Below are positions 1 to 26,334 of a DNA stretch of 26,334 nt, piece by piece. The translations under genes were made by a program, and so were the position numbers. The stretch's first letter is position 1, and every line of letters begins with the position of its first letter. Origin of the DNA: an uncultured bacterium (lineage in GTDB: Bacteria; Patescibacteriota; Minisyncoccia; Phycocordibacterales; GWA1-40-21); NCBI GenBank assembly GCA_903824735.1, contig CAIJXO010000109.1:1-26334 (forward strand), in the 5' to 3' direction. The notes under the pieces are model-generated. The model saw nothing but the letters and a program-made list of their open reading frames with translations. It did no database searches and was not told the origin of the DNA.

Positions 1-2
1 TA

Positions 3-86
3 CTGAATAACAAATACAGAAAAACACTACGATATCGTAGTGCCAATGAAGTCGCGAGAGAGTATGGTATACTTAGTAGTAATTAG
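3..86 (+). mobile_element. IS30-family transposase, C-terminal fragment (5'-truncated by window edge)
   Basis: Frame 3 reads LNNKYRKTLRYRSANEVAREYGILSSN* (TAG 84-86), matching the IS30 C-terminal LNNRPRK.LGY..P.EV motif. An inverted repeat follows immediately. Not in the ORF track. Confidence 0.8.
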
Positions 87-91
87 TAGTT

Positions 92-118
92 GAGTTGCAT
101 TTCACCCCAAGATTTACA
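92..118 (+). mobile_element. IS30-family right terminal inverted repeat (IRR)
   Basis: GAGTTGCATTTCACCCCAAGATTTACA. Its reverse complement matches 26195-26221 at 21/27 positions, including a perfect TGAAATGCAACTC, and has TG...CA termini. Confidence 0.8.
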
Positions 119-282
119 TCAAGACAACCCCAGGTGAACAAATGTGGTGCAAGGTGGTCACCGCTCTTGGATTCATGCTTTTCGTCTGTGCTTGGTGGGC
201 GATGCTGTATCCAGCCCGAGGTGATCACAGGATATCACGTAACGACGGACACCCTGGCTCGTCAGCCGGAGACCCGCCCTAG
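119..282 (+). pseudogene. Short ORF or 3' remnant of a small membrane-protein gene abutting the IS30 end
   Basis: Open frame from the IS junction: KTTPGEQMWCKVVTALGFMLFVCAWWAMLYPARGDHRISRNDGHPGSSAGDPP* (TAG 280-282), with one hydrophobic segment and a strong hairpin downstream. Confidence 0.35.
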
Positions 283-300
283 TTGGCGCAGTCTTCGAGA

Positions 301-331
301 AATCCCCGGTTCGCGCAAGCGGCCGGGGATT
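301..331. terminator. GC-rich hairpin, probable (bidirectional) terminator
   Basis: AATCCCCGG-TT-CGC-GCAA-GCG-G-CCGGGGATT with a GNRA loop, lying between convergent ORFs. Confidence 0.6.
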
Positions 332-348
332 CTTCACGTCTACTCCGC

Positions 349-1083
349 CTATTTGGCGGGCAGGTTTTCCAAAAACAAAAAATATTCTTTATTACCCGAG
401 CCACCTAAAATAGGGGAATCGATTTCCGCTAGGACTTTTAAATCTATTTTCTCACAAAACTTTTTTACTTTTTCCAAAGCCTCTCTTTGTTCCGCTTCGG
501 TCTTGACTACACCACTTTTGTTTTTAGCTTTTTGGTCAGTTTCAAATTGCGGTTTGACCAGGGCAATTACTTGGCTCGATTTTTTAATTAAGCTTTTTAC
601 TTTTTCTAAAATCAATTCAAGGGAGATAAAGGAGACGTCAATCACAGCCAAATCTATTTCCTCTGGCATTTCTTCAATATCACGAATATCTGTTTTTTCT
701 AGGGACACAACTTTGGGATCAGCTTTCAGTTTAGCGACGAGCTGATCAGTGCCGACATCGACAGCGTAGATTTTTCTCGCACCTTGTCGAAGTAGGCATT
801 CGGTAAAGCCCCCAGTCGAAGCACCGACATCGAGTACCACCAAATCTTTAACGTTGACTTTGAATTCAGCCAAAGCTTTTTCGAGTTTAAGACCACCCCG
901 ACCGACATAAGGGACTTCGTCGCCAATTATTTCCACCAGAGCCGTTTCTTCGATTTTTTCGGAATTTTTCAGGATTAGCTTGCCATCAGCCTGAATCCGG
1001 CCAGCTTTAATCAATTCTGAAGCCATATTTCGGCTAGTGGTTAGGCCTTTTTCAAAAATCAGACTATCGATACGTTTTTTCAT
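349..1083 (-). CDS. tlyA: TlyA-family rRNA 2'-O-methyltransferase (S4 domain + FtsJ-like MTase)
   Basis: N-terminal S4-like KRIDSL..SRNMASELIKAGRI; YVGRGGLKL, LDVGASTGGFT, VDVG, IDVSFIS, LVKPQFE and GNKEY (K-D-K-E tetrad). Confidence 0.93.
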   Translation of the reverse strand: MKKRIDSLIFEKGLTTSRNMASELIKAGRIQADGKLILKNSEKIEETALVEIIGDEVPYVGRGGLKLEKALAEFKVNVKDLVVLDVGASTGGFTECLLRQGARKIYAVDVGTDQLVAKLKADPKVVSLEKTDIRDIEEMPEEIDLAVIDVSFISLELILEKVKSLIKKSSQVIALVKPQFETDQKAKNKSGVVKTEAEQREALEKVKKFCEKIDLKVLAEIDSPILGGSGNKEYFLFLENLPAK

Positions 1084-1089
1084 CTCGCT

Positions 1090-1098
1090 ATTGTAGCA
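1090..1098 (-). promoter_or_regulatory. Extended -10 promoter for tlyA (leaderless spacing)
   Basis: Minus strand TG-C-TACAAT, 6 nt before the ATG at 1083. Confidence 0.55.
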
Positions 1099-1110
1099 TT
1101 TCTTTCTCTT

Positions 1111-1143
1111 CCCCTCCTTGGTTAAGGAGGGGCTAGGGGCGGT
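1111..1143. repeat. Short palindromic dispersed repeat (CCCCTCCTT-N4-AAGGAGGGG type)
   Basis: Perfect 9-bp inverted repeat CCCCTCCTT-GGTT-AAGGAGGGG followed by a G-rich tail; a sibling copy lies at 25762-25810. Confidence 0.7.
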
Positions 1144-1166
1144 TGCATTGTGGATAACTTTAACCT

Positions 1167-1195
1167 TTGCATATTTATACAGGTGTTGATATAAT
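1167..1195 (+). promoter_or_regulatory. Sigma70-type promoter for the pilin/pil operon
   Basis: TTGCAT (1167-1172), 17-bp spacer, TG-A-TATAAT (extended -10, hexamer 1190-1195). Confidence 0.7.
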
Positions 1196-1239
1196 AGACT
1201 AAGCTTTATTAAAGGCTTTTAACAACTTAATAATTAAAT

Positions 1240-1758
1240 ATGTCTCTTACATTAAAAACAAAGTCCGCTAACTCGCAAAAGGGTTTTACCCTTTTGGAAA
1301 TCTTGTTGGTGGTGGCCATTATCTCTATTTTGGCCGGTATCGTCATCTTGGCGATTAACCCCACCAAACAGCTTGGTGATACACGAAACGCTCAGCGTCG
1401 TTCTGATGTGCTTACGATTTTAAACGGAGTTTATCAGTTCGCTTTGGATAATGATGGCGACCTACCTACGATTCCAGCCATAAGTACAAGCTGTGTGGCA
1501 GATGCAGATGCAGAGATCTGTCAAAATGATTCTACTGACTGTGAGGGTGGCAGTAATGTAGACTTATACACTGACCTTGTCGCTGGAGGGGCTGATGGGA
1601 CTGGCTCCAACTATCTTGTCAGTATCCCTCGCGATCCAGAGGTGGCAAGTTCTACATCGGACGGTACTGGTTATAGTATTGTCCAGCTCCTTAATGGCCG
1701 TGTTACTGTCTGTGCTCTTGCCCCGGACAACAATGCCGAGATTTCCGTCACACGTTAG
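1240..1758 (+). CDS. Type IV pilin, probably the major pilin
   Basis: Class III signal QKG|FTLLEILLVVAIISILAG with Glu5; RNAQRRSDV helix; YLVSIPRDP motif; first gene upstream of pilB. Confidence 0.9.
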   Translation: MSLTLKTKSANSQKGFTLLEILLVVAIISILAGIVILAINPTKQLGDTRNAQRRSDVLTILNGVYQFALDNDGDLPTIPAISTSCVADADAEICQNDSTDCEGGSNVDLYTDLVAGGADGTGSNYLVSIPRDPEVASSTSDGTGYSIVQLLNGRVTVCALAPDNNAEISVTR

Positions 1759-1814
1759 TTACTTCTTCTTGTTTTTTACCACGACCCCACTTCCGCTTGT
1801 TAATCACACAATAA

Positions 1815-3509
1815 ATGTCTTTAAGTTTTGAAAAATTAAAAGAAATATTAGTTGACGGCGGTCATGTCGATGAGAACAGCTTTAATAAAGCTGTTCTTGT
1901 TGCCAATAAAAAAGCCGACCCCATCGAGGTTTGTCTCGTTAAGGCCGATTATATTACTGATGAAAAACTTGGCGAAGTCGTGGGGAAGTTCTTCGGTGTT
2001 CCCTTTAAGGATCTGAAAGAAGAGAATATTCAGAATGATTTACTCGAGATGATTCCTGAAGTTGTCGCTCGTACTCAAGGCGCGATAATCTTTACAAAAG
2101 AAGCTGATGGCTATGGTCTCGCCACCTCCAATCCGACAAATTTTGAATTTATCAAGCATGTCGACCAGATTGCTGACGGCAAGCTAGTAGTTTATTATTC
2201 GACCCCGATTGGCATGACCGAGGCTTTCAAAGCTTACAAGAACAATATTTTTAAAAATGTCGTCGACCTAGTCGATGGTTACAAATTACATAAAAACGAG
2301 AACAATATTGTTCTTTTGGTAAATCAATTTTTGGAATACGCTTACGATAGTGGGGCATCAGACGTGCATATTGAGCCTCTGTCTGATAATCAAGTCTCGG
2401 TCCGTATGCGTGTGGATGGTATTTTGAGTGAAGTAGTTCGCTACCCACTGGATATTCACGAGAAGGTTGTCTTCCGCGTTAAAATCATGTCGCATTTGCG
2501 TACAGATATGAAAGACGCCACTCAGGACGGCCGTTTTGAATACAAAACTGACGGTATGCAGTTTGATGTCCGTGTCTCTATTTTGCCGGTGACGAACGGT
2601 GAGAACTTGGTGTTCCGTGTTCTTTCTGAAAGGACAAAGAAAGTCGTGCTCGAAGATTTGGGCTTGAATGACTTTGACTTGGCGAAAGTAAAACGCGCCA
2701 TTCTTCAGCCTTACGGTATGATTCTCGTGGTGGGTCCGACTGGTGCTGGTAAAACCAATACTCTATATTCTTTGATTCAAATTCTCGCGGCTCAGCCGAT
2801 AAATATTGTGACGATCGAGGATCCAGTAGAATACAGTATTTCTCGCGTTCAGCAGATTCAAGTCAACGTCAAGAAAAATATTACTTTCGCTAACGGCCTT
2901 CGCTCCATCGTTCGTCAGGACCCCGATGTGATCATGGTGGGAGAAATCCGCGATAATGAAACCGCTTCGATTGCCGTGAACGCGGCGATGACCGGACACC
3001 TTTTGTTCTCGACTTTGCACTCAAACGATGCCGCCACAATTTTCCCGCGTTTGCTTGAGATGGGTATCGAGCCTTTCTTGGTTGCTTCCTCGATCAACAT
3101 TGTCATGGCTCAGCGCCTGGTGCGAAAGATTTGTCCACATTGTCAGGTAAATTATCCGAAGACGGCCGCTGATGTGCCGGAGATAGTAGCTCTTGAGAAA
3201 AACCCAAGCTTTACAAACATGATGAAGAAGTTTTTCCCAGGTAAGAAACTTTCGGATATTAAATTGTTTAAGGGAACTGGTTGTAAAACCTGTAAGCATA
3301 GCGGTTACCTCGGTCGTCTTGCCGTCTTTGAAGTGATGGAGGTAAACGACAGCATTCGTTCACTGATTAGTGTCAAATCATCATCTTCTTCGATTGAAAA
3401 TAAGGCCGAAGAGAATGGCATGACTCCGATGTTTTTCAACGGTCTTGTGCACTTATTTAGTGGACGGACTACTATGGAAGAACTCGAGGGTTTGTCTAAT
3501 GTCGACTAA
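1815..3509 (+). CDS. pilB: Type IV pilus assembly ATPase (PilB/GspE family)
   Basis: ASDVHIEP, RMRVDGIL, QDGRF, Walker A GPTGAGKT, TIEDPVEY, RQDPDVIMVGEIRD, TGHLLFSTLH, and Zn motifs CPHC...GCKTC..GYLGR. Confidence 0.93.
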   Translation: MSLSFEKLKEILVDGGHVDENSFNKAVLVANKKADPIEVCLVKADYITDEKLGEVVGKFFGVPFKDLKEENIQNDLLEMIPEVVARTQGAIIFTKEADGYGLATSNPTNFEFIKHVDQIADGKLVVYYSTPIGMTEAFKAYKNNIFKNVVDLVDGYKLHKNENNIVLLVNQFLEYAYDSGASDVHIEPLSDNQVSVRMRVDGILSEVVRYPLDIHEKVVFRVKIMSHLRTDMKDATQDGRFEYKTDGMQFDVRVSILPVTNGENLVFRVLSERTKKVVLEDLGLNDFDLAKVKRAILQPYGMILVVGPTGAGKTNTLYSLIQILAAQPINIVTIEDPVEYSISRVQQIQVNVKKNITFANGLRSIVRQDPDVIMVGEIRDNETASIAVNAAMTGHLLFSTLHSNDAATIFPRLLEMGIEPFLVASSINIVMAQRLVRKICPHCQVNYPKTAADVPEIVALEKNPSFTNMMKKFFPGKKLSDIKLFKGTGCKTCKHSGYLGRLAVFEVMEVNDSIRSLISVKSSSSSIENKAEENGMTPMFFNGLVHLFSGRTTMEELEGLSNVD

Positions 3510-3512
3510 ACT

Positions 3513-4565
3513 ATGTTATTTCGAAAAATCTCACAAGATGAGCAAATCAACTTCGCCAAGAATCTCTCCGTTTTACTCCGCGGTGGTGTTTCGATTAATG
3601 AAGCAATCGATTCATTAGCCAATCAGGCTAAGCCAGGTTTATTGCGCGACGTCTTGTTCCGTTTTAAAGCCCGTCTTGAAACTGGTACTTCTTTGGCATC
3701 AGCGATCAGTGAAGAGGGGGAGCTTTTTGGCAAAGTTTTCGTGAGCTTGGTCCAAGCCGGAGAAATGTCTGGTGCTTTAGCGGACAATCTAGAATTCTTG
3801 TCAGTTTGGCTTGAGCGCGATAGTCGCTTACGAAAAGATATTAGTGGCGTTTTGCTTTACCCCAAGATTGTGCTTGCGGCGGTTGTCTTACTTGGTGGCG
3901 CTTTGACGATTTTTATCTTACCAAAATTGATCCCGATGTTTACTAGCCTTCATGTCAAATTACCGCTGATTACCGTTATTTTACTAAAGATTTCCGTCTT
4001 CAACCAGCAATATTGGCCAATGGTCCTGGCGGGTATCTTCTTAATCTGGATTGCCATTTACTTTATTTTCAAAGTCGAGAAAATGAAGTTCATCTATCAC
4101 CATGCTCTGGTGAACATGCCTTATGTCAAAGAATTTGTCATTGGCTATCAGCTCGCCCTATTCTCTCAGCTCATGGGTACACTTCTGCGTAGCGGTATTA
4201 CGATTGATGATGCGCTTGAAATCGCTTACGTCGGTACAGCTAATCTTTATTTCAGGAAAGCCTTACGTAATATTATTGATGGTGTCAGAAGAGGCGACTC
4301 GCTGGTGCTATCGATGAAAGAGTATCCAGAACTTTATCCAGTCAACTCGATGAGCGTGCTTGCCGTCGGTGAAAATAGCGGAACGCTTGAAGAATCTTTT
4401 TTCAAGGTCTCCGATTTTTGGACTAAAGACATTTTGGATAAAACAAAAATGCTACCGACGATTATCGAGCCAGTCCTCCTTGTTATAATTGCTTTGGCCG
4501 TGGCCTTTATCGCTCTGTCGATTATTATGCCTATCTACAAACTGACAGGCGGCCTCGGTGTTTAG
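3513..4565 (+). CDS. pilC: Type IV pilus platform protein (PilC/GspF family)
   Basis: Two T2SSF-like repeats (LSVLLRGGVSINEAI; AGEMSGAL..NL; LYPKIVL; VGENSGTLE; IEPVLLVII..MPIYKL) with TM helices. Confidence 0.92.
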   Translation: MLFRKISQDEQINFAKNLSVLLRGGVSINEAIDSLANQAKPGLLRDVLFRFKARLETGTSLASAISEEGELFGKVFVSLVQAGEMSGALADNLEFLSVWLERDSRLRKDISGVLLYPKIVLAAVVLLGGALTIFILPKLIPMFTSLHVKLPLITVILLKISVFNQQYWPMVLAGIFLIWIAIYFIFKVEKMKFIYHHALVNMPYVKEFVIGYQLALFSQLMGTLLRSGITIDDALEIAYVGTANLYFRKALRNIIDGVRRGDSLVLSMKEYPELYPVNSMSVLAVGENSGTLEESFFKVSDFWTKDILDKTKMLPTIIEPVLLVIIALAVAFIALSIIMPIYKLTGGLGV

Positions 4566-4580
4566 TAATTTAAAATATTC

Positions 4581-5054
4581 ATGAATAAAGGTTTTACTTT
4601 AATTGAGCTTTTATTGGTCATCGCAATTATTGCTATTTTGTCTTATCTCGCAGTGCCGATTGGTATGAACTTTTATCGTTCACAAACCGTGGAAGGCGCA
4701 CGATCTCAACTCATTGAATCTTTAGGCCGCGCTCGTCGTAACGCCGTACTTATGAAAGCTGACAGTCAATATGGCGTCAAGATACTTTCAGCTGACGGCG
4801 AGCTTACAAGTTTCACCTTATATAAAGGCGAGGTATATGATAGTAGTCGGGATGAGACCTATGATGAAGTGTATGCCCAAGCTCCCAATATGACTATATC
4901 TTTTAGCGGTACAGATGAATTAGTATCTGGAGACATTAATTTTGCTAAACTAAGTGGAGCCACGGAAGCCATGGGAACTATTACTGTCACGCACGACGGG
5001 GGAGAAAGTCGAAGTATTATAATTGATGATTTTGGCAATGCTTATAAAGAATAA
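4581..5054 (+). CDS. Minor pilin (FimT/GspH-like)
   Basis: NKG|FTLIELLLVIAIIAIL; ARRNAV; YGVKI; INFAKLSG...ITV...IIIDDFG pattern. Confidence 0.85.
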   Translation: MNKGFTLIELLLVIAIIAILSYLAVPIGMNFYRSQTVEGARSQLIESLGRARRNAVLMKADSQYGVKILSADGELTSFTLYKGEVYDSSRDETYDEVYAQAPNMTISFSGTDELVSGDINFAKLSGATEAMGTITVTHDGGESRSIIIDDFGNAYKE

Positions 5055-5481
5055 AAAACAGGGCTTTAGTTTACTCGAATTGTTACTTACAATTGCGATT
5101 TTTTCCGTGGTTTCCATGGGCGCCGGCTATCTGATTATCGACGCGACAGTGACGACAGATGTTAATACCAAAAAGATCTCCGCTACGCTCTTGGCCAAAG
5201 AGGGGCTCGAGGCCGCTCGTTCTATTAGGGACGACCAAGGCTTTGACCATCTCGACATTGGGAGTGATAACGGGGTCGTGTTTGATGAGACAGATAATAT
5301 CTGGGGATTTAATGGTGATTCGTCCGACACGTCTGTGGATAATCTATATACAAGGGTTGTCAGTGTCGATAGTGTGTCAGGCCTAGGTTATATCAAGAAA
5401 ATTACGAGTACGGTCACCGCCGTGAGTGGCCTGAGAAACATTTCGGTTACTTTAGTAACTTATCTGACTGATTGGCGATAG
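5038..5481 (+). CDS. Minor pilin (PilV-like)
   Basis: KQG|FSLLELLLTIAIFSVV; ATLLAKEGLEAARSIRD; YTRVVSV...KKITSTVT...VTLVTYLTDWR. ATG 5038 is preferred over TTG 5023. Confidence 0.85.
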   Translation: MLIKNKKQGFSLLELLLTIAIFSVVSMGAGYLIIDATVTTDVNTKKISATLLAKEGLEAARSIRDDQGFDHLDIGSDNGVVFDETDNIWGFNGDSSDTSVDNLYTRVVSVDSVSGLGYIKKITSTVTAVSGLRNISVTLVTYLTDWR

Positions 5482-5498
5482 GATTTCCATCTTTTTTT

Positions 5499-5507
5499 TG
5501 GTATAAT
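5499..5507 (+). promoter_or_regulatory. Internal extended -10 promoter upstream of the short pilin
   Basis: TG-G-TATAAT, 7 nt before ATG 5515. Confidence 0.55.
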
Positions 5508-5514
5508 ATCTGTA

Positions 5515-5724
5515 ATGCCGATGCAAAAGGGATTTACATTATTTGAGGTTCTGATATATGTCGCTATTTTGTCTGTGATCTTATATTTTGTCGGTGGTTT
5601 TGCTTACAATATATATATGGGTAAAGATAAGATCGAAGCGATTCAAAAGGTAAATGAAAACGGGCGTTTTATGCTCGACACGATAAGCGACTATGTTGAA
5701 AAAGCAACTGAAATTAATATCTAA
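5515..5724 (+). CDS. Truncated minor pilin (PilW-like), N-terminal alpha1 helix only, 69 aa
   Basis: QKG|FTLFEVLIYVAILSVIL...IEAIQKVNENGRFMLDTISDYVEKATEINI*. It stops where the globular domain should begin. Confidence 0.82.
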   Translation: MPMQKGFTLFEVLIYVAILSVILYFVGGFAYNIYMGKDKIEAIQKVNENGRFMLDTISDYVEKATEINI

Positions 5725-5728
5725 AAAG

Positions 5729-8700
5729 ATGTTTTTTAAAAAAGGATTAAAATTATTTATTCTTGGAGCGGGAATCTTTTTACTGTTTTTACTTTCGTCT
5801 TACGGTACAGCCTCAGCCGCTACATATTACTGGGTTGGTAATTCTGATAACAGCGGAGTCACGAGTGTAAATACTAACTGGAATACCAGTGCCGTGGCCT
5901 GTGGTACAACTGGAAACAAAATTGCCGCCTTCACCACTTCAGATATTTTAAATTTTACCTCTACCTGTACCAGTAATGCGGCGATTGATGCAAACTTATC
6001 TATCGCTACTTTTACGATGTCGGCTGGCTATTCAGGCGCCGTTACCCAAAATGCTGGCATCACTCTGACAGCCTCTACTGCCTTTTCACAAGCCGCGGGG
6101 ACTTTTAATGGCAGTGCGGCAGCTATTTCTTTAGGATCCTTTACTCAAACTGGCGGGACTTTTAACTCTACCTCGGGGACATTGACTATTACCCGAGATG
6201 GAACAGTTTGGACTCATGTGTCTGGTCAGGGAACTTTTGTGCCTGGTTCTGGAACTGTATCATTTGGTAATGGTACAGGTGCCGTGAACCCGACGATCAA
6301 TGCGACTGGAGAGACTTTTTATAACTTAACGCTAAATGAGTTAACAAATATTAACTTCTTGACCGTAACCGGAACTATTACAGTTAACGGTACTTTACTA
6401 AACACAAAAGGATATATCAAGACTGGAACAGTTAATGCTAAAGGTCCAGTGACATTTGCTTCGGCGTGTGGAGGGGTAGTTGCTTCAGCCTCAATTGTTG
6501 CTAATGGTACAACAGCTGCCCAGGTTGTTACATTTGGGGGTGGGACGTCCTGGGTTCCAAATATTACTATTAACAACGCTTCTGCCACCGTCGTCTATAA
6601 CGGCACTACCACTTTTGCTTCTTTAACTTTAACTGCGTTTTCTGGGACTTTTGATCTTGGTGTATATCCATTAACCATGAGTGGTACTGGCGCTTTTTCA
6701 CAAGCTGGGGGGACTTTTAATGGAGGAACCGCGACTATGACAGTAGGATCTTTTACTTTAACGGGTGGAACTTTCAATTCAACTTCTGGGACATTAGCCA
6801 TTGGATCAAATGGTACAAACTTTACACATGTGGCAGGTCAGGGTACTTTTAATCCCGGATCGGGAACAGTCTCTTTTACGGGTGGTGCCTTCAATAACAT
6901 AATTAATGCTACGGGGGAAACTTTCAATAATTTAACCGTTAACCTGTCAAGTACCAACAATACTGTTACTGTCACTGGTACTATCACAGTAAATGGAACC
7001 CTTACTTATTTGAGAGGCTTAATTACAAGTGGTATTGTCCAAGCCAAGGGCCCAGTCGTTTTTACTTCTGGGGCGAGTGTGGTTGGAACCGCGACACTTT
7101 TAGTCAACGGTTCCGGGGCTCAATCTGTCACTTTTGGGGCTGGTTCTTTTGTGGGGAAGCTTACCATTAATAATGCTTCTGCCACCGTGGTCTATAATGG
7201 TGCTTCCACTCTCGCCTCATTAGATATTGCCAACGGTACATTTGCCTTGGGTGGAAATAATATAACCGTCGCTTCAAATTTTATTGTGGGACCATCGGGA
7301 AATTTTAAACGCTATGGTAATGAGACAATTACTACTACGCCCCCAAGTTTTAGTGCCGGCTCAACGGCGACTTACAATGGAACAGCCGCTTCTTATACTT
7401 TACCGAATTATACTTATACTAATGCTCATGTAATCATCGACGCACCTTCGGCCGATACGGTCTATAATTTGGCTGCCAATTTATCCTCGACAGATCTCAC
7501 TGTTGCCTCTGGGGTTTTGAACCAGCGTAGCTACTCAATTACAAATAGTGATACTATCACCATCGCTTCCACGGGTTCATGGATGGGCACTTCGACCGGT
7601 GCTGTTACGATTGGTACGGGGGGCGTCTCAAATGCCGGTAGCATAAGTCTTATCTCACCAACTTCCATTTTAATCCGCTCGACGGTGACAGGAGCACAGC
7701 GACCTTGGGTCGGTCTCGGTTATTATGGTATGACCGGTGTCGATGTAAAAGATCAAGGTGGTACTTCACCAATTACGGTCTACGGCGGTATTCATAGTGG
7801 TAATAATGATGTGAATTGGTATTTTTCTGATATACCGACTTCACCAGATCGAATCTGGAAAGGGCAAACCTCTGCTCTATGGAGTGTGGCGAGCAATTGG
7901 TTTGAGGGATCCGTGCCGGCAAGTACTAGTAATGCTATTTTCTCAGCCTCATATAAGAATCCAGCCACATTTGATGCGAATGCGACAAGCCCGGCCAATG
8001 TTATAATTAATTCTGGGTATACTTCGACGGTGACCTTAGCCAAGAACATGTCTTTGACAGCCTTTACTCAGAGGGCGGGGACTTTTAATGCAAGTAGTTA
8101 TAATTTTACAACGACTGGAAATCTCTCACAAACTGCGGGTACTTTTAGTGGTGGTTCTGGGGTCATTGATATTGGCGGAAACCTTACTGTCTCGGGTGGA
8201 ACTTTTACTCCTTCAACTGCGACCACTTCTGTATTTGGTAACTTTGATTCGACTGGCGGTACGATAAGTGCTAGTGCTGGTACTATAGACTTTGATGGTG
8301 GAAGTCAGACTATTACTGGTACTACTACTTTTTACAGTTTAAATAAAGTCGTTTCTTCCGCCGCAAACTTGATATTTGGCGCTGGGCAGACTTTCACGGT
8401 GATGGGCACCACTACGCTTCATGGTTCATCGGGACAGCTTTTGACTATCAAATCTTCTTCGACTCCGGCCCAATGGATGTTTGACCCGCAGGGCGGTCTA
8501 GACTTGGCCTATGTCACAGTCAAGGATTCTAATAACATTAGTTCATCCACCACTGGATTATATCCGACAATCAGTGCAAATAACTATGTTGGTATAACTG
8601 ATGGCACTAACAATACTAACTGGACTTTTACTTTGCCGACCATCACTATTTCGGCCACAGGAACACAGGCCACCTCGACCCCACTGCCCGCTTCAACATA

Positions 8701-10090
8701 TATGGGGGGAGCTTTCCAAGCCGTCTCAAATATCGGCATAAATTCTATCACTTCAATATCTTTAACTCAATCTGGGTCACTGTCGACAAGTCAAATCAGC
8801 TCGGTTAAAATTTACTATAAGGAGTCTGCGGCGGGAATCTGTTATGCTGGCACGGTATTTCCTGCTGGTACAACACTTTTTGGTACCGGTACAGTCTGGT
8901 CACAAAACAAAGTTACTCTTAATGGCACAATGTCAGTCGGCACAAATCCCGTCTGCCTTTATGTCATATTTGATCTTACTGGTACTGTATCTTTTGCCAA
9001 TTTATTTTTTGATGTGGATTTACAAATTATTGATCCCGTCAATGATATTACTTCCGACCAAGTCACTGTCTTGCCATCTACTCCCGTAGACATTACCGGT
9101 GTCACAATGATTGTCGGAGGGTCAAGTGGATATCCGACAATTAGCTTTAGTGCAGCTAGTACCTCTGTGTCCACCGTTTCGGGTAGTACTACATTAAGCT
9201 GGAGTACTGGGTATTATCCGCACACCTGCACTGCTTCAGGTGATAATGGTACTGGTGGTGAGTGGATAACTGGCACATCACTCAATACTACTTCTGGCTC
9301 GGCTTTAACCGGCGCTCTTACCGCACATCGCTCTTACGTTTTTACAATTACTTGTACAAACAATATTGGCTCTACAGTTGCCAGTGTGAGCGTTGTTGCG
9401 ACAAATCCCAATGCCCCGATTTTGACATTTAGCGCAAATCCGACAAGTGTCGCCTCAGGTACCGCTTCAAGATTAACCTGGACACTTGGTGGTGGCCCTA
9501 TCAATGTGCCCACATCTTGTCTCGCTTCAAACGCTTGGAGTGGAAATCCAGCCGTTGACGGGGGGACTTATGACACCCCTGCTTTGACCTCAAACAAGAT
9601 ATATACGTTAGCTTGTGGTAACTCTTTCGGTACTACCACTCGATCTGTCGGCGTCTCGGTTATCGGCGAGCCAGCCGAGCCAGATACTTGTGGTCCGGAC
9701 TATTACTGGGTTATCAGAGGTACACCATGTACAACAGGTGGCGGCGGAGGTGTGGGGGGAGAAATTGGCGATGCTTTTTCTTTAACAATGGAGGATGAAT
9801 CCATAAATCCAACTGTCTTTTACTTCTGGAATAATGGAGCCAACACTTCACTTTATATGAGACAAGGTGCTGATGGTCCAGATCAAATCGTCAAGAAGTT
9901 GACGGCCGATGGTTTAAATATTACCGCGGGGAATTTTACCGGTTTGAATTGTGTGAGTGGTAGTACAAAATGTAATGGTGTGAAAATACATATTGATTTG
10001 GAAAAGAGGGGGATAGATGGGAGTCTACAAAACTATACAATAGAAAAAACCTTCAAGACCACCGTCAACAGTAGAACAAATAATAATTAA
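5729..10090 (+). CDS. Large secreted adhesin-like protein (~1453 aa): beta-helix-like repeats, Ig/PKD-like domains and a C-terminal minor-pilin-like half domain
   Basis: Signal peptide MFFKKGLKLFILGAGIFLLFLLSSYGTASA; T/G/S/N-rich GGTF repeats; W.G...NW caps; two SW...C.AS..W...LT....Y...C Ig-like units; a Gly linker, then SLTMEDESINPTVF...KTTVNSR. ATG 5729 lies 4 nt after the stop of the short pilin. Confidence 0.8.
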   Translation: MFFKKGLKLFILGAGIFLLFLLSSYGTASAATYYWVGNSDNSGVTSVNTNWNTSAVACGTTGNKIAAFTTSDILNFTSTCTSNAAIDANLSIATFTMSAGYSGAVTQNAGITLTASTAFSQAAGTFNGSAAAISLGSFTQTGGTFNSTSGTLTITRDGTVWTHVSGQGTFVPGSGTVSFGNGTGAVNPTINATGETFYNLTLNELTNINFLTVTGTITVNGTLLNTKGYIKTGTVNAKGPVTFASACGGVVASASIVANGTTAAQVVTFGGGTSWVPNITINNASATVVYNGTTTFASLTLTAFSGTFDLGVYPLTMSGTGAFSQAGGTFNGGTATMTVGSFTLTGGTFNSTSGTLAIGSNGTNFTHVAGQGTFNPGSGTVSFTGGAFNNIINATGETFNNLTVNLSSTNNTVTVTGTITVNGTLTYLRGLITSGIVQAKGPVVFTSGASVVGTATLLVNGSGAQSVTFGAGSFVGKLTINNASATVVYNGASTLASLDIANGTFALGGNNITVASNFIVGPSGNFKRYGNETITTTPPSFSAGSTATYNGTAASYTLPNYTYTNAHVIIDAPSADTVYNLAANLSSTDLTVASGVLNQRSYSITNSDTITIASTGSWMGTSTGAVTIGTGGVSNAGSISLISPTSILIRSTVTGAQRPWVGLGYYGMTGVDVKDQGGTSPITVYGGIHSGNNDVNWYFSDIPTSPDRIWKGQTSALWSVASNWFEGSVPASTSNAIFSASYKNPATFDANATSPANVIINSGYTSTVTLAKNMSLTAFTQRAGTFNASSYNFTTTGNLSQTAGTFSGGSGVIDIGGNLTVSGGTFTPSTATTSVFGNFDSTGGTISASAGTIDFDGGSQTITGTTTFYSLNKVVSSAANLIFGAGQTFTVMGTTTLHGSSGQLLTIKSSSTPAQWMFDPQGGLDLAYVTVKDSNNISSSTTGLYPTISANNYVGITDGTNNTNWTFTLPTITISATGTQATSTPLPASTYMGGAFQAVSNIGINSITSISLTQSGSLSTSQISSVKIYYKESAAGICYAGTVFPAGTTLFGTGTVWSQNKVTLNGTMSVGTNPVCLYVIFDLTGTVSFANLFFDVDLQIIDPVNDITSDQVTVLPSTPVDITGVTMIVGGSSGYPTISFSAASTSVSTVSGSTTLSWSTGYYPHTCTASGDNGTGGEWITGTSLNTTSGSALTGALTAHRSYVFTITCTNNIGSTVASVSVVATNPNAPILTFSANPTSVASGTASRLTWTLGGGPINVPTSCLASNAWSGNPAVDGGTYDTPALTSNKIYTLACGNSFGTTTRSVGVSVIGEPAEPDTCGPDYYWVIRGTPCTTGGGGGVGGEIGDAFSLTMEDESINPTVFYFWNNGANTSLYMRQGADGPDQIVKKLTADGLNITAGNFTGLNCVSGSTKCNGVKIHIDLEKRGIDGSLQNYTIEKTFKTTVNSRTNNN
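6080..7230 (+). repeat. Tandem intragenic duplication, two ~200-aa units
   Basis: AFSQAAGTFNG (6080) and AFSQAGGTFNG (6692) are 612 nt apart. The units share GGTFNSTSGTL, GQGTF.PGSGTVSF, INATGETF.NLT, VTGTITVNGTL, AKGPV.F and TINNASATVVYNG. Confidence 0.85.
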
Positions 10091-10095
10091 TCATA

Positions 10096-10539
10096 ATGAA
10101 CTATCAAAAAGGCTTTATTGCTCTCATCACTATACTCTCAGCGAGTGCGATTGCTCTTTTGATTAGTTCTACTATTTTACTGAAATCTGTTACGGAGGCG
10201 ACTTATAGTATAGATGAGGAATCGTCGGCCAAAGCCTGGGCGACGGTCAATGCTTGTGGTGAATATGCTTTATATAATCTGGCGAGTACGACAAATAGCG
10301 GTGGTAGCGAATGGTATACTTTTAATTCTGCGGGGGACGGCATGTCATTAGATATTGGTGATACTGAACATTCGTGCTATATTTATACTATCGTAGGTAC
10401 TACGGTAAGCACCTCGAGCCCACGGATAATTCACGCTTCGAGCACGGTTAACAACTTCACTCGCAAGCTGTCAATTACCGCCGCAACGAATACACCATCG
10501 GTTATTGTTAGTTCGTGGTCAGAAGTGGCAGATTTTTAA
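10096..10539 (+). CDS. Minor pilin (PilX/GspK-like, no Glu5)
   Basis: QKG|FIALITILSASAIALLISS lacks Glu5; A.ATVNACGEYAL.NL; CYI; HASSTVNNFTRKLSI; SSWSEVADF. Confidence 0.8.
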   Translation: MNYQKGFIALITILSASAIALLISSTILLKSVTEATYSIDEESSAKAWATVNACGEYALYNLASTTNSGGSEWYTFNSAGDGMSLDIGDTEHSCYIYTIVGTTVSTSSPRIIHASSTVNNFTRKLSITAATNTPSVIVSSWSEVADF

Positions 10540-10547
10540 AATATTTT

Positions 10548-11852
10548 ATGGCCTTTAAAGATAAGTTAAAAGAGACATTAACCATCAAGTTTGATAAAGC
10601 CTTCGGCTTGGATATTTCCGACCGCTCGGTGGAAATTATTGAACTTGAAAAAGTCTTTCGTTTTTCCGTGACTACTTATGGACGCGAGGAGCTACCAGCT
10701 GGAGTAGTGGAGAATGGTAAAATTGTCGATGCTAATGCTCTGGCTTTAAAGCTTAAAACTCTTTTGAAGGAGGTTAAACCGAAGCGCGTCTCGACCAATA
10801 AGACGATTATTTCTCTTCCCGAAACTCAAGTTTTTATCGAATGCTTTACAATCGAAGCTACTTTGAAGTCAGCCGAGCTCAATCAAGCCATTCTCGACAA
10901 GATATCGACGATTTTACCACTTAATCCCGACAAGATGTATTGGGATTTTATTCGCAAGCCACTGCCCGATAAGACAAAAGCTTTGATTATTTTTGTCGGA
11001 GTACCGCGTGATATTGCGTCTGGTTATGTAAAATTCTGTAATTCAATCGGTCTTGAAGTTGTATCACTTTCCGTCGAATCCTTAAGTCTAGCCCGAGCCA
11101 TTTTAAAGAAAAGCGATCGTCAGAGTCTGATTATGGATATTGGTACTTTATCTACTAGTCTGAATTTCTTTGACAGTAATGACTGTGCTCAAATGTCAGT
11201 TATAATTCCAATGGCCGGACAGAATTTTACAGATGCTATTAAGGCTAAGCTTAACATCGAGCCAGCTGATGCCGACGAGCTAAAGGCTAAGTTTGGCTTC
11301 AAAAATGGTTCGGAGAATAATATTAAAAAAGTTGTTTTACCAGTACTAGACGAGATGATGAAGGAGGTCAAAGCAGCTATTAGTTACTATGAGGAGAATT
11401 TTAAGCAAAAGCTCGACGATGTCTATTTGATTGGTGGATCAGCCTTGATGCCGGGGATTGCTGAGGAAATTAAGTTGCGAATAGATCGACCAATTCAAAT
11501 TGCTGAAAGCGGTCATAATATCAGTCTAAAATCTTTGACCGGTAAGGCGGGGAATAGTTTCCCTTTGTTTGCAAACGTAATCGGACTTGGTATGCTCGGT
11601 GCGAGCGGTGAATTCCAAGATATCAATCTTTTAAAGAAGATGCCAAGAGCTGAGGTAAACGCAATCGATAAACTTAATCTTTTTAAACTCGGCTATTTAA
11701 GTAAAGTGAATACCGTTCGCGCAGTTTTTAATAACAAATATGTTTTGATTACGGTTATTATCTTAATCGGCGTGATTTTTGCTGTTCTCCTCCAGCAAGC
11801 CAAGAATTTTGGTTATGCGTCAGTTTCTTCTTCGGTCACTGCTGGTTTTTAA
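10548..11852 (+). CDS. pilM: PilM (actin-like pilus assembly protein) with C-terminal INLL motif + TM extension
   Basis: FGLDISDRSVEII, ISLPE, IMDIGT, VYLIGGSALMPGI and IGLGM, followed by DINLL and a hydrophobic helix YVLITVIILIGVIFAVLL. ATG 10548 is preferred. Confidence 0.82.
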   Translation: MAFKDKLKETLTIKFDKAFGLDISDRSVEIIELEKVFRFSVTTYGREELPAGVVENGKIVDANALALKLKTLLKEVKPKRVSTNKTIISLPETQVFIECFTIEATLKSAELNQAILDKISTILPLNPDKMYWDFIRKPLPDKTKALIIFVGVPRDIASGYVKFCNSIGLEVVSLSVESLSLARAILKKSDRQSLIMDIGTLSTSLNFFDSNDCAQMSVIIPMAGQNFTDAIKAKLNIEPADADELKAKFGFKNGSENNIKKVVLPVLDEMMKEVKAAISYYEENFKQKLDDVYLIGGSALMPGIAEEIKLRIDRPIQIAESGHNISLKSLTGKAGNSFPLFANVIGLGMLGASGEFQDINLLKKMPRAEVNAIDKLNLFKLGYLSKVNTVRAVFNNKYVLITVIILIGVIFAVLLQQAKNFGYASVSSSVTAGF

Positions 11853-11855
11853 GTT

Positions 11856-13037
11856 ATGACAACACATTCAAAGTCACGGACACTTTTTGCGGTTTATTTG
11901 ATGGGCTTTTTGATTGCTTTCCATACCGCCCTACCGACTTATATCAATTCCAGCTTTCTGAATGTTTTCTTGTCAGAGAATTTGGTGGGGGTCGTCTATG
12001 TTTTGGGATCGATTTTTACAATCATCAGCTTTTTCTTCACACCTTCTATCCTAAGAAGATTTGGTAATTATAAGACTGCCTTATTCTTGATTATTCTTGA
12101 GATCTGTTCGTTGGTGGGCCTAGCCTTTTTAAATAGTTCACCTTGGCTACTCTTACTATTTATGTTGAACCTCGTCACCATTCCACTTGTCTATTTTCTA
12201 ACGGATATCTTTTTGGAAAGTGCTTCGACTAATGGCAAAACTGGTATTGTGCGTGGTGTTTATCTAACGGCCGTAAATCTTGCTTGGGCCGCCTCGCCCC
12301 TTATTAGCGGCCTAATCTTGACCGATGGGGATTATTGGAAAATTTATTTAGCGTCAGCCGTCTTTTTGCTGCCAGTTATTTTGATCTTGCTGACGGACTT
12401 GAGACGGCATAAAGATTCGGAATATCAGACGACTAGGGTCTGGCAGACGACCAAGATAATCTGGCGCAATGTCAATCTGCGCAATATCTTCCTTGCTAAC
12501 TTTCTCTTACTCTTTTTCTATTCTTGGATGACAATTTATACGCCTCTATATCTACATAAAGATCTGGGCTTCTCTTGGGGAGAAATCGGCGTGATTTTTA
12601 GTATTATGTTGTTACCGTTTGTCTTTATACAATTACCTCTCGGTCGTCTGGCTGATACCAGATGGGGAGAAAAAGAAATACTAAGTTGGGGATTTGTAAT
12701 TATGGCGATTGCGACCGGCACTCTGTCTTTTGTCGGTCCTGGACAGATGTTCTTGCTAGCGGGTGTTTTATTTATCACCAGGATTGGGGCTGCCGCGGTT
12801 GAGATTATGTGCGATACCTATTTTTTCAAAAAAGTAGATAGTCAAGACACCAATGTTATAAGTTTTTTCAGAATGTGCGGACTGTCCGCTTATGTGATCG
12901 GGCCATTATTTGCGACAGTCATTATCAACCTCTTTTCCTTCGAGATTAAGTATCTATTTCTAGTCTTGAGTTTGATAATGTTTATTGGTCTCAAGTTTAG
13001 TTTGGGCATCAAAGATACCAAACCTACACTCCAATAA
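11856..13037 (+). CDS. Major facilitator superfamily transporter
   Basis: About 12 hydrophobic helices; ILRRFGNYK and LGRLADTRWGEK loop motifs; GIVRGVY.TA.NLAW..SP. Confidence 0.88.
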   Translation: MTTHSKSRTLFAVYLMGFLIAFHTALPTYINSSFLNVFLSENLVGVVYVLGSIFTIISFFFTPSILRRFGNYKTALFLIILEICSLVGLAFLNSSPWLLLLFMLNLVTIPLVYFLTDIFLESASTNGKTGIVRGVYLTAVNLAWAASPLISGLILTDGDYWKIYLASAVFLLPVILILLTDLRRHKDSEYQTTRVWQTTKIIWRNVNLRNIFLANFLLLFFYSWMTIYTPLYLHKDLGFSWGEIGVIFSIMLLPFVFIQLPLGRLADTRWGEKEILSWGFVIMAIATGTLSFVGPGQMFLLAGVLFITRIGAAAVEIMCDTYFFKKVDSQDTNVISFFRMCGLSAYVIGPLFATVIINLFSFEIKYLFLVLSLIMFIGLKFSLGIKDTKPTLQ

Positions 13038-14967
13038 TAACGGGGATGACCATTGGCTTCTTGGCCGTCTTTTGAAAGAGGTACTTACTAATAGCGTCAG
13101 TAACTTGGTTTTTGACATAATCAAAGTCGATTGGCTTCATGTGCGCCGCGCTAGTCTCGATTGTTCTTTTGACGATGTGTCTAGTCTCAGTTAGTAGCTC
13201 TTGTGATTCACGTAAATAGACGAAACCACGAGAGATAATATCTGGCGATTTCTTGAGCTTACAGGTGGTAGTATTAATACTTGCAATAATGACAAACATT
13301 CCGTCCTGAGCGAGCATTTGGCGATCGCGGATAACTACCTCTTGGATATTACCGATTGAGAATCCATCTACCATGACAAGTCCTGATGGAGCTTTTTCTT
13401 TTAGCACCTGCATCTTCAACCCCTTTTCTGTTTCGCTGATTTCAACGACGCTACCATTGTCTGGGACAATAATGTTTTCCCTTGGTGTGCCCATTGATAC
13501 CGCCATGTCAGCATTCATCTTCAGCATGTAGTGATGTCCGTGAACAGGCATAAAGAACTTGTGCGGAATCTGCTTTTGAATCCAAGCTAGTTCTTCGTGT
13601 TTACCGTGACCGCTCGCATGCACATCGGTATCGTGATAGGTGATGATTTTGGAATCATGACGGAAGAGATTGTCTTTTAATCCAGTAATAGCGCGTTCGT
13701 TTCCAGGGATAACGGACGAAGAAAGAATAATCGTATCAGTCTTGTTTAATTTGATTTGCTTGTGAGTATTATTTGACATACGCATCAAGGCAGCAAATTC
13801 CTCACCTTGCGCTCCGGTCGCCAAGAACATCAATTTGTGTGGGGGATAATCAGCGATATCTTCAACGGAAATAATATGTTCGACATCAGCGAGCTTAAGG
13901 AATTTGATTATCTCCATGTTGTTCTTCATGGCGCGTCCTTCGATCACCAGTTTCTTGCCGTGTTTTTTGGCAATACCGATAAATTTGATAATTCTTTCGA
14001 CTTGAGAAGCAAAAGTGGCAATGATAATACGGCCCGGCACTTCACCGACAATCTTATCAATAGTTTTAACCACCACATCCTCCGAAATAGTCCAACCGGG
14101 CTTTTCGACACCAGTGGAGTCCATGGTAAGTAGGATGACGTTGCGATCCTTGAAGAATTTGTATTGCTCGTATTCTTCAGGGACGACGACGCCATTGTGA
14201 TTTTCCACACGCACATCACCAGTGTTTACGATATCACCAAAGGGGGTATTTATAATCACACCAGTTGAATCGGGAATCGAGTGAGTTAGACCAAAGAATT
14301 TTAATTTAAGTTCGGGTGTAAGGGGAATAAAGCCATCATCTTTACCACAGATTTTAATGTTTAATTCTGGTAGGTGTGGAAATTCTGTCTGGCGCTTTTT
14401 AATCAAAAGGGCACCGAATTCACGAGTGTAAATTGGTGGATTGCCTAGTCTTTCGATTAAGTAAGGGATAGCGCCAATATGGTCAAGGTGACCGTGGGTG
14501 ATGACAAGGGCGCGGATTTTACCACGTCTTTCTTCCAAGTATTTAGTATTTGGTAAGATATAGTCGATACCAGGTGTCTCTTCAGTTTTGAACTGGATAC
14601 CAGCATCGATGACAATGATGTCATTCTTGTACTCAATTGCCATCATATTCTTACCGACTTCTTCGACTCCACCTAGGGGGATGATGCGAATCGTCTTATC
14701 CTTTAGGGCCGGCACGACATCCTCAAATTTCTTGTGTGTACTTGGACCAGTCTTTCGTACTGGAGCCTGCCTTCGGGTATTTTTCAATTGCTTCTTGGCA
14801 TTGTGCTGTAAGCCAGGCATTGATGATAGATTATTATTGGTGCGAATCGGGTGATGTACATGATCGCGCGCTTGTCTTAAGACCAAGCTATCGGCATGAA
14901 ATGGAGCAGAGCGCCTTCTTTCACCGCCACTATTCGTACTGTTCGTAGTGTTGTTTGTTGGGTTCAT
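13024..14967 (-). CDS. rnj: Ribonuclease J with ~90-aa N-terminal low-complexity extension
   Basis: IRIIPLGGVEEVGKNM, THGHLDHIG, THSIPD, TGD, GAQGE, HASGH, PVHG, RDRQMLAQDG and PDIISRGFVY. Confidence 0.95.
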   Translation of the reverse strand: MNPTNNTTNSTNSGGERRRSAPFHADSLVLRQARDHVHHPIRTNNNLSSMPGLQHNAKKQLKNTRRQAPVRKTGPSTHKKFEDVVPALKDKTIRIIPLGGVEEVGKNMMAIEYKNDIIVIDAGIQFKTEETPGIDYILPNTKYLEERRGKIRALVITHGHLDHIGAIPYLIERLGNPPIYTREFGALLIKKRQTEFPHLPELNIKICGKDDGFIPLTPELKLKFFGLTHSIPDSTGVIINTPFGDIVNTGDVRVENHNGVVVPEEYEQYKFFKDRNVILLTMDSTGVEKPGWTISEDVVVKTIDKIVGEVPGRIIIATFASQVERIIKFIGIAKKHGKKLVIEGRAMKNNMEIIKFLKLADVEHIISVEDIADYPPHKLMFLATGAQGEEFAALMRMSNNTHKQIKLNKTDTIILSSSVIPGNERAITGLKDNLFRHDSKIITYHDTDVHASGHGKHEELAWIQKQIPHKFFMPVHGHHYMLKMNADMAVSMGTPRENIIVPDNGSVVEISETEKGLKMQVLKEKAPSGLVMVDGFSIGNIQEVVIRDRQMLAQDGMFVIIASINTTTCKLKKSPDIISRGFVYLRESQELLTETRHIVKRTIETSAAHMKPIDFDYVKNQVTDAISKYLFQKTAKKPMVIPVIIGV

Positions 14968-14984
14968 TATTATTTATTATTAAA

Positions 14985-16730
14985 CTATTGAGCTAGAAAG
15001 TTCCAAACTTTATCGGTCTCGACGTACCATTTATAAATTTGTTCAAAACGCTCTGAGCGATTATTAATTAAACCGGAGCTAAAGCCCTGGATTTTTTGGG
15101 GTAGGGTGTAGATAAATTGAGGGGAGTATATAAAGATGGCGGGAATATCATTTTTTATTTCGGTTTCAAAGGCGGCGTAGTCTTTAAGGCGTTTAGTCAA
15201 ATCTGTTGTCTGGCGGGCCTCTTCGAGTAAATTATCGGCTTTAATATTGGCATACATAGCGACGTTATAACCAAGCACGCGTTGTGAAGAGTGCCAAAAG
15301 GCAAAAAGATCGAGGCTACGGCCGACAACCTGACCAAAAAGTAAAGCATCATATTTTCTCTGTCCGATGACGGTTTGGTTTAAATCGTTTTGATCGAAAG
15401 TCTGCACATCGACTTTGACTCCAAGTAGTGACCAGTCTTCTCTCAGCACCTCAGCGGTTTTCTTCAGGTCTTCAGTATTCGCGGTCGAGATAGTGAAAGC
15501 CAGGGTTTGAGTTTCTTTTTTACTAATAACTTTCTCCCAGATTTTCTTCGTCTCACTAAATTTCCAACCCGCCTTAGTAAGGACAGCTTGAGCTGACTTT
15601 ATCGCTTCAGCCCGATTGTAGAGGGCGGTAGTGGTGGCTGAACGTATACTACTTAAAATACCATCAGGTAGAGGGCTATCAATGCTTTCACCATAACCAC
15701 CCAAGACTTCATTGACGATACGGTCTCGATCGACAGTCATGTTTAACGCTTGTCGAACTTCTTTGTTTAAAAGAACTTTGTTTTGATTCTGGTTAAAGAA
15801 GACACCAAAAACTCTCGGCAGAGATATTCTCTTTTCATTAATGCTATCTAATTTTTTCAATGACTCCAAGCTCTGTGGCGATAGGGCGCTTGTGCTCTCA
15901 ATTTCGCCCGCAAGATAAGCGGAGACCAAATCTTTTTCATTTGGATAAAAATTAAGTCGAATATTAGTGATATATGGCTCCCCAAGAATATAGTTCTGAT
16001 AAGCTTTAAGCTCATATGAAGTTGGTATACCAGAACCGTTTTTATCAATATTCAATATTCTATATGGACCCGATCCGACCGCTGAAATATTAAAAGGACT
16101 GAAAGCCATATCGTCCGGGGTAGCACTTGACCAGATGTGCTTTGGCAAGATGCCGAGAGTTGTATTTTCGAGGAAAGGTGAGTATGGTTGCTTGAGTTCG
16201 AAAGAAATTTCACTTGGGCTAATCTTCTTAACGGTCACACCGGTCCAGTTTGTACGCTTAGGGCTACGCAGGGTGACATTCTGAGCCATTTCAATCGTGT
16301 ATTCAATATCATCGGCGGTTACCTTTACCCCGTCATGGAATCTTGCGTCGTCTCTAATTTTGAAAGTATAAGTCAAACCGTCGTCGGAGATTTTATAGCT
16401 TTCGGCTAAATCTGAAATCAATTTACCTTCCGAGGTGGCACGCATCAGACCTGAGTAGATTAAATAGGTAAGATCGCGGTCAGCATCGGACAATTCGAGG
16501 AGAGGATTGATGAAACGGGGGGAGCCGACTAATCCTTCGTTTAATGACCCACCATGAGCGGGCACAGCAGTGGTGAGGTGATCATTTAATCTGCCAAGTA
16601 AAGACAGGCCACTTATGATGGCGATTAATAAAAAGACAACAACCAAGGTCTTTTCGGTCAAAGTAAAAGCCTTAAAGGTATTGGCCAAATAATTGGTTTT
16701 TGTTTTATACAAAGATTTAATATTTAACAT
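14985..16730 (-). CDS. ABC-type peptide/nickel solute-binding protein (family 5, OppA/DppA-like), N-terminally membrane-anchored
   Basis: GGSLNEG..G.PRFINP, LIYSGLM, DLAESY.IS.DGLTYTFKIR.D..FHDG...TADD, VGSGPY, VRQAL....DR and FWHSSQ. Confidence 0.9.
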   Translation of the reverse strand: MLNIKSLYKTKTNYLANTFKAFTLTEKTLVVVFLLIAIISGLSLLGRLNDHLTTAVPAHGGSLNEGLVGSPRFINPLLELSDADRDLTYLIYSGLMRATSEGKLISDLAESYKISDDGLTYTFKIRDDARFHDGVKVTADDIEYTIEMAQNVTLRSPKRTNWTGVTVKKISPSEISFELKQPYSPFLENTTLGILPKHIWSSATPDDMAFSPFNISAVGSGPYRILNIDKNGSGIPTSYELKAYQNYILGEPYITNIRLNFYPNEKDLVSAYLAGEIESTSALSPQSLESLKKLDSINEKRISLPRVFGVFFNQNQNKVLLNKEVRQALNMTVDRDRIVNEVLGGYGESIDSPLPDGILSSIRSATTTALYNRAEAIKSAQAVLTKAGWKFSETKKIWEKVISKKETQTLAFTISTANTEDLKKTAEVLREDWSLLGVKVDVQTFDQNDLNQTVIGQRKYDALLFGQVVGRSLDLFAFWHSSQRVLGYNVAMYANIKADNLLEEARQTTDLTKRLKDYAAFETEIKNDIPAIFIYSPQFIYTLPQKIQGFSSGLINNRSERFEQIYKWYVETDKVWNFLAQ

Positions 16731-16756
16731 AGGAATAAAGAGAGAAAAGCTTCTCT

Positions 16757-16993
16757 TTATTTTACCATAATCACTAAGATGGAAGAAACGGCAAACAGCA
16801 CCGCAATAATGATTGTGAAGTAAAATAGTTTCTTTTCAAAACCACGACGAGTATGGAAACCGGCAGCAAAGTTATCACTACCACCAAAAGAGCCACCGAC
16901 ACCGGCTTCAGAACGCTGAATAAGAATAGCGATTATCAAAAGAATCGATAAAACTATCTCAATATAAGGTAATATGGCGACCAAACTACTCAT
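16757..16993 (-). CDS. secG: Preprotein translocase subunit SecG
   Basis: Two TM helices; ILIQRSEAGVGGSFGG...TRRGFEKKLFYFTII. Confidence 0.93.
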   Translation of the reverse strand: MSSLVAILPYIEIVLSILLIIAILIQRSEAGVGGSFGGSDNFAAGFHTRRGFEKKLFYFTIIIAVLFAVSSILVIMVK

Positions 16994-17001
16994 TGCTGTC
17001 T

Positions 17002-17042
17002 AGTATAGCATAGTGGTTTATAATTGCAAATCGTGGTATACT
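17002..17042. promoter_or_regulatory. Divergent extended -10 promoters for secG and lemA
   Basis: Minus strand TG-C-TATACT (17010-17002), 8 nt before the secG ATG; plus strand TG-G-TATACT (17034-17042), 7 nt before the lemA ATG. Confidence 0.6.
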
Positions 17043-17049
17043 CTTTCCT

Positions 17050-17604
17050 ATGACAATTTTATATATCATTATTGCAATTATCGTCATCTTAGCGGTTTGG
17101 GTAATTACATCTTACAATCGTTTTATTGTCCTTATCAATAGAGCAAAGGAAGCTTGGTCGGATATCGATGTCCAGCTGAAGCGTCGCTATGATCTTATTC
17201 CAAACCTAGTGAGTACGGTTAAAGGTTATGCTTCTCACGAGAGTTCGGCGTTTGAGAACGTGACTAAAGCCCGAGCGATGGCCATGGGAGCATCAAATGT
17301 CGCTGATAAAGGGAAGGCCGAGAATATGCTTTTGGGTGCCCTTAAGTCCGTTTTTGCGATTGCCGAAGCTTATCCTGATCTAAAGGCCAATCAGAACTTT
17401 CTTGATTTACAGTCACAGCTAACCGATACCGAGAACAAGATTCAGGCTTCCCGCCGTTTCTACAATGGTAATGTCCGAGACTTGAATATCGCCATTGAAG
17501 CTTTTCCCGGTAATGTAATCTCGAAAATCTTTCACTTTGCTAAAATGGAATTGTTTACTTTAGATGACGAAGCGGCTAAACAGCCAGTGGAGGTCAAATT
17601 CTAA
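17050..17604 (+). CDS. lemA: LemA family protein
   Basis: N-terminal TM; YNRF...AWSDIDVQLKRRYDLIPNLV.TVKGYA.HE; AEAYPDLKANQNF; ENKIQASRRFYN. Confidence 0.95.
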   Translation: MTILYIIIAIIVILAVWVITSYNRFIVLINRAKEAWSDIDVQLKRRYDLIPNLVSTVKGYASHESSAFENVTKARAMAMGASNVADKGKAENMLLGALKSVFAIAEAYPDLKANQNFLDLQSQLTDTENKIQASRRFYNGNVRDLNIAIEAFPGNVISKIFHFAKMELFTLDDEAAKQPVEVKF

Positions 17605-17622
17605 TTTGTTTTATAACTGAAT

Positions 17623-18516
17623 ATGGCTACTGTTTACACAGAGCAAGATAAAAATGTCCGTCGTACCTGGTTTTTAATGGCGGCTTTTTTGGTGATAATT
17701 ATCGCTCTTGGTTATTTTATTGCTTATTATTACAACAATTCGACCATTCTATATATTGCAGTCCTATTTAGCCTGGGTATGAATATCTTTAGCTATTGGT
17801 ATTCTGACAAAATCGTTTTGTCTCTCTCAAGAGCGGTACCAGCCGAGCGCGAGCAGTATCCGGATTTGTATAAAATAGTAGAGAATCTTTCGATTACCGC
17901 TGGTTTGCCCATGCCGAAAGTCTATATAATGAATGAACTAGCCCCAAATGCTTTTGCCACTGGTCGCGATAAAGATCATGCTGTCGTCGCCGTTACCAGT
18001 GGCTTACTACAGCTATTAGACAGAAATGAGCTTGAGGGCGTGATTGCTCACGAGCTATCGCATATTGGTAACCGTGACATTTTACTTTCAACTGTAGTTG
18101 TTGTCCTTGTTGGTTTTATTTCTATACTGGCTGATATTTTTATTCGTGGAGGTTTAGGTGGTAGAAGAGGTGATAACAGTCGTGGTGGGGGAATCATTGC
18201 GCTTGTCGGAATTATTTTGATTATACTTTCACCCTTTATTGCCAAGCTCATTCAGCTCGCTATTTCGCGCAAGCGGGAATTCTTGGCCGATGCTTCTGGC
18301 GTTTTGCTTACCCGCTATCCTGAAGGTCTGGCTCGTGCCTTACAGAAAATCGAGAGTGCCCATATCCCGATGCAAAACACACACAGTGCGACCTCCCATC
18401 TTTTTATTTCAAGCCCCCTAGCGGGAACAGGTAAAAAACTGGCGACATTGTTTAGCACTCATCCGGCGACAGAGGACCGAATAAAAGCTATACTAAATAC
18501 CAATGAACGAGTCTAA
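17623..18516 (+). CDS. htpX: HtpX-family M48 zinc metalloprotease
   Basis: PNAFATGR, ELEGVIAHELSHI (HExxH), SRKREFLADA, LARALQKI and LFSTHP...RI. Confidence 0.94.
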   Translation: MATVYTEQDKNVRRTWFLMAAFLVIIIALGYFIAYYYNNSTILYIAVLFSLGMNIFSYWYSDKIVLSLSRAVPAEREQYPDLYKIVENLSITAGLPMPKVYIMNELAPNAFATGRDKDHAVVAVTSGLLQLLDRNELEGVIAHELSHIGNRDILLSTVVVVLVGFISILADIFIRGGLGGRRGDNSRGGGIIALVGIILIILSPFIAKLIQLAISRKREFLADASGVLLTRYPEGLARALQKIESAHIPMQNTHSATSHLFISSPLAGTGKKLATLFSTHPATEDRIKAILNTNERV

Positions 18517-19165
18517 GATTAAGAAAATTGAAAACAAGGTGACTGTGCGACTGAACAAAGTCTTGACCCTGTCGATATTTGATGAACCAAGACCGAAATA
18601 TGTGTCAAAAATTACTTTGACGGACAAATTTTTTGCCGCGACTATCTTAAAGCTGGTTCCTTTTGGCGTCCGTCCAAACTTTTTAACTGTATTTCGATTT
18701 GTTTCAATACCATTCGTTGCTTTTCTCTTGGTAACAGGGGACTATGTCAACGGCTTTTGGCTTTTTACCGTTGCAGCCTTATCAGACGCCCTAGACGGAG
18801 CAATGGCTCGCACCCGTAATCAGATTACTGATTGGGGAATCGTCTTTGATCCAGTTGCTGACAAGCTCTTAGTTGGTATTGTCGCTCTAATTGTTATTTC
18901 AAAAGCGATTAATCCGATTTTGGCGGGTACAATCATCGTCCTTGAAATTGCTTTAGTGATTTCGGCATACTGGCGTTTCAGAGGTAAACTTATTCCCGCC
19001 AAGATCGTCGGTAAGCTAAAGATGATTTTACAGTGCGTTGGGATTTCGCTACTTTTGATTGGTCTGGCGGTGAATTATCCACTGATTATCTCGGCGGCGA
19101 CAATTATTCTCTATGCTTCCGTTATTTTTTCCGTCCTTTGTCTTACAGTATATAAGTCTATTTAG
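18503..19165 (+). CDS. pgsA: CDP-alcohol phosphatidyltransferase (PgsA-like)
   Basis: PNFLTVFR; SDALDGAMAR..NQITDWG..FDPVADK (D-x2-DG-x2-AR-x7/8-G-x3-D-x3-D); GKLKM..Q. Confidence 0.85.
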   Translation: MNESKIKKIENKVTVRLNKVLTLSIFDEPRPKYVSKITLTDKFFAATILKLVPFGVRPNFLTVFRFVSIPFVAFLLVTGDYVNGFWLFTVAALSDALDGAMARTRNQITDWGIVFDPVADKLLVGIVALIVISKAINPILAGTIIVLEIALVISAYWRFRGKLIPAKIVGKLKMILQCVGISLLLIGLAVNYPLIISAATIILYASVIFSVLCLTVYKSI

Positions 19166-19194
19166 TTTCGATTTAGCGTGCTATAATAGTGTTT

Positions 19195-20265
19195 ATGGAA
19201 AATTTGTTCAAGAAATCATTTTTTGCCTGCTTACTGGCAGTGTTTTTATGTTTGGGAGTAACGAATTTTGCCAAGGATGTCTCTGCTGATTCACTTTCGG
19301 TCAGGGATTTTATTAGGCTCCTCATTAATACTGGGGCAGTTGCCCCTGATAAAGTACCGACTAGCGCCACTACTTCAAGTAATGACACAGCTTATCTGAC
19401 AACACCGATAACTTCTGGGATGAAAATTTCTCTTGATCCAGCTAGCCCCACCGCTTCTGTTGTCCTGGTGGATAAAAAAGCGGTGACAGATGCGGTTGTT
19501 TTATTGAAAGGTCAAATTGTGGTTGAAGGTTCTTCGGATATTCTTCTAACAGAATTGCCAATTACTCTTACTGGCTCAAGTTCATCGACCAAAGTCAGTG
19601 CTATAACCCCAAGACTTAATCTAACTATCGCCGGTAAACATTATTCTGAATTGATCGGGGACGCTCTCTTTACTAGCACAACCACTTTTAATAATCTCGG
19701 ACTAAAACTTGAGGCGGGCCAGTCCTATTCTTTTACCGTGTCAGCTGACATTAATAACGTCGACGGCGTCATATTTAAAGAGGGGGATTCTTTGACGGCG
19801 TCCGTAGCGACATTGGCCGGGGTGAGGGGCGAGCCACAGCTGTTTTACACCTGCAGTATTAGTGCCAATATTACCAATGCTCGTGCTTTGATTACCACAG
19901 ATGCTCGTGTGACGTATAATGCCGATCTGACTATCTCGGCTTTTGGTGCCGACTTATACGTCAGCAATGCTACCACCACAAATTATCAAGTATCAACGAC
20001 GAGTGCGGTTGTGATGGGTCAGCACCGACTTGAGTCTAAAGACAAAGATTTACGAGACGCTAACGACGGGCAGTATTTCTTTATAGCGGACGGTGATTCT
20101 AGGGATTTTATGTTTACGGTTGTCCTAAATACATCAAGTACGACTCCAGAGAATTTTAATCTCCGTCTGTCCAATATTGGTTGGGGTCTAACTCCGGACC
20201 TTATTTTACCCTATGGCGGAGACTTACAGGATTCAGCGGTCAGTATTTCAATGGCGAATAATTAA
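19195..20265 (+). CDS. Secreted hypothetical protein, beta-rich surface-layer-like
   Basis: Signal peptide; SVRDFIRLLINTGAVAPDKV helix; T/S-rich Ig-like strands (YSFTVSADI, SRDFMFTVVL). ATG 19195 lies 7 nt after TG-C-TATAAT (19179-19187). Confidence 0.7.
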   Translation: MENLFKKSFFACLLAVFLCLGVTNFAKDVSADSLSVRDFIRLLINTGAVAPDKVPTSATTSSNDTAYLTTPITSGMKISLDPASPTASVVLVDKKAVTDAVVLLKGQIVVEGSSDILLTELPITLTGSSSSTKVSAITPRLNLTIAGKHYSELIGDALFTSTTTFNNLGLKLEAGQSYSFTVSADINNVDGVIFKEGDSLTASVATLAGVRGEPQLFYTCSISANITNARALITTDARVTYNADLTISAFGADLYVSNATTTNYQVSTTSAVVMGQHRLESKDKDLRDANDGQYFFIADGDSRDFMFTVVLNTSSTTPENFNLRLSNIGWGLTPDLILPYGGDLQDSAVSISMANN

Positions 20266-20289
20266 TCATTGGGGTTAAATTAAATAGTA

Positions 20290-21018
20290 ATGAGGTACAA
20301 AATTTTTTTCTTCTTGGTGATTCTGGCGGTAGTTGGCCTGGAGTTTCTGACTTTTTATTCAGACCCAAAACCGGTCAAGACAGTGACCGTAGCTACTAGT
20401 ACTTCTAAAGTCGCGCCGAAAGCCCCGGTCAAGAAGATTAGGGAAGTCCTCGCTGTGCCCTATGTCAGTGAAGCGCCAGAAAATATTTGGAAAGGTTCTT
20501 GGGTGAATGCCTGTGAAGAGTCATCTATTATGATGGTGGACGAATACTATAAAGGTACTTTGGCGGTGAGCACGAGTAGTGCCAAAGCTTATCTCTTAAA
20601 TTTGTTTGCTGTACAGAGAAAGCTTTATGGCTCCGATGCCAACTCTGACTCTGCCCGAATGATTACAATGATTGAAAACCAGGCCAACTTTGACGCCGAG
20701 ACGATAACTTATCCGACCATCGAAGAAATAAAAGCGGAAATCGACGCTGGCCGTCCGGTAATCTCGCTTCACCGTGGTTTTGATCTACGTAATCCCAATG
20801 TGCCTTTTCTCGCGACGGGTTCCTCCTATCACACGATTGTGATTTTTGGCTACGATGATTTAGCGCAGAACTTTATCACTCATGATCCAGGGGATCAGTA
20901 TACTGGTCGCAACTATCTATATAGCTATGACACCATCATGAATTCTCTTCATGACTATAACCACGTCACGCATCTCGCTGACGGTGTACCGACGGTGATT
21001 TTCACGGCGAGGAGGTAA
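20290..21018 (+). CDS. Exported C39-like (papain-fold) cysteine peptidase
   Basis: N-terminal anchor; VPYVSEAP..W...W..ACEESS (Cys), YHTIVIFGYD (His) and THDPG (Asp). Confidence 0.8.
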   Translation: MRYKIFFFLVILAVVGLEFLTFYSDPKPVKTVTVATSTSKVAPKAPVKKIREVLAVPYVSEAPENIWKGSWVNACEESSIMMVDEYYKGTLAVSTSSAKAYLLNLFAVQRKLYGSDANSDSARMITMIENQANFDAETITYPTIEEIKAEIDAGRPVISLHRGFDLRNPNVPFLATGSSYHTIVIFGYDDLAQNFITHDPGDQYTGRNYLYSYDTIMNSLHDYNHVTHLADGVPTVIFTARR

Positions 21019-21025
21019 GTCGGTT

Positions 21026-22849
21026 CTACATTCTGAGTAAATCCTCGACCTTATCGGTTCCTAATAGTTGTAATTCACTTATCGCTCGAGTCAATCCGAC
21101 ATAGATAAGGTCTTTTTGAATTCTCTTTCTTTCTGTTAGATAGTCATCAGCTGAATTCGACCTTGAATCTATCTCAAAATATTTCTTATTAAGGCCGACT
21201 ATGAAGACTCGATCAAACTCAACGCCTTGTGATTCGAGAATCGATAGACAGTGTACATTCTTGTTTTCCACAAATTCTTTTTCAAATTCTTCAAGATAGC
21301 TATGATCTTTAGCTAGGATGCCAATACTTTCATCGGTATACTTTTTTAGGCATTCTTTAATATGGCTAATTTCTTCCTGGACACTTTTAGTCTGTCTTTC
21401 GGTCACCGGCACACCCTCTTTTAACTGCTCGGGAATCTCGATGGTGTAACCAAGATCTCTGATAAATCGGAGAATATTCTTGGTATTTCGGTAGACTTTG
21501 TGGAGTCGGATATTTCGGTCAGTAGATATTTTGGCTCCGACTTCATCCCAATTTTTAATAGTACCGATTTTCACTTGCTGAGCGATATCGCCGACATAGA
21601 TAAGTGATTCAGTTTCAGAGTCAAGGCAGCGGTTAAAGATTTTTAGTTGATCCGGTAAATAGTTTTGGAATTCATCAATCACGAGTAGGGAATAATTCAC
21701 GACTTTACGTTCAGTGCGCTTTACCAAGTTATCACCGACAAACTTCTGATATTCTCTTTTTATCTCAAAGTGCTCGTGTTTTTCTAGATAGGCCTTAAGT
21801 AGAATCGTGAGGTCAAAGCGATCAAGCTTTTTTTCTTTCTTTTGTCTTGCAAAAAGCTTTTGATTTTCAGACGACATTTTCTCGTACTGTTTATTCAGGA
21901 CACTGTAGATATTCTTGTTCCAAGCGGTGGATTCTTGTCCGTTCAAAGCACGCATTTTTTCATATTCATACCAACTCTTTTCTTCCTCCGTATCGCCGTA
22001 TTTTTCAATATATGTGTGGTCTTCCAAGCCTAGTATTTTTAATGCCCAAGTCGAGAAAGTGGTAATCAGCACATCTTTTATACCGAGGCTCGGCAAAAGG
22101 GAAGAGAAATAGTCTCGCGTGCGATCATCTTGGACGAGGACCATGGCATTTTTATAACGATAATGTTCGGCGGTATCAGGGGCTTGAGTTAGATAGGCGA
22201 CACGGTGCAAGGCGAGGGTCGTCTTACCGGAACCAGCGGGACCAGCAATCGCGAGTGGTCCTTTATAATGAGCACGAATCACTTGGTCTTGAGCCTTTTC
22301 CATTTGGGCCACGATTTCCGGTAGGGCAAATTCAGTCTTGTGTCGGGTGAAGTGTTCTTGGTAGATAAGTTCACGCGGCTGGCCTTCCGTTTCAATCGCA
22401 AAGAAATTGACCTTGCCATCCATGATTAAGTACTGTTCTTTTTCATCGATCTTCACTTGGCGTTTGACTCCATTTGGTAGGCGATAGGAAACCGGACCGG
22501 GATTTTCAAAGCGGAGAATTGCCATCGGCGCCACCCACGAATAGATTGATTGCTCCATGAATTCATGTTTGGAAAAATAATAATCTTTTTCTTTGCCCTG
22601 CTCATCGGTAATTTTACATTTCATAAAGTACGGCGAGCCCTGAAGGTGGGTGAGCTCGGTTTCCTTATTCTGAGCATTCGTCAGGTGTATATAAGCCATC
22701 TCATCGTCACCGCGGAAAATTTTCAAGAGCTCCGCTCGGCTTTGCTTTGTGACCTTTTGCACTTCCACCAGTTTTTCCTGGACTTTGCCTTGCACGGTGG
22801 CAATGTGTCCTCTCAGTCGACTGAGCAATTCTTCTTTGTTTTTTTGCAT
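21026..22849 (-). CDS. HelD-like SF1 (UvrD-family) ATPase/helicase
   Basis: GSPYF, SW.AP.A, EIVAQMEKAQDQVIR, GPAGSGKTTLALHRVAYL, IDEFQ, GDIAQ, YRNT..I, QGVEFD.V and YVGLTRA. ATG 22849 lies 6 nt after TATAAT. Confidence 0.78.
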   Translation of the reverse strand: MQKNKEELLSRLRGHIATVQGKVQEKLVEVQKVTKQSRAELLKIFRGDDEMAYIHLTNAQNKETELTHLQGSPYFMKCKITDEQGKEKDYYFSKHEFMEQSIYSWVAPMAILRFENPGPVSYRLPNGVKRQVKIDEKEQYLIMDGKVNFFAIETEGQPRELIYQEHFTRHKTEFALPEIVAQMEKAQDQVIRAHYKGPLAIAGPAGSGKTTLALHRVAYLTQAPDTAEHYRYKNAMVLVQDDRTRDYFSSLLPSLGIKDVLITTFSTWALKILGLEDHTYIEKYGDTEEEKSWYEYEKMRALNGQESTAWNKNIYSVLNKQYEKMSSENQKLFARQKKEKKLDRFDLTILLKAYLEKHEHFEIKREYQKFVGDNLVKRTERKVVNYSLLVIDEFQNYLPDQLKIFNRCLDSETESLIYVGDIAQQVKIGTIKNWDEVGAKISTDRNIRLHKVYRNTKNILRFIRDLGYTIEIPEQLKEGVPVTERQTKSVQEEISHIKECLKKYTDESIGILAKDHSYLEEFEKEFVENKNVHCLSILESQGVEFDRVFIVGLNKKYFEIDSRSNSADDYLTERKRIQKDLIYVGLTRAISELQLLGTDKVEDLLRM

Positions 22850-22877
22850 CGTTTTATTATATGTAAAAATTTGCACT

Positions 22878-22900
22878 AAAAAAACCGCTTTTCGCGGTTT
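22878..22900 (-). terminator. Intrinsic terminator
   Basis: Minus strand AAACCGC-GAAAA-GCGG followed by TTTTTTT. Confidence 0.7.
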
Positions 22901-22958
22901 AGGCTACAACCCCGGCCTTGATTGTAGTTTCCAATCTTAAACTTAACCTATTCGACAT
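22899..22958 (-). CDS. Candidate 19-aa small protein MSNRLSLRLETTIKAGVVA (or an sRNA)
   Basis: ATG 7 nt after a TATAGT -10 box; the TAA stop overlaps the terminator stem. Confidence 0.4.
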   Translation of the reverse strand: MSNRLSLRLETTIKAGVVA

Positions 22959-22965
22959 GTGCGTA

Positions 22966-22994
22966 ACTATAGCAGATGGGGAGAGGGATTGCAA
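22966..22994 (-). promoter_or_regulatory. Sigma70-type promoter for the small transcript
   Basis: TTGCAA (22994-22989), 17-bp spacer, TG-C-TATAGT (hexamer 22971-22966). Confidence 0.65.
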
Positions 22995-23030
22995 TATGTT
23001 ATACTATGTCAATTTATCGACATAAATGGC

Positions 23031-23059
23031 TTGACTTTTTTACATGGCCTGCATATACT
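23031..23059 (+). promoter_or_regulatory. Sigma70-type promoter for the XRE-Panacea operon
   Basis: TTGACT (23031-23036), 17 bp, TATACT (23054-23059), ATG 6 nt later. Confidence 0.75.
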
Positions 23060-23065
23060 TGATCT

Positions 23066-23767
23066 ATGAGTAATAGATACATGCAAAAAGTTAAGGAGTT
23101 TCGTACGAAAAATAATTTGTCTCAAGATTATATTGCTAAAGCCATTGGAGTGTCACGCCCGACATATACGTCCATTGAGGCTGGCAAGCAAGAATTGAGT
23201 GCCGAGGAGGCTCAAAAGCTTGCTTCACTTCTAGGTATTAGTATTGACGAATTAATTTCTGGGAATGTCACCAATATTGAAAAGTACAAGCAAATGATTT
23301 TAGTCTATTTGAGGATGAATTTGACTAAAAAGAAAGACGGTAAAATTCCAAAAACAAAATTAGCTAAACTTTTATACCTAGCCGATTTTGCCTGGTTTTA
23401 TAATCATTCAGAAAGTATGAGCGGTATGTCATATCGTCGTATCGCCTATGGCCCTGTGCCGGATGCATTTTTTCGGGCGATAGATGAGCTAGAAGAAGAA
23501 GGAAAAATTTCCGTCGATAGAAAAGAGGTTGATGACAAGGAAATGTTTTTGATTAGTGAAGAGGATAGCAATAGAAACGAAAAAATCTCTACCCTGTCTA
23601 TTGAAGAGATAAAGCTAATGTCTGATATCGGCAAAAAGTGGAAAGATAAGAAAACAAAAGAAATAGTTAATTTCACGCACAACCAACTCCCATACTCGCT
23701 TTGTCGTCCAGACGAGATTATTCCTTACGAATTAATCACGCAAGAAGACCCAGAGATGGTCTATTAA
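23066..23767 (+). CDS. XRE/Cro HTH fused to Panacea (DUF4065/SocA-like) antitoxin domain
   Basis: KVKEFRTKNNLSQDYIAKAIGVSRPTYTSIEAG (HTH); TKLAKLLYLADF, YRRIAYGPVP and IVNFTH...PY (Panacea hallmarks). Confidence 0.85.
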   Translation: MSNRYMQKVKEFRTKNNLSQDYIAKAIGVSRPTYTSIEAGKQELSAEEAQKLASLLGISIDELISGNVTNIEKYKQMILVYLRMNLTKKKDGKIPKTKLAKLLYLADFAWFYNHSESMSGMSYRRIAYGPVPDAFFRAIDELEEEGKISVDRKEVDDKEMFLISEEDSNRNEKISTLSIEEIKLMSDIGKKWKDKKTKEIVNFTHNQLPYSLCRPDEIIPYELITQEDPEMVY

Positions 23768-23771
23768 TATT

Positions 23772-24164
23772 ATGCAAGTTAATTTTTCTGTACAGTTTGA
23801 GAAGTTTGCAGAAAGTCACTTTATTAAACACTTTGAAAAGAAGTATCGAAATCATTGGCTGACCACACGCAAAGCTATTATTGCCTCACTTGAGCGTATT
23901 GACGCTTTACTTTTGACTGATCGCGCTGAAACTATTTCTTCCAAGGGTAGTTTAAGACTGATAAAAACAAAATTCAGAGTAGATGGAACCAAGGAATCAG
24001 CTAAAACATCTGGAAATAGGTGTATTGTTATTTGTGATTTTGATAAGAAGATAGTGGCAGTATTATTGGTTTATGGGAAAACAAATCTAAGCGACCATAA
24101 CGAAACCGCCCAATGGCAGTCTCTAGTCAGGGCTAATTATCCAGAGTATAAAAATATTTTATGA
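23772..24164 (+). CDS. Putative cognate toxin (RelE/HigB-like fold suspected)
   Basis: Basic 130-aa ORF starting 4 nt after the antitoxin; LIKTKFRV...SGNRCIV...AVLLVYGKT resembles the HigB/RelE G.R.IY...LL.IY.K pattern. Confidence 0.5.
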   Translation: MQVNFSVQFEKFAESHFIKHFEKKYRNHWLTTRKAIIASLERIDALLLTDRAETISSKGSLRLIKTKFRVDGTKESAKTSGNRCIVICDFDKKIVAVLLVYGKTNLSDHNETAQWQSLVRANYPEYKNIL

Positions 24165-24203
24165 AGTGAATTTTTCTCCTATCTATGCTATATTTTCCTG
24201 CAA

Positions 24204-24288
24204 GGAGGGCTCGCATAGTGGTCTAGTGCGTTCGCTTGGAAAGCGAATGTGCCGCAAGGCACCACAGGTTCGAATCCTGTGCCCTCCG
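24204..24288 (+). tRNA. tRNA-Ser(GGA)
   Basis: Acceptor GGAGGGC/GCCCTCC + G73; D-loop AGTGG; anticodon arm TTCGC-TT-GGA-AA-GCGAA; long variable arm GTGCC-GCAA-GGCAC; T arm ACAGG-TTCGAAT-CCTGT. CCA is not fully encoded (CCT). TG-C-TATATT lies upstream. Confidence 0.97.
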
Positions 24289-24347
24289 CCTTCGGTCGCC
24301 GGAGCGACCTTCGGCGGACACAGTCCGCCAAGAAGGTTGCGAAGGCG
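24287..24347. repeat. Nested GC-rich palindromic element at the tRNA 3' end
   Basis: CGCCTTCG/CGAAGGCG outer stem; GCGACCTTC/GAAGGTTGC; GGCGGAC-ACA-GTCCGCC; alternative GGTCGC-CGGA-GCGACC. Confidence 0.65.
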
Positions 24348-24400
24348 ACTTCCCAAACAACCCAAATCATCAAGCTAATACGAGCCTCGTCCGATATGGA

Positions 24401-24429
24401 TTGACGCAAAAATGATATTAACCTAGAAT
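24401..24429 (+). promoter_or_regulatory. Sigma70-type promoter for the GIY-YIG gene
   Basis: TTGACG, 17 bp, TAGAAT. Confidence 0.6.
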
Positions 24430-24454
24430 TGGTCGCCACCAAACTTGGCACTAT

Positions 24455-24691
24455 ATGTATTTTGTTTACATTTTAAAATGTGCCGACAACAAACCCTATA
24501 CTGGATGTACTGAAAATTTGAAAGAGAGATTAGGCCGCCATAAATCTGGATATGTTCCGGCAACAGAAAATCGTCGGCCACTTACATTGGAAAATTACTT
24601 TGCATTCAAAGACAAATACAAAGCTTTTTCGTTCGAAAAATATTTAAAGTCTGGGTCTGGTCGAGCCTTTCTAAATAAACATATTTTATAA
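24455..24691 (+). CDS. Small GIY-YIG nuclease (UPF0213/YazA-like)
   Basis: YFVYIL...PYTGCTENLKERL.RH, RRPL.L and AFSFEKYLKSGSGRAFL. Confidence 0.9.
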   Translation: MYFVYILKCADNKPYTGCTENLKERLGRHKSGYVPATENRRPLTLENYFAFKDKYKAFSFEKYLKSGSGRAFLNKHIL

Positions 24692-24727
24692 AAGAAAACC
24701 GCCACACCCGCGTGTGGAGGTTTTCTT
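24692..24727. terminator. Bidirectional terminator hairpin
   Basis: AAGAAAACC-G-CCACAC-CCGC-GTGTGG-A-GGTTTTCTT between convergent genes. Confidence 0.7.
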
Positions 24728-24754
24728 CCTCCTTGTGCCCGGGTGGGCGGTTGA

Positions 24755-25204
24755 TTACTTGGTGCGATAGCCGTAGCGGTTCGGAACTGTCTCCGCGTTA
24801 TGCCCGATCTCGAGTACCCCACGCCGATTGACAGTGCTGAAGGTCACACCGCGGACACAAAGCAACTCGTCATCAGTTGAAGGGAAGAGTTCAGGATAGA
24901 ACTCCCACATTTCAACAAAGTTGCAGGTCCGCGGAATCAGCAATGTCAGAATCCAATCGTGTCCTGACCGACTCGACGTCTCGATACCATCAACGAAGGC
25001 TGCCAGAGTAAATGCTCCGCGGTGCTTCTGGTAAGCTGGATCATGGTGCATAGTGGCTGGACAGTAACGACGCTCTCCTCCCTCAACTATCAAATGAAAC
25101 TCACGAAGCGTGACCCCACTACCATTACTGCGATGGAAGAGCGCGGTCATGAGATCGAACTTGTTCGGGCCTTCAACGATGCGGAACTTCTTATTAGTAG
25201 CCAT
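24755..25204 (-). CDS. Hypothetical protein (149 aa)
   Basis: Clean ORF with an SD-like AAAGGTG, an upstream promoter and a downstream terminator; visibly more GC-rich than its neighbours; no recognised catalytic motif. Confidence 0.7.
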   Translation of the reverse strand: MATNKKFRIVEGPNKFDLMTALFHRSNGSGVTLREFHLIVEGGERRYCPATMHHDPAYQKHRGAFTLAAFVDGIETSSRSGHDWILTLLIPRTCNFVEMWEFYPELFPSTDDELLCVRGVTFSTVNRRGVLEIGHNAETVPNRYGYRTK

Positions 25205-25317
25205 ACGGCCACCTTTCTTTGCTAACCAACATGAAGTGTAAATAGATGCACACTTCTTACATCCTTATGTCCCGTTTCCGAGACACGACAAGCACATACA
25301 CGCTTGAATCCATATTC

Positions 25318-25346
25318 AGGCTATCATAAATATATTGTTTTGTCAA
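25318..25346 (-). promoter_or_regulatory. Sigma70-type promoter for the 149-aa gene
   Basis: Minus strand TTGACA, 17 bp, TG-A-TAGCCT. Confidence 0.55.
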
Positions 25347-25505
25347 ACTAGCCAAGGTTAAATCCATACTTCACCCCCCCCTACCACTGTCACATTTGTC
25401 ACTTTTTGATGCGCACGAGGATCGTCGATTTTACTATGTTAAATATGCTAGAATAACATTACAGAGCTTAACCGAGGGAAGTTCGAACTCGACGCTCTCC
25501 GCCAA

Positions 25506-26234
25506 TTGCTCAATAATTTACTCAAAGATCTAAATAAAGCCTCCAACAAGCCGAAAGCCCAGATTCTGGCGCGGTTTTTTAAGACCGGCCCGGGTGAATA
25601 CGGCGAAGGCGATGTGTTCTTGGGAATAACTGTACCCAAACAGCGCGCCATTGCCAAACGGTACGGTGGGCTACCTCTACTAGATGTCCAAAAACTCCTG
25701 CAAAGCAAAATTCATGAGCATCGTCTCGTCGCGCTTATGATTTTGGTGGACAAGTATGAGAACCCTCTCCTTGGTCAAGGAGAGGGTGGTGTTCTGACAC
25801 CGGGTGAGGTTGTATCTTTCTATTTAAAAAACCTAAAACACATCAACAACTGGGATTTAGTCGATTTATCGGCTCCAAATATCGTGGGGGATTACTTGCT
25901 TGATAGACCGAAAACCAAGTTGTATAATTTAGTTAAGTCAAAAAACATCTGGGAGAGACGAGTTTCCGTGTTAGCTACTTATCCTTCCATCCGTCAAAAT
26001 AATTTTACTGATATTCTAAAGCTTTCACGAATTTTACTTTCTGATCAAGAAGATTTGATTCACAAGGCGTGCGGCTGGATGCTCCGAGAAGCCGGGAAGC
26101 GAGATGAAAAAGTTTTACGAAAGTTTCTAGACCAGTTTGTGAAGAAGATGCCGCGGACCATGCTTCGCTACGCGATCGAAAGATTTGACGAAAGTGAAAA
26201 TTCTTGTTTGAAATGCAACTCATGTATAAGATAA
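25506..26234 (+). CDS. AlkD-like DNA alkylation repair glycosylase (HEAT-repeat); C-terminus replaced by IS30 sequence
   Basis: RFFKTG.GEYGEGDVFLGITVP, HEHRLVAL, NNWDLVD, IWERR, DLIHKACGWMLREAGKR and MPRTMLRYAIERF. The start codon (TTG) is uncertain. Confidence 0.88.
   Translation: MLNNLLKDLNKASNKPKAQILARFFKTGPGEYGEGDVFLGITVPKQRAIAKRYGGLPLLDVQKLLQSKIHEHRLVALMILVDKYENPLLGQGEGGVLTPGEVVSFYLKNLKHINNWDLVDLSAPNIVGDYLLDRPKTKLYNLVKSKNIWERRVSVLATYPSIRQNNFTDILKLSRILLSDQEDLIHKACGWMLREAGKRDEKVLRKFLDQFVKKMPRTMLRYAIERFDESENSCLKCNSCIR
25762..25810. repeat. Palindromic repeat inserted in-frame in the AlkD-like gene
   Basis: ACCCTCTCCTT-GGTC-AAGGAGAGGGT (11-bp IR), then GGTGT-TCTG-ACACC and GGGTGAGGT; encodes PLLGQGEGGVLTPGEV. 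Confidence 0.75.
26195..26221 (+). mobile_element. IS30-family left terminal inverted repeat (IRL)
   Basis: TGAAAATTCTTGTTTGAAATGCAACTC, 21/27 identical to the reverse complement of 92-118. Confidence 0.8.
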
Positions 26235-26238
26235 ATAT

Positions 26239-26334
26239 ATGAGAAAAACATTTAAGCATTTGGACTTTCACGCTCGAGACCGCCTTGAGGGTTTGTGGCG
26301 TGCTGGACATAGACAGACAGAGATTGCCAAGATA
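26239..26334 (+). mobile_element. IS30-family transposase, N-terminal fragment (runs off the window)
   Basis: MRKTFKHLDFHARDRLEGLWRAGHRQTEIAKI matches the IS30 N-terminal HTH (KHL...R..IE....G....EIAK.L). ATG lies 17 nt after the IRL. Not in the ORF track. Confidence 0.82.

Follow-up and report, generated by a model that had tools for sequence, protein, structure and literature searches.

Here we describe a minor pilin that is encoded as two genes in the type IV pilus operon of an ultrasmall CPR-type lake bacterium: a 69-aa chain carries the pilin helix and the first strand of the sheet, and a 1453-aa chain, whose gene starts four nucleotides later, carries the rest of the globular head at its extreme C terminus. 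We consider it likely that the two are products of a fission in the β1-β2 loop of a GspJ/PilW-class pilin which reassemble as a two-chain subunit and so display an adhesin at the pilus tip. As far as is known, CPR/Patescibacteria episymbionts rely mainly on type IV pili to locate their hosts and stay attached to them, and the way in which such pili carry large adhesins is just beginning to be understood.

A split pilin gene within a pilus operon

The window (the whole 26,334-nt stretch of DNA analysed) carries the putative split tip subunit within a pilus gene cluster with the following features:

1166-1195: promoter-like site 5′ of the pilin gene at 1240..1758
1240..1758, + strand: pilin gene, 172 aa, with a class III signal, at the operon head (Pfam N_methyl, 3.6e-8)
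1815..3509, + strand: PilB-type extension ATPase (Pfam T2SSE, 1.6e-116)
3513..4565, + strand: PilC platform protein (Pfam T2SSF, 1.8e-47)
4581..5054, + strand: GspH/FimT-like minor pilin, 157 aa (N_methyl, 1.6e-7)
5023..5481, + strand: minor pilin in the PilV/GspI position, ~140-152 aa (N_methyl, 1.2e-7)
5515..5724, + strand: short pilin, 69 aa, comprising a class III signal, helix α1 and strand β1, then a stop codon
5729..5818, + strand: Sec-type signal peptide of the putative adhesin, 30 aa (predicted cleavage ASA↓AT)
5819..9658, + strand: body of the putative adhesin, residues 31-1310 (the AF2 model covers residues 700-1453)
9659..9757, + strand: flexible linker, residues 1311-1343 (pLDDT <40 in the AF2 model)
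9758..10090, + strand: pilin-head tail, residues 1344-1453 plus the stop codon, ~110 aa, with strands β2-β7 and no helix
10096..10539, + strand: PilX/GspK-like minor pilin without Glu+5 (GFIALI...), assigned from its sequence
10515..11852, + strand: PilM-type assembly protein with a C-terminal TM extension (Pfam PilM_2, 6.8e-27)

Both assembly genes, T2SSE and T2SSF, thus lie within the window, and the genome also encodes a prepilin peptidase PilD (Peptidase_A24 on contig C52, 2e-32). The pilin at the operon head is probably the major pilin; a scan for promoters and terminators was uninformative, with counts at shuffle level. The GspH/FimT-like gene has GspH as its top NCBIfam match, under that model's cut-off, and the gene at 5023..5481, which overlaps it and whose start is uncertain, is placed in the PilV/GspI class from gene position only. 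Together with the short pilin plus tail and the Glu5-less gene at 10096, these form an H-I-J-K row that is kept in nine loci, the PilX/GspK-like orthologues coming after the adhesin gene in every locus inspected. No further GspJ-class gene was found in the operon by sequence, Pfam or NCBIfam, and no foreign composition was seen for the adhesin gene (GC 0.43-0.465, versus 0.38-0.45 elsewhere in the profiled region).

Direct checks confirmed the coordinates and sequences of both ORFs as first described. The short ORF, reported in the first-pass annotation as a class III signal and α1 helix followed by a stop, also includes strand β1 (ATEINI), and the break therefore lies in the β1-β2 loop. Its N terminus (MPMQKG↓FTLFE) presents Gly-1, Phe+1 and Glu+5, and it passes the Pfam N_methyl cut-off (1.5e-7; TIGR02532, 2.1e-4). 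By its leader Gly, hydrophobic α1N and Glu+5 it fits a type IV prepilin, but the globular β-sheet head is absent from the same polypeptide. The TAA stop (5722-5724) is followed by a 4-nt spacer, AAAG, and by the ATG of the giant ORF (5729-10090, 1453 aa), for which an alternative ATG is present upstream at 5693.

The giant ORF has, as already claimed, a Sec-type signal peptide of its own, in which a Lys-rich n-region and a hydrophobic core lead to a predicted cleavage site (...TASA↓ATYYW) judged by eye from the sequence; this n-h-c layout, with A(T/Q)..YW(V)G after it, is common to six adhesin orthologues, and a second subfamily has a variant form. The N-terminal part of the body is rich in Thr, Ser, Gly and Asn, and its likeness to a β-helix lies only in this composition and in the Beta_helix Pfam match of a homologue. 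In the AF2 model of residues 700-1453 (mean pLDDT 63) we recognize a β-solenoid (~735-919), a conserved β-sandwich module (~990-1130) and two Ig-like domains (~1137-1311). The giant ORF itself gives no Pfam match, its homologues have LamG or Beta_helix domains, Foldseek with the model returned only generic strings of Ig/FN-type ectodomains, and an ESM Atlas query with the body yielded no usable match. The linker that follows holds two Cys residues, is not conserved in the alignment of adhesin homologues and leads, via a Gly run at 9737-9760, into the tail. It is from this architecture alone that an adhesive function is suggested for the giant protein.

Homology and recurrence of the two halves

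The first-pass annotation had noted a likeness of both pieces to intact minor pilins, and genome-wide profile searches bear it out. Among 7285 genome ORFs the short one ranks first against an intact-pilin HMM (E 5.8e-19, model positions 4-69), and above model position 75 the giant ORF alone matches, through its tail (E 2.6e-8, positions 78-168), the whole model being covered in the genome by this pair only. In profile-profile comparison with intact ~170-aa minor pilins, the short ORF aligns to the helix half (hhalign 98.7%, E 3.6e-16, columns 9-75) and the tail, which starts SLTMEDESINPTVFYF and ends TFKTTVNSR, aligns end to end to the globular domain (99.1%, E 5.8e-19, columns 78-175), so that the two matches abut at columns 75 and 78, in the β1-β2 loop. 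A tail profile conversely recovers intact pilins of 156-200 aa in 14 other genomes of the same order, and intact pilins such as L014 and the G682 split pair have in common the motif ...NRQEY..E(K/R)T(F/Y)YTTANIRK. Descent of the tail from the pilin gene itself is demonstrable.

It is worth noting how easily this relationship escapes standard searches. The default filters of hmmsearch lose the tail in Thr/Ser/Gly-rich giant proteins and the match becomes significant once they are switched off; a word-indexed search with the tail among long proteins returned only the query; and BLASTP of the genome's intact paralogue P0003 gave nothing significant against either the tail or the short ORF, P0003 being too divergent for BLASTP, so that profiles are needed. 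Likewise, neither the short ORF nor the tail matches TIGR01711, the NCBIfam gspJ equivalog, because the family is too divergent for that model.

The class assignment was examined by the fold of an intact relative of the split pair. The AF2 model of this homologue (pLDDT 90; helix 8-62, β1 63-68, β2 78-82) aligned in VIA-align with TTHA1219 (Z 10.6), XcpW (9.9), EpsJ (8.8) and GspJ (8.4), with a lesser resemblance to ComZ (Z 5.2); a Foldseek search of the intact-pilin model against the PDB gave no significant match. The proposed PilW slot is thus supported both by the XcpW/EpsJ/GspJ fold (Z 8.4-9.9) and by the Glu5-less PilX/GspK-like gene downstream.

Short pilins recur as 33 sequences in ~30 database clusters, are 67-83 aa long and all end 0-7 residues past β1; in their alignment Glu+5 never varies and at least 90% have Gly-1. 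All nine inspected loci, from at least two orders, have the same arrangement of short pilin, Sec-signal protein with the tail, PilX-like gene and PilM, and the tail-bearing proteins range from 321 to 1904 aa. The split is consequently no one-off, a possibility that had been raised together with relaxed selection. A scan of genome contigs found one other GTDB representative only, a MAG labelled Candidatus Saccharibacteria, in which the adhesin gene runs past the contig end, and a scan of metagenome contigs found none.

A tree of the pilin heads groups eight adhesin tails in a single clade (98/88) within the intact pilins. Its topology is compatible with one fission event or with two, depending on where the G682-type tail belongs; a shared module preceding the tail favours one origin. 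The same class also has single-chain pilins with large inserts or C-terminal modules (L036, L040-L042 and L044), and this coexistence of intact, C-terminally modular and split forms of one pilin family makes the evolutionary origin of the split visible. Divergence of short pilins and tails is correlated (Mantel r 0.72), as is expected for adjacent, co-inherited genes and is no proof of contact.

Docking model and competing explanations

Docking of the two chains, as proposed in the first-pass annotation, is supported by controlled complex prediction. The short pilin and the tail, which by itself models as an all-β sheet in AF2, gave a median ipSAE of 0.64 versus 0.00 for the best control. The score expresses the predictor's confidence in its own model, and two halves of one fold can be expected to score highly regardless of any use in the cell. 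Of 80 solved complexes 58 scored as high, as did 2 of 110 mismatched pairs, a calibration to be read as approximate, since our own alignments served as input. On the short pilin the predicted interface spans residues 39-69, and on the tail it takes in the entire sheet.

In the mechanism we propose, a GspJ/PilW-class minor pilin gene of the type IV pilus operon would have been split in the β1-β2 loop, with its 69-aa product serving as a normal prepilin substrate that PilD would cut after Gly6. α1N would anchor this short chain in the membrane at first and in the pilus core thereafter, with α1C and β1 exposed outside. The 1453-aa product would be exported separately via Sec, its signal peptide presumably being cleaved, and its C-terminal ~110 residues, a six-stranded sheet, would pack on α1C and pair with β1 to complete the pilin fold. 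The resulting two-chain subunit may then fill the J position within the initiation/tip complex of H-I-J-K minor pilins, such that the β-helix/Ig-like body, hanging by a flexible linker of ~40 residues at the former loop, would be displayed at the pilus tip as an adhesin.

Under one alternative, programmed frameshifting, read-through or an assembly indel would join the two ORFs into a single insert-bearing pilin akin to ComZ, GspK or CpaL, and single-chain pilins with large inserts or C-terminal modules do occur in the same class and in the literature. Across nine independent loci, however, a stop codon separates the ORFs, the junction spacing varies from -26 to +34 nt and the relative frame is +1 or +2, with no slippery motif conserved among these junctions, and a complete Sec signal peptide follows every junction inspected, which in a fused protein would amount to a misplaced second TM segment. 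Contigs separately assembled from three lake-water runs, probably of the same study as the MAG, moreover cross the junction without an indel. An assembly artefact is rejected by these contigs and by the junction variation, recoding into a single chain by the variable frames and spacings and the Sec signals, and a single polypeptide in any form is extremely improbable. Nor does it seem at all probable that the short ORF is a non-functional relic, with the adhesin using its tail alone, for instance on other minor pilins, or needing none. The tail alone does model as an ordered sheet (pLDDT ~63-80), yet the β2 segment is disordered in the adhesin-alone model and the two chains are predicted to bind at the ipSAE given above. 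The short ORF, furthermore, remains intact across ~30 divergent clusters, which share its end point and retain the processing residues, and the gene evolves under purifying selection (dN/dS 0.09 for L007 versus L008 and 0.19 for the window versus L007, with synonymous divergence saturated in these comparisons), by which a pseudogene remnant is rejected.

A further alternative, unlikely but carrying more weight than the preceding two, keeps the docking and dispenses with the pilus: the tail would bind the short pilin and the pair would stay in the membrane as a surface anchor, never polymerized into a pilus. In locus L009 the gene in front of a minimal tail-bearing protein encodes a 72-aa TM protein that lacks Gly-1, Glu+5 and a class III signal, an arrangement indicating that pilus incorporation may not hold throughout the family. 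Against membrane display stand the invariant Glu+5 and nearly invariant Gly-1 of the 33 aligned short pilins, the J position between GspH/GspI-like and GspK-like pilins in all nine loci, and an operon without another J-class pilin to complete the initiation complex. A two-chain pilin that is incorporated at the pilus tip hence remains our preferred reading.

With somewhat more reserve, we favour the broader view of a natural split-pilin plug-in, in which a helix-plus-one-strand socket delivered via PilD would accept varied adhesins (321-1904 aa; LamG, β-helix or Ig) delivered via Sec, each supplying the rest of the fold. The earlier suggestion of a swappable adhesin cassette is supported in part, by bodies that differ greatly in size and domains. 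If the plug-in reading is true, episymbiont lineages could shift host-attachment specificity by remodelling the N-terminal body of one gene, and this would be the first case of most of a pilin fold, rather than a single strand, being given in trans. The locus would likewise offer a natural, directly testable example of protein fold complementation across the PilD and Sec export routes. For genome annotation, the short pilin and tail could serve as a marker pair for pilus-tip adhesins in uncultured genomes where Pfam finds nothing, and they carry a warning, as the 69-aa gene could be taken for a truncated pseudogene and no domains are recognizable in the giant ORF.

Relation to known systems

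In donor-strand complementation of chaperone-usher pili, a strand from another chain completes the fold and forms a very stable noncovalent link. Fold and machinery are unrelated to those considered here, and one strand is exchanged between like subunits, as opposed to one subunit being split. Closer in fold are ComZ of Thermus thermophilus (PDB 6QVI), GspK and CpaL/TadG, in which a bulky module likewise emerges from a loop of the pilin sheet and the sheet is built from both flanks; these are, however, single polypeptides with one class III signal, whereas in the split pilin the break falls where the insert starts, and the second piece has gained a Sec signal of its own. Streptococcus sanguinis PilB/PilC (PDB 7B7P) and Nanosynbacter lyticus PilX1/PilX2 (PMC11623550; bioRxiv 10.64898/2026.10.06.756255), the latter being modular minor pilins in Saccharibacteria-type episymbionts, are similar in that a minor pilin carries an adhesive module. 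In those proteins a complete pilin comes first and the module is appended to it within one chain, while in the split pilin the head lies C-terminal to the adhesin and the helix is encoded by a gene of its own, all nine loci having a stop codon, then a spacer and a fresh Sec signal in place of a single modular chain.

The nearest parallel is provided by PilC/PilY1 and MshQ, which complete the PilX/PilK sheet by contributing its final strand in trans (Ellison et al., PNAS 2026, PMC13533445; Yount et al., mSphere 2026, PMC13711793). As in those systems, a large nonpilin adhesin is encoded in the minor-pilin operon and would be exported on its own, and its extreme C terminus is predicted to complete the sheet of a minor pilin in trans. 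The β-propeller of PilY1/PilC (Pfam Neisseria_PilC) gave no Pfam match in the giant ORF or its homologues, the C-terminal part of the former modelling as a solenoid, β-sandwiches and the pilin sheet instead of a propeller. The extent of complementation also differs: in PilC/PilY1 ~10 residues, a single strand, complete an otherwise whole K-class pilin, whereas in the split pilin ~110 residues, six strands and nearly the whole head, would complete a J-class helix plus one strand. The first-pass annotation had suggested an undescribed way of mounting an adhesin on a pilus. As regards the split pilin itself this is probably correct, the same split being present in every related locus examined, whereas the principle has a precedent in the in-trans β-strand addition of PilC/PilY1 (PMC13533445), of which the arrangement would be an extreme form rather than a wholly new principle. 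The rule that tip adhesins complete a minor-pilin sheet in trans would thereby be extended from the K class to the J class, and from one strand to a whole head.

A minor pilin probably encoded in two genes

The window's sequence is present in lake-water metagenome runs, and the genome around it (739 kb in 119 contigs, 87% complete) is as large as CPR/Patescibacteria genomes typically are. Genes for a type IV pilus form an operon here.

Genes of the pilus operon (window positions)
1240-1758, pilin
1815-3509, PilB (T2SSE, 1.6e-116)
3513-4565, PilC (T2SSF)
4581-5054, minor pilin, GspH-like
5023-5481, minor pilin
5515-5724, 69-aa ORF (Pfam N_methyl, 1.5e-7)
5729-10090, 1453-aa ORF
10096-10539, PilX/GspK-like pilin, Glu5-less
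10515-11852, PilM

With TTG 5023 as start codon, the second minor pilin ORF shares 32 nt (5023-5054) with the end of the first; the real initiation codon probably lies further on, immediately ahead of KKQGFSLLE. The PilM ORF runs on into a short TM-containing extension (11619-11852; PilM_2 covers residues 31-340 of 445), and no pilN or pilO comes after it. Elsewhere the genome carries a second minor-pilin cluster with a prepilin peptidase (Peptidase_A24; contig C52, locus L002), a paralogue of the split pilin that is intact and 210 aa long (P0003), and a 662-aa pilin-like ORF (contig C11:1582-3567), so the organism probably makes at least two types of pilus, as is likewise reported for Nanosynbacter.

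The features described in the first-pass annotation are all in place: the 69-aa chain begins with a classic class III signal (MPMQKG/FTLFE), and its stop is followed, after 4 nt, by the ATG of the giant ORF, whose product shows at its N-terminus a Lys-rich n-region, then a hydrophobic core, then TASA/ATYYW, and matched no Pfam or NCBIfam family. The accompanying claim that the two pieces are halves of one pilin is supported by profile-profile comparison, where the tails of giant proteins align with 12 intact pilins at 99.1% (E 5.8e-19; tail columns 19-127 to pilin columns 78-175, reaching both C-termini) and three short pilins align with the same set at 98.7% (E 3.6e-16; columns 9-75), and the two matches therefore abut. 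Among the genome's 7285 ORFs of 40 aa or more, the short ORF is the top match to an intact-pilin HMM (5.8e-19, model 4-69) and the giant ORF's tail the sole match to the HMM's head part (2.6e-8, model 78-168), the latter concealed by the default bias filter. The tail profile further matched 14 other genomes among 301 of the same order, always in open frames of 156-200 aa, at least 13 of which encode whole minor pilins that carry a class III signal, the match covering their C-terminal half. The last 119 aa of the giant ORF, compared by phmmer with all of 1.84 billion representative proteins, gave ten matches at E ≤ 0.001; in all seven looked at (the 1453-aa query and six others of 135-1706 aa, three with an incomplete N-terminus) the match lies at the extreme C-terminus, and those with a complete N-terminus begin with a Sec-type signal.

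As modelled by AF2 (pLDDT 90), an intact relative has a helix (8-62) that leads into beta1 (63-68), beta2 (78-82) and five more strands. The short ORF stops exactly after beta1 (ATEINI aligned to AEVINN) and the tail begins at beta2 (SLTM aligned to SLSLQM): the chain break sits in the beta1-beta2 loop. Foldseek alone found no significant match for this model; VIA-align against 48,161 PDB chains returned TTHA1219 (Z 10.6), XcpW (GspJ; 9.9), EpsJ (8.8), the pilin module of S. sanguinis PilB (8.6) and GspJ (8.4). These fold matches agree with the gene order and the downstream Glu5-less pilin, so the split pilin holds the J (PilW) position in the H-I-J-K row.

Recurrence and maintenance of the split

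An assembly indel had been named as one way the two frames could arise artificially. Logan contigs from three runs, spanning 5618-5751, 5548-5758 and 5694-5937, carry no indel; these runs are only partly independent because they probably come from the same study as the MAG, and independent assemblies with the same split are the stronger evidence. Two loci from JGI and Logan data place 74- and 75-aa short pilins immediately 5' of 1706- and 1657-aa tail-bearing proteins, with full synteny as far as RNase J, and a genome of another order of the class (G682) encodes an 83-aa short pilin, then a 489-aa Sec-signal protein with the tail. In all five further loci (L048-L052) a short pilin is followed by a Sec-signal protein ending in the tail (1904, 1492, 1150, 1670 and 321 aa), a PilX-like gene and PilM. 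A conserved recoding site at the junction is excluded, since spacing varies from -26 to +34 nt (overlap or gap) and relative frames differ.

The other concern, a one-off under relaxed selection, is likewise countered by these loci, by about 30 short-protein clusters (67-83 aa) recovered in a profile search, and by short-gene dN/dS of 0.09 (between the two syntenic loci) and 0.19 (window versus L007, the first of them); adhesin bodies give 0.14-0.26, with synonymous sites near saturation. In a 33-sequence alignment from the clusters Glu+5 is invariant, Gly-1 occurs in 90% or more of the sequences, and the short ones all stop 0-7 residues past beta1; the same search also gave two close relatives that are intact pilins of 139 and 143 aa.

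Lake-water run contigs show no indels near the junction; in two of four runs they carry a T>C difference at 5836, a strain-level variation within the adhesin gene. In L050 the otherwise tight gene pair (1150-aa adhesin) is separated by a gene (7227-8228; 333 aa, RhuM and Fic domains) that may be a mobile or toxin-like insertion. Locus L009 (3-2124) may be a variant with a plain membrane anchor as partner: ahead of a minimal tail-bearing protein of 369 aa (P0010) it encodes a TM protein of 72 aa (P0015) that lacks a class III signal and matches short pilins at an hhalign probability of 0.2, and after P0010 comes P0018, a PilX-like pilin without Glu5 that bears one more Ig-like domain at its C-terminus. 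The contig breaks off at the gene start.

In a head-domain tree eight adhesin tails form one clade (98/88) nested among intact pilins; the tree gives the G682-type tail no supported position and is compatible with one origin. Because the break point is identical and the pre-tail module shared, we favour one fission event, after which the N-terminal bodies diversified. Short-pilin and tail divergence correlate (Mantel r 0.72, p 2e-4; one subfamily alone r 0.73, p 0.009), as is expected for linked genes. Among about 700 species representatives of the class, the split form occurs in 2 and detectable intact or modular homologues in about 44.

The adhesin and its predicted docking

The AF2 model of giant-ORF residues 700-1453 (8-row alignment, mean pLDDT 63) runs from a beta-solenoid segment through a beta-sandwich module (about 990-1130) and two Ig-like domains to a linker of some 40 residues holding the Gly run (1311-1352, pLDDT below 40), and ends in an all-beta C-terminal tail without helix, whose beta2 segment is not ordered without the partner chain. 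Foldseek returned only generic multi-Ig ectodomains. The pre-tail module and tail are common to all family members: tail-bearing protein P0016 shares 40% identity with P0010 over 285 aa (1e-58) and 33% with the window's protein over the pre-tail module (7e-16). N-terminal bodies differ: P0006 and P0009 carry a LamG domain and L051 Beta_helix, and in G682 and L052 the body is small and lacks repeats. From this architecture, and by analogy with such proteins in other pili, we infer the name adhesin.

When the complex of short pilin and tail was predicted in three runs, the median ipSAE was 0.64, versus 0.00 for the best of three controls; of 80 solved complexes 58 attained 0.64, as did 2 of 110 mismatched pairs, rough counts as custom alignments were used. 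The predicted interface joins short-chain residues 39-69 (alpha1C and beta1) to the whole tail sheet, including FSLTMED, as expected from fold complementation, but models of this kind also find it easy to rejoin one fold that has been split. Homology, recurrence and this score together support the proposed two-chain interpretation. Confidence in the anatomy is high, a two-chain J-class pilin is the probable reading, and the mechanism is held with moderate confidence: the stub would take the PilD route (PilD is encoded in the genome) and the adhesin the Sec route, the tail would close the pilin fold at the membrane's outer face, and the two-chain unit would enter the initiation complex and finish at the pilus tip.

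Relation to known pilins

A full-text literature search for split, bipartite or two-chain pilins returned nothing relevant. The closest principle is in-trans beta-strand addition, in which PilC/PilY1/MshQ use their ~10 C-terminal residues to complete a K-class pilin's sheet; CpaL and GspK do so in cis (PMC13533445, PMC13711793). Neighbours are ComZ and GspK as single-chain, insert-bearing pilins, and S. sanguinis PilB/PilC and Nanosynbacter PilX1/PilX2 (PMC11623550, bioRxiv 10.64898/2026.10.06.756255) as C-terminally modular ones.

The split pilin's own PilW-like family also has single-chain modular versions in other genomes of the class (L036, L040, L041, L042, L044): one of 611 aa with Ig-like repeats and a Hint-like C-terminus, others of about 480-500 aa with a tail-fibre-like C-terminal region, and one with a ~130-aa extension. 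At L033 (2057-3214, - strand) a repeat protein of beta-propeller look, with recurring G..G.I..Y.G..W motifs, lies, in another genome, directly upstream of an intact PilW-like pilin and may be a separate tip-adhesin candidate.

The novel elements are fission of the gene, a J-class partner, complementation by six strands and a second export signal, and in comparison with these systems the split pilin is likely to be a trans-completed tip pilin.
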